Source: Octopus vulgaris
Lineage: Eukaryota
DNA: 64,000 nucleotides
Direction: 5' to 3'
Assembly (NCBI GenBank): GCA_951406725.2
Contig: OX597821.1
Coordinates: 71,176,001 to 71,240,000 of the forward strand
The translations under genes and the position numbers were made by a program. Numbering within the stretch: the stretch's first letter is position 1; the number at the start of each line of letters is the position of its first letter. Shown piece by piece: positions 1-64,000 of the stretch. The notes below the pieces were generated by a model. It saw only the letters and a list, made by a program, of their open reading frames with translations. It made no database searches and was not told the DNA's origin.

Positions 1-3
1 TAC

Positions 4-208
4 TCAAAATAAGCAACAAGTATATCCAAGGTAGAGTAGTACAATTGTTTCATGCTACTTCATTTTATTAAACACTGTAAGTATTACATCAGTTTTTAAA
101 TTGCTCGACATTTTAAAACTGATGTAATACTTACAGTGTTTAATAAAATGAAGTAGCACGAAACAATTGTACTGCTCTACCTTGGATATACTTGTTGCTT
201 ATTTTGAT
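4..208. repeat. About 97-bp-arm inverted repeat (hairpin) containing a partial hammerhead-like motif
   Basis: tcaaaataagcaacaagtatatccaaggtagag... mirrored by ...ctctaccttggatatacttgttgcttattttga; CTGATGT...GAAACAATTGTA at 119-171. Confidence 0.85.
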
Positions 209-638
209 TATAATCACCCCATTTGATTTATATGGATAATACCATACAAAATTCTGGTGTCTTTAACTTAAGTACCACCATATTCATCTGAATATATGTA
301 TGTTTTTGTTACCATTTTTACCCCTCCGCAAAAAAATCTCAAATTTTATTTAATTTGATTTTCGCGGGAAGGAAAATTTCATTGAAGTCATGTATCGCCT
401 TGACCTTCGAAACGTGGAGTAGATGAAATTAAGGCGACTGAAGAAGGGGAATTTTCCTTTTTTTGTATGTCCTGTACTCTATTTTTTCGTTGTTTTTAAA
501 AAAAAAATGTCCATTTTCTTGGTTTTGTGTTTATGTTTTCGTTTCTCATTGTGTTCGACGTTTTTTTGGTGTCCTGTACCCATATATGTATGTATATATA
601 CATGTAGAGGTAGGTACGTACATATATGTATGTATATA

Positions 639-686
<48 letters not shown>

Positions 687-836
687 CATACATATACACG
701 CCACACATATACATACACACACATATTCGTGTACAGTCATGTTTAACATGTTTGAATGTATTCGGACGTGACAAGATCTTATTACGCCTGGTTTCACTTG
801 AATACGTTCAACATGACTTTAGAGAAATATATTTTA

Positions 837-1231
837 CGAGCAGTATCGCCCGGCGTTGCTCGGGTTTGTAAGGGAAATAACTATATAAGCACTTTTAGAG
901 AGTTATAGCCAAAAAATAGCAAAAAAATGCATTAAAAATGAAAAAAATGATAGTAATTTTTTTTTTAAATCGTTGACTCATCGTAGACATTTTTAGAGAG
1001 TTACTTCCCTTATATAATAGCGAAAAAATGCATTAAAATGGAAAAAAATGATGGTAACTTGTTTTTAAACTCGTAGACTCATCGTAGACGCGCGCTAATA
1101 CCCAGAAGGGCTCGATATGAATCACGACATAAGATACCCAGTTTTGGTTAAACTGCACCGCAAAATGTGGGAGTAGTTAGGAATCTAAATCGTAGGGGAC
1201 AGACACACAACTTCTCTTTTATATATAAAGA
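837..1231 (-). mobile_element. Non-autonomous Helitron
   Basis: Minus strand starts A|TCTTTATATATAAAA and ends with the hairpin CCCGAGCAACGCCGGG about 11 nt before a CTAG-like end; same family as 60158-60542. Confidence 0.75.
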
Positions 1232-1257
1232 TTTGACGCTGCTTCGTGCGGCACATT

Positions 1258-1310
<53 letters not shown>

Positions 1311-1311
<1 letters not shown>

Positions 1312-2448
1312 TAGCAAAGATACCCGGCGTTGCACAGGGTTTAAATGGCATAGTTTGTATGCATGGTACAGTTAAGTTGAAACATGTGGTACGGGGAAGC
1401 GTGGCGCTGACGACAAAACATTTGTGGAGTAAATGGAGGGTTAATTCGTCTAAGTGGCATGCCATGCGTCTGTTTGGAAGATTTGTCATGGAAAAGTGGG
1501 TGGGGGTATGTGATTTGTGAACGCACCAAAAAGCTCTCAGTGGATATACTCTCCTCTACGGCTGTCGGCGCTGCTGCTACCACGCTATACAATCAGCAGA
1601 CATAGGAACTACATCTATGTAATAAATAAAGCCTGTGGGTGCACTGAACAGCACAACATGAGAGAAATCTACATGAAAGAAAGGATGTGGTAAGGGTGGG
1701 GATTGGCAAGGAAGCGCTTGGAAACAACACTGTCGTCATGCGGTATTTCGGTTTGGAATCAATAGTCGTAGCTCAACTGTGCATCCCATCGTGTAAACAG
1801 CGTGCGACCATTGTGAGGACAGCTCAGCTCCCAAACGAAAGCAGTTCTGCATGTAGCGTCTGGGAATACAAGGCCACATTAAGGACACAGTCTCTAACAA
1901 ACGTGTTTGGGTTTTAAACACCATAAATTAGAAGGTTAATGTTCATGCGATACGTTAGTTTTGTAATCAACAGCTGAAAAATATTTGTATGGGCTTCATC
2001 TGTGTTTGAAGGAAGACTTCGATACTGAAGCTAAAAGAAATTAGTTGAATAGTTGCTCAGGATTTAACATATTTTAGAATATTTTTCATAAAAAACACAG
2101 TACGTTCCAAACGGTTTTTATTCCAACAAATTGCTACCTATGGTACTACGGGAGCAGGCTATTATTGCTACAATTTAGACAACGCAGTTTGAAGTCTACA
2201 TCGATTCGTCCATTTAATACAGTCTACTTACATCATTTCAGCAGCTGCTTTTTCAAGTGTGAACAGAAGCAATGTGTGGATCATGCGGGCAGTTGTACGT
2301 ACATCAGGAAAGGGTTTTTTTTCTGCCCCCAGGGACCCCATTACTCATTATGTGAAAAATTTAAGAGTCTAAAACCATCTTTGGAACATAAGTAATGTAT
2401 GTTCCCAATTTGAAGAAAATCAGTAGCGAACTTCAGAAGTTCGGTGGG

Positions 2449-2513
<65 letters not shown>

Positions 2514-2545
2514 CACACACATATCCTCGATTTTATATATATATA
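1311..2545 (-). mobile_element. Second Helitron-like element (3' CTAG plus hairpin at 1311-1340); its 5' segment is duplicated at about 2650-2815
   Basis: a-ctag-caaagata-cccggcgttgcacaggg; 2310-2460 is similar to 2650-2800. The distal boundary is approximate. Confidence 0.55.
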
Positions 2546-2809
2546 TATGTACATATATACGAGGTAGAGAAATTAACATAAGTACGTCATCAAGAGTAAT
2601 GTCCCTTGACCCAACGGAGTTATGTAATCATTCGTATTGTTTATACAAGAAGGGGTGTTTTCTGACCCAGGGGCCCTATTACTCACTATGTGAAAAATTT
2701 TAAGAGCCTAAAACCAACTCTGGAACATAAGTAATGTTTGTTTCCAGTTTGGAGAAAATCAGTTGTGAGCTTCAGAAGTTATGTAGGTTTACGCACACAC
2801 ATTCTCAGT

Positions 2810-2888
<79 letters not shown>

Positions 2889-5800
2889 ATGTATGCTTCA
2901 TCATACCTGTGAAACTTCAAATGATGCATGTCTGACTTTGTAGCATGAGTCAGGTCTACATTACTCACAGGAGTGAGAAAAAACCCCAAAATTCCTGATC
3001 GTCTCAACGCTGGGTTCTAAGTAACCAAATGGGTTCAACTGGTACTTATTTTATCGAAAGGATGAAAAATAAATTTGAATTTAGAACGTAAAGACGGACG
3101 AAATGTCGCTTAGCATTTTGACCGGCATGCTAACAATTCTGCCAGCTCGCCTCCTTAGTCTCGGGTATTAACAATGGAAAGTGAAATAAAATGACTCCGT
3201 TCGGGAATTGAAACCATGTCACCTTGCATCGTACGACAATTTGTTGTACGACGCAAACTTGAAGTGAAAATTTGTTGAGGTAGCATTTAAGTCTATCACA
3301 GAGCATCGATCTAGAACAAGAAGGTAACAGTGCTCATGGCGGCATTTGACCGTAAGAAGGCTGAACTAAATACATTTAGTGCAACACTACCCTGTGTTTC
3401 CCACACACACTGTCTAATCAATGGTGATTTGTTTGATTTATTTCTGGCAGTGAATCCGTTGAACTGTGACTGCGTCGGATAAAATGTCTAAAGAATTCGT
3501 TCCAGCTTTCCGGACTCAGAATTTCAATCGCTCGAGGCCAACTTTACCTTTATGACCTCCAGACTCAATCAGTAAAATACTCCTCTCCCTCTTTCTGGAA
3601 GAAATCGTTTATGGTAAGGACTGGAGCTGAGACAGAGAAGAGTCACGACGAATTTTACCTTTACTTTAGCCTCAAATCATAATACAAAATGTTTTCCTTT
3701 CAGTTAAACTCAATGCGACTTAAACACGAGTAAATACGCTGAAGTGGGTCGCATCTGAATATTTAGAACTACTTCTTTGAAAAAAACTGCTGACCGGTTA
3801 AACCATCCTCTGATCGCATTCAAAACAATGGACAGAAGATTTTCTTTAATCGGCGATCACAATATGACGAAATTATTTCAAAGCAGACATTTAAGCATTT
3901 TTATTTCCGAGGACCCCAGCTGTAACTGCATCCTAAAAACAGAATATGACAGAGAGACAATCAGGTATTCAATGGTTAGTACTTTAACGATCACTGTCCA
4001 TTATCCTATTGGATTCAAATCCCGCCCAGGTTGAGTTTGCTTTCATTCATTTTTCTAATATTGATAAATGATTTCATCCCTGGTTTGGGAAGATGCGTGG
4101 CCTAGTGAGCAGAGTGTTGGGGCTCTCGATCGTAAGGTTATGGGTTCAATTCCCAGACCGCGTGGCGTATCATTTCATGTCGCTTCAGTTTAGTCAGCTG
4201 AAACGAAGTACAAGCCTAGTGCTGCTGATACAGCCCCGCTCATCTATCGCATCCTGGACTTGCCGCATGATCAAGGGAGAGGGTGGATCAAGAAGAGGGT
4301 ATGTTTGTCCGCGGTTACAAACGTACCTGAAACAAGGTGCAAAAACTTAGTAGAAACAATCAGATCCTACTCGCTTGCAAGCAACGACTAAGCTATTTTA
4401 CTTCTAGTCTGGTGCTGAGAACGAGGATTTCATCAACTGCATCTTTTCTTCAATAGTTGCTGAAATGGTGCATCATCGGACAAAATGGCTTTCATTTCTT
4501 CTTTCTATTTCCTTTGTTCAATTGTCGAACTGTTTCTTTCCCCTTTCAGGAGTCGATAAATTAAGCACTGGTGTCGATTCAATTAATATTTCTCATATAT
4601 ATATATATATATAGGTGAGAGATTTGGTGTGTGAAAGCACGTGGTTGGATGTATAAAAAATAAAAAAGAGGGAAAAAAACTACAGAAGGCTTGTGTTATA
4701 AGGTTAAAGAATATATTTAAATCGTTATGTTAGAAAATTTTGTATATAGTAACATATATATATATATATATATATATATGGCCTTCACCCAATAGAAAAC
4801 GTCCTTATCATTATCATCATCATTATCATGATGGAGGTGTAGACGAGTAAGACAAGAGAGGTTACTTAGTTAATCGATCTTGCGATCTGTGTTCAAATCC
4901 GTCGGCTGTCGACTTTGACTTTCATTTTTTTCGCCAATAAATAAAACCAGTAACAGCTAAGACGTGGGTTCTTTACTCCATATTTTATATTGTTAGAAAT
5001 CACCAACGTTTTTAGAGTAAATACTAAATAAATTTCTTGTGTAACTATAAGATCTCAGATTTGTCAGTGGAAAAGATTGTACAGTGTCAGCACTGGTAAG
5101 AAGCGAAATTCCAACAGCCTGCACTCGCAATTTTGGGCTCACTTTGAGCCTAATTTTATCTATCCATGGAAAGGTGAAAAATGGAAAACATTTGTTATTG
5201 GAATCGAATCTATGAATGCAGTAAAGTTGGAACTAGGTTTCTAACATTCTCTCTTATCTCCTCCTGAACCGTCTGCACGAACCTCTGCCGATTCATGTGA
5301 TATGCAACATAAATATCAATACGGTTATTATACTAAATGTATTAGTTGCCTTTCTATGAATGAGTGAGGTGTTGTGGTTACGGCGTTGCATTCAAGATCG
5401 CGATTTCGATTCTCGGACCGGGCGCTATGTTGTGCTCTTGAGCAAAACACTCCATCTCGTGTTTCTATGCGATCACTTTGACACCTAATGCGTAGTACAC
5501 GGTGCTTCTGTTCAGGCAGCGTCTATTTGATGGAAGGAGCGATTTTATGTACAGCACAAACGTTTGATCCCTTTAGACAAATCTTTTTTTGTAGGGGATT
5601 CAGCAAAGAAGTTGCAGAACCTTCATCCTCTTGTAAACGAGATCAAAGTTCAGCATCATTTAGTTTACTTTTTGATGTCATGGCTTTCTTCTCCTGAACA
5701 GACAATCAGCCATATTCTTGATTCAATGGATCGGGTGTAAAAAAAAAGAACTGGAACAAACATATCTTTCCATAAGACATGTCAGTCCCCAAGTCTTTAA

Positions 5801-6010
5801 GTCTGGGATTAGACCAAGCATTGCAGAAGAAATTTCCTCTGAGGAGTTATTCCACTGCGTTTGCCCTACCATTATTAAGGAATTTAAATATAAACAACAA
5901 AGAAATCTGAAGCAAATATACCAAATAAAGTATTTTATAAGGAAATTAATTGATGTGCGTAGGTTTTGGATAGGGACAAAAAAAGTAGTGTAGTTATTAA
6001 AAAGAACATA

Positions 6011-6136
6011 GGAGGGGTGTATGAAAAGTGTTGAGCCTTAAATAAACAAAACATGGTACAAGACTTCTGATAAAGGTTCAAAACTTCAAGGGTCAAAGGC
6101 CTTGAAGGCTCAAAACAACTTTTCATACGCCCCTCG
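6011..6136. mobile_element. Mariner-type MITE
   Basis: TIRs ggaggggtgtatgaaaagtgttgagcctt / aaggctcaaaacaacttttcatacgcccctcg, flanked by TA. Confidence 0.75.
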
Positions 6137-6237
6137 TAAATGGAGTTACTGGAAAAACATCCGGTTATTTATGGTGTCTGCTTCCGGGAATCATATTTGA
6201 GAAATGTAATAGTTTACTTAATATTTTAATTGGGTAT

Positions 6238-6630
6238 ACAGGCGCATGCGTAGCTGTGAGTTTCAAAAGCTTGCTTTGCAGCGACGTGGTTTCAGGTTCA
6301 ATTCCTCTGCGCGGCATATTGGATAAGTGCTTTCTATAATAGCCCCGGACCGACCTATCTTTGGAAATTCATTTAGCAGAAGGAAACTGCGTGGAAACCC
6401 ATCATACATACATGTATGCATGTGTATGTATGTATGCTACTTTGTCTCTCCACTACTACTTGACAACCCTTGTTGGTTTGTTTCCGTTTCTATAACTTAA
6501 CGGTTCGGCAAAAGAGACCGATTGACGAAGTACAAAACTTACAAAACAGGTATTACTGTGGATTGTTTGGACTAATGCCGTCAAGGCGGTGCCCCAGCAT
6601 GGCCACAGTCCAAAGACCGAAACAAGCAAT
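6238..6630 (+). mobile_element. tRNA-derived SINE, family B (diverged)
   Basis: aggcgcatgcgtagctgtgag...ggttcaattcctctgcg...cggttcggcaaaagagaccgat...ggcggtgccccagcatggccacagtc. Confidence 0.75.
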
Positions 6631-6958
6631 ATCTTGCGCCCTGATTGATTCGAGATTTCACATTCCAGTCTACAGACCGCCCCCACCCCATATAAGATTT
6701 GGTGGTTCCCTACGAAGGTGTCGTTGTTTAACCGATGGTTTGGTTTGACAAAGATAACCAATTGTTAAAGGCATTCCAGCCACAACATTATAATCTTTTC
6801 AGACAACTCAGCCTCAACCATCCATTACGTTTTTGTATGAAAAGTTAGGATGGCATTTCATGGAGATTTTGTGGCTCCTACCAGACACCACGAATATACA
6901 CATATAAATATATCCACATCTACATTCATGTTTTTATACATATAATACACACACACAA

Positions 6959-7003
<45 letters not shown>

Positions 7004-7059
7004 GATCGATCGATTATCAGTCTGTCTGTCTATCTATCTATAAGTCTATCTAGAGTCTT

Positions 7060-7451
7060 TTATTCTTTTGCTTGTTTCAGTCATTTGACTGCGGCCATGC
7101 TGGAGCACTGCCTTTAGTCGAACAAATCGCCCCCAGGACTTATTCTTTGTAAGCCTAGTACTTATTCTATCGGACGTTTTTGTCGAACCGCTAAGTTACG
7201 GGGACGTAAACACACCAGCACCGGTTGTCAAGCGATAGTGGTGATGGGTGGGCGGGGACAAACACAGACACACAAATATATATATATATATGGGCTTCTT
7301 TCAGTTTCCGCCTTCCAAATCCTCTCACAAGGCTTTGGTCGGCCCGAGGCTATAGTAGAACATACTCTCCCAAGATTCCACGCAGTGGGACTGAACCCGA
7401 AGCCATGCGGTTGGGAAGCAAGCTTCACACCACACAGCCACGCTTGCGCCT
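7060..7451 (-). mobile_element. tRNA-derived SINE, family B (internal microsatellite)
   Basis: cttgtttcagtcatttgactgcggccatgctggagcac ... gtgggactgaaccc ... cacacagccacgcttgcgcct. Confidence 0.85.
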
Positions 7452-7546
7452 ATATATATTTATATTAATAATTGACTGAAGCATCTGCTAAATATTGATA
7501 AAAATATACACATACTCGTATTTTGAGTTCTCTTTATACCGTTTAC

Positions 7547-7587
<41 letters not shown>

Positions 7588-7589
7588 TA

Positions 7590-7745
7590 TAGCCATCACG
7601 CTTGATCGCTAAATCCACAAGTTTTTTTCTCTGTTTATTTTCTTTTATTCCTTTCTGTTGAAGAGCTTATGTTCGAAACGTAAAACACTTTCTCACCTTC
7701 CCGAACGTCAAATTAATATACCTGCTTGTTGTTCGTACACCTCTC
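7590..7745 (+). mobile_element. Short repeat family carrying minimal hammerhead-like motif (motif 7651-7686)
   Basis: ctttCTGTTGAaGAGCttatGTTCGAAACGTAaaac; homologous to copies at 15560, 16275, 37855 and 63590. Confidence 0.6.
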
Positions 7746-7776
7746 TCTCTCACTCTCTCTCTCTCTCTCTCTCTCA

Positions 7777-7818
<42 letters not shown>

Positions 7819-9083
7819 TATGTATATGCACACACAAACACACGCACACACACATACATATAATCACCTGTGTAGACGTCTATAAAATGAGGATTTCAGA
7901 AAAGCGGCGAGGCGAATCATCTTTGGAAGAATTTTTAAAATCTCAAAAAGCCTCTCTTGTATATGTGTAGAGTTCTTTTGCATGGTTCAAAGTTCGAATT
8001 GGCAATTGGTGTTGCTGCATTTTATGGTTCACCTGGTATCCTGAAGCCGATATTCAGAGGGCAAAGTTAATAGGATCGATATCCTGTCGATGCAAACTTC
8101 CGATAAAAGGTCAATAACTGGAAAATAGACGTCAGATGCTCGTTGCTTGGTTAGGCACCAAACCTTCATACAAGAAGGAAAAGAACATTCGTTCATCGTA
8201 TTTTCTTGTCGATACTAGTAATGTAACGAAAGTGAATTTACTTCAACCGAGAACTGGAACCGCATCGATGTCGCAGCATGCCGGAAGCGTACCTTTTGCT
8301 TTATTACCGCCAGCCACAGCTGGAGATATTTCCTATCTTTGTCTTATAAATTCATTTATTTATTCACCTTGCCATTCGTACCTGTACTCGTTTACACGTT
8401 CATTCAATTTTATCCATAAAGGAGAAAAGAATATTTCGCTCTCTCACTCCCACACACATGGAAAAAAATACACAAAAGTAAAAGATAACAAAACAATGTA
8501 AGTCGAATGTTTTAAAACTGCTTATTGATATTCAAGGTTACATGGAAGATCTGAGAAACGAACAAAACAAGCTCATCACCTAATCAACACATTCTAAAGC
8601 CGGCTTTAGGTTGGGTTCAGTTGATTGCTTCAGATAGGCGGACTCCGGCTTTAATAGAAAGCAAATAGAGTCCCATAGGTCTACGGTAAACCATTGTTAA
8701 ATGGATCACTGGAATTGGAGGAGAATAATTATGAACAACGTTTGCAAAAATCGGTTTAACAAATATCCGAAGACTGGCCCTGCCTGAAATGTTTCAATTG
8801 TCTTCTTACGACACATTAACATTGGTTTCATTAAAACAAAACAAAACTTTGGTAAACGTCACTCACAATTCATTAGAATCATTCCATTTACATTTATATA
8901 TTCCATTAATTAAAAAATAAAGCTTAGATCATGCAACTTTTTTTTTTCCATCCAATCAGCAGACTTCGTACTTTGTTAAACTTGGAGAAAATGTTCAAAC
9001 AGATGTTCTTCTAATTGGGTTTGTTTTGAACATCCTAAAGCCGGCCCTCGTTCACATATGCACGCACGCACACGCGCACTCAG

Positions 9084-9142
<59 letters not shown>

Positions 9143-10539
9143 TGTAACAAACCTGGAATCTTAACATGCAAACGCTAATATATTTCCAAGCAATAGCAGA
9201 GAACATAAAACAGGAGTGAACAAAAAAAATCTTTTAAATTCAACAAACCTGGAATAAATTTCAAGGTTCCATCCTCTAACTAATGACTAAATTAAAGGTA
9301 ACAAGATGCAGGTGAATGTCCGGTGGAGGCGGTAATGATACTGGTGGTGGTAGGAGGAGTAAGTGGTAGTAGTACTACTACTACTAATAATAATAATAAT
9401 AGTGGTAACAGCAAATGCGATTGCTTGCTTGCGCTGTTAAGCATATATATATATATATATATATAATGATTAATAATAATGATAATAATAATACTAAATA
9501 ATAATAATAATAATAATACTTTCGACTTCTCATAAAGCAAAAAGAGGATTGTGGGTGTGTATGAGTGAAGGCGGGGGAGAGGTATTAGGAAAGACAGGAG
9601 GAGAGAAGGGAATGAGGAAAACAATGGAGGGAGAGCGATGGTGAGAGAAGGAAATTCATTGTTCGTTATTACTAAATGATAAGTGAAGTCTTTTTTGCGT
9701 AATAAATGTATACAAGCATTTAGTCCGTGTTTTCAATATATATATACATATATATATATATAAGTATGTAAGTATGTACATGTCACACATATTTGCATGT
9801 TGGAGTCAATTTGAAGGAGGAAGTATTTTTGCCTGATGAAAACGTCATCATTGTGTCAAAACTAAAGTTGATAGAAATCTCTATCGTTTCAGGTTTTTTC
9901 TTTTTCAGTTTTCGTTAAAATTGTTTCCTTGTGGCATTGCAGTCTCCTTGTACTTTGTATTCATTTTTTTTTTGGTTTTTTTTTGTAATAAAGTTTTTCT
10001 TTTAAAAAAATTACTTTTATGTGTTTGGAATATTTTTTCCTTTCAGTTTTCGTTAGAAATCATTATATAATAATAATATTATGATTATATTTTGTGGGTA
10101 TTTTGTTGCTTGTCAAGCAAACCTTTGCTTATTTTGATTTTGATTCTCTGCAACAAAATAGCTTTCTCTCTCTTTGCAATATGTACGATCCAATTCTCAG
10201 AAGACAAAAAATTGAAAATTAAAAAAATTAAAAAAATGAAAACAAAAGTTTTTTTTAATGAAAAAGGTAAATTTTTGTCCGTTTTAGATGGGATATTTCT
10301 TTTAGTTGTTTTAAATTACTTCTGTCTGTGCACTCTGTGTTCTTTGAGAGCCCTCAAGTGACTCCCAAAATAAAACCACACACACTCATATATATATTAT
10401 ATACATATGCATATTATATGTTTCTATAACACATATATACACATGTGCATATATATAATTATGTGTGCTTATGTATATATTTATATACACATATATGCAT
10501 ATGTTCATGTGTAGAAAATCTAGCGCCCGAAGATAAATG

Positions 10540-10680
10540 TTACTGTTTGTTGTGGTTCGGAGCCGCCATTTCGTAATTTGCTGCATCAGTCGGTTTTCTC
10601 GTAACCGAAGCAGTTTTGGTACTTGTGCCAGAAGTCGACTTTTCTTTCACCTTTAGAAGCCGTTTGTATTCTTTCCATAC
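10540..10680 (-). CDS. aGPCR terminal coding exon: helix 8 and short C-tail (VWKEYKRLLKVKEKSTSGTSTKTASVTRKPTDAANYEMAAPNHNKQ*)
   Basis: Acceptor tattttttcag|GTA; V.KEY helix-8 motif; TAA at 10540-10542. Confidence 0.88.
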   Translation of the reverse strand, partial: VWKEYKRLLKVKEKSTSGTSTKTASVTRKPTDAANYEMAAPNHNKQ

Positions 10681-11049
10681 CTGAAAAAATATAAGGTGAT
10701 GTAAATATATAATATCATATTATATTATATATGATATAATTATATTATATAAATATATAAAAATATATATATATATATATATATATAATGATATTAATAT
10801 TAGGGAGTAAATCCAAACTTACAGGGAAAAATTAGATTTAGGATTAAATCTAATTTTATAGTATAAATAACAATGAAAATCATAAGCCAATACATAGAAA
10901 TAAAATTAATTAAAAAAATATATAAAAAATATAAAATATAAAATATAAAAATCCAATTAAAATATTTAAATTAAAGTTAAAAATTTAAAAAATTATTTAA
11001 ATGAATAATTTAAACTTATAGATTATATATATATATATATATATTATTA

Positions 11050-12200
11050 TTGTTATTTTATTTAATTATTTTTTTTTTGTTCATTACAAAACCTCGCTAA
11101 GATAAGTATATATTTATATTTAAGATCTTTAAATTTTAATATTTATAAGTCTTATGGTATAATATTATTGTTTTTTTATGTATATATCGTTGTTTATCCA
11201 ATTATCGTATTTTTCTATATAATTATTAGATATTAACTTTAAGTTTATTCGTAAGAATTTACTTAGCGATAGATATGTTGTTTGATAGCAAGTATATGAG
11301 TTTGTATAAGTTAGATTCATGTATATACGTGTATTAATAGCATTAATTGTAGTTTTACATTTCTTATAATTATTATTTTAACTTATATATTGTCTTTTTA
11401 AATTGTTATTTGCTAGTTACATTATTCCCATTGATAAATATATTTATAGTATTTATTTGTTACTATATAACTACGAATTGATTATTTCTTTAAGTACTTT
11501 AAAGATAAGATTTTTGAAAGTTATTATTTAGCCAAAGAGATAAAGATAGTTAATTTACTATAGCGTTCGTTTAAGATGGTTCGTTTGTATTTTTGAAATT
11601 AGCTATTTCATCTCTAAATATGAAAAATTAATTTATTAGGTCTTTATTATATGTGCATATATATTTATTTATAGAGATTATTTAGATTTTAATTATATAT
11701 TTATATACATTTATATATTTTCATTGATAATTTATATATTATTTATATTTTATATATTATATTTCATATATTATTTAAATTTTACTTTTTAATAATATGA
11801 ATAATCATTTTTTTTGTAAAATATTTATGTAATATATATTGACTATTACTGATATTAGATTATTGGCGGGTTTCTTACCTTAAAAATTAATACTTAATAA
11901 TTAAAATTAATATTTAACATTATAATCGTTGTTTTGACATTATCATAATCGTTAAGTTTCTAGTTTGATAATAGAGTTTTTTTATAAGAAAATTTATTAT
12001 ATTATTTATTTCTTAAAAAATGTTGTTTAAATATTTTTGATTATTTATTAAAATATTACAATTAACCTGAAGATTGACTGTAACCATAACTCGAATTATT
12101 AATTGAATTTAAATTATTGTTATTCGAATTGGTTACAGGCATGAAACGATCGTAGTGTTTTTACTCTTTATCTTATTAAACTTTTAATACTTTTTGATAG
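11050..12200 (+). mobile_element. Strongly AT-eroded Penelope-like element remnant flanked by about 170-bp inverted repeats (10868-11040 / 12300-12467)
   Basis: Traces of PLE linker motifs (WYN..., IFL.II), a terminal hammerhead motif, and flanks that are reverse complements (gaaaatcataagccaa / ttggcttatgattttc). Confidence 0.55.
12067..12160 (+). ncRNA. Hammerhead motif with long stem II at 3' end of a decayed PLE
   Basis: CTGAAGA-t-tgactgtaacca...tggttacaggca-t-GAAA-CGATC-GTA; palindrome ACGATCGT; stem I degenerate. Confidence 0.65.
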
Positions 12201-12498
12201 TTTATAAAAAAATAAAAAATAAATAAATGAATAAATATAAAAATATTAAAAAAATTTAAAAAATAAAAAATATATAAAAAAAATAATAAAATTATATATA
12301 TATATATATATATAATTTATAAGTTTAAATTATTAATTTAAATAATTTTTTAATTTTTAACTTTAATTTAAATATTTTAATTGGATTTTTATATTTTATA
12401 TTTTATATTTTTTATATATTTTTTTAATTAATTTTATTTCTATGCATTGGCTTATGATTTTCACTGTTTGATTTGCCTAGTAGTGGTTTTATCTCTAA

Positions 12499-12580
<82 letters not shown>

Positions 12581-12648
12581 TATATACATATATATATATA
12601 AATATATATATATATACATATATATATATAATATATATATATATACAT

Positions 12649-12697
<49 letters not shown>

Positions 12698-12799
12698 TAT
12701 ATATTATATTATATATATGGCTCACAACGAACACTACATTTTCTTTCTGTATTAATGTGACTTATTGTAAATAACAAGCTCTAATTAAACTATGCATAT

Positions 12800-12850
<51 letters not shown>

Positions 12851-13579
12851 CAATTCACTGGTACTTCAGTTGGATACCATATACAAATATTGATATAATT
12901 CAATACTAAAGATGAACTAAATATAGAGGTATACTATAGACATTCAATAATTTATTTATATTACAATATTACATTAAATATTACGAATATAATATAGAAC
13001 ATAACATATTATTATATAAATAATTATAAAAACCGTAGAAGGTCAACAAATTGTTTCGACTAATATATTTTTCTTATCTACATAATCACAGTTCATGTAT
13101 ATGTATATATATATGTATATACATATATATGTATGTATGTATGTATATATATATATATCCATCCTTCGTCCATTGACCTCTTTTCCCTATTATGTTAACA
13201 TCTACCCTCTCCACTGTCATACCATCTCATACACAACGACGGCCTCTCTACTCTCCACCCATTCACACAACATACCCAGCTTCATCTCTGTCTCTCTCGC
13301 CCTTCTCCTGTCTACTGTTTCATCATTACACTTCTGCTGCTTATCACTGCCAGTCATCTCCTACTCACAGCCGGTAGTTCGCTGGATCCACTCGATCAAT
13401 CCCATTCTCTCTTCTAAAATTTGAGAAGTTACGTAGTTCCTCTAAGTAAGAAATCTGTTCTGTGCTGGCCCTTTTTCTCATACTTTTGGCCCTCATCCCC
13501 TAGTATAAAGTTGCCATCCCTAACTTTGATTCTTAGTCTTGTAGACTGCATTACAGTCTCACAGTAGATATCCTTTATC

Positions 13580-13675
13580 TTTCCCTTGTTTCAGTCATCA
13601 GGCCGCGGCCATGTTGGGGCACCACCTTCAAGAATTTTAGTCGAAAGAATAGACCCTAGTACTTATTCTATCGAT

Positions 13676-13749
<74 letters not shown>

Positions 13750-13918
13750 CACACACACATGATGGGCTTCTTTTAATTTCCGCGTACAAAATCCGCTCAC
13801 AAGGCTTTGGTCCGCCCGAGGCTACAGTAGACACTTGCCTAAGGTACCATGCAGTGGGGCTGAACCGGGAACCATGCGGTTGGGAATCAGACTGCTGACC
13901 ATAGTCACTCCTGCGCCT
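13580..13918 (-). mobile_element. tRNA-derived SINE, family B
   Basis: Homologous to 7060-7451, with an internal (CA)n tract. Confidence 0.8.
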
Positions 13919-13922
13919 ATAT

Positions 13923-13998
<76 letters not shown>

Positions 13999-14069
13999 AA
14001 TTTTACATGCACAAGTTCAAACTTTATTCAAATACGAATCAGAGAAAGCATTCGTCTCGATATACCAAC

Positions 14070-14238
14070 CTGTTTATTGCCAAGACAGTGGAAACAGTAG
14101 ATGAAGAATCCTTGTAGACTGTTTAGAATGGCGAAGATATACGCGATGACGAGAGTAGCTTCGTTCATGTAGAAGAATCCAAAAACCCACGTGAGACCAA
14201 GGATAACTTCGAGGGAGAGGGCACCTTTGACCCAAGCG
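14070..14238 (-). CDS. aGPCR exon: TM6-TM7 (AWVKGALSLEVILGLTWVFGFFYMNEATLVIAYIFAILNSLQGFFIYCFHCLGNKQ)
   Basis: Acceptor ctcttcttcag|C, donor CAG|gttggt; LGLTW.FG and NSLQG.FI..FHC motifs. Confidence 0.96.
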
Positions 14239-14957
14239 CTGAAGAAGAGAGGTAAAGTAAATACATGAATTATTCTTTTTAAGAAATAACATTAATAAGC
14301 AATACTTCTGAATGCCTGAAAGTTGCGATGATAACAACAACAACAACAACAACACCAACAATAACCGTTTCTTATTTTCGTTCAGGGACTGCAACTTTGA
14401 GGAGAGGAAGATATTTGATCGATTCCAGTACTTGACTGGAACTAAACTTTATCGAACCCGGAGAGATTAAAGACGACGTTGACATCAAAAGGATTTGAAC
14501 ACACAATGCAAAGGCAATGAATTAAATGCGGCAAGACATCTTGTCCAAGCTCTACCGTGTTGACCATCCGTCATAGAAATGATAATAATAATCTCTGTCT
14601 TACAGTCATGTCGCATATTTAAGATGGGAGTGTTATATAAGTTTAATCATCAATTGTTATTTGCTTTATCGAACCCAGGAGTTTAAAGTGCAAGTCGACC
14701 TTAGAGTATATCGAGCTGAGAACAGTAGATTCAAGTTTTGGTGCCGTTTCTTTGGTATCGCTGATTCGACGCTGACTTTTTCGACATTACCCGTTTTAAT
14801 GTTTCTCTTGTTCTCCTTCTCCTTCTCCCTCTTTCCCCCTTTTTCTTTCCTTCTTTCTTTCTTTTTCTCTTCTCTCTCCCCTCTCTCGTTCCCCTCCCTC
14901 CTTCTCTTTATCTCCCCCTCACTCTCTTTCTCTCTCCCTCCCTTACTCTCTCTATCC

Positions 14958-15031
<74 letters not shown>

Positions 15032-15304
15032 CTGTTCGCAGGATGAGTGTGTATGTGTGTGTGTGAAAGAAATAGAGAGAGAGGAAAATAGTGTGTATGT
15101 TAGGCTCCAGTGCCAAAAAGCATTATCGCCAAGCAGGTTGAATGTCTAGCCACGCCGTGCCAAGTCGTCAGCGTCCAAACAGCTGCGCCCAGTAGTCTCA
15201 TTCCGTCTTCAAGTGACAGAATATAAAACGGATTCACGGTAGATACAAAACATGATCTATATCTATATCTATTTTTCTATTTATATATATATATTTATAC
15301 ACAC

Positions 15305-15393
15305 CCGATGGTTCCTACCATGTCGTCAGGAATGACGTAGCCAGAATGTTGGTAAATAGTGATCAGTGCATAGGTCAGGATTATGGCATTCAC
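15305..15393 (-). CDS. aGPCR exon: TM5 end and ICL3 (VNAIILTYALITIYQHSGYVIPDDMVGTIG)
   Basis: Acceptor tctgcatttag|GTG. The in-frame (phase 2) donor is GG|gtgtgt at 15305; a competing out-of-frame donor lies at 15319. Confidence 0.85.
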
Positions 15394-15484
15394 CTAAATG
15401 CAGAAGAGTAAACAATTTAGAGACAAAACAGTATATTACATCGGAAAGTCTGTTAATATTTACACAACACACATGCATACACAG

Positions 15485-15558
<74 letters not shown>

Positions 15559-15559
15559 G

Positions 15560-15748
15560 CCATGATGGATCGCTATCCACTAAACCTTTTCTATTTTCTC
15601 TCCCTGTTTATTTCTATGTTCCTTTCTGTCGAAGAGCGTAGGCTCGAAACGTAAAAGACTTTCTCAATTCCGGAGCGTTAAACTAATACATTTGTTTGCT
15701 GTTTACACACCTGTCTTCATCTTTTGTTGTTGTTTTTTTTGTAAATTC

Positions 15749-15750
<2 letters not shown>
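15560..15750 (+). mobile_element. Short repeat family with hammerhead-like motif (15622-15657)
   Basis: CTTT-CTGTCGA-A-GAGC GTAG GCTC-GAAAC-GTA-AAAG; core A6 substituted. Confidence 0.65.
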
Positions 15751-15801
<51 letters not shown>

Positions 15802-15848
15802 AAAAACAAGTCAAGATAGAAAATGCTAAAATAATTTTATAAAGAACA

Positions 15849-15890
15849 TTTCAGTACCGGTTTCAGTCATTGAGACTTTTTCAACTGTAA
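15849..15890 (-). ncRNA. Minimal hammerhead motif with U3-A8 covariant core
   Basis: Minus strand: uuaCAG-UUGAAAA-AGUC UCAAU GACU-GAAA-CCG-GUA^CUGaaa; palindrome ACCGGU in place of stem III. Confidence 0.65.
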
Positions 15891-16177
15891 CAATTAAATA
15901 ATTAAATTTAGAAAAATTAAAAGAAAAGTTTTTTTTAAAGAATATTTGTATAGTGTTCAAATACAAGTGGCATTTTCCTTGTTTCTGCCTGTCTCTGTCT
16001 CTCTTGTTTACTCTTATGGGTTCGAGGTCGTTGTGAATTCTTGGTAGGGAAGAAGAAGAAGGAGGAGGAGAAGGGGAGGAAGAAGACGAAGAATTTGGGA
16101 GTGCCATGATTGTAGTATTTTGAATGGTCAGTGGAGGCTAGCAGTTGCTATATATATACATATATATATATATATAC

Positions 16178-16465
<288 letters not shown>

Positions 16466-17411
16466 CAGTGCCAATACCAAACGGTAAGGTGTATTACCAA
16501 TTAAAATGGATAGTTGTGTCAGAACACACAATGTTGCGATATTTTCCACGAGAGAAACTCTCATACATTTTGTGGTGCGTTTAAGCACTTCATTGACAAG
16601 GCCAAAGAAGGCCGACATCACGTGATCTGGTAGCGGTGGAAGCAGCAGAAGTTGATGTGATTGTCTACCGCTAGCGATGTAAACAATGAAAAGCTTCTCC
16701 GCACCACAAAGCTATAGGAGAGGTTCTCTCGTTGTAAATATCGCACTATCGTCTTCTAAGACAACGTCCGCTTAGAAGTGGGGATAAATGTAACCATACA
16801 GCTCAACATTCTGTATTACACTAAGTCTTACCAAATATCTGTTCTGTTCATTTTCATAAATTTCCTTCAAACGTGTGCAGACAAATTCCGTACGTGAATC
16901 ATAGTCGCTCAATTCAGAACATTGTTATTATCTTGGACAGGTCACTAAGTCTCTTGAAACCCTGAGACCATCGTTTCAGAGAAGGAGTTACATTCTCAAC
17001 CTGCATGTCATCATAGTAAAACTAAAAACTGATAAATGGTCCATTATTTTTAAATGATGTACCGTAGGTAATAATGGCGAAAAGAGTTTCATTACATGTT
17101 GTTTAATGCAAAGGTAGCTTTGATTCAGCAGACCTGTGTTCAGAAGCGCTCCAGTCATGACCATTCTATCTTTTTATATAGCTAGGGTTACATTGACCGT
17201 TGCAATCTTTCCCCTTTTGTTAAGACGGCGGGGTTATGGTTTCTAGCTGGTCGACTAACAGCACAGAGGCCGCACTATTAGCTTGTTTAACTGGGTTAGG
17301 GTTCAATGATGAAGTTTAACGATTAAATTATAAATGTTAGGTTAAAAAAAAAAGGGGGCACGGGTGCCGACTTTCCTTCCCTGGCTAAAAATAGAAGGTT
17401 AGAAAACTCAC

Positions 17412-17478
17412 CAGCAAGACAAAGGCCACGGGTCCGTTGAAAGCCCAAACAAAATAGTCTTCTGTGGAAAGCCAACAA
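17412..17478 (-). CDS. aGPCR exon: ECL2 and TM5 start (CWLSTEDYFVWAFNGPVAFVLL)
   Basis: Acceptor ttctttcgcag|T, donor CTG|gtgagt; CWL and W.F.GP motifs. Confidence 0.95.
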
Positions 17479-17559
17479 CTGCGAAAGAAGAAACAAATGC
17501 ATTAATTCTTGTAATTCGTTTGAATAGATGAATATCCCATATGCATACATACATATATT

Positions 17560-18600
17560 CATATTTTACATATATATATAACTTTTCAATTTCGCTTTTG
17601 TTTGGGGAACTGAGGTAACCTTGGTTTCATATACAAGTGAGCTAAGTGAACCATCTATGTCTTGCCAAGTGGGCAAGTATCTGAATTCCTAAAGTTACAT
17701 TTTGGTGTGGGCGCCTGATGTAATTTACGTATAATAATGTTTCACCTGTTCGGGCAGCAGTTATTAAGAAGCTTTTATTGATCGTCTATTATGAATTTTG
17801 CTATACCTATGGCTACCCGAGAAATGCTTATCTATCAGCCAAGGAATTTTCTACCTACGTTTTTGTTTTATCATTCACAAAGTAACGAACAATATAACCT
17901 TCCTAGGTCTGTTTTTAAAGCTTATTTCTTTTTATCGTCGAAGTCTAAGTTATTTTCTCTTCAAAATTATTATAGGGCGTTATTATAGTGGCGGGTGGGG
18001 CTGCCTTATCGAGTATTTTCTTGGAGGAGCTGAGATTAGATATCTTATTACAAATATTGGGTATAAAGTTTTTGAAGACGAAAGTGGGACTGGAAGACAG
18101 TTTGTGTATATACGTAAGATTTTTATTTTGGTTTATGGTAGCGCTTGTAAGAGCATGGATTTAGGTCCTAGCCTTGACAGATTAGCATTTCCAACATAGG
18201 CATAGTAACAATAATATCTTTAATAGACGTTCCGTGTAAGTTTCTTATAGCTGCTAGAGTAACTTGAAAAGTAGGTGTCCACTTCAAAATGTAATTTCAG
18301 GAATCCAGAACTTGCCCACTCAACCAGGTAGGTATGGTTAGCTCAAGTGTACACGAAGCCAAGGACACTTCAGTTCTGTTATGTAGCGAAATTGAAGAGA
18401 GAAAATATATAGGACGATGTGAAAGTTGCTTGAAAATGTGATGTTCCAACCACCAATGATTTTTCTGGCAAGTGGACAATAGAAGACAACCACAAAGCTA
18501 TTTGTTTGTATGTCTTTTTCATCGAGTTTTATTAAAGTTCTTAAGAGAGCCCAAGCCGGTCGCTAACAAGCGACAAAATCTTTTGAGCTAAGGGAGTTCC
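17560..18600 (+). mobile_element. Decayed Penelope-like retroelement (RT-linker-GIY-YIG fragments)
   Basis: Fragmentary translations TNIG.K.F, NIFNR..V.VSYSC.SNLKS, CNFRNPE, ERKYIGRCESCLK...NH resemble the PLE linker and GIY-YIG endonuclease. Confidence 0.65.
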
Positions 18601-18875
18601 CATTGTTTGTAAATACGTGGGTGAATTGGTGTGTTGGTTGAGCAGTCGAGGCACACAACCGTGTGCATCTATTCGTCTGAGTGTATATGTGTGAGTGTGT
18701 GTGTGTGTGTGCGCGCGCGCGCATGTGTGAGGGAGAGAGAGAGTGAGAGAGAGTGAAACAATGGTAAGTTTTGGTTTTATGTTGAATTTAAAATATACTG
18801 TATTACTAATGCAGTAAGCATTAGAGGATCAAAAGAGCACTGTAAATAAGATAAGAAAGGATACTTCGAACTTAC

Positions 18876-18942
18876 TGTCGGTCTGTTCCGTAGCCGTCCA
18901 AGTTGACGATGGCTGAAATACTGACAACCAGAGTGGGGAATC
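18876..18942 (-). CDS. aGPCR exon: TM4 end and ECL2 (FPTLVVSISAIVNLDGYGTDR)
   Basis: Acceptor tctattttag|GA, donor CA|gtaagt; 67 nt. Confidence 0.94.
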
Positions 18943-19163
18943 CTAAAATAGAATTAACAAAAAGGTTATCTCTACCTTTATAGTTTACCGTTCACAGTCA
19001 TGTGTATGTGTATGTGTATGCGTGTGTGTGTGTGTATGAGTATGTGTAGTTTTTATTTTTTGTCTTTGTTTTACAGATACGTACGCACATGCATGTGTGT
19101 ATATTTCCCCGTGTATATGTGTAATTAATGAGCGTGTATGTATGTATATATATTCATATATGT

Positions 19164-19231
<68 letters not shown>

Positions 19232-19317
19232 GTAGGTCCCGGGTTGATTCGGGGTTAACCACAGTAAGTAAGGTACTCAATACATAGCAGAGTAAAATTA
19301 ATTTATTATATAGAAGG

Positions 19318-19368
19318 AGCTTCTACAGGACTAGTACTGTTTCATTCAAGAGAAATCTTCAGGAAGCT
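19318..19368 (-). ncRNA. Type I hammerhead ribozyme motif (PLE-type), sense to the aGPCR pre-mRNA
   Basis: Minus strand reads AGCUUC-CUGAAGA-UUUC UCUU GAAU-GAAA-CAGUACUAGUCCU-GUA^GAAGCU: 6-bp stem I, intact CUGANGA/GAAA core, short stem II, near-palindromic stem III, GUA cleavage triplet. Confidence 0.82.
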
Positions 19369-19751
19369 ATTTAACAAGAATTGTATTAGCATTTATACAT
19401 TTAGGCAGGTTTAAAGGAGTGGTGGTGGGGGACTTTTTGGGGGTAGGCATAGCGCAAAATATCATACTTGGGGGAGTGGTCAAGGAGTCAGTGGTAAGTT
19501 AGATGAAAGAATAGATAAATAAAAAATAAAAAAATAAAAAATAAAAAAATAAAATAAAAAAATAAAAAAATAAAAAATATAAAAAATATATATAAAAAAA
19601 TATATATATAAAATATATATATAAAAAAATATATATATAAAAAAAGGGGGGATAGAGTTATAGGTAAATAAGGAGATTCTCACTTATACCTATACACACA
19701 TGTATACGTATCTACACACACATACATGCATACACATATATATACACACAC

Positions 19752-19782
<31 letters not shown>

Positions 19783-20670
19783 CATATATACATATACATA
19801 TGTACACACATACATACATATCTACATACACACATACATACACCCACCCACATATACAAATTTATACACATGCACATGCCTATACCTGTCTACACATACA
19901 CACACGTATATATGCATACACTCACTCCCATGCATGCACGCATACACACATGTATATATATATATATATACCCACGACCACACATACATATATACACATA
20001 AAAATATATATTCATACGCACATACACTCATGCACACACAACACACCTAGTTCCCTATATACACATATTTACACCTATATATACATACACCCACATACAC
20101 CTATGTACACATATATATATATAAACATATACACGCATACATATATATACATGTGTGCACATACATACATACACACATATATACATACACATACACATAC
20201 ACATGTGTACCTATACATACCTACACATACACACATACATACATACAAATATACATATACATATATATATATACAATCCAATACAGGCCCATTCCCTAAT
20301 TTTAATTTTATTATCTTCATTTATTACTTTTGTTATCTTTGATCGCTAGGGCTAAGAATCCTGGCAATGGCTGCATGTCCATTTGTCTGTCTACTAGAAG
20401 GCAAGTACTCATTCTCGCACGCACACTCATTAGCACGTACATTCACCCATTCGTACACTCATACACATACACGTACGCACGCGTTATATTCATACATACA
20501 AACATCTACATACGTTCACGTATATACACATACGTACTCGTACCTACAGATTCGTGTCTACACTTTAGGAGGCTAGTCTATACATATACACCAATAAATA
20601 TACATATATATATATATACCCGCATATACATACACACACACACATATATACTCCTACATACAGATACATA

Positions 20671-20718
<48 letters not shown>

Positions 20719-20906
20719 CACACACATACATACACATACACACATACATATACACACACATACATACACATATATATACATACACAAACATATATACACA
20801 CATATATATATACATACACACATACATACGTATACATACATACATACATCCATACATCCATACTTACATGCATTTATACGCATACACACACCCATCTATA
20901 TATATG

Positions 20907-20937
<31 letters not shown>

Positions 20938-21456
20938 TCACACATACATATACAAATCTACGCACACACATACATACATACACGTATACGCATACACGCA
21001 CATACACATATACATGCGTACCCATACACGTGCACACACGCACGCGCATCCATATATATACACACACACACATATATATATACACGTATGCTTGCACACG
21101 TGTATATATATGTGTGTGTGTGTATATATATGGATGCGCGTGCGTGTGTGCACGTGTATGGGTACGCATGTATATGTGTATGTGCGTGTATGCGTATACG
21201 TGTATGTATGTATGTGTGTGCGTAGATTTGTATATGTATGTGTGAGTGTGTATATATATATATATATATACATATATATAGATGGGTGTGTGTATGCGTA
21301 TAAATGCATGTAAGTATGGATGTATGGATGTATGTATGTATGTATACGTATGTATGTGTGTATGTGTGTATGTATATATATATGTGTGTATATATGTTTG
21401 TGTATGTATATATATGTGTATGTATGTGTGTGTATATGTATGTGTGTATGTGTATG

Positions 21457-21502
<46 letters not shown>

Positions 21503-22390
21503 TATGTATCTGTATGTAGGAGTATATATGTGTGTGTGTGTATGTATATGCGGGTATATATATATATATGTATATTTATTGGTGTATATGTATAGACTAG
21601 CCTCCTAAAGTGTAGACACGAATCTGTAGGTACGAGTACGTATGTGTATATACGTGAACGTATGTAGATGTTTGTATGTATGAATATAACGCGTGCGTAC
21701 GTGTATGTGTATGAGTGTACGAATGGGTGAATGTACGTGCTAATGAGTGTGCGTGCGAGAATGAGTACTTGCCTTCTAGTAGACAGACAAATGGACATGC
21801 AGCCATTGCCAGGATTCTTAGCCCTAGCGATCAAAGATAACAAAAGTAATAAATGAAGATAATAAAATTAAAATTAGGGAATGGGCCTGTATTGGATTGT
21901 ATATATATATATGTATATGTATATTTGTATGTATGTATGTGTGTATGTGTAGGTATGTATAGGTACACATGTGTATGTGTATGTGTATGTATATATGTGT
22001 GTATGTATGTATGTGCACACATGTATATATATGTATGCGTGTATATGTTTATATATATATATGTGTACATAGGTGTATGTGGGTGTATGTATATATAGGT
22101 GTAAATATGTGTATATAGGGAACTAGGTGTGTTGTGTGTGCATGAGTGTATGTGCGTATGAATATATATTTTTATGTGTATATATGTATGTGTGGTCGTG
22201 GGTATATATATATATATATACATGTGTGTATGCGTGCATGCATGGGAGTGAGTGTATGCATATATACGTGTGTGTATGTGTAGACAGGTATAGGCATGTG
22301 CATGTGTATAAATTTGTATATGTGGGCGGGTGTATGTATGTGTGTATGTAGATATGTATGTATGTGTGTACATATGTATATGTATATATG

Positions 22391-22421
<31 letters not shown>

Positions 22422-22805
22422 GTGTGTGTATATATATGTGTATGCATGTATGTGTGTGTAGATACGTATACATGTGTGTATAGGTATAAGTGAGAATCTC
22501 CTTATTTACCTATAACTCTATCCCCCCTTTTTTTTATATATATATTTTTTTATATATATATTTTATATATATATTTTTTTATATATATTTTTTATATTTT
22601 TTATTTTTTTATTTTTTATTTTATTTTTTTATTTTTTTATTTTTTTATTTTTTATTTATCTATTCTTTCATCTAACTTACCACTGACTCCTTGACCACTC
22701 CCCCAAGTATGATATTTTGCGCTATGCCTACCCCCAAAAAGTCCCCCACCACCACTCCTTTAAACCTGCCTAAATGTATAAATGCTAATACAATTCTTGT
22801 TAAAT

Positions 22806-22856
22806 AGCTTCCTGAAGATTTCTCTTGAATGAAACAGTACTAGTCCTGTAGAAGCT
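22806..22856 (+). ncRNA. Type I hammerhead ribozyme motif, mirror copy of 19318-19368
   Basis: agcttc ctgaaga tttc tctt gaat gaaa cagtactagtcct gta gaagct; predicted cleavage after 22850. Confidence 0.82.
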
Positions 22857-22867
22857 CCTTCTATATA

Positions 22868-22958
<91 letters not shown>

Positions 22959-23173
22959 GAGCGGGCAAGGAGAAAGAAAGGAAGGAAAAACGGAAGAAAG
23001 AAGAAAGGGAAGGATAGAAAGATGTGTAACATTGTGCTTACGTGTGAGAAGTTGATGCGAAGGGTATATGTATGTGTGAGTGCGTGTGCGTGTGTGTGTT
23101 GTGTGTGTGTGTGTGTGTGTGTATGTGTGTGTGTGTGTGCGTGCGTGTGTTTGTGTGTGTGTTCGTTACTCAC

Positions 23174-23327
23174 CATATCCAAATATATAGTAATAAATCA
23201 TCTTCGATTTAGCGGTTTTGAACACCTGGACAATCATGATGAGGATTTTGGCAGCTTCCATCAGCATCCAAGAGAATGCAGCCAAGAAGAAGTAATGCAT
23301 CAGCCCAGCGAACACTGAACATACCAT
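23174..23327 (-). CDS. aGPCR exon: TM3, ICL2 and start of TM4 (MVCSVFAGLMHYFFLAAFSWMLMEAAKILIMIVQVFKTAKSKMIYYYIFGYG)
   Basis: Acceptor gtacacag|ATG, donor G|gtgagt (phase 1). Confidence 0.95.
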
Positions 23328-24230
23328 CTGTGTACCCAATGGAATAAAGAGATAGAGAGAGAGAGAGAGTAAGAGTGAGAAGGAGAGAGTGAAGACAAAC
23401 AGTGGTCTTTGGCAGGTTATAAAGACTGGCGTTTAGATTGATGTTAGCTTTGAAGAGAAGATCTAGGATTAAAAGACATTGTAGTTCAAAGCATTGCAGA
23501 ATTTTTTCCACTATTCCGCAGTTAAGTTCTTTCAAATTTAATTAATTGACTAAGTTACCAACAAAGCATTATATATGCAAATTGGATTTACCAGTTTAGT
23601 GGATCCAGCTAATATATTATTAGCTGAATAACTTTTCTTAAACAGACAAGATAGGTGTACTTTCTGAAAGATACAGCTAACTCAAGAAAATCTCACTTTT
23701 TTCCGTTTCGGAAAGGTTAATTAGTATACAGTTGTTAAGATTTCTTGGTTCGTTTTTACACACGTAAATATGTAATGTGCAGGCATGTAGAACACAGAGT
23801 ATTATTTGTGATGTCTCGAGAAACTGGTACTCCGTCGGTGGCGACGATGAGTGCTCCAGTCGATCAGATCAGCAGATCATCCTGCTTGTGAAATTAACGC
23901 ACAAGTGGCTGATAATTCCAGAGACACGCGTGCCCTTAATGTAGTTCTCAGGGAGACTCAGCGTGACATAAAATGTGACGAGGCTGACTCGTTTGAAAAA
24001 CAGGAACAACTCATTTTTGCTAATTAAGTGGACTCGAGCAAAAGGAAAAATCAGAGGCAGTTGTGTCTGTTAATTGCAGTAATTAATCGTAATTAATCTA
24101 TGGGACAGTAGATAGGAGTCTACAATTCGCAAACGATATCAATGTCTTAATTAAAAATAACAACAATAGAATAAATAAAATAAAAAATATAAAAATAGAG
24201 GAAGAAAAGCAATGAAAAATCGCTGCCTAC

Positions 24231-24333
24231 CTTATTCGTGGTTCTGTCAACACCAATCATGAAAAGAAGTTGAGCAACAAAGAGACAAAAGACAAGATTT
24301 TTGTGTATGGAATTCCGTTCCCCACGTATAGCA
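24231..24333 (-). CDS. aGPCR exon: TM2 (AIRGERNSIHKNLVFCLFVAQLLFMIGVDRTTNK)
   Basis: Acceptor ttttttccag|T, donor AAG|gtaggc; RN.IHKNL motif. Confidence 0.95.
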
Positions 24334-24387
24334 CTGGAAAAAATAAAACATCAATCATTTACTATTTATCTGAGTCTGTGTGTAAGA

Positions 24388-24389
<2 letters not shown>

Positions 24390-24449
<60 letters not shown>

Positions 24450-24567
24450 GTGTGTGCGTACATGTATGTATGCGTGTATGTGTGCGTGCATGTATGTATA
24501 CACGTACGTACGTACGTATGTACGTATGTGTGTATGCATGTATGTATGTATGTGTGTATGTATGTAT

Positions 24568-24601
<34 letters not shown>

Positions 24602-25200
24602 TGTATGTATGTATGTATGTATGTATGTATGTATGTATGTATGCATGTATGTATGTGTGTATGTATGTCATTATTCAGTTTATTTCAAGATTTGTTGCCA
24701 ATAGAGAAAGAACCAGTTTCTAACATCAAGAACATATTTTTGTTTGTATGTATTTATTTATGTATGTAAGTATGTGTGTGTAAGTATGTATGCGTGCATG
24801 TGTGTATGTATGTATGTATGCGTGCGTATATGTGTCTATGTATGTGTGTATGTATGTATGTATGTATGTATGTGTGTGTATGCATGCATGTATGTATGTA
24901 TATATGTATGTATGTGTGTGTATGCATGTATGTATGTATATATGTATGTATGTATGTATGTATGTGTGTATGTATGTATGCATGCATGCATGCATGTATG
25001 TATGTATGTATGTATGTATGTATGTATGCATGCATGCATGTATGTATGTATGTATGTATGTAAGCATGCATGCATGCATGCATGCATGCATGTATGTATG
25101 TATGCATGCATGTATGTATGTATGTATGTATGTATGTATGTATGTATCTGCATGTATGTATGTATCAGTATGCAATACATATTTGGGTGTACAAACAGTA
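24390..25200. repeat. Compound (TA)n/(TATG)n/(CATG)n microsatellite block, representative of many in the window
   Basis: Directly visible; similar blocks at 34315-34695, 44235-44405 (CTAT/CTGT), 53620-54060 and 54465-54637 (CAT). Confidence 0.95.
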
Positions 25201-25355
25201 TTACATAATGCATTCATAAAACAGATTAAACGCACGCACACACATACACATGCAAACACACTTACAGACACAAACGTACACTCTCACACACTAACATTCA
25301 CTCAGACACACATACATATGCAGTCACCTATACATACTGTACATGCATATACACT

Positions 25356-25402
<47 letters not shown>

Positions 25403-25578
25403 GCATGCGTTCATAAAGAAAATACACAAAAAGAAGAAAAAACAAATCAAGACAAAAACACAGAATATAAAGGAAAGAAAAAAAGAAAAGAGAAAGAAAC
25501 AAAGAACGAAAGAACGAGAGGAAAAAAGGAGGAGGGAAGGGAAGAAAAGGAAGAAGGAAAGCACTAAATTCTACTCAC

Positions 25579-25682
25579 GTGACTACGTTGAACGTGATCC
25601 AGCTGAGGAAGAGACCAATCATCGATATTGAACAACCAACGTAAGTAATAATACGGAGAGCGTTCTGATGGGTGTAAGAGAT
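25579..25682 (-). CDS. aGPCR exon: TM1 (ISYTHQNALRIITYVGCSISMIGLFLSWITFNVVT)
   Basis: Acceptor ctccaatcag|ATC, donor AC|gtgagt (phase 2). Confidence 0.95.
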
Positions 25683-25832
25683 CTGATTGGAGGAGAAAGA
25701 AATAGAAAGAACCAATGAAAATAATGAAATCAGAATTGGTTTTGGGACCTGAGGACGGTTTTCTATTTTATTTCATTCACGTTTATCAAAGTTCGTGTTT
25801 GTATTTGCTTTGTGTTGAAGGAAATACTATTA

Positions 25833-26311
25833 AACCTTGGGAGGGTCATTGTGCCAGTAGCAATAAACACACGCACTGGTTCGGCCCTTCATTGTTATTT
25901 TTGTTAGTGTTCGGTATTGTTTGTGCTGTTATTTTTCTTTTTCTTTTTTTGTCAAATAATTATTTCATTGCATTGTTGCAATCTCTCCAGTTATACTTCT
26001 TTTGAAGTTGAAAAACAATGGAAGTAGAGAGACGTGTCACTAGAGAGATTGCAGCAATGCAATGAAATAATTATTTGACAAAAAAAAAAAAAAAAGTAAG
26101 AAATGACAACATGAACAACACCGAACATTTGAACTATCGATTAACTGCTTGACCCAAAGTGTTTAACAAACGATTTAGAAAAACTAGTAAAAAAATGGCT
26201 GATCGATAAATTTGTTAGTGGAATAACTAACCCATTAACTAACAATAACAATAAACGACCGGACCAGTGCGTGTGTTTATTATTAACGGCATAATGACCC
26301 TCCCAAAGTTT
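25833..26311. repeat. Fold-back/MITE-like inverted repeat in the GPS-TM1 intron
   Basis: Left arm 25833-25991 pairs with 26040-26130 plus 26239-26311 (aaccttgggagggtcatt / aatgaccctcccaaagtt; tgtcaaataattatttcattgcattg / caatgcaatgaaataattatttgaca). Confidence 0.85.
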
Positions 26312-26431
26312 GCTGGGTTGGGCCCGATACCCCTTGTAGTTGTGAAGTTAACTGCTTAGCCATTCAGTCAAATACATGCACATGCGCGCGCGCACACACA
26401 CACCTGTAAGTATATATTTATGGAACATTAC

Positions 26432-26552
26432 CTCGATTCCTTCGACGTCCATGAGAATGGCAAAATTTGTCAAATGGTTGCAGCGACATTTTGTTTGGTA
26501 AATATCTGAGTTTATCATTCTGCATCCCTTTTGAGACCAATATGGTCGTGTG
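26432..26552 (-). CDS. aGPCR exon: GPS motif with autoproteolysis site and tethered agonist (WSQKGC...TKCRCNHL|TNFAILMDVEGIE)
   Basis: Acceptor ttttgtag|C, donor GAG|gtaatg; canonical W...GC, C.C.HL|T consensus and Stachel TNFAILM. Confidence 0.96.
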
Positions 26553-26839
26553 CTACAAAAGAATAAGACAATATATATACAGTGCATATACAATATATAT
26601 ATATACACACACACATGTGCGTGAGTCGCCTAAGGAACCATAAGTTAGGGACAAGATGTACTCGTATATCTGTTACTAGGGTGGGTATATTATCCGAAAT
26701 ATGTGGTATTAAATGTCCATCATGGCTGATCTTAACAATTGGTTTCGCGCAAGGAATACAATGGAGTTTAGGTAACAATCCGATTATATAACTCTACGCT
26801 CATCAGAGTTAGCCGATATGGAAGAGAATATGGCGATTG

Positions 26840-26885
<46 letters not shown>

Positions 26886-27121
26886 GGTATTTATAGACAA
26901 TAGGTTGGAAACCCTACAATAACTTTCGTTATGCTCGTTGTTATCAAATATCTAGGCAATATTTCACAAAAAATCAGGGAGTTAAAGAGCAAAAGCAAAT
27001 AGCTCACATTCACTCATTCACTCATTCACTCATTCACTCACTCATTCACTCATTCACTCACTCACTCATTCACTCACTCACTCATTCACTCACTCATTCA
27101 CTCACTCACTCACTCACTCAC

Positions 27122-27164
<43 letters not shown>

Positions 27165-27207
27165 TGCCTATACATATATACTTAAATATACTCAATGAGT
27201 CACTTAC

Positions 27208-27260
27208 TTGGCTGTCATGTTCCAGAAGGAGCAGCGCGGTTTCACATGGATTGGTAAAGG
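27208..27260 (-). CDS. aGPCR exon: GPS start (PLPIHVKPRCSFWNMTA)
   Basis: Acceptor ttctcctcag|CCT, donor AA|gtaagt (phase 2); CSFW motif. Confidence 0.92.
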
Positions 27261-27459
27261 CTGAGGAGAAAAAAGAAAGAAAACCATGAGAACATTAGAT
27301 TGGTCCCTGGACATTGAGACGGACGTGTGAGGGACAAAGAAACACACGATGGAAGCAGTCCATCTTGGTTCATCCAGGGTGCTTCTGTTCACTCTCTCTC
27401 TTTCTCTCTCCTACATGCACAAGACAAGGGAAGAGAAGCACTTATATATATATATGTCA

Positions 27460-27687
27460 AAGGCGGCGAGCTGGTAGAAACGTTAGCGCGCCGGGTGAAA
27501 TACTAAGCGGTATTTCGTCTGTCGTTACGTTCTGAGTTCAAATTCCGCCGAGGTCGACTTTGCCTTTCATCCTTTCGGGGTCGATAAATAAAGTACCAGT
27601 TACGCCCTGGGGTCGATGTAATCGACTTAATCCCTTTGTCTGTCCTTGTTTGTCTCCTCTGTGTTTAGCCCCTTGTGGGTAGTAAAG

Positions 27688-27690
<3 letters not shown>
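27460..27690 (+). mobile_element. tRNA-derived SINE, family A (full length)
   Basis: A-box-like ggcgagctggtagaaacgttagc, B-box gagttcaaattcc; other copies at 3040-3156(-), 14400-14560(-), 50296-50520(+), 57027-57180(+), 57430-57590(-). Confidence 0.85.
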
Positions 27691-27724
<34 letters not shown>

Positions 27725-28079
27725 TGTATGCATATATCTATGCACATACAGATGTGTGTGTGTGTGTGTGTGTGTGTGTATACATACTTCACAAAAACTG
27801 TGTGTATACTTGTAATAGGCACACAAGTACATGCGTGCATATCTGTATGCATAGGTATACATAGGTGCATCTGTACATGTGTGTGTCTGTGTGCGCACAT
27901 ATATCACACATATAAACATAATGCTTGTGTGCGAGAGAGAGAGTGAGAGAGAGAGAGAGAGAGAGGCTGGAGGAGGGAAAAGAAAGAAAGAGAGAAAAGG
28001 GAAGCAACAAAGGAGGAGATGTAGGTGAGGAGACAGAAGAGGAAAGAGAGAGAAAAACGAAGAGAGAAGTTGTGCGTAC

Positions 28080-28267
28080 CTTAGTGTGTTCCATAGAAAA
28101 CACCACGGGTTCTCGGAGCACCTCCCCATGGTAATTAGCAACAGACGCGCTAATGATCTTGCTGTAGATTTTAACTTCCTTTTGACCTTCCGCAGTATCA
28201 GTCTCTATCGTTGGCATAAGATCCGGCAAACTGTTGTAAGTCACAAACACAACTTTAGCCAAGCCAC
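28080..28267 (-). CDS. aGPCR exon: GAIN subdomain B (GLAKVVFVTYNSL...SKIISAS...EPVVFSMEHTK)
   Basis: Acceptor tttctgtcacag|GT, donor AAG|gtacgc; VVF..Y..L, S.IISAS, PV.F...H motifs. Confidence 0.94.
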
Positions 28268-28945
28268 CTGTGACAGAAACAAAAAGCAAACTCACTTTAT
28301 ATGTAGATTCTTGTATTTCTTTTACTTATTTCAGTCCATGCTGGAGCACCGCCTTTAGTCGAATAAATCATCGACCCTAGGAGTTATGGGTATGACTTTA
28401 AACTGCATGAAGTATCGGGACCCCGATTCGGTGTGCGCAACCTCCACTGAGCCACTTTTGTTCTTGCTCTGATCCGGAGTAGTAACACCTGCTAGGATCC
28501 CAGTTATGGGTTAATTAGCATCAGACCCAGGCCAGATGAAGATCTTCAGCTCTTTCGGCTGCTCATTTACAACTTCTGCCTCCTGATAACAACTGACCGC
28601 GTGACACTTGTTGCATCAGACCAATACAAGAGAATGGGACTGGCTCTGCACAAACCATTCTCACTCTAAAAACATTCACTGTGCAGGTTGTTCAAGACAG
28701 CAGCCTCAACACCAGCATTATCACACCTCCTTCATAAGTACGGTGGTGATAGGGAAAGAGGCGACGGGACAGATAGGGGATGCTATGGTAATATTTCAGC
28801 CTTGACTCTGTACACAGGCGGTCAGAGGGTGATGGTCATTTTTGGTCAACTCTGAAATGCGAAACCCTTATCCGTCGATGAGACAAGAGTCCATTATGCA
28901 TGTCTACACATAGTGTGTATAAGTGTATCTGTGTATATGTGTGTG

Positions 28946-29017
<72 letters not shown>

Positions 29018-29079
29018 TAGTTATGTCTTTGTTGTATATACAATGTGTGAGTATTATTTTTAAACGGAATTGGTCCTAC

Positions 29080-29193
29080 CTTTGCTAATGGATCGCAGAT
29101 TTTCAGAAGGAAGAGCGAAAGAATCTCCTTCAGAATGAAACGTTATTTCCGGTTCTTCTAATTTGTCGACATCTAATACTTGCAGCTGAGCCT
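29080..29193 (-). CDS. aGPCR exon: GAIN domain (EAQLQVLDVDKLEEPEITFHSEGDSFALPSENLRSISK)
   Basis: Acceptor ttttttcag|AG, donor G|gtagga; phase 1/1. Confidence 0.9.
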
Positions 29194-30213
29194 CTGAAAA
29201 AAGAAATAAGAATGAAAGATTGTGTGAAGGACATGTTAGATATTTAATAAGGCTCACAACAGACTTACAAGATATTAGTGGTCAGCTTCCATTTTATACG
29301 TTTCTCCTTCCAACATACATTTTCATCCCGTCATTCTCCCCTCCATGTAACAACTATTTACTTTTCGTACATTTGCAACATTTTGCTACTGAATCTGGTT
29401 GAAATGATTAAAATTCATAAAAGGTTTCTACCAACAAACAAGACCAAAATTCAAGAGAGAGGACGTGGCCAGTAAAAGTGACTCAAGTACATGGCTGGTA
29501 CATCTCTCCTCATTTACCACGGCGATTTGGTTAAAGAATAATACAGTGAGAAACCAATCAATGACAAACGAATCATATCTGCATGCTTGGTAAATAAAAC
29601 GAATGGTAGAGTCATTGACCCCAAACTCGCTTCCGCCGTCATATATTTTCTTGGTCATCTAAACCATTTCTTCTTTTGAGAATACAGGCGTTTGCATCAT
29701 TTGTTAGGATCAGGTGCCTTCGTATTTCTTTCTTTTCTCTTTATTGGTTCCATGTTGATGAGATCGAGAACGTAAATCTGTATAAAAATAATTCCCAGCT
29801 TCGTCATTTCGATACAAGTGATCGTCACTGCATTCTGAGTAGCTGGGCATTTTGGGTGTTTGCTGGGGCGTGTTTTGGGGGTACAAGCAGAATCTTGACT
29901 AAGTGCCAACCGTGTTATCACACACCAACCCGTGCTGAACGTAATACGGTTCACAAGTGAACGTACCGTGTTATTCGGGACCAGTGATGAATAAGATCAG
30001 CGATAAACGAAGTTTCATGTAAATATTTAGCTGACTTCAGAAGGATGCAAACCAAAGCCAATTTGTCTAACCTTCTACGAATATTGGAATCTCCACGGTC
30101 AACTTTATCGATAATATATCAAAGTAGATTTAAAAATCAATACAAAAATACATATAAATTGCTGGTCGGGCCACCGCGTTTCGTTTTGAAACCATATTGT
30201 ACTGCTAGGTATA

Positions 30214-30793
30214 TTCTTTTTTACTCTAGGCACAAGGCCCGAAATTTTGGGAGAGGGGCCAGTCGATTAGATCGACCCCAGTACCCAACAGGTACTTAAT
30301 TTATCGACCCCGGAAGGATAAAAGGCAAAGTCGACCTCGGCGGTATTTAATTCAGAACGTAAAGACAGAAGAAATATCTATTTCTTTACTACCCACAAGG
30401 GGCTAAACACAGAGAGGACAAACAAGGACAGACAAACGGATTAAGTTGATTTTATCGACCAAGTGCGTAACTGGTACTTAATTTATCGACCCCGAAAGGA
30501 TGAAAGGCAAAGTCGACCTCGGCGGAATTTGAACTCAGAACGTAACGGCAGACGAAATACCTATTTCTTTCCTACCCACATGGGGCTAAACACAGAGGGA
30601 CAAACAAGGACAGACAAATGGATTAAGTCGATTACATCGATCCCAGTGTGTAACTGGTACTTAATTCATCGACCCAGAAAGGATGAAAGGCAAAGTCGAC
30701 CTCGGCGGAATTTGAACTCAGAACATAAAGACAGACGAAATACCGCCAAGCATTTCGCCCGCCGTGCTAACATTTCTGCCAGTCCGCCGCCTT
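30214..30793 (-). mobile_element. Tandem array of about 3 family-A SINE units (period about 182 bp)
   Basis: ggtacttaatttatcgaccc...aaggcaaagtcgacctcggcgg recurs near 30292, 30474 and 30656; only the last unit has the tRNA head. Confidence 0.85.
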
Positions 30794-30948
30794 ATGCTAG
30801 TCAATATTGTGTCCTACTTTTTGTGCTAACAGTGCGTTGTTTACGTGGACCTATTCGTATCCAAAGCATCGTAACTTTCAATGCTGGCTCTAAAATTTGT
30901 AGGAAATTTCTTGAGATAAACTTAAAAATAAAAAACAAAATGCATTAC

Positions 30949-31132
30949 CGATGTTCTCTGTCTTTTTCACTATTAGTTGCGGTTCGTCGATGGCATTCAC
31001 TAGTTTCATAGTCGCAGAATCCACAGAACTCATCAGCTCTGAGGCCGATTCCACCACTTCGTGTTTGGTCATGTTGTTAAATGCTTTCGTCTGATCTTTG
31101 GACATTAAGTTATTGCCGATTTTTACAACATC
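30949..31132 (-). CDS. aGPCR exon: GAIN domain (DVVKIGNNLMSKDQTKAF...IVKKTENI)
   Basis: Acceptor ttcttcccag|GAT, donor G|gtaatg (phase 1); NNL...A..LM..V...T.NI GAIN pattern. Confidence 0.92.
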
Positions 31133-31202
31133 CTGGGAAGAAATGGAAGGAAAATGGTAACTTATAGAAGTATATTATGTATGTGTAATGTATGTGAATG
31201 TG

Positions 31203-31236
<34 letters not shown>

Positions 31237-31335
31237 ATGTGTGTTGAAATATGCCTACGTGTATGCGCGTCAGCCTACATACGCAGACACACAATCTCAC
31301 GCATGCGCAAAAATTCTCATCTAGCTACGCTGAGA

Positions 31336-31373
<38 letters not shown>

Positions 31374-31799
31374 GACAAAATAAGCGAGAGAGTAGTTTTT
31401 TGAAAACATTGGATGAAGAAATGAACATTAAATGGCAGCAATCTCTGCAGCCTAGAACTCATAGAGTTCAGGAGAATTACTTGTTCCCTTCTGAGGAACA
31501 TAAGCAAGCCTCCATGTGATCGTTCATTTTGCTAGAAATAGCAATGAAATATCTCTCAAATCACACTACATCTTTTGCAAAAATACTGCACATTTTGAAG
31601 AGCACGCATACGATACATTAGATTGAGAAGTCCTAGATAAACCGAAAAAAACCAAGCGGTCACGGTTGGAATAACTTTCAGATTTTTACAGGCATAGATA
31701 ATCTGTGATAATCTGTGGCAATCCGAAACTAAACAATGAGAAACCAAATAGTAATGACTGAGATTTATCGAGGAAGAATCTCCGATGTACGAAGAATGG

Positions 31800-32180
31800 T
31801 CAAGTTTTGTACGATGTGGGGTCCTTCTGAAGGATCTCTGGAATAACTTGACAACGTGCTTGGTTCGAGCATCACAAAATTTCTTCAGGATGAGCTGCTA
31901 CTACTCTTGGGAGATTTCTGTTCTGGTACTAAGGGCATGTAATTAGAATGTCGCAGGAAAGAATCGCAAAGCGGATTCTTCAAGTAGAGCCAACAGGCAA
32001 GAGACCAAAGGGTGGACCAAGAAGAAATTGGCTGGATAATAGCCGTAGTTTCTGTTGGCCACACTTAGGAACCCAGCCAGAAAATGTAATGACGGTTGAC
32101 TCCAACACGATTCTGTGGAAGAGGTGGGTGCCTGGGAACTCTGCCTCTACAACCTCTCTCAAGAATAGAGAGCAACGAAA
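31800..32180 (+). mobile_element. RTE-like LINE 3' fragment
   Basis: MSQERIAKRILQVEPTGKRPKGGPRRNWLD; homologous to 56520-56960. Confidence 0.75.
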
Positions 32181-32249
32181 TACGATAGATTTTCTTAGAA
32201 GATTTTAGTGATTCAACAAAACGTCACAAACTACGGGTATCTTACTCAC

Positions 32250-32441
32250 CGTAACTATGGATTCGACAGTTTCTTTCTTAGGTTTGGAAGAGAAATCTAA
32301 GGAGTTACTGAAGCTTTTAAAGAATTCTGATGCAACGACATAATCTTCAACTGACATTTTCGGTTGAGATGTAACATCCGCCAACTTTTGAGAAACCACA
32401 ACTTTGGCTTTATTTGTTCCTTTAGACAACTCTGAGGTGGC
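32250..32441 (-). CDS. aGPCR exon: GAIN subdomain A (ATSELSKG...KETVESIVT)
   Basis: Acceptor ttttttccag|GCC, donor ACG|gtgagt; 192 nt, phase 0/0. Confidence 0.9.
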
Positions 32442-32943
32442 CTGGAAAAAAAAAAGAAATGGGACATTAAAATTATTAGTTTTTGGCAGAATCATTAAAA
32501 GCTTCGGTCAAAATGCTTATCAATATTTAATTACTTTACATAGGTTCTGGGTTCAACAGCCAAAATCAACTTTCGTCTTTCAAGAGTCAATAAAGTACTC
32601 ATCAAGTTCTGAGATCGATATAATAGGCTGTTCCCTCCCACCATCATCACCATGTGTCTTTCAAAGAAGACAGGTTATGAGACGTTGGGGCACAGCCGTT
32701 TTGGTGTCGTTTATTTGGCATCACTGATTCGACGCTGACTTATTTGACATCAGACGTTTTAATGTTTCACTAGTTTAAATTTCTCTCTCGTTCGCACTTC
32801 TCTCTTACACTCTTTCTATCTGCATGAGTATATTCTCATCGAATGAACAATATTTCGATAACAGTCGCACTCTTGTTATTGTTTCTTTAATAATAATAAT
32901 AATAATAATGATGATAATGATAATAATAATAATGATGATGATG

Positions 32944-33020
<77 letters not shown>

Positions 33021-33021
<1 letters not shown>

Positions 33022-33235
33022 TGCTAAAAAATCTACCAACATGGCTGGAAAAAGTGCTAGTGTGAAGGTAGAACACCTACAAAAATCAGTATTGCTTGGA
33101 ACTGCAAGAATTCTTCGCAGAAGCATGACCAGTAAACAAATGTCACCTTAGTCTGCTGGCTGTGGACAGTTTGACACTTTCCATCATACCTAGCGAAATA
33201 AGCTGTGAGTTTTCATGCCACAACAACAACAACAT
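33021..33235 (+). mobile_element. Dong/R4-clade non-LTR retrotransposon 3' end inserted at a (TAA)n tract
   Basis: LQKSVLLGTARILRRSM* is typical of the RLE-type C-terminus; it lies directly after (ATA)n 32888-33020. Confidence 0.75.
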
Positions 33236-33391
33236 AGTGTTCTCAATTAAGGTGCAAGGCCAGAAATGTTTGAGGGATTGTTTAGTCGATTGCATTGGCC
33301 TGTGGTACTTGTTTGGTACTTTATGAAACCGATCCCGTCAGGAACTTGTTCACCGCAGTGGTGTATAATAAATGAGAAAAAAATGACTTAC

Positions 33392-33492
33392 CTTGCTCAA
33401 GAAATCCCTTATTTGTCGAGAAGTACAATTTTGAATATTGTGATTTTCTTCCCAGCAGACGGGATAATTGTTGCACTTCCTGAAGGCCATGT
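33392..33492 (-). CDS. aGPCR exon: HormR second half (MAFRKCNNYPVCWEENHNIQNCTSRQIRDFLSK)
   Basis: Acceptor atcttag|AC, donor AAG|gtaagt; A.R.C....W......NCTS motif. Confidence 0.92.
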
Positions 33493-33788
33493 CTAAGATA
33501 GAGTGAGAGAGAGAGAGAGAGAGGAGAAATGATAATGGTTGTTGGTAGAGAGAGAGGGGGGAGAGAAAGGGTGAGAGAAAGAGAGAGAGAAAGAGAGAGT
33601 GGGGGACAGAGAAAAAGAGAGAAATGAAGGGAAGGAGAGAAATAGAAAATAGAAGGATTTTATGGAATGTGAGATGAAAATAAGAAGAGAGGAAAGTATG
33701 AGAATGAAGAGGAAAAGGAGAAGAAGTTGAACATAAAGAGTGTAAAAAGATAAATAGTTTCATAAAAGTGAGAGAGAGAGAGACTTAC

Positions 33789-34085
33789 TGCTTCCTGATG
33801 GACAAGGCATCATGGCATGTTGACCAGCAGCTGTACGTGGCCATTTTACATTTAAGAGAGTTTGTTCAGGGCAGAATCCGTCTTCACTAACCTCCACAAC
33901 TTTACCACTTGCGTAAGAGCAAACTTGTCCGCCCATCGAGTCAATGGTTGTTTCAAATGTAGAATAATCGCCATTAATAAACGGGGTTTTACGAGAGGTT
34001 GGGAAACTGAAGTCTTGGTGGTGGTGTGTCGAGGATTTTGATGTGTGGCTATGGGTCGTACGGTTGTCGGATGACTGGGGGACAA
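33789..34085 (-). CDS. aGPCR exon: Ser/Thr/His-rich linker plus first half of hormone-receptor (HormR) domain (FCPEQTLLNVKWPRTAAGQHAMMPCPSGS)
   Basis: Acceptor ttttttgtcccccag|TT (phase 1), donor A|gtaagt; C......WP.T..G..A..PCP HormR motif. Confidence 0.92.
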
Positions 34086-35179
34086 CTGGGGGACAAAAAA
34101 AAGAAATAACAAACAAAAAAATAAATAACTAAAATAAGAAGGTTTCTAACATAGACACAGGGCTAGAAAATATAAGGATTGGTCGGTGAAATCGATTAAA
34201 TCAAACATAATCTTCAGCGGGTATTTTATGTCAGACATGACCGCTTTTACATTCATCATTAACAGGAAATATTACTTATTTATTTAGACATGAAGAATGG
34301 TGCTATACGTACAATTATACATACATACATACATACATACATACATACATACATACATACAAACACATATACAAACATACATGCATATATACATACATAC
34401 ATACATACATACATACAGACATGAAGAATGGTGCTATACGTACAATTATACATACATACATACATACATACATACATACATACATACATACATTATACAT
34501 ACATAATACATACATACATACATTATACATACATAATACATACATAATACATATATACATAATACATATATACATACATAATACATAGATACATACATGA
34601 TACATGCATACATACATACATACATATATACACATACATACATACGTATGTATGTATGTATGTATGTATGTATGTATGTATGTATGTATGTATGACAAAG
34701 ATGCAGGTAGAGCCTGTAAAGTGTGGCAACCGATGCAGACTCTGTGGAGTCCACACTGCAGATATCACCCATATCATAAGCATTTAAGTATACACGAGCA
34801 TGCCTAGATATGTGACTATATGCATGAGAATACACACACAAAACAAAACATACAAATCTGCACATCTACACGGATACAAGCAAAACTATCCTGTTTTTGA
34901 TGTTGAAATTGCAATGAAGGAGCCTTGGATCCAGGTTAGAAACCAGCTCTTTCTCTATTGGCAAGAAATATTGAAATAAAACTGAACAATGACATACATA
35001 CACAAATACACACATACGAGCCTGTGTGTCTGTCCGACAAAGGCCGAGTGAGCCGAAACTTCGAAGTCCCTATCAATACTATTCTGGTTAAAGAAGGATA
35101 AATTTGTACTCAAGCAAAAGTATGGGGTAATCCTTCAGCTAAATGTGAAATTGTTTCTATTACAATAAGACTTAAAACG

Positions 35180-35215
<36 letters not shown>

Positions 35216-35282
35216 ACACACACACACACACACATATATATGAATGTATTTTTATATAGCTTTCTCCTTCACACACACTTAC

Positions 35283-35410
35283 TCTTCATTTTTTCACAGA
35301 TGAATGGTTTCGCGCTCAGACAACTCTCGTCGTTAAGTTTTCCTTCAAAGTTAAGCTCGGCACAGTCTTCTTCGGCTAGTCCATTGTTAGGTTCGCCCGG
35401 AGCCCAAAGT
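35283..35410 (-). CDS. aGPCR exon: C-type lectin domain part 3 (LWAPGEPNNGLAEEDCAELNFEGKLNDESCLSAKPFICEKMK)
   Basis: Acceptor ctacag|A, donor A|gtaagt (phase 1); W..GEPNN, E.C, LND..C, FICE motifs. Confidence 0.95.
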
Positions 35411-35699
35411 CTGTAGTAAGAAACAACACAAAGAATACAAAATAAGAATTACAAGGAAAGAAGGAAAAAAATTAACAAAGAATATAACAAAACAATGTGA
35501 TACGGTGAAGAGAGGCAATTTTCTTGAAGGATTCCAAAGTACATCTGTCGATGTCCAAGAATGGTCTGTTCTTGGATGCAGGGGCAGTGTTGTATCGTGT
35601 GGGTCATTAGATATTTAGGATCTTACAATATACAGCCTTATCCAAACAATCCGATTTAGTTCGGTAAAATCAAGCTCTTGTCCAACTGACGAAATTCTA

Positions 35700-36240
35700 T
35701 TAACCCGACTGGTCACCTTTTGTTCCGGCTAGGGCCATCTTGGTAGTTTCTATGCAGCCTCTGGGTAGCTTTTGATGGATATTGTTATGTTTATTCCTGC
35801 TCGGGTTTCCATAGTTTACAAACTGCGAACCCCACTTGCCAAACTCTAATTCCAAACACCTCAGTTCCCCCCTCACATTCTTGCGGAATTCCCCCACCAC
35901 CACCAACTCCTGATATTTAGGACTCTTTTTATACTTCTAACCGACATGTTATTCGTATAAAATCATCCATGAGTTGCTTGTAATACCGAGCTGTATTATA
36001 AATATTCTTATGGAAACTGACGCCTCTTCTTGGAAATCCTGTCTTCACCAAGAAGAACAATAATTCCATTAACGGGCATTTAGCTACAGAAAGAAAGAGA
36101 GCTGGCCATATGTCATGCCTGCGTCGAGTGCTCTCTACCAAAATGCTCTCTACCAAAAGTGCTCTCCTTTTACAAGATTTCTCTACCAAAATGTGGAAGT
36201 CTGGGAATGTTGCGTATTCCTCATGTTTCGTGTATTTTAA
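35700..36240 (-). mobile_element. Probable decayed Penelope-like element 3' fragment
   Basis: SFHKNIYNTARYYKQLMDDFIRITCRLE resembles the GIY-YIG C-terminal segment of PLEs; weak match. Confidence 0.35.
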
Positions 36241-37377
36241 GATGGCAATTCTAGTTGTCGTTTCGTTCCAGATCAAACTTGATCGGATAGATCTTTGATA
36301 CAAGGCATTCCAGCCGTAACAGCTAAGTCACTTTTGCAGACATAGTATATCCAGATCTGCGCCATTCAACGCTCCCTTTCTCCTTTCCGAGATAGTAGGA
36401 TTTGATCTGAAGGACACTTAGTTACTCTTTCCAGCAGATCAAGTAATTGCATAGCGTTTCCCTTTGTTGACGGAGAACAGCAGAGACAGGGAAGATGTGT
36501 TAGATCACAGGACGCCAGCTATCTCAACTTGACAGTCAGCTGTTTTACTCGGCTGGCACTGCCTTACAGCAATGAACTGGTTTTATCTATTTAGAGCTGT
36601 ATGAATTCAGCCGCTGAGAGATAAATGCCTTGGTTACAGATAAAACCTAACAGCAGTAATAATAATAGTAGTATTAATAGGATCCAAAGTTTGATATCTC
36701 AGTAGCTTGTCTGCCCGAATAATAATTTCGCAATTTGCCCATCAACGCCCTTTATTTAATCGGAAGTAACTGACGAAATCGTTTTCTTACTGATTCTAAT
36801 AACAATGTTTTCTTCACAGCATTAAAGACTAGTCCTCATAACACAATTACTGATGTAGTAACCAAAAGGTAACATTGTTGTATATAGTGCTGACTTCTAG
36901 CTTGCGTAGGCTTTGCAACCAAATGGATTAGCGTTCAATTCCTACACAGAACAACAGGTATATTCTCCTATTTCAATTTCGACATTATCATCCGAAAATG
37001 AGAACGGTACATATCAATAAGATGATAACATAGAGGAAGGTAATAAAAGAATAAGAAGATGAAATGAGAGAAGAAACCAAAGCATCAGTCCTTAGGGGCA
37101 ATCCTGCGTAGATCCATGAGTGTAAGTCATTAGGTGCAATCCTGCGTTCCTAGCGCACCCAATCGTTTAGATCACCTGTGAACTAAATCCCCATATTTTT
37201 TGTGTGTGTATATATATATAAATACATACATACACCTATATATATATATGTATATATACCTATATATATATATATATATATAAGCATACTATACTTAGGA
37301 AAAAGCAACATCACAGAATAAGTTATTTTGTAAAAAAGAAAGAAAGAAAAAAAGCGGAAACGATCAGCTCTACTTAC

Positions 37378-37514
37378 GACATTGTTGAATCGTCATAGGA
37401 TGTTCTGTCAGTCCAGATCCAAGTTTCTTTATCAATATCAAAACTGAGACCAACCCACCAAGTACCTTGTTCGATGCTGGTGATGATTTCCATCAATTTC
37501 TTTATCAGAACCTC
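37378..37514 (-). CDS. aGPCR exon: C-type lectin domain part 2 (EVLIKKLMEIITSIEQGTWWVGLSFDIDKETWIWTDRTSYDDSTMS)
   Basis: Acceptor cttttctag|GAG, donor TC|gtaagt (phase 2); WVGL and W.W.D CTLD motifs. Not in the ORF track. Confidence 0.93.
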
Positions 37515-37854
37515 CTAGAAAAGGTGAAAGGTGGAAACTAGTATAACAAAACAATAAATTTATTATGAAAAAAGAAAATTAGGCTGTGCTGGGGGACCTT
37601 TGGCTTTCACAAAGTCTGCAGTGTAAAATGTAGAAGCAAATAATTAGTTATATCGAAATATTTAATTTCATAGCGTTCTCAATACAGAGATGAAGCAGAA
37701 CAAATGTGGTGGGTGTTAAAATCGAATTCTCTTATAGACAGAACTTTCAAATCCGGAGTCTCAGAGAAGTTTCTTCTCCATAAAAAAATTTCTTGTTAAT
37801 GGGGGTTTTTAATTCAAGTTAAACGAGTTAAAAACCGTTAAACCCAACACATTT

Positions 37855-38025
37855 TCTCTCTCCCCTTTTTTCTCTTTCTCTCTATTTTTTCCTCTCATCT
37901 CTTTCTGATGAAGAGCGTAGACTGGAAACATCAAAGACTTTTCTATTCTTCTCGAGCGTCAAATTAATACACCTGCTTGTTGTTCCCGCGCCTGTCTTTG
38001 ACCTTTGTTTTCTCTACATTTGAAC
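37855..38025 (+). mobile_element. Short repeat family with hammerhead-like motif (37900-37937)
   Basis: TCTTT-CTGATGA-A-GAGC GTAG ACTG-GAAAC-ATC-AAAGA; canonical core and 5-bp stem I, stem II decayed. Confidence 0.65.
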
Positions 38026-38062
<37 letters not shown>

Positions 38063-38801
38063 GATTTTTAATCCTTTTAATGGTTTCAGTCGTAGGAATA
38101 CGGCCATAATATTGGAGCACCACTTTAATATATTTTCTTCCAATTTTGTTGTCGCGGCTGGCTCGGTACCATCGTTAGGAGTTTATCCAATGTTTTCTTT
38201 ATTTTTTTTTAAATGTTTCAATAGAGGTTCTGTTTATATTTCTGATTTCTTTGGGTTGGCAGTTGAACAATTGGAAACCTCTAAATATCAGACGGATGCA
38301 ATAAGGCTTTTGTTCGTAATTTCGAATGTGGTGTGTTTGGAAGCTGATGAGTTAAAGAACTAAATTTCCCACATATTCTATAAAGTACTCTGAAAGCTTC
38401 GATTGACATTAAGATGGCTGAAACGTTACAATAAAATACAAAACGTTTAATGCACCAAATCAACAAATAACGAAGGCAGCTTCTCTTCGGGGTGGTCGCG
38501 GGAGGCTGAACGGCTTTTACCTTTCCTTCATGAGTGCTATTTTAAATCCTACATCGGTCATCGAAAATAATTAATTAGATAATTTTTAGGTAATTAAAAA
38601 CGGAATGGAGCGCATGATTATTATTCAAAGACGTTTTGTATTTGGTACAATTGATATGTGCAAATAAAAACTTATCCTTTTCAAAAACAATCCCAAGAAT
38701 ATGAAAGAATGCTAGAATTAAAATGATTTGGCTGATGCTGGGTTAAATTGATAATTTAGAGAAATGGTTTTACTGAAATGTCTGTAGAAAGAAACGTTAT
38801 G

Positions 38802-38862
<61 letters not shown>

Positions 38863-39685
38863 AGAGAGAGAGAGAGAGCGAGAAAGAGAAAGAGAGAGGA
38901 ATAGGAGAGACAAAAGACAAAGAGGAAACGCTATCTCACAGTATTAAAAAAAAACGCAGGGAATTAAAAATACTCTCCTGTAGTTGAAATCTATAAAATA
39001 AAAAAAAACTTTAAAACAACGCCTTGATAAAAAAATATACTAAAATTAGAAATTTCTTGGGCGTGTAAACTTAAATAATTGTTTTCTTTTATCGACTAAT
39101 CAATAAGCATCTTTCCTTATTATAGTACAGCTTGCCTGTACAAAAGTGATAAAAGCCATCGCTTACGGAGTTAACATCTATAATAACAAAAAAACAAAAA
39201 AACCGAAATTTTATATCTTAAACTCCTCAACCAATTCCGAAAATGCAGAAACAGCGCACAAATGTAAGCACAAGGATCCCATTATGGTTAATATAGATAG
39301 GCATCAAACTCAGAAAATGTGGGTTCAAATACTGATAGTTGTTAATCAATTGCTTAACTATTTAGCCAATTAACTAATCTTTTTTTAAAATTAATTATTC
39401 GGTTAATAAATCAGTAAGTTATGTTTTTTAAAATCCTTTCGTTGCTACTGGCAACCTCTTCAACGACACGCCTTCTCTATTCCAGGTCATGTTCAAATCC
39501 GAAGTGAAATAGAACCAGTACACGTGTTTATTATTGGTGTGATGATCGTCCCGAAATATAACAAAATATTCATATATATTTCCCTTTGTATTTGCATACA
39601 AATTATAGTGTAGACATCCAATAACTTTAAATCATAATTACACCCATTCTGGGAAAAGAAGCAAGAGAAAAGAACTCAGTGACGA

Positions 39686-39726
39686 CTTCAGACACATTTT
39701 GGCCTTATTAGGCTTCGTCAGTGGAA
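39686..39726 (-). ncRNA. Degenerate hammerhead motif
   Basis: Minus strand ttcca-CTGACGA-aGCCT aata AGGCc-AAAA-tgt-GTC-tgaag; G12 mutated, so probably inactive. Confidence 0.55.
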
Positions 39727-39819
39727 CATCATCTAAGAATAACTAACTTGAAGAACTGATGTGCAATTCTGGATAAGCCTTCGAAAAGAAGTTGAAATAT
39801 GAAAGCAAATTATACTTAC

Positions 39820-39965
39820 TGCTTCCTTTAAATTGTTGATGGATACCAAGGAGCCTCCGTTTTCATTGCATATGGCGAGGGCATCACTATAAACTTCCTT
39901 TTCACATACAAACATATAATGGCCGCTTCTAAGCTGCACCCATCCATCAACGCAATCCGCGTTTA
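39820..39965 (-). CDS. aGPCR exon: C-type lectin domain part 1 (NADCVDGWVQLRSGHYMFVCEKEVYSDALAICNENGGSLVSINNLKEA)
   Basis: Acceptor ttattatattacag|TA (phase 1), donor GCA|gtaagt (phase 0); typical CTLD N-terminal C..GW / A..C...GG.L.SI pattern. Confidence 0.92.
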
Positions 39966-40284
39966 CTGTAATATAATAAAGAAGACATACAATATTAAGT
40001 TTTAGAAAAGAATACAATTAGAAATGAAACATAAAAAAAGGACATAATAAATGCCTTTGAAAAAAGGATCATTATAGAAAACCGCGCTCCTATGGTCATG
40101 CACCCATACATACTTAACAAGAAACGCTCGTAGCATCTGATGTAGCACCGGATATGTCGTCTGCGCTCCCGGAAATTTAAGTGATGTGGAACTGAGAAAC
40201 TGTTATTAAAAATATAGCTCCAACCAAACGAATTGAGTGCTAGTGCTACTCTTTTCGTTTCTTCACTCACTCACACATATATGA

Positions 40285-40324
<40 letters not shown>

Positions 40325-40391
40325 TCACTCAGTCATACATGCATGCATGCATACATACATACATACATACATACATACATACATACATACA

Positions 40392-40427
<36 letters not shown>

Positions 40428-41765
40428 TATAGACTAGCCATAGCAATCTTTAATACATATATATATGTAGATTATGTATATGTATTTATATGGATGCATG
40501 TATATATTAACTCATTTTGTATAAAGGTGTACATGTGTATGTGTGAATGTGTGTAGATATGAGTGTGTGTGCATACGCTTAGCTTCAAGTGATATCGACG
40601 TAGCGTATCAAGGAACAGTAGGTTTTTTTTTCTCTAATATAAAAGAGGCAGAATGTTATTTCCACATGGTTCACCTGTGAATCGTCAAGTGTCGACAAAA
40701 GCAATAAATACTTGGCTACAACAGCCATATGGAATCGCTGGCATTGTCTTGGTAAATGTCGGCAACACCAAGAGCGAATTACATAACAGAATTCCACGCC
40801 AAGAAGTAAGGTGCGGCTGTTTTAGACACGTAAGCGAATTGTTTATAGTTGGAGAGAAGTTCCCTTAAAGTCGGTTGGTGTGTTTTGTTCGTGGACTGCT
40901 TACTATATGGAGGTTTGATGTAGACATCCATTAACAAATTACGTAGTCAAGGTTTGAATGACAAACCCTGCTACGAGACGAAACAATGAAGATGGCCAAT
41001 TTAGAGAAGTTCGACAAATGTCTAGGCTGTTATTTCTAACAGGTCAAGAGTATTATGTATGACATTTGTAACATTTCAAAGAAGACCGTTTCTTCGGTGA
41101 GAAATTGAAATTGTTTAGACAAGACCGCATTTAGGAGAGATTTGGGTTGTGTGTAAGAGAGAAAGAGCGGGAGGAAGAGAGAGGCAGAGAGTCAGAGAGG
41201 GAGAGGGAAAAAGATAGACAGAATGAAAGGAAGGGAGAGAGACAAAGTGAGGGGAAAAGAAAGAGAGGGAGGGAGAGAGAGGGAAATCGAGAAACAGAGA
41301 AAGAAAGCGAATGAATGAGTGTGTCTGTACTATTATAAGTAGTTCTTTGTATCTATCCGTCCATTCACACAGTTTCTGTCTGCCTAGGTACACTCACAAG
41401 GCACGGGTCGATTCGAGATCTTAATGAATATATCTGAGTTGTATTTTCTTCATTATAGAAGCAAACAAGATTTATGATCAGAACGACAGAGTACACCGGA
41501 GTACCCCTCGGGTACCCCTCCTAAGACATTGTATTGTTAGGATATCTCTGAATACTTCTTATTTATCCCTAGCAAATCAGCCAATTCTTTGTTGCAAAGC
41601 CCAGAATTTACTCTGCTCAGCACTGTAAGCTAAGGGATTATTCGACTCCCTTTTTGTGGTGCTGTTATTGTTCAGAGCTGATAAATATTCTTATTTCATG
41701 GAGCCTTTAATACAACGAATTGGACTGGACAGTTTGAAGGTTACGTGCATCATTGACATAACGAT

Positions 41766-41803
<38 letters not shown>

Positions 41804-42592
41804 AATACATATATAAATATATATAGGGAGAGAGAGAGAAAATATATATATATACAGAGAGAGATATTTAGCTTCTCTTCAGAAGAAAACACAAGTCTAT
41901 TGCAGCAAGGTGAACAAAAGGAAATCATTTGCCGAACAAACAAAAGCCCAACCCCGCCCCAACCAAAACACAGACAGATAAACGTCCACAATGTATCCGC
42001 CAGGTGCGGGATTTGAACTTGTAAATAAAAATCAGTTTGTTCAATAATATTATATTCACTCGGTTATTTTGTTTCTACAAAAATGAATAAAGGCAGAAGC
42101 CGTTTACTAAAATGCAGCTACATCAAAAACAGAAGAGGGGGGCAAAAGGGAAGCAGCGGCAACAACAACAACAAGAAACTAATTCTGCACATTCAATAGA
42201 ATATGTTTAAAGTATTAAAAGTAATTATATTTTACCTGAGCAAACTACTGAACAGCAAAAGGAGGCGAAATGCAATGGCCGACTCTCGTGTTTTGTTTAT
42301 TTAAGCGAAAGAACTTCCGTTCAGCAGACGGTTTTGCACCAGTAATGAAGTTCGACTTATTTTGTCGAGATTTCTTAGCTGTTCCATTTTATTCTTTTCT
42401 ACTTTCATAACCATAACCACACACACTCACACACGCATACACACACTAACACACACACACACGCACACACAATACATGTGATATATGATGTACACACACG
42501 TAGAGGTGTACCTATGTTGTTTAATGTCGCCCGAAGACCGTAATGGCATGAACCTCTTAGATTATGTTTTAATGCATGTGTGTGTGTATATA

Positions 42593-42659
<67 letters not shown>

Positions 42660-43149
42660 ACCGCCTCCGTTGATTCTACACCAACTTAGGTTTATGGCTT
42701 TAAAGTCAAAAGAGACATAACTCTAATTCTCTCTCCGTTTTCCCTTTCTTTTTCCGTTCTTTTCACCCATTTTTTTACTGCATCCACCTTCCTCCCGTTT
42801 TTTCTCGTGATTTCTGTTATTCTTTTCTGATTTGCAACTAGTATAAGCCATGTGATCAGAGCCTTAGGATTGCTTGGAGACACTAGGCATGTTATTAAAA
42901 CGTGCCTAGACAACATCTTCAATGTATGAAACTCTTAGTAGCTCAAAACTATACACTGTGTATATTAACCAATATATATCTCTCACCGGATGGGTACACC
43001 TTTTGTTGATTTTATTTGAAGAGAAAATTACACACGCGCGCGCACAATACATGTGATATATGATGTATAGAGACGTACAGGTGTACCTAAGTTGTTTAAT
43101 GTCGCCTGAAGATCGTAGTGGCATGGTGCTCACTCTGAAGAGACACTAA

Positions 43150-43990
43150 TTCTAAGTAGAGTCTCATAGGGAACTGTACTGGGATCACTACTATTTGTGG
43201 TGGCCCTCTCAGACAAGCTCTCCTCGGTACCGTCAGCCAGTCTGACTGTTGAGACACAAAAGATAAGAACCCAGAAGACATAAAACTGCAGAAAGACCTG
43301 AACGAAATCTACAAATGGGCCAACAAAAATAACATGCAGTTCAATGCTATGAAATTTCAGGCATTCTACTATCGGCCCAATACCAGGCTAAAAATCAGAA
43401 TACACTGGTCCAATAGGCAATACTATCCCAGAGTCAGAGTCGATGCGTGAACTGGAGGTTCACATGAGCAATGAAGCAACATTCCCTGTGTATATAATCA
43501 AAATGGCAACACTATGTAAGCGAGTGGTTGAATGGATTCTGAGGACATTCAGTACCAGGAAAAGGGAGACCCTGCTATTCTTATGGAGGACTTTCGTTCT
43601 CAGCCGCTTGTACTACTGGTCCCAGCTATGGTCCCCAGTGAGTGTGGAACAAACTGTGGAACTCGAAGTAATCCAGTGCCAATACACAAAGAAGATTGAC
43701 TCGATGCAAAAGATGGGCGCTACTGTGAGAGGCTAAAGGAGCTGAGTTTCTGTTCCCTGGAAAGAAGACGAGAGAGATGTGCGGTGATATATATTTAGAA
43801 GATCTTGGAGGGTTTAGCTCCAATCCTCCAATCCAGACCAATCCTCGAACTGGACGACGCTGCATCATAGCAAAAATCCCGTCTCATCCATCTAAAATAA
43901 TGACTCAGTACTGCAAAAGCCTGGATTTCAAGAACCCGCAATTGTTCAACATCTTGCCAGGCAACCTTAGATTGAAAGATAGACAAATAA
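43150..43990 (+). mobile_element. Decayed CR1/L2-group LINE RT fragment
   Basis: GTVLGSLLF, LQKDLNEIYKWANKNNMQFN..KF, WILRTF..R, LWSP, LE.IQ motifs with frameshifts. Confidence 0.85.
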
Positions 43991-44093
43991 GAAGAGAACA
44001 AGAGAAGGATGAGAGTTGAGAGTTAGCTGGACAAAGTAGAAGAAGCAGTTTTGTGTTTGTTTATATGTGTATACGTATATATATATGTAATAC

Positions 44094-44149
<56 letters not shown>

Positions 44150-44236
44150 GTATATAAAACCAGTGGCCTATCTATGTATATATATATGTGTGTGTGTTTA
44201 TATATATATATCAGTAAATGGTGTATACATGTCTGC

Positions 44237-44404
<168 letters not shown>

Positions 44405-44515
44405 ATTCATGTACACCATGTATCTGTACGTGCTCGTGCTTGATATAGAACTGTGTGAGAAAAAGAGATTTCTATACAGAGTTGTAGAAGAATAAAGAAA
44501 AGAGGTGCGAGAGAG

Positions 44516-44550
<35 letters not shown>

Positions 44551-44889
44551 CGAGACAAGACGAGAGAGAGAGAAGAGAGAGAGAGGATGGGAGAAAGGGA
44601 AGGAAAGGGGTGGGGACAGGTATGTATGTGGGTGCTGAAGTGTGTTGGAACAATGCAGAAATGAAGCTGATGAAATGTGAAGTGGGCTAGTGATGAGTGT
44701 GTCCTTTCTCTCTCTCTCTCCCTCTCGTACTCATACACTGTAGTTGATAAAGTACCAGTTACCCCACTGATGTAAGTTTTGAGGGCTGGCGCCGACCTCA
44801 AGGAGTCGCCCCCCTCCCTTCAATCCGTGATATTTAGTAGTCACCAGTATAAGAGGGGCAGCAGAATGTTATTGCAAACAACTTACTGA

Positions 44890-44925
<36 letters not shown>

Positions 44926-45974
44926 GAATGAATGATGAATGAAGAATGATGTGTGTGTGTTTACAGTTGTTTTACGTGCATAATCATTGAAGAGATCACT
45001 TTAATGTTTTTGCACGTAAAAACTAATCGTTTCCCTTTGTAACGTGACTTCCATCACCACTTCTCCCTCTCGATCAATTTGTATCTGCTTGCCCTCCTCA
45101 TTATTGTAAATTAATTACATCGTAGAACAGAAGTTCATTAACAACTATCTTTCATACAAACCCCAACAGAGAGGAGGACCAAGCGAATCTCTCAATATTC
45201 TACAAGATATTCACATAAAACACACATAAAACCATAATCTTCCTCGCACTGGAATTTCTTTCGTTCTTTCATTCTTCCTTGCTTTCATTCACCCCCCCCT
45301 CATTTCTTATTCTTGTTAGTCAAAGTTTTTTAAACAAGATGCTTAGCATGGTTCTACATTTGGTGAATCCGCTCTAACTAGGCAAATGTTGAAAGATACA
45401 TACAGGACGAGAAGTTTTGGCACAGCTGTTTTGGCGTTACTGGTTCGGCGCTGACTTATTTCACGGCAAATCTTTTTAATATTCCTCTCGTTTTTATTGT
45501 TTCTCTCCTTCCCGTCCTCCCTGTATTTAAATGTGATGTAGAAGATATTTGCACCTGTCTAGACATATACAGTGGATGGGAAATTAGGTACGTATCTATA
45601 TGGATGGAAGGACGAATGGAAAGGCGGACGGACCGATGGATGTATACTTTCGACATAAATATAAGAGTTTGAACTTTGCTTTTCAATAAGCTCGTTTCAT
45701 ATAATTTATTTTAGTAACAGCTTTAACCGTGCAGCCACCCATCCGTTGCTCTCATCACGTACACGAAATGTTCTGAGATATAATCTTTTGCAAGTTACAC
45801 CTGCTCAATTTCTCTCATTGTGTGAGACTACTTTAGAACAGCGATGACGTCTTTAACAGAGTCTATCTTGTTCTGTTTTGTTGTTGTTATCTTAGATTAA
45901 TAATTATATCTTCTTTTTACATATCATCCTTACGTCTTTGTTCACATATGTGTGTAAACGTTTGTTTAACTCTA

Positions 45975-46502
45975 CGAGGTCAAATCAAAAAAGTATCGGG
46001 ACTGGTGTTATAAAAAAGAAACCACAATGTGGTCCCCTTCTGAAGTCGCACACTTTATTCTGTATCATTTCCACTGAGCGAAACATTCCTGGAAATCCCG
46101 TTTTGGGGAGAGCATGCAGCTACCTCATCACATTCTGAGATTTGTTCGACACTTTGAAATATTGTTTGGGGTCTTCCATTGCGAAAACTGAACCTTGGCT
46201 TCATGATCATTGCCAAAGACCCACAATTCGTCATTTGTTGAGACCGTTTCCAGAGGGTTTTCGATTTCCTCGAGACAATCAAAGACATCCTGCGACACTG
46301 AAACCCAATCTTTTTGAGACGACCACACTCGACACACTTTACTTCCAAGCACTGCTACAAACAACGGAAGGAAGCGAGAATGTTATAACTAAGTGTGCAA
46401 GCGCGACCAAGTTAAATGTCAATCTGTGCCAAGCGGCTTCACTCTGCCTACTTTAGGTCCGTTATCATAGTAACAATCTCGATACTTTTTCGTCAGACTT
46501 CG
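45975..46502 (-). mobile_element. Internally deleted mariner transposon
   Basis: TA-flanked TIRs (cgaggtcaaatcaaaaaagtatcggga / tctcgatactttttcgtcagacttcg); fragment VSTNDELWVFGNDHEAKVQFSQWKTP resembles mariner TGDETW. Confidence 0.85.
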
Positions 46503-46784
46503 TATGAATACCAATCTGTCCATGACCGCCAGTTTGTCTTTCAAACTTTCTCATCACGGCAAATATATTCGTCCATTTCTAGATAATACCGCAAGTCTCC
46601 AGCAATCTCTTCAAATATCCATCATTCTCCGTGTAATTTCGTCAGTGTCTGAAATCTAATTATTTTCCTCCATCTGATTCCTATTATTTATTTCATGAAT
46701 TACAAAAAGGCTAAAATTTACCTTTCCCACAATTCTGGCATATGGTTTACATTATTGAAAGTTAGACTAAACCTATTGCTTGTG

Positions 46785-46820
<36 letters not shown>

Positions 46821-46822
<2 letters not shown>

Positions 46823-47590
46823 CGTACTCATCTCTGAAAACATGGATCAGCTTCAGACCATGCTGACGGAGCTCGACATCAAAAGTTCTGCAGTAGGTCT
46901 CGAGATGAACCGCATGAAAACAAAGTTCATGCGGTCAGACAACGTACCAACAGGTCGAATGGTGATCGGCAGTGATGAAATAGAAGAGGTGAGAGAATAT
47001 GTCTACCTGGAACAGGAAGTAAATATGTGCCGGAATATCAAAAAGGAGATCTCACGGAGAGTAAGGGCCAGATGGAAGGCGTTCAGTGGCATAAGGGATG
47101 TGCTCAAGGGAAGGTTGGACAGGACCACCCGTGCTAACCTCATTAACAGTGCAGTTCTGCCTGCAATGTTATATGGTAGTGAAACATGGGCTACCACAAA
47201 GAGAGAAGAGCAAAGACTGATAACGGCTCAAAGAGCCATGGAAAGGTCAATGCTTGGTATCTCGTTGAGAGAGCACATAAATAACAACATCATCAGAAAG
47301 AAGTCAGGCGTGAGAGATGTCATCGCAGAGTATACTCGCAGCAAGTATAGATGGGCTGGACACGTCGCCCGGCTCACCGATAATCGGTGGACGCACGCAG
47401 TTGTCGAGTGGTACCCGCGTGAGCGGAAAAGACCACCCGGAAGACCTCCATGACGGTGGAGTGACGATTTCAAGAGGACATTTGGGATCACGTGGATGAG
47501 AAAGGCGCGATCCAGAGAGGAGTGGACAGCGTGCTGTGACCAGCGGTGTCAAATGGACGCCTGACGGACTGGTCGGTCAAAGTGACAAGA
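46821..47590 (+). mobile_element. 5'-truncated RTE-clade LINE (RT C-terminal half) inserted in a (TA)n tract
   Basis: IVLISEN..QLQTML.EL...GL.MN..KTK, YVYL.Q, LPAMLYGSETW, K.RWAGHVAR, KRP.GRP; one internal TGA (47451-47453), natural stop at about 47562-47564. Confidence 0.92.
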
Positions 47591-47618
47591 TATATATATA
47601 CATATACATATATATATA

Positions 47619-47935
47619 CGAGGGTAATCCCAAGAGTAAGGTCTCCAAAAATATTTAAAAATCACAGAAACGTTTATTTTCAATGATGTTTTCATCATTT
47701 TAAAGTTTGAACATTTATTTATTTTTCTACATAATCGCCATTTCGGTCGATGCACTTTTGTAAGTGCTGAGGCAGTTTTTGTACGCCCATATCATACCAG
47801 CTCACCGCCATGTTGAACTTCATCTTTCACCTTGTCGTCGTTGCTGAAGCGCGTTCCGACCAAATGTTCTTTCAATTTAGTGAACAGGTGGTTATCACTT
47901 GGTGCCAAGTCCGGACTATAAGGTGAGTTGCCATT
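47619..47935 (-). mobile_element. Mariner transposon 3' fragment
   Basis: TIR ta-cgagggtaatcccaagagtaaggtctcc; minus-strand translation PYSPDLAPSDNHLFTKLKEHLVGTRFSNDDKVK. Confidence 0.88.
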
Positions 47936-47949
47936 TATGGTCTTCTGTA

Positions 47950-48031
<82 letters not shown>

Positions 48032-48099
48032 ACTATATATATATTATTGTTAGATTAGACCTATTGTTTGTGGTACATATATATATATATATATATATA

Positions 48100-48509
48100 T
48101 CCAACCAGCATGGATTCCGTAATGGAAGGGATTGCCTGACGCAGCTACTGCATCATTTTGATGACATTTTGAGAGCCTTGGGAGAGGGTTCCAACAAAAA
48201 TCTAAATCGCATCTCATAACAACAATACCGCACAATTATTTCACCTCAATTGGACCCGCTCTCTTCAACATTACACCAGGACACGTCAAAACAGAAACTG
48301 ACCACACAAAATTCAAGAATTTGGACAAATTCCTTCAAACAGTCCCGGACAAACCACCCACACTCGGATATGTCACCGCAAACAATAACTCTCTGCTCGA
48401 ATGGGCCTTGGTGCCCAAATCCTGAATTGAAAGACTTGGCCAGGTGGTGCTATTAAGTTAGACATGGCCTGGGCCAATACTGGTCAAAACCTTTCTAAGT
48501 TAGTCTAAG

Positions 48510-48510
<1 letters not shown>
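48100..48510 (+). mobile_element. CR1/L2-group LINE 3' end; its tail recurs at 59648-59716
   Basis: GPALFNI, FK.LDKFLQTVPDKP; shared tail caggtggtgctattaagttagacatggcctgg...ctaagt. Confidence 0.7.
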
Positions 48511-48596
<86 letters not shown>

Positions 48597-50295
48597 TAGA
48601 TATAGATATATATATATATATACATATATATACATATATACACACACACATATATATATATATATATACATACATATATATACATATATACATATATATC
48701 CATACATATATACATACACACATATACACACACACATACACACATAAATACACATTCATGTTCATATATATGCAGAGAGAGAGAGAGAGAGAGAGAGACA
48801 TACATGCAGCCAGACATCCATGGACCGGCGGTGAGATATAGGCTGATTGTGTAAAAGACAGAGCGAAAGAATAAAGGTTAAGTGAAAGAGAATCTGTGTT
48901 TTGGGAAAGAGAAAGATGTTGGCTGTTGCGATAATAATAAAGAATAAAACGAAATAGATGTGATACTTGTTAACTGGGTGAAGGATGAGCGAGCATATCG
49001 CGATGAAAGAGAAGAATATAATGATGTAATGGCTGACCTCACTGGATCAGGTCGGCAGACGACAAGCAGAGACATGGAAATAGTCACGTAGACCAATCAA
49101 ATTAAATTCAAAAACAAAAATTCAGAAAAAAAATAAAGGAGAGAAAATGGTGTGTCTGTGTGTGTGTGTGTATGTGTGATGTAGTTGGTGTTCGGGGGTT
49201 GTATGCATGGATGGTAAACTGAGATTCTTAGTTATAACTGTTATAACTTACGTCACAGCTTACTTGCTGCGTTACTGAATGGAGAGGACGATGGTGGTGG
49301 TGGTGGTGGTGGTGGTGAGTGTTAGAAAAAGAACGAAAGGGAAGCTAAAGAATAACATGAGAACAAAGGCCCCCACCAACAAAAGAAAGAAAACAAGAAG
49401 AGAGAAAGACAAAAGGAAAAAGGAAGAAAAAATGTAACTGAAACGAAAGCAAATATAGAACGAACGAGTATGCTAGACATAGCAGTCAAAATTCGCTTCA
49501 GTTATACATTTTTATAATTGGATGAGAATGCATGGGAAAATGTAGTTATTATTGGAAAGATGGTACCTGAGTAAAAACGGAGTGAAACACAAGCACGGGG
49601 GATGAATCATTGGGCGACAGGATAAGTCGATTAAGCTGATTGGGTTTCGATTTAAGCAATTGACCTCTTTCTTCTTTATTTTATCGACCATCGCTCGGAA
49701 GGATAGAAGGCAAAGTCAACCTTGTGTGTGTATGTATGTATATAATATGTATATATAATTTATATATTTGTATGTGTGTGTGTGTGACTGTCTGTGTTTG
49801 TTCCTTGTCAACACTTGGAAACCGGCGTTGGTGTGTTTACGTCCCCTTATCTTAGCCGTTCGGCAAAAGAGATTTATAGAATAAGTGCCAGTCTTAAAAA
49901 AGCTTTGTGGTCGAATGGTTGGACCAAAATTCTTGAAGGCGGTGCTGCAGCAAAAGGTATCTGGTCACCAATAGATCTAGCTTTCTTAACGATGAATCTA
50001 ACTTCTCTAACCACTGATTCATTCATCACTGATCCGGATAACACGGTACACTCAATTGTAAAATTGTTTAACACTATTTGATCTGCGATAACACGGGTCA
50101 GCGACTGAAAGATCCTGCTTGCACCACGAAAGCGCAGCCCGTGACCATCCACAATGCTCAGAATAACTTAAGGTCTCCGAACAAAACCTATTTTCCCCAT
50201 GTTTTATCATTCATTTATTACAGTTTCATTTAACACCGTGATAAACGAGTGCAAACGCATTCATTTATCTTCATAATGAATATTCATATTTAAAA

Positions 50296-50520
50296 AGGCG
50301 GCACCTTGGTAGAATCGTATGCGTGCCGGACAAAATGCTTAGCGGCATTTCTTCCGTCTTTACGTTCTCAGTTCAAATTCCGTCGCGCGGACAACTTTGC
50401 TTTCCATCCTTTCAGAGTTGATAAAATAAATACCAGTGAAACACTGGGGTCGATGTAATCTACAAGGCCCCGTTCTCCCTAAATTGCTGGCCTTGTACAA
50501 AAATTTGAAATCAAAATTCA
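50296..50520 (+). mobile_element. tRNA-derived SINE, family A
   Basis: aaggcggcaccttggtagaatcg...gttcaaattcc...actttgctttccatcctttc. Confidence 0.8.
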
Positions 50521-51119
50521 GATTTAAAGCCTAAATATTATTAATTTGATTTCTACTAAATGAACTGTAAAATCGAAACCAATAAACATCTTACGAGTTC
50601 GCTGGATGTACGACGAAGGAAGAGGTTATGCGTAAATGACATGGCATCCGATGTGAAGGCATTGTCAGAACTTTTCCAGGCGACATTCTTCATTTTCTCA
50701 AGTTGGACTTATCACATCTCTCTATATTTCTCATGGATGGATATATTTTGGCATCGAGTTTAATTTTTCTTGTTTCCTTCATTTAATTATGCATTTCAAG
50801 AAAAATTTAAACTTCACTTAAAGAAAAGCTTGGCCGCCTACAACGCCTACGACGAGCACTACCACCACCACAACCACCACCACCACAACCACCACCACCA
50901 CAACCACCACTACCAACGACAACAACTTCACCGCACCACCACCGCAACCCCACCACCACCACCACCACCACCACTAGGTTTCCTTTTTTTCTTTCTTCCT
51001 CCTACCCTTCAGCTTCCTTTACTTTCCCCCTTCCCCCTCAACTTCACGTTGCACATTTTTATCAAACAAAATGTCAGAAATAGTTAGATGCAGTGCTGGC
51101 AGTCACCAATATATATATG

Positions 51120-51172
<53 letters not shown>

Positions 51173-51192
51173 GTATGTATGTATATATATAC

Positions 51193-51258
<66 letters not shown>

Positions 51259-51337
51259 CATATATATATATATATATATATATATCATATATATATAAAT
51301 ATATATATATATTTATGTATATATGTATACATATATG

Positions 51338-51374
<37 letters not shown>

Positions 51375-51780
51375 AATAGCTAGACAGCTCATGTGCATGT
51401 AGTAACGGGTGGGTGGTGTTCACCTTGGCACGTACAACCAAAGGACGTAAAAAACAAAAACAAAACACCATAAGAAAACAACAACAAAAACCCAACAGCT
51501 CATTCAATGTCATTAATTCTAAGGACAGCATGTCATTACGTTTTATGTCTGTCTACACACACACACACACACTCTCTCTCTCTTTCTTTCTCTCACTCTT
51601 TCTCTCTCTCTCTCACTCTTTCCCTCCCTCTCTCTCTCTTACTCTATACCCCCCCTCTCTCTCTCTCACACACACATTAATGTTTGTTTTTATGCCGAGT
51701 TATAATAAAAAGCAATTTTGCGTTAAAACGAAGAATTACTCAATACTTCGTGTAGAGTACATGTTTATCATGCTTTTACG

Positions 51781-51846
51781 AGAAGCGGTGTGACAGTGAC
51801 TTCGAAGATTCGGCCTGCTACTCTTCGAAGTCACTGTCACACTTCT
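51781..51846. repeat. Perfect 21-bp stem hairpin with 13-nt loop
   Basis: gtgtgacagtgacttcgaaga-ttcggcctgctac-tcttcgaagtcactgtcacac. Confidence 0.9.
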
Positions 51847-53710
51847 TATAAAAAATATGTGTTTAGAAGAGGTTACAATCCAAGCTGTGTCCTCGTGAAG
51901 GACGTCTCCAGGTTCGCATTAATCCAATGGATTGTTGTAGATGTTTAATTTTAAATGTGAAATACAAAGTGATTGAAATTTTTGGTAAATTCAGTTTGCA
52001 TATCAAAACAGGAGACTAGAAGAATTTAGTATATCTTTAATTCCATGTTACGCATGTTTCATTACACGATAGGAATCACAAAGGTATACATGTAGAAAAA
52101 AGATGTATAGAATCTCCAATCTGTAATTCTTCAGACAATTCCATGCGATTCTTCCATACACTTCCTGAAATCAGGTCGGTCGGTATGTGTAATATGGTTC
52201 CTAGTTAGTCATAAAATAGGTATTCTTGAAAGAACACATCTGTGGGCCATGCCAAGCCGTTCAGCCTACAGCTTGCGTGTCAGGGGACAGATAGACCACT
52301 GCTGACCTGTCTCTATACAAAAACATCCATTCAAAAGCTGACCGTAAAAAAACTGTAGACCCTGAGCTTAATATTGCATTGGAGTATTTAGTTCTTCTCC
52401 CTTACAATCTGAGTTTCTAGTACTTCTAGTGTCAAAAGGGGGTGATTTCATCGATTAATCTTATCCACGACAAATATGTGGTCTTATATCAATTTCTTAA
52501 ATTTTTGTACACCGTAAAATTGAATTAAATTGATTCAGTTTGTCAGAATTCCTCTCTCCTAATGTTGTTAAGAACGAATAAGATCCTTTAAATTGAATCC
52601 CACATTTTTGTTGAGACTGATTGTCCCTTTAGAAACCAACACAACACAAAAGACACATTTTAGCCCTTCAAAAGCAGACAAGAATTGTTAATTTCTCTTA
52701 AACTGCGACCTGGTCACTGGCGCAGTTCCACTTCAACTGGTTGAGCTGAGTTTGTTGGTCAACGGATATAGATTTCGATGTTATAAGAATGATTTTTCAT
52801 CTATCTTGTAGGTCAATCGTTCTGGTTCTCAGTGTCTGGTGTCAGTACTCGTTCAGTAAATACGGTATTTATTTGCAATCAGCAAACCTTCTCCTTCCTC
52901 TTTCTTTGAGCGGGAATCTTTAATATTGTATTGAACAGTAAGTCAGAAATGACATCAAAGCAGAAACTCTACCAATCTATCGATCACAGCCTTAATAAAT
53001 CAATATGATTTACAATGCAGAGTTTGTTAACTTTACGAAAATTTATGAACAGGACAAGATAGTTGATATCACCATTCACCCTATTAAGCCTTTTCCGAGC
53101 CATTGAGAGCATTTTTATGCCGTCGATTGAATTGCTAAAATCAGGAGCCAAGTTGCCCTTAAAGAACTCCCAAACAACCTCTTTAAAATAGAAAAGCACA
53201 GATTGATAATATAGTTCTAGATACAGTATGTTTGAGGAAAAGCCAACCTGAAGGTCACGGATAGAAAACATTTGATTTTAATCTACTGAAGGATAGTTGA
53301 TATCGTCACCACAACAATAAAAAAACAAAACAACGACATACTTTATTTTCAAGACAACACGCGCGCACACACTTACACTCATACACACACATACACTTAC
53401 ATACACACACACATGTTAAAGGAAAATAGGTATGAAACTATTTTAGTTTGGACTGCATTTCTGCAGACGACATAGGCTGCAGTATATTACTGGTACCCGT
53501 TTTGATGAACTGAACATACGAACAAATATCAACAGCAACACACGTGTTGAATAGGGTATGGCCAGGGATTTTGTAGGTTACATCTACACCTGCATAGACA
53601 CAAACACGCACGGAAAAATAGCCATCCATCCATCCATCCAACCACCCATCCATCCACCTACCTACCTAACTACGTATCTATCTATCTGTCTACCTACCTA
53701 CCTACCTACT

Positions 53711-53748
<38 letters not shown>

Positions 53749-53802
53749 CGTATCTATCTATCTGTCTGTCTGTCTACCTACCTATCTATTTATCTATATG
53801 TA

Positions 53803-53917
<115 letters not shown>

Positions 53918-54520
53918 ATATATATATACATATATGCATGTATGTATATATTATATATGTATGTATATATGTATGTATATATCCATTTACGTATGTATAT
54001 ATATATACATATATGCATGCATACATACACATATCTATGCATATGTATATACAAGATCATGATACATGCTCACACACGCACACACACACATATACATGTG
54101 TGCGTGTGTGAGTATGTATACACCTATTCAAAATGTGTTTGTGCGTGTGTAGTCCTGAGTGAGGCGCCATTTTGAGTGTCGTTAATAGAACCCCCATTAA
54201 GTGACAGGAAGTTGATTTGTAGAAGTAAAACGATACACAAACCGCACTTCAAGATATAAAGTGCAGCACTTGAGGCGGTTTTGTTTTTTGTATTCTCGAG
54301 TGACTTCACTCTTTGGTGACGGATGTCCACACGACTTCAGCTCCTCTCCCATCGCTCATCGTCTTCATCTGCCGACATTGTAGGAAGAAAAGAAAACTTT
54401 TGAATATGTTCTATTCGTTTTTTTTTTCCAGAAAGAATATTTTCAATTAGCTTTCCACTAACAACATCATCATCATCATCATCACTATCATCATCATCGT
54501 CATCATCATCATCACCGTCG

Positions 54521-54614
<94 letters not shown>

Positions 54615-54924
54615 CATTATCATTATCATCATCATCATGTGTGAGTTCCAACCTAAATAAGCAACCAACTATCCCTCAAACCATATTCTAGGTTTCTTGA
54701 ATTTCTTTTTAACCATTTTTTTGCCCTGTATCCTACTAAATCAGATCAAGTGTGACCACCTCTATCAACGAGTTGATGATGATGATGACAACGACGATGA
54801 AGATGATGATGTTAGTGGAAAGCTAACCTTCTAGGCGTTGCTACAGCTTGGCCGCTGTCCACTGGCTTAAACAGGTAAAAGCTAAAAGATACATGTGTAA
54901 GTATATAAATACATGCAAATACAT

Positions 54925-55081
54925 AGACAGTAGCTGTTTGGTAAGAAGCTTGCTTCCCAACCACACGACTCTGGGTTCAGTCTCACTGCGTGACACCTTG
55001 GGCAAGTGCCTACTACTATAGACACGGGCCGGCCAATGCCTTGTGAGTGGATTTGGTAGACCGAAACTGAAAGAAGCCCGT

Positions 55082-55146
<65 letters not shown>

Positions 55147-55365
55147 ACATATATATATATGCATGCATTTGTGTCTCTCCCCCCCATCGCTTGACAACTG
55201 ATATTGGTATATTTACGTCCCCTAGCTTAACGGCTCGGCAAAAGAGACCGATAGAATAAGTACTAGGCTTACAAAGAATAAGTCCGGGGGTCGATTTGTT
55301 CGACTAAAGGCGGTGCTCCAGCATGGCTGCAGTCAAGTTACTGAAGCAAGTAAAAGAATTAAAGA
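54925..55365 (+). mobile_element. tRNA-derived SINE, family B
   Basis: Reverse complement of the 7060-7451 family, with an internal (TA)n tract. Confidence 0.85.
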
Positions 55366-55382
55366 ATATATATATATTCTTT

Positions 55383-55440
<58 letters not shown>

Positions 55441-55562
55441 TATATATATATGTGTGTGTGTTGTGTGTGTGTGTGTGTGTGTCTGTGTATGTAAAAGAAA
55501 ATTTAGAAAATGGAGATATATAGAATTAATATAATTCATTATCTGCAAAAACCCAGCATATT

Positions 55563-55646
55563 CTCTTACAGCTGTTTCAATTTTGCCTAAAGGATCAAAT
55601 TACCATGATTAACTCCATTATATCAAGCAAAATCTCATGAGAGGGG
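55563..55646 (-). ncRNA. Degenerate hammerhead motif with long stem II
   Basis: Minus strand CTCATGA-gattttgctt...aggcaaaatt-GAAACAGCTGTA; G5 mutated; palindrome ACAGCTGT. Confidence 0.5.
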
Positions 55647-55751
55647 TAGAAAAGATATACCGTCAGGTTATTAGGTGTTGTGTTTCGAATCAGACTGAAT
55701 ATTATTTTGTGGCTAATATTGGTAATAACCTATATACGTATATATGTACAA

Positions 55752-55837
<86 letters not shown>

Positions 55838-55848
55838 TTATTTGCATG

Positions 55849-55879
<31 letters not shown>

Positions 55880-56302
55880 GGAAACAGGGGGGAAGAATGA
55901 GAAAATAAGAGGAGAGGAAGATCTTTTCTAGGTTTAAACAGTTAATTGTTAATTGTAAGGACATAGATGTCAATGCTAACAGCATCACGGTCTATTAATA
56001 GCTGTTGTATTAAGGAAGCAACATCGGTGGCTATCTTGTTGTCACGTCCTGTTTTTGATAGTGAGAGCATGGATGGCAGTCATTAAGAATAATTATGATG
56101 CGGAATAGAATAAAATATAACATAATATAAATATCTAAGTGGAAGAGAGTGAGAGAGAGAGAGAGAGAAAGGGGGAGAAAGAGGGAGGGAGGGGAGGGAA
56201 GGAAAGAATGGGTGAGAGGGAAGTAAGAATTAAAGAGGTCAATACGACGAAGTAGGAAAATGGTGGACGGAAGAGATAGAGAGAGGTAAACAGCGAATGG
56301 GT

Positions 56303-56349
<47 letters not shown>

Positions 56350-56355
56350 GACATT

Positions 56356-56396
<41 letters not shown>

Positions 56397-56519
56397 TGTA
56401 CAAGAACTGCAACTAATGAATATAAAACTTTCAGCTTGATTGAGTTGGTCGAATAATAAAGTTTAGCGATAAAATTTTCTTCATTGCTATTTTTTTTTCT
56501 TTGTTTATGAGCTTAATGG

Positions 56520-56960
56520 ATTCATAACCTCACGTCTGGTCACGAATGTCAGGTAATGAGCGAAAGTGTATGATCGCGAATAAAAGTAGCCGAAATGGGG
56601 TTCCTTGGAAGGGTTTCCAGAGTGAAGTTACTGGACGGGGCGCAGGGCTCAATAATCAAAGCAGTCTCTGCAGGTCGAGTTATGGCTCTGCCGCATTGAG
56701 ACGTCACAGCTTTGGTACTATTGACATCGTAATTGGAATCGCAAGGCGGATTCTTCAAGTAGAGCCAACAGGCAGGAGACCAAAGGGTGGACCAAGAAGG
56801 AATTGGCTGGATAATAGCCATAGTCTCAGCGGGTCGCATTTAGGAACCCAAGCAGAAAGTATGGTTGATTCTGATAGTATTCTATGGAGGAGGGGGATGC
56901 CTGGGAACTCTGCTCCACGATCTCCTCACTAGCTGGAACAGCGGGCAGAGAAAATAGATG
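56520..56960 (+). mobile_element. RTE-like LINE 3' fragment
   Basis: IARRILQVEPTGRRPKGGPRRNWLD; homologous to 31800-32180. Confidence 0.75.
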
Positions 56961-57938
56961 GGTGGAAGGTTAAGCTTTGATTAATTAATTAGTTGACATT
57001 TATCGATTAATATTAGGTTTGTCGCGTCTTTACGTTCTGAGTTCAAATTCCGCTGAGGTCGGCTTTACTTTTTATCTTTTCAGGGTCGTAAACTAAGTAC
57101 CAGTTGCATAGTGGAGTCCATCTAATCGACTTACCCTCTGCCCAGAAATTGCTAGCCTTGTACCAAACTTTGAAGCCAGTATTGAGTAACTCGCATCTAG
57201 AACTTCCATGGCGCTTCTATCCGTCAGCATTGAGAATATGTCGCCTGAGTAAGGTTGTTATTTTGCTGGAAGATTAGAAGTCGCCAATACAAGTCTCTTC
57301 TCTCGATGTTATTAACGGTATCCTAAAGGAAAGGCTTCCATCTTAAGACCGATACAGCTTGGCACCAACGTCATCACGGGGTTTATTGGAACGCAAAGGG
57401 GCGGAACAAATACCACACGGTACCCGTCAATCGACCATCTTCGATTGGTATATTTTTACCGAATCTCGAAAGACTGAAAGGCAAATATTGACTTCGATGG
57501 ATCTTGAACTCTGAGTGCAGAGATTTGGAACAAATATATCTGGACATTTCTATTGAACTTTCTAACCACTCTGCCAATCCATCGCTTTCGCCTTTTTTTA
57601 ATGCATGTTCTTTGCATATACGTAGCCATTTGAAATATTCGTGTCAATAAATAAAGTTATGTAAAAATCGCCAATTTCTATCTAATTATTACATACATAC
57701 AGACACACATATATGATAATGATGATAACGATATATATATATACATACACACACACACACACATATACGACGCACTTCTTTCAGATTCCATCTACCAAAT
57801 CCACTCACAAAGCTTTGGTCTGTCCTACGCTATAGTAGAAGACACTTGCCCAATGTGCCATGTAGTGAGACTGAACTCGGAACCATCTGATTGGGAAGCA
57901 AACATCTAACCACAAAGCTACGCCAGAACCCATATTTA

Positions 57939-58790
57939 CAGGGTGCGATGGGCAAACTGTCGACATTTTATATTTCTAACTTCATGCATGCACATTGTTG
58001 TTTTTGATTTTGTCGACTAAACAGTATAGTAGGGTCAGTTGGGTGCCGTCAGTAAAAAAAACAGCACAATGATGCAATTCATTCTGCCACAAATTTGGAA
58101 ACGACATGCTGTACTGCTTGGCATTTGCACCGGAAGTTCCAATAACAACATTCCAGAGTATTTGGGTGGCAATCCAAGGACAGCGCAATCTCAGGCCAGG
58201 TACCGAGAGTGATAAAAATTAAACATCCAATCAACATCATGGTGTTTGGAGTGATTACTAGTGATGGTACGTTATGCCTCCATTCATCTTCCCACACGAC
58301 CTCAGACTCAACACGGAGGCCTACATCAAGTGCCTGGAGGAATTAGTGCTGCCCTGGGTCAAGAGGATGGCTGCTGGAAGATCCTATGCCTGGCAACAGG
58401 GCTTTGCACCATGCCACAGAAGCAAGAGAACACAGTCATGGCTGTCAGACAATTTCTGTGATCACATCATCCCTAACATCTGTCCACCAAACCCCACCAC
58501 ACTGCAACCCCCTTGATTATTATATGTGGGGGGGCAGGTGAGCGAGAGACCAACAAAAATTCCTTGTAACACCAAAGATGAACCAAAGGCAAGGATTATG
58601 GCAGCATTCACCAACTTAAAACAAAGAGACTGCCCAGAAGAGTTGCAGGAAATTCCGAAGTTGTCTGGAGCCCGTGTTTGAAGCCAATGGCGATTTTATT
58701 GAATAAATTTAATCTTTAGTATTTCAAGATATTTTAATGTAATTTTAGTAAATATATTTGTTAAAATGAGATGTCAGTGTCATTTCATTT
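57939..58790 (+). mobile_element. Tc1/mariner superfamily (maT-like) transposase remnant
   Basis: KHPINIMVFGVITSDG.VMPPFIF...WQQGFAPCH...PPNP...LDYYMWG; catalytic D degenerate and frameshifts present. Confidence 0.8.
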
Positions 58791-59064
58791 CCATTTTTTA
58801 GTAATTTAGACAATACGCACACACACATATATATATGTATGTCGCCTGTATATATATATTTACACATTTGTCCCTCTGTCTGCCTGTTCCTATCTCTTTT
58901 TTCTCCCACCTCCCCCTCACCCACACATACACCCACAACCACACATACACATACATATATAAAATACAATAATATATACCGCAATTTAGTAATGAGTTTC
59001 TTGCTACGCCAAGTAGTAAACCCATTTCTTTTCCCTCACCACTTATACAATATATTCACACACG

Positions 59065-59128
<64 letters not shown>

Positions 59129-59716
59129 TCAGCGGATTCTCTGTTCTTTTACCACCCACTGATAAATTTACTTGCTTATTTGCCTTTTATATCCTCCTGC
59201 CGAGTATTATTCCTTAATTTCGCCATATTCTCATCTGTCCGTCCGCCAATGTCTTATCTAACTAATTAATACGATCATCCATATTTCAGCCTAACTATTC
59301 ATTTATCCATTAAAGTAAAATGTCTTATCGGTCTGATCTGTTCAACAACACTTATCGCCAGCCAATTATCTGTACAGGCAACACAGTAGCTATTTTAATT
59401 GCTATTCCATTGCTTCACAACTTCTGGATATCACATTTTAAAAAAATTCAATATTGCAAAAGATTTGTTAATCATTAAATGTCAGGAATGTCGCTAGTAG
59501 CAGCAGATAACGTCTCGACTCCACCATTTCAACGGTACATTGACATTAAGCTATTGTATGTGTGTGTGTGTGTACAAATATTTAGATCTATATATCTGTC
59601 AATCTTTCTCTCTCTCCCTCTCTCTAAATATACATACATATATATATCAGGTGGTGCTATTAAGTTAGACATGGCCTGGACCAATCTTTGGTCGAAACAT
59701 ATCTAAGTTTATCTAA

Positions 59717-59831
<115 letters not shown>

Positions 59832-59899
59832 TGTATGTATGTATGTATGTACGTATGTATTTCGAAAACAAATACAAACTAATATAGTTCTTACATTTG

Positions 59900-60100
59900 A
59901 CAGAAACGGGGAGGCTAATTCGCCGGTGTAAAGGTAACACACTTAATCGAGTTAACAAAAGGATGTTGGTTCGAGTCTCACGCAGATAGGAAAGCCATTT
60001 TTTTCTGTCGAGGGTTTATATGCCCCATTATTAGGCTATTTTCCTTAGTGATTGTACGGTAAACACCATAAGCTTTACGCTTATATAAAAATACCATTAT
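59900..60100 (+). mobile_element. tRNA-derived SINE-like head (different family)
   Basis: A-box-like gccggtgtaaaggtaacac and B-box ggttcgagtctc; no complete cloverleaf. Confidence 0.5.
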
Positions 60101-60110
60101 TATATATGTA

Positions 60111-60157
<47 letters not shown>

Positions 60158-60159
<2 letters not shown>

Positions 60160-60542
60160 AGCAGTATCGCCCGGCGTTGCTCAGGTTTGTAAGGGAAATA
60201 ACTATAAAGCATTTTTAGAGAGTTATAGCCAAAAAATAGCCAAAAAATGGAAAAAAAATGATGGTAAATTTTTTTTGAGAGTAAAAAAAGTTGGAGTTGC
60301 GTCCCCTAGACAGTTTGCGGTTTGTGTTTCTGATTCTCGACCCCATGTCGAATTTATCGATTTTTTTCAGAACTGGGGGAACTTTTCAAAATTTTCGCTG
60401 CGTTAGTTTTGAATTATGACATTGGGCTATGTGTGTGTCAAGTTTCATCAGAATCGGTTGAAAGCCGTGGTCAGGGTGAGGGTACAAGCAAACAGACACA
60501 CAGAAACACGCACAGACAAACTGCCGTTTATATAGAGAGAGA
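60158..60542 (-). mobile_element. Non-autonomous Helitron
   Basis: a-ctag-cagtatcg-cccggcgttgctcagg; opposite end tttatatagagagaga-t (5' TC); shares about 100 bp with 837-940. Confidence 0.78.
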
Positions 60543-60657
60543 TTAATAAAATAGGAGATGGAATGTGTAATAGACTTTATTGGGTACAACAGGGAATCGA
60601 AACTGTGCCGGTGCTTTACTCATCATCTATTTATGCATTTTGTATAATTTCTCCGTT

Positions 60658-60719
<62 letters not shown>

Positions 60720-62004
60720 GTCCGGAGTTTATAAAACTGAAAATACCACACTAAAATCAAATTCTTTTTTTTTCTTCTTTTTCTTGAGTTGTAATATATT
60801 TTATGTAGTAGTTGGTTATGGCCGATCAGAAGGTCATCATTAGTTTCACGTCTATCATTGCTCTTAGAAATATGGCATCTGACCAGAGCTGCAGGCCGGA
60901 GGTACATAATCTCTTTAACAATGAAGGTAAGAAGACATCGTTAAACGGCAATGGCTGTGAAAAAAATGAACCCTGAAACGAAGAGATTAAGTTTGACCAT
61001 TGGACCGCTTCCAGCTGTGGCCAGAAAGTGCCAGTTTATGTATCGTAGCCGTTCACTCTTCAGCAAGCGGGGAATTCCATAACTCCAACATGAATTTTCT
61101 CTCATGAGGTCTCAAATTTTCTCCCATGAGGTCTCAAATTTTCTCCCATGATGTCTCAAAGAAAGAGGGCGGTAAAGAAGTACGCCCGGAGTTTTTTGTG
61201 GTCAATCTTCGACATTTGTTGCAATCGAACGATCTGACAGGAAACTCCTGATCTATGAAATAGGATGGAGTCCATAGCTGAATGACGTTGGCAAGAAGTT
61301 CTGGTGACAGAGACAGCCAAAGGCGGTAACGTTGCATTTTTTTAATGCCATGAAAAGCAAAACACTAAATGTGTATGAGGTAAGGAAGTAGGGTTCCCCT
61401 GAGACAATAAAAAACCCGCAGCGGATGAGAACGTAAGACTCTTAAATTGGTAGTGGAACATTATAAACTCGGCAATTTCATCTCGAAACAAACAAAATAT
61501 TGTCATGCATGTATGTATAATGTCTAAAGAGACAACTGTTTTCATCTCAGTACAAACCGTTTTGTATCTTATACAAAGAACACTACTTGCTCTCGTCTTT
61601 TCGTTCAAATAGGGAACCAGTGTGTTTCAAATCGGTGTTTCGTTTCAAAGCAAAATATTATGAAGTCTTGAGGTAGGATCTTGAAGCTTACATCCGGTCT
61701 CCCATGACGCAAACAACACAGCTTGTTGATATTTACTCACAAGTGTGTAGCACAGATATAGAAGCCCTATTGATATTACGCGTTACCATTAAGATTTACT
61801 ATACGACCAGTGTATGTATGCATCTGTGGAAGGATATATATATAATATATGTGTGGGTGGGTGTGTACTCATTTATGTATATATGTACATAAGTGTGTGT
61901 GTATATATATATTCATACATATATACATACACATATATATATATACACACACACACGCACACATACATACTTACCTATCTACATACGTACATACATATGC
62001 AACT

Positions 62005-62600
62005 ATATTCATGAGAATACGCGCGTAAAACATACAAATCTGCACGTACATACATACAAAAATACCTTGTTGTTAATGTTGAAATTCCAATGAAGGAGCC
62101 CTGGATCTAGGTTAGAAACCGGTTCTTTCTCTATTGACAAGAAATTTTGAAATAAGCTGAATAATGACACATCTATACATATTGGGGCCCTGGGATATGT
62201 AATACAATGCCTAAATATCAATCTTGAGAAATTAGGCTTCTCAAAACCAGAAAGGAGAAAGCTAATTCGAAGACTACAGATCCAGCCCATCCCTGGAACT
62301 GTAAAAATCTTTAAAACTTTCCAGAAGAATTATCATTTAAATATATATGAACATGTCAAGATAAGTAACTCTATGCATGAGAACACATACATAAAACATA
62401 CAAATCTGCACGTATACATATATACATTCATACACAGACACATACATACATACATACATACATACATACATACATACATACATACATACAAACATACCCT
62501 GTTGTTGATGCTGAAATTCCAATGAAGGAGCCTTGGATCTAGGTTACAAACCGGGTCTTCCTCTATTGGCAAGAAATCTTGAAATAAACTAATAACATAC
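62005..62600 (+). repeat. Two copies of a (TACA)n-associated dispersed repeat; also at 34820-35000(+) and 24665-24727(-)
   Basis: gaaattccaatgaaggagccttggatctaggttagaaaccgg...ctattggcaagaaatcttgaaataaactg. Confidence 0.75.
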
Positions 62601-62802
62601 ATGCATACATACATACAACCATACATACATTCATACAGGTGTGGAAATGTAAACTCACTGGAACGGCCAGAGATATAAGTACAAAGATGTGTGTGTGTGT
62701 GTGTGTGTGTGTGTTCCTGTGCGTGTGTGAGTGTGTGTGTGTGAATGTGTATGCCTAAAACAAATACATGTATAAATTTGCTTGCATGTGTGTGTGCAAT
62801 AT

Positions 62803-62843
<41 letters not shown>

Positions 62844-63589
62844 CATGAGACACGTACATGCACACACGTACATGCACACACACACACACACGTGTGTGTC
62901 AGCGTATTTCCTTAATTCACCCGTTTCGCCGGAAGAGGAAGCGTAAAGATAACGATTTCTTTCATACAAACTGAAGGACGGTTTCCTAAACGATAGGTTC
63001 CTCTCTCTCTTATTTTTTTTTTTTTTTACGAGGAAATCAAAGCTACAATTCTAGAGAATAGTAAGAAGAGGAGGGGGATGGGGAAACAAATAAACAAAAT
63101 ATGGTCTATTCTGATAAGTGCTAAATATTGAAACCATTTATCTGTCCCATCCCCCACTTCTACCCCCCGCATCATTTAAACTAGAGACAGTTGGGAGGAC
63201 AAATAGGAAGAACAAAATATTTATTTGTGAAGTTTTGCCAGAGAACGACGTTGGATGGCAAATTCAATTTGTAACGAGTTGGACAAAAATCTACCTCAAT
63301 TCCACGGTCCTCACGTACCACATGACATCTACACACCCATCACACTTACCCACAACCTTGTGCCACTCCAGTTCCAATGTTGCATACCACTACACATATA
63401 CATCCTTTCAAAAACCCACATACACACACATACCCCTATATTCATCTCTACACGGATACTTACCTATGCTTGCATCCACCCATACCCCTCATTCCTTACT
63501 CACCTCTATAGAACTGTTTTCCCACCAGGCCCCTAACCCCGTCACTCGTTCTTCTGTATTTTCCTTCCACCAACAACTTTTCTCATTCA

Positions 63590-63720
63590 CTCTTCCTCTG
63601 TATTTTTGGTCTCTTTCTTCTGATGAAGTAACAGCGTCCGAAACATCAAGACGTTTTCATTCCTTCCTTAACTAATAAAGCGTTTATTAAAACTTGTTCC
63701 TTCTGTGCTGTTTCTCTTTT
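63590..63720 (+). mobile_element. Short repeat family with hammerhead-like motif (63616-63651)
   Basis: TCTT-CTGATGA-A-gtaacagcgtcc-GAAAC-ATC-AAGA. Confidence 0.55.
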
Positions 63721-63845
63721 TGAGGTCAATATCTTCACAATGTATTTGGGTAATTCTTTAGTTTACACAAAAGGGATCTCGTTTTTACTCTTCCGATACA
63801 GTCCTGTACTACTCCTTCGTATTTGCCCCTTCCCAATACTCTTTA

Positions 63846-64000
63846 CTCTTTACTCTTTTACTTGTTTCAGTCATTTGACTGCGGCCATGCTGGAGCACCG
63901 CCTTTAGTCGAGCAAATCGACCCCGGGACTTATTCTTTGTAAGCCCCAGTACTTATTTTATCGGTCTCTTTTGCCAAACCGCTAAGTGACGGGGACGTAA
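63846..64000 (-). mobile_element. tRNA-derived SINE, family B (cut by window end)
   Basis: Near-identical to 7060-7210. Confidence 0.85.

Follow-up and report, generated by a model that had tools for sequence, protein, structure and literature searches.

What is a long, nearly perfect palindrome with a hammerhead-like motif at each tip doing in an intron of an octopus receptor gene? The window analyzed here, a stretch of 64,000 nt of Octopus vulgaris contig OX597821.1, carries such a structure, and the original prediction had seen in it a possible regulatory module, a self-silenced ribozyme within a giant dsRNA. This locus-specific reading found no support when the rest of the genome was compared, where thousands of young copies are nearly identical to it. 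What the intron contains is a single young insertion of a Penelope-like element (PLE) of Hydra-like type, a retrotransposon that has more than 2,000 copies in the genome. The locus is an ordinary product of a known element class, and the regulatory reading is unsupported.

The host is an adhesion GPCR gene on the minus strand, recognized by exons with Pfam matches to 7tm_2, GPS, GAIN, and HRM. The intron in question (18943-23173) is 4,231 nt long, and the whole insertion (19232-22873, 3,642 bp, between two (TA)n tracts) fills 86% of it, as expected from the earlier statement that the palindrome occupies most of the intron. Elsewhere in the window, an exon-sized ORF with an IRS-type PTB domain match (4996-5232, minus strand) belongs to a second gene, and 42695-42934 (minus strand) encodes a helix-turn-helix fragment that may derive from a transposase. 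The features at the locus are the following:

18876-18942, minus strand: next host exon, TM4; splice sites read from the sequence, exon too short for a Pfam match
19208-19231, no strand: left (TA)n target tract; any target duplication is hidden inside
19232-19300, minus strand: PLE tail of 69 nt, on the left arm only; its end is the putative RT start site 1
19232-21087, minus strand: tailed arm, a 5'-truncated copy of the microsatellite-rich 3' region of the PLE
19318-19368, minus strand: predicted type I hammerhead, sense to the host pre-mRNA; predicted cut at 19324/19323, with 19368 the 5' edge of stem I
19510-19640, minus strand: U-rich tract of the RNA, where sister-copy arm ends form a second, looser cluster (no precise count)
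21086-21097, no strand: head-to-head junction, a 2-nt overlap (21086-21087) plus 10 nt private to the tail-less arm
21086-22873, plus strand: tail-less arm, a second 5'-truncated copy; its end, about 22 nt past the predicted cut, is the putative RT start site 2
22806-22856, plus strand: the tail-less arm's predicted hammerhead, which the host pre-mRNA carries in antisense
22873-22906, no strand: right (TA)n target tract, read from the sequence
23174-23310, minus strand: host exon, TM3 to the start of TM4 (7tm_2, E 2e-13); the 23310 boundary is approximate

The inverted arms (19301-21087 and 21098-22873) align over about 1.78 kb around a 10-nt centre (21088-21097), as originally described. They differ by one internal substitution (19846) and six indels, three of 1 nt in A runs and three of 12, 8, and 6 nt in microsatellites, and ungapped comparison gives 91-98% identity. 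The differences in microsatellite length were thus correctly noted, but the "rare substitutions" reduce to a single one. Likewise, the bounds of the palindrome hold, but the element starts at 19232 rather than 19301, since a further 69 nt of tail are attached to the left arm. The supposed spacer does measure 10 nt, yet it is not neutral: it is element sequence present in the right arm only, the tail-less arm being 12 nt longer than the tailed arm at the junction. The start at (TA)n is common to all 20 sister loci compared. The U-rich tract is an end point of many arms and of upstream tandem copies, perhaps a transcription start or a place of RT fall-off.

The 51-nt motifs at 19318-19368 (minus strand) and 22806-22856 (plus strand) are identical, which bears out the full hammerhead motif foreseen at each outer end. 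Read from the sequence, the motif has the type I core (CUGAnGA and GAAA), three stems, and an NUH cut site, laid out as stem I AGCUUC/GAAGCU, CUGAAGA, a 3-bp stem II, GAAA, and a 4-bp stem III, with the predicted cut after GUA (19324/19323). By eye, this core layout is common to the locus and the tabulated Hydra-clade hammerheads. The minimum-energy fold of the motif is not the hammerhead fold (-8.5 kcal/mol, z -0.17), and the constrained hammerhead fold has -7.3 kcal/mol. Rfam returned no match at gathering score, and of its 199 matches at E<=10 the 150 that were listed included no hammerhead family; its microRNA matches were rejected as microsatellite hairpins. The tailed arm starts at the predicted cut site in L141, L142, L144, and L148, a weak hint of cleavage because the 6-nt stem I overlap alone could explain these starts. 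In the accessible text of two earlier studies, metazoan PLE hammerheads are reported to cleave weakly in vitro (PMC4209133) and PLE hammerhead cleavage to need protein (PMC11167929). Branch-point-like and YAG signals at 19367-19467 (minus strand) suggest that a 3' splice site may coincide with the 5' end of stem I, and a candidate splice donor lies about 100 nt upstream; an intron of Penelope of Drosophila virilis is described as ending at the same position, the 5' end of hammerhead stem I (PMC4209133).

The 296-bp left end of the insertion found 915 candidates in the genome, and all 40 that were scored are 100% identical to it; such identity among dispersed copies is an indirect hint of retrotransposition activity. 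Exact tailed 3' ends number 2,143 genome-wide, ends of one exact tail-less form number 1,237, and an interior segment is likewise repeated, often as inverted pairs. Longer copies show a 3.3-kb microsatellite-rich region and then an ORF. The tandem unit is about 5.2 kb, with the hammerhead and the 69-nt tail running straight into the 5' end of the ORF region; such partial tandems (pseudo-LTRs) occur at L061, L062, L064, L065, L068, L070, L071, L078, and L080. The in-frame copy L072 encodes 671 amino acids with YRDDG and a C-terminal LVY..YIG region, and its protein has 299 homologs at E<=0.001. A Pfam search of the element protein returned no match; judged by motifs only, the single ORF joins an RT to a C-terminal GIY-YIG-type endonuclease, the arrangement of endonuclease-bearing (EN+) PLEs.

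Within the EN+ PLEs, several features point to the Hydra clade. L072 carries SDKT, CNCHDKTTC (CxCX5C), and CDLC..E..N..CMH (C-terminal CxxC and CxH); the family also has the (TA)n preference and, as compared by eye, the canonical hammerhead layout of that clade. RWR stands in L061 where homologs carry RWK. The tandem period of about 5.2 kb exceeds the Hydra-clade size of <3 kb, which is descriptive rather than diagnostic. Because the protein is Pfam-negative and the element is longer than the described Hydra elements, we label the family Hydra-like, a placement by motifs. A Naiad assignment was rejected, the endonuclease being C-terminal. A MITE or foldback DNA transposon was rejected on the unequal ends and on junctions that vary from one copy to the next, with either orientation to the tail. 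A non-LTR retrozyme was rejected as well, the paired units being inverted and not in direct tandem. The accessible text on one octopus genome's repeat annotation reports 30 recently active Penelope families and gives neither their clade nor their structure (PMC13282606).

L060 contains a second PLE, and the idea of a chimera between the 3' end of the Hydra-like PLE and this Neptune-like ORF was rejected, as the Neptune-like PLE is nested in a TA tract of one arm. It lies at L060:3790-6810 with RVT_1 and GIY-YIG matches, and belongs to a young family of its own with 1,411 candidates and 4,271-bp tandems; the GIY-YIG core of the Hydra-like element, unlike that of L060, is without the cysteine pair (no CCHH). 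A minimal hammerhead with a CCGAAGA core can be seen by eye at approximately L060:3950-3995. Nested structures also occur at L079:590-780, L051:5469-5580, L067, and L102, where new insertions sit in (TA)n in or beside older copies of the same family.

The RT and the endonuclease are out of frame at one C run (L061:4445-4470) in 26 of 28 sites in fetched copies. Of 144 copies, 100 are listed; 82 of these lose the frame at this run, 14 keep it, and 4 have one base more. The frame break may be a long-read homopolymer error or real; read error, RT slippage, and programmed frameshifting are the candidate causes. The length of the run differs between the two arms of L120, and a possible hairpin just downstream was noted by eye. 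The source ORF is uncertain, because most copies are out of frame at the C run.

The palindrome is the normal insertion form of this family, and exactly one arm carries the 69-nt tail as a family-wide rule. Among 40 loci picked by their tail, an inverted partner was scored within 10 kb for 32 but not for the other 8 (although L049, one of the 8, does show one). The partner is without the tail in 33 of 33 cases (these 32 loci and the locus under study), ending within a few bases of the equivalent of 19301-19303, directly on (TA)n. The same holds when copies are picked by their ORF regardless of tail state: across 57 such stretches, exactly one tail was found in 19 of the 20 scoreable pairs (two further pairs are cut by the stretch end), an excess with a probability of about 2e-5 if each arm had a 50% chance of a tail. 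The exception is the nested L093, with two tails. In the first 100.8 Mb of contig 1, pairing of the listed exact ends gave 38 mixed pairs, 1 two-tailed pair (L136), and no pair with both arms tail-less; a single tail-less form was searched in this census, and a few of its loci are shared with the earlier sets. Inverted truncated PLE copies with a tail on one end have been published (PMC8557442, PMC3846280, PMC2377424), and opposite-strand hammerhead pairs were noted earlier (PMC4209133); the architecture is therefore known. These cases, together with the family identity, agree with the original prediction that the hammerhead is Penelope-type and that PLEs make inverted duplications.

Substitutions amount to 1.9 per kb between the arms of one insertion and 6.4 per kb between insertions, and the own arm is the best match in 26 of 34 comparisons; therefore, one template served both arms. 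A shared template would also be expected from fold-back copying or later gene conversion. Changes private to one arm were found 41 times in tailed and 30 times in tail-less arms (37 unclear), and, sorted by length, 43 times in the longer and 42 times in the shorter arm (67 unclear). This evenness fits two independent syntheses, and it would equally be expected from post-insertion mutation or sequencing error. Among 33 junctions, 14 have an overlap of 1-7 nt, 12 have inserts, 4 are blunt, and 3 have long microsatellite overlaps. In the same set, the script scored 12 as symmetric within 100 nt and 19 as asymmetric, in one direction or the other, and placed 2 in neither class; it misplaced some microsatellite junctions, and the set is biased to long tailed arms. 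The longer arm can be tailed or tail-less (among the 12 symmetric junctions, it is tail-less in 7 and tailed in 3, and the arms are equal in 2). A target-primed cDNA that folds on itself could leave neither a tail-less arm that is the longer of the two nor a tailed arm that is the shorter; two cDNAs can give both outcomes.

Many insertions are far shorter. Genome-wide, 576 loci are mini-palindromes that end at the 5' edge of hammerhead stem I (19368), compared with 17 loci whose arms reach 1-30 nt past that edge and 1,103 arms that read far through it with the exact sequence of the studied locus. On contig 1, 11 of the 39 pairs have an inner spacing of 72-74 nt, and the fetched short examples are palindromes of about 200 bp whose arms stop at or just short of 19368 (14 of the 20 loci parsed). 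The 50 listed of the 576 junctions comprise 18 perfect ones with an AGCT centre, 4 with one mismatch, 17 that are one base shorter, 9 that are shorter still, and 2 with inserts, and upstream element sequence is present in none of these 50. Nine loci run from stem I straight into its partner strand; eight of them were fetched and comprise 3 short snap-back-type inserts, 4 joints from a tail-less arm to a tailed arm that starts at the predicted cut site, and 1 in the reverse order. Short inserts matching a snap-back on stem I are found in L145-L147.

The stem I boundary could reflect an RNA whose 5' end is protected, a stalled RT, or trimming back to a cDNA hairpin. As DNA, the strand complementary to the hammerhead has a fold of its own (-4.8 kcal/mol), so the boundary could arise at the DNA level. 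The Neptune-like family of the same genome, with its hammerhead chosen by eye, yielded no such mini-palindromes; the stem I rule is thus not general to PLEs. Spreading of the mini-palindromes as a unit was rejected, since the same 1-nt-shorter junction is present at either side of the tail. A 3' splice site as the boundary (AG at 19368-19367) is less likely, as arms with inserted junctions keep both bases.

The best explanation, to which we give a probability of roughly two in three, is that two cDNAs are primed from both ends of one cut in (TA)n and are then joined head to head. We infer this twin priming from sequence data. The PLE endonuclease would cut both strands of the (TA)n target; on a single RNA, one cDNA would start at the end of the tail (19232) and its partner some 70 nt farther upstream (19301-19303). 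The two would halt near a common point, which may be the RNA 5' end or a shared stall, and host microhomology-mediated end joining would fuse the cDNA 3' ends. The commonest stop would be the 5' edge of stem I, in which case the ribozyme fold would be a boundary element and not only a cutter. The loop-less centres (18 of the 50 listed) suit annealing of two molecules, and a PLE protein from an anole is described as cutting and extending both strands, with starts at two sites that bound the tail (PMC11167929). The two-tailed pairs L093 and L136, and the out-of-frame state of most ORF copies, count against twin priming. A more specific form of it is offered tentatively, as a possibility with the odds somewhat against it: a dimeric protein would use one RNA to prime at both ends of the target, starting from two fixed sites, and a minimal 137-nt template would have its 5' limit set by the fold of the hammerhead rather than by cleavage, the ribozyme acting as a structural boundary for reverse transcription. 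In any host intron, the ribozyme would moreover be hidden by the resulting head-to-head layout, and about 2,000 dsRNA hairpins would have been seeded genome-wide.

The same products might come from self-priming, in which one cDNA (or an antisense template) folds back into a two-tailed hairpin and the endonuclease removes one tail at integration; both parts of this scheme have precedents, in the self-priming on an antisense template proposed by Arkhipova and colleagues (PMC3846280) and in the "EN-mediated resolution" of the tail (PMC8557442). Self-priming would account for the shared template and for one tail per insertion, and even for asymmetry in both directions if either arm can lose its tail, and the sequences of L143 and L145-L147 show snap-back on stem I. 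Loop-less centres, however, cannot be made by intramolecular fold-back, and they are found in L030 and L032 as well as in the AGCT junctions (18 of the 50 listed). In addition, 16 of the 33 junctions are blunt joints or hold foreign or templated inserts, private changes are not in excess on the shorter arm (42 vs. 43), and two tail-bounding start sites have been demonstrated in vitro for another PLE (PMC11167929). We therefore regard self-priming as unlikely, at about one-third of the weight given to twin priming. 

Long-read fold-back chimeras exist, and a palindrome raises the question of a fold-back read or an assembly artefact, especially as no record from other samples spans the locus and the three 1-nt arm differences could be read errors. 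This explanation is nevertheless the least probable of all, with very little left to it. Unique host flanks with exons stand on both sides, each arm has a fixed end site of its own, the two are set apart by indels of 6-12 nt and by a substitution whose other allele is the family norm, and a second PLE is nested in only one arm of L060. Comparison with other samples, a check proposed at the outset, recovered the same end types: raw Illumina reads of sample X22 (4 reads) have a loose end at 19362 that matches the stem I fold-back junction, and in contigs of samples X2 and X7 the tail-less ends are joined to (TA)n at 19297-19304. The recurrent architecture genome-wide and these shared end types largely remove the worry about an artefact. 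For window positions 18320-19519, X22 and X23 (same species label) yielded no more than 6 and 17 reads, respectively, out of 1.9 Gb each. These carry fixed differences, and in X23 the tail region occurs as tandem repeats of 43-50 nt; the element burst may be absent or diverged in these two samples. Co-option as a regulatory module of the adhesion GPCR, whereby dsRNA would hide the ribozyme and editing or slow pairing would free it to tune splicing or transcript survival, is highly improbable too. Coleoids have extensive A-to-I editing, arms with one substitution would pair, and the predicted sense hammerhead does lie downstream of its own complement in the pre-mRNA, as originally noted. That order is no sign of design, however, because head-to-head geometry places the antisense motif first from either strand; in the host intron it is a by-product of head-to-head insertion. 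Thousands of near-identical copies have the same geometry, the insertion is very young and has no locus-specific feature, and PLE hammerheads are weak in vitro or protein-dependent in the reports cited above. Arm differences bear no ADAR trace (A>G 15 and T>C 13 among 71 polarised changes).

How inverted and tandem PLE insertions form, and what the hammerhead does, are stated as open questions in earlier work (PMC8557442, PMC11167929). For the family-level rules of one tail per insertion, one template for both arms, either arm as the longer one, and a stop at stem I, no prior description was found in the openly accessible literature searched, supplements being those of PMC8557442 only. The family makes predictions that can be counted (two start sites with one for each arm, a single RNA, and a halt at stem I), and it offers a short template and in-frame copies for testing the copying mechanism. 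On the host side, the family has recently supplied long perfect hairpins all over the genome, and these may enter editing or small-RNA pathways. As a caution, such palindromes are neither assembly errors nor bespoke regulatory elements.

In L1 twin priming, two cDNAs from two target strands are made on one RNA and joined by microhomology, and the second primer anneals internally, which gives a 5' inversion of mostly non-overlapping parts. In the octopus family, by comparison, both cDNAs would start at the 3' end, giving a full palindrome. The closest relatives are the Hydra-clade PLEs (Craig et al. 2021, PMC8557442), including Penelope-13_HM and Hydra-1_Obim, which as described there have the same C-terminal endonuclease, DKT, CxCX5C, C-terminal CxxC and CxH, (TA)n targets, and CUGAAGAU...UGAA hammerhead layout. 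Penelope-13_HM provides a 5'-truncated inverted copy with a hammerhead on each strand, as in our family; the printed protein of Hydra-1_Obim shares the family motifs by eye, but its hammerhead sequence differs. The octopus unit of about 5.2 kb, with its 3.3-kb microsatellite-rich 3' region, compares with Hydra-clade elements generally <3 kb, its tail has 69 nt instead of the 30-40 of described PLEs, and it carries RWR instead of RWK; its >2,000 young copies and ribozyme-bounded mini-palindromes are without a description in the accessible text of PMC8557442.

Poseidon of Anolis carolinensis (PAc) resembles the family in its two tail-bounding start sites, cutting and extension of both strands, AT-rich targets, and a hammerhead just upstream of the start sites (PMC11167929). 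PAc belongs to another clade, however, and its start sites are not tied, in the available account, one to each arm of an inverted insertion; in the octopus family, the ORF begins downstream of the tail, and both start sites adjoin a few bases matching (TA)n. Penelope of D. virilis and the PLEs of Adineta vaga similarly form partial tandems flanked by variable-length inverted repeats, with a tail at one end and a palindrome at the inverted junction, but self-priming on an antisense template was invoked for them, from few copies and without junction statistics in the accessible texts (PMC2377424, PMC3846280). Non-LTR retrozymes, like the mini-palindromes, are short non-coding PLE-derived units around a type I hammerhead; they are direct tandem repeats, whereas the 200-bp units of this family are inverted pairs whose junction is made anew in each copy (10.64898/2026.07.22.740005, PMC7229834).

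Follow-up and report, generated by a model that had tools for sequence, protein, structure and literature searches.

The window, a 64,000-nucleotide stretch of Octopus vulgaris DNA, contains on its minus strand a 19-exon gene (39965-10540) that forms a single 851-aa frame in our window exon model (Table 1). All 18 introns are GT-AG, and the lone stop codon lies at the end of the model. The encoded chain runs from a C-type lectin domain (CTLD) through a Ser/Thr stalk, HormR, GAIN with an HL|T site, and a 7TM to a short tail.

Table 1. Exons of the CTLD receptor gene in the window
Feature	Position	Strand	Basis
CTLD exon 1: beta0/beta1, helix 1; starts phase 1	39820..39965	-	gene model, Pfam, P0001 alignment
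CTLD exon 2: helix 2, WVGL strand	37378..37514	-	gene model, P0001 alignment
CTLD exon 3 with Ca2+ site 2 (EPN 35394-35386, downstream Glu 35370-35368, LND 35337-35329); ends phase 1	35283..35410	-	gene model, Pfam Lectin_C 1.6e-6, SP-D alignment
Ser/Thr-rich stalk and HormR first half	33789..34085	-	gene model, Pfam, clade comparison; stalk disordered in predicted structure
HormR second half	33392..33492	-	gene model, Pfam on P0001
GAIN subdomain A	32250..32441	-	gene model, Pfam on P0001
GAIN exon	30949..31132	-	gene model, Pfam per exon
GAIN exon	29080..29193	-	gene model, P0001 alignment
GAIN exon	28080..28267	-	gene model, Pfam per exon
GPS motif start	27208..27260	-	gene model, Pfam on P0001
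GPS: HL|T 26476-26468, Stachel TNFAILM 26470-26450	26432..26552	-	gene model, Pfam GPS 8.2e-13, clade comparison
TM1	25579..25682	-	gene model, Pfam per exon
TM2	24231..24333	-	gene model, Pfam per exon
TM3 to TM4 start	23174..23327	-	gene model, Pfam per exon
TM4 and ECL2	18876..18942	-	gene model, P0001 alignment
ECL2 and TM5 start	17412..17478	-	gene model, P0001 alignment
TM5 and ICL3	15305..15393	-	gene model, P0001 alignment
TM6 and TM7	14070..14238	-	gene model, Pfam per exon
Helix 8, short cytoplasmic tail, stop codon	10540..10680	-	gene model, P0001 alignment, clade comparison

Splicing of the CTLD exons to the receptor

The three CTLD exons have AG acceptors and GTAAGT donors, their joins follow phases 1-0-2-1, and the frame runs on into exon 34085-33789. 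Because the exon junctions were picked by visual inspection, an open frame is not by itself a test against chance; the independent test is the Octopus sinensis RefSeq protein P0001. We found that P0001 is co-linear with the window gene and identical to it at 840 of 850 residues, with one gap. In addition, 18 ortholog records carry the CTLD through the 7TM on single contigs of 2.8-4.2 kb, which are too short for introns and thus support the splice from CTLD to receptor, and 26 named mollusc proteins have the identical order. These three observations make it extremely improbable that the CTLD exons are a separate gene and the fusion a modeling artifact, as could be argued from the first exon lying outside the window and from a model built on genomic DNA alone. 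A sequence-only reading had proposed that three exons encode a complete CTLD spliced in frame to HormR-GAIN-7TM, and the gene model and the identity to P0001 bear this out. Its exon limits needed small corrections: the CTLD exons are real, but exon 3 starts at 35410, and one more 5' exon lies beyond the window.

That further exon would encode the putative 21-aa signal peptide with which P0001 starts; the N terminus is hydrophobic in orthologs P0001-P0003. No signal-peptide exon turned up in the window by an ATG-plus-donor scan, tblastn, or an ungapped scan, the last with a best score of 33 versus a self score of 101. An alternative acceptor 11 nt inside exon 34085 broke the frame, and a second paralog within the window was ruled out, as tblastn gave one copy. 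Eight suspected transposon ORFs had no match in Pfam.

Receptor core and phylogeny

Pfam on P0001 matched Lectin_C (1.6e-17), HRM (3.4e-6), GAIN (1.4e-18), GPS (3.7e-15), and 7tm_2 (2.9e-61); HormR (PF02793) passes at 27.8 bits with a cutoff of 26.2. When 14 window exons were searched singly, 9 gave the expected family, and the others gave nothing (4 expected cases) or an unrelated weak match. GAIN with GPS thus lies ahead of a class-B-type 7TM in both Pfam and the structure comparison, the arrangement of an adhesion GPCR. Pfam found no SUEL/rhamnose-binding lectin (RBL) domain in P0001, and none of the 44 CTLD-clade rows has one; an olfactomedin domain (Pfam on P0001) and a long cytoplasmic tail (tail comparison) are likewise absent.

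The predicted structure (44-sequence input) has a mean pLDDT of 76, with the CTLD mostly at 74-92 and the stalk below 50. Its HormR-GAIN part best matches latrophilin-1 (4dlq; E 1.2e-22), its 7TM reaches a TM-score of about 0.85 against ADGRL1-3, and the best PDB sequence match of the receptor is ADGRL3 (E 5e-114). The stretch HL|TNFAILM fits the H-x|T/S cleavage consensus and runs on into a Stachel-type sequence, and H[LM]|[TS] occurs in 44 of 44 CTLD-clade members, as expected if the site is cleavable, as had been proposed. By family analogy, the octopus receptor would undergo autoproteolysis and be activated by its tethered agonist. The stalk, 51-295 aa long across the clade with Ser plus Thr mostly at 24-49%, is probably O-glycosylated, judging from related proteins. 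Cytoplasmic tails are 37-124 aa in the clade (one is truncated at 3); by contrast, all 8 latrophilins compared have tails of 320-412 aa.

We found that the CTLD-bearing receptors form one clade (100/100 under LG+G4 and LG+C20) covering chiton, gastropods, bivalves, and cephalopods, and that this clade nests inside lophotrochozoan latrophilins (92/92 and 90/91). Its support was lower (93/77) with long-branch outgroups; the non-latrophilin outgroups were two, both long branches (Meriones ADGRE1 and Amphiura), and as these joined each other, the tree was rebuilt without both. The GAIN-7TM grouping with latrophilins across molluscs, the ADGRL3 match, and the 4dlq match agree with the earlier assignment as a latrophilin-like adhesion GPCR. 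Argonauta, Liolophura, and Dreissena keep a rhamnose-lectin latrophilin as a separate gene. P0016 was considered as a fused RBL-CTLD tandem and rejected, since both halves group together outside the CTLD clade.

The suggestion of an octopus or cephalopod lineage-specific expansion is not supported: we saw one CTLD-receptor cluster in each cephalopod species, the clade is mollusc-wide, and the AU test rejects a duplication confined to cephalopods (p-AU 4e-12). Expansion is seen in Imparidentia clams, in whose duplicated copies the sugar site has decayed. Judged from sequence, the gene is a member of an old mollusc-wide latrophilin branch, not a one-to-one ADGRL3 ortholog. The RefSeq name "L3" is a best-hit label only, and ADGRL1-4 database names are misleading for this branch.

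The predicted Ca2+ sugar site of the CTLD

The CTLD fold, core disulfides, and a WIGL-type motif are present (Pfam, alignments, and predicted structure). At site 2, the five Ca2+ ligand residues (E-x-N, E, N, D) all align gap-free to the EPN/E/WND of SP-D. We therefore judge site 2, previously described as largely intact, to be fully intact in these five residues, and the predicted mannose-type site stands. The change from WND to LND affects only Trp, a nonligand; this Trp is absent and is Leu in 15 of 19 genera in the clade alignment. Excerpts of PMC5877582 and PMC12842671 describe LND in mollusc lectins. The Trp-to-Leu change may make the site looser. In the alignment with Endo180, what we take to be the accessory site-1 Asp position is Phe, and no site-1 column is conserved in the clade alignment.

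By family knowledge, the sugar class is predicted to be mannose/fucose/GlcNAc, and single-site affinity would be low, so that clustering would be needed. A mannose-type CTLD site needs free 3- and 4-OH groups, and within the chitin chain the 4-OH is already occupied; the chitin contact put forward earlier is thus unlikely.

Counted by protein, the full EPN/E/xND set is present in 20 of 42 members of the clade; counted by named genus, in 10 of 19. It occurs in chiton, cephalopods, oysters, unionids, and patello-, veti-, and neomphaline gastropods. Such a scattered distribution suggests that the full site is ancestral. Within the clade alone, each of the five ligands is kept in 10-15 of 19 genera, whereas the 61 polar CTLD columns have a median of 4; every ligand is among the ten highest-ranking columns. 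In many CTLDs, however, conservation is greatest in the long-loop region. The canonical site is missing in the other 22 proteins (mytilids [EPD], Imparidentia, Batillaria, and heterobranchs), which suggests that such sugar binding is dispensable in several lineages.

Alternatively, the CTLD could recognize a protein, by analogy to the latrophilin lectin-teneurin pair and perhaps through Ca2+ at site 2, and the receptor could serve cell-cell wiring rather than glycan sensing; we regard this as unlikely. CTLDs of lecticans and CD23 bind proteins Ca2+-dependently, and the receptor persists without the site in those 22 proteins with the core Cys and Trp of the CTLD retained, both of which count for a protein partner. 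So does the "lectin" of the parent latrophilin, which binds a protein, teneurin (PMC6422961, in part). In contrast, ten genera retain all five ligands as a set, the usual sugar-binding signature, and CTLD identity to members outside cephalopods is only 22-44% overall. The same selective retention argues against a CTLD that is a Ca2+-stabilized spacer or cap without a ligand, on a receptor answering shear or HormR ligands. Members from Bradybaena and Lymnaea, in which the CTLD is unrecognizable or partial, would fit a spacer, but both models may be 5'-incomplete, and we consider it very unlikely.

Low copy number and a site unchanged from chiton to octopus, unlike fast-turning immune lectin families, speak against a pattern-recognition GPCR, as does the fact that the site-losing copies are the duplicated ones. 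On hemocytes or epithelia, such a receptor would bind mannans, LPS cores, or peptidoglycan of microbes and signal directly, a role we think improbable. It would be consistent with exon 3 matching EPN lectins best in the PDB (SP-D, DC-SIGN, and collectin-11, for instance), with the clam copies duplicated and diversified at the site, and with mollusc CTLs being widely immune receptors (sections of PMC5877582 and PMC12842671). However, in one mussel lectin a domain with EPN/LND motifs did not bind LPS or peptidoglycan, and mollusc CTLs with the same motif have different ligands, according to the same portion of PMC5877582. Microbial recognition may occur, but a self ligand better suits a pattern of low copy number and conservation.

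Proposed function and comparison with known systems

We see roughly balanced chances that the gene is a mollusc-wide latrophilin paralog in which a CTLD replaced the rhamnose-lectin head and grips self glycans via Ca2+ to trigger Stachel signaling. The CTLD, on its Ser/Thr stalk, would hold glycans that end in mannose, fucose, or GlcNAc and belong to the animal itself (its cells, matrix, or mucus); tension on the cleaved GAIN would then release the Stachel and start G-protein signaling. We read the ligand as self rather than microbial only from copy number and conservation. A latrophilin may have duplicated no later than the mollusc stem; a three-exon CTLD module with phase 1-1 ends would then have been inserted, and the rhamnose-lectin domain and most of the tail would have been lost. 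More tentatively, and at a little under an even chance, this is a dedicated mollusc receptor derived from a duplicated latrophilin, so far unnamed and kept for >500 million years, whose Ca2+-lectin reads surface glycans, self or microbial, and converts a tug into a G-protein signal; a defined sugar would then be the natural trigger of this adhesion GPCR.

Most adhesion GPCRs are orphans. The canonical latrophilin lectin head binds protein, and the mollusc head has what appears to be a textbook sugar site, so its ligand should be findable by glycan array and switchable by one motif change. The receptor is a simple test case for whether the Stachel can be activated by a ligand bound at the far end of a flexible stalk, and the clam and snail site-loss variants are a natural comparison set. 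It is a probable mollusc innovation hidden under ADGRL1-4 names and explains nothing specific to octopus. We found no description of this branch in the literature searched. The available parts of an octopus brain atlas (PMC9712504; text and 3 supplementary files) held nothing on this gene, and term searches of portions of PMC10140915, PMC12716839, and PMC7308585 gave no CTLD-GPCR mention.

Invertebrate latrophilins (Cirl/LAT-type) share the HormR-GAIN-GPS-7TM core and a near-identical Stachel with the octopus gene. In contrast, they have an RBL head where the octopus gene has a CTLD and mucin-like stalk, and tails of 320-412 aa versus about 48 aa. Vertebrate ADGRL1-3 resemble it in sequence and 7TM fold but have RBL, olfactomedin, and a long tail, all three of which it lacks. 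C. elegans LAT-2 is a CTLD-bearing adhesion GPCR. CTLD-bearing adhesion GPCRs are already in print for amphioxus (a lectin C-type domain on GPS-7TM receptors; PMC2246102, in part) and a nematode (a Bursaphelenchus protein that combines two CTLDs with GPS and a latrophilin-like 7TM; PMC9085898, in part), and the mollusc branch appears undescribed. We likened the amphioxus and nematode receptors to the octopus gene by described domain content, outside the tree. Mannose-type lectins (SP-D, DC-SIGN, Endo180 CTLD2, and codakine) have the EPN, Glu, and Asn-Asp set and long-form disulfides in common with the octopus CTLD, which differs in having LND rather than WND and in being a single domain without an oligomerizing neck, tethered to a GPCR.

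Gene model and splicing of the lectin exons

Exons were read from the sequence and joined by script, giving a 19-exon gene on the minus strand (39965 to 10540) with GT-AG boundaries at 18 of 18 introns and a single open frame of 851 residues. Its three CTLD exons, a block with phase 1 at entry and exit, encode residues 1 to 137, a complete long-form CTLD. With the stalk exon at 34085 as the query, we found one protein among 25 candidates, the Octopus sinensis RefSeq "adhesion GPCR L3," which is identical to the window model at 840 of 850 residues. By this match, the window comes from an Octopus that is O. sinensis or a close relative. The gene is already annotated in O. sinensis, under a misleading name. 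The 19-exon frame and this match bear out the sequence-only reading that three exons supply a complete CTLD in frame with HormR-GAIN-7TM. The 21-residue signal peptide of the ortholog had no match anywhere in the window, and no such exon was found at 39966 to 64000; therefore, the first intron exceeds 24 kb.

CTLD-through-7TM proteins (867 to 1,235 aa) are encoded whole in 18 further records on contigs of only 2.8 to 4.2 kb, whereas the octopus exons of the same gene spread over 29.4 kb. The contigs are therefore most plausibly assembled transcripts. Together with the RefSeq protein, these records support the predicted joining of the CTLD exons to the exon at 34085.

The window is animal DNA rich in microsatellites. 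The arms of its inverted duplication are 98.3% identical (1 mismatch, 6 gaps), and the structure is either a palindrome of recent origin or an artefact of fold-back reads. Pfam gave no match for 8 of 8 suspected transposon ORFs in the window.

Features of the window
Position	Strand	Observation
10001-14000		Very AT-rich (GC 0.20-0.28); lies in last intron and 3' region
10540-10680	-	Short tail with Tyr-Glu-hydrophobic motif, common to cephalopods, chiton, oysters and mussels
19301-22873		Near-perfect inverted duplication in intron 14; arms ~1.78 kb, almost no spacer
33789-34085	-	Stalk exon; single Cys ahead of HormR in most clade members, within small predicted two-strand element
34075-34096	-	11-nt tandem duplication at stalk-exon acceptor, giving two AGs; frame kept by upstream AG only; lone gap versus O. 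sinensis falls here
43392-43733	+	Resembles a LINE or mariner fragment
46653-47450	+	As above
47795-48043	-	As above
58265-58513	+	As above

Domains and family history

In the O. sinensis ortholog, Lectin_C, HRM, GAIN, GPS, and 7tm_2 all exceeded Pfam cut-offs, and Pfam detected no SUEL (rhamnose-binding lectin, RBL) or olfactomedin domain. A structure model built on 44 sequences (mean pLDDT, 76) was confident for the CTLD and HormR-GAIN-7TM and disordered for the stalk (residues 158 to 208). Its Foldseek matches were CD97, latrophilin-1 HormR-GAIN (E, 1.2e-22), and ADGRL2/3 7TM. The cleavage motif H[LM]|[TS] occurs in 44 of 44 clade members, and clade comparison showed the Ser/Thr stalk and short tail. 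The tail motif is a possible sorting or phosphorylation signal.

We searched proteins by word index with the 7TM region and examined the best 120 of 2,194 matches. Among these, 44 carried a CTLD, none of the 44 combined CTLD and SUEL in one protein, and all 26 named carriers were molluscs (chiton, gastropods, bivalves, and cephalopods). Because this rests on a word-index search, confinement of the clade to molluscs is provisional. In the main tree (46 selected proteins, 400 GAIN-7TM columns), rooted on deuterostome latrophilins with other adhesion GPCR families sampled sparsely, 21 CTLD proteins, together with two heterobranch proteins in which no CTLD was recognised, formed one clade (100/100) within lophotrochozoan latrophilins (92/92). 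A mixture model on 25 rows gave the same result (100/100 and 90/91), and clade support was 93/77 with two long-branch outgroups added. By sequence, the octopus gene is a member of a mollusc-wide CTLD latrophilin branch.

A topology joining the CTLD receptors of cephalopods to the RBL latrophilin of Argonauta was rejected (p-AU, 4e-12). Database names within the one clade (ADGRL1, L2, L3, L4, and E4P) do not reflect orthology.

The RBL latrophilin is kept as a separate gene in Argonauta, Liolophura, and Dreissena. RBL and CTLD paralogs lie on equal-sized contigs in two of the five species pairs for which contigs were given, Liolophura and Potamilus (locus tags eight apart in the latter), which hints at a tandem origin; those of Argonauta, Dreissena, and Lymnaea lie on contigs of differing size. 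P0016, a gene model in which two genes are fused, contains SUEL, several CTLDs that are degenerate, and two GAIN-7TM units; it is sister to the mollusc CTLD clade (92/95). Given that position, a both-lectins stage, of which P0016 is a possible intermediate, or a pre-mollusc origin is conceivable. Another protein, P0094 (VWA-PKD-CTLD-HormR-GAIN-7TM), pairs a CTLD nearly the same as that of Dreissena P0176 with a highly divergent 7TM and represents either a chimeric model or further shuffling.

The predicted sugar site and its proposed ligand

Exon 3 aligned gap-free with surfactant protein D, with EPN, the Glu ahead of Cys, and Asn-Asp all there. This match agrees with the earlier assignment of predicted Ca2+ site-2 ligands, LND included. 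The available text on codakine names that Asn and Asp, not Trp, as Ca2+ ligands (PMC12842671). We surveyed 42 proteins (44 CTLD rows minus six near-identical copies, P0169 to P0174, plus four added representatives) and found the full set in 20 of them and, among the 19 named genera, in 10 (Octopus, Argonauta, Liolophura, Haliotis, Patella, Gigantopelta, Potamilus, Sinanodonta, Ostrea, and Saccostrea). The site is altered in Mytilus (EPD, FD), Batillaria, Plakobranchus, Biomphalaria, and every Imparidentia copy; Dreissena retains EPN (by eye) and has lost the Asn of xND. With one protein per genus, each of the five ligands was retained in 10 to 15 of 19 genera, against a median of 4 for the background of 61 polar columns of the clade's own CTLDs. 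An intact predicted sugar site is likely ancestral in mollusc CTLD latrophilins. The motif does not determine the ligand, since a mussel EPN/LND domain is described, in the text available, as without binding to LPS or peptidoglycan (PMC5877582).

Among the best 120 of 2,194 matches, cephalopods had one cluster per species, as against three apiece for Mercenaria, Mya, and Ruditapes; at the 90% clustering used, duplicates of very recent origin may be masked. A lineage-specific expansion in octopus, as suggested, is unsupported.

From CTLD knowledge, the domain would grip sugars at chain ends whose 3- and 4-OH groups are equatorial; internal residues of chitin lack a free 4-OH. By analogy with other adhesion GPCRs, a stiff O-glycosylated stalk may hold one low-affinity lectin above the membrane, GAIN would be cleaved at HL|T, and a pull would expose the Stachel, the tethered agonist, and activate the receptor. 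The gene is low in copy number and its site has stayed the same, which is unlike immune lectins that turn over fast; on this weak and indirect ground we favor, with about even confidence, a self glycan over microbes, which we consider an improbable ligand, or a protein, which seems just as doubtful.

Comparison with known receptors

Nematode LAT-2 bears a CTLD. In the portions of the literature available, CTLD-bearing adhesion GPCRs are on record in amphioxus (PMC2246102) and a nematode (PMC9085898). Mollusc latrophilins are there described as mostly RBL, HRM, and GAIN, with CTLD not among the further domains listed (PMC6422961), and a study including O. bimaculoides receptors calls for new invertebrate subfamilies (PMC6900090). 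Our literature search, with subscription papers mostly outside it, found no description of this mollusc CTLD-latrophilin clade. The pairing of a CTLD with an adhesion GPCR has precedent, and nothing about the gene is peculiar to octopus.
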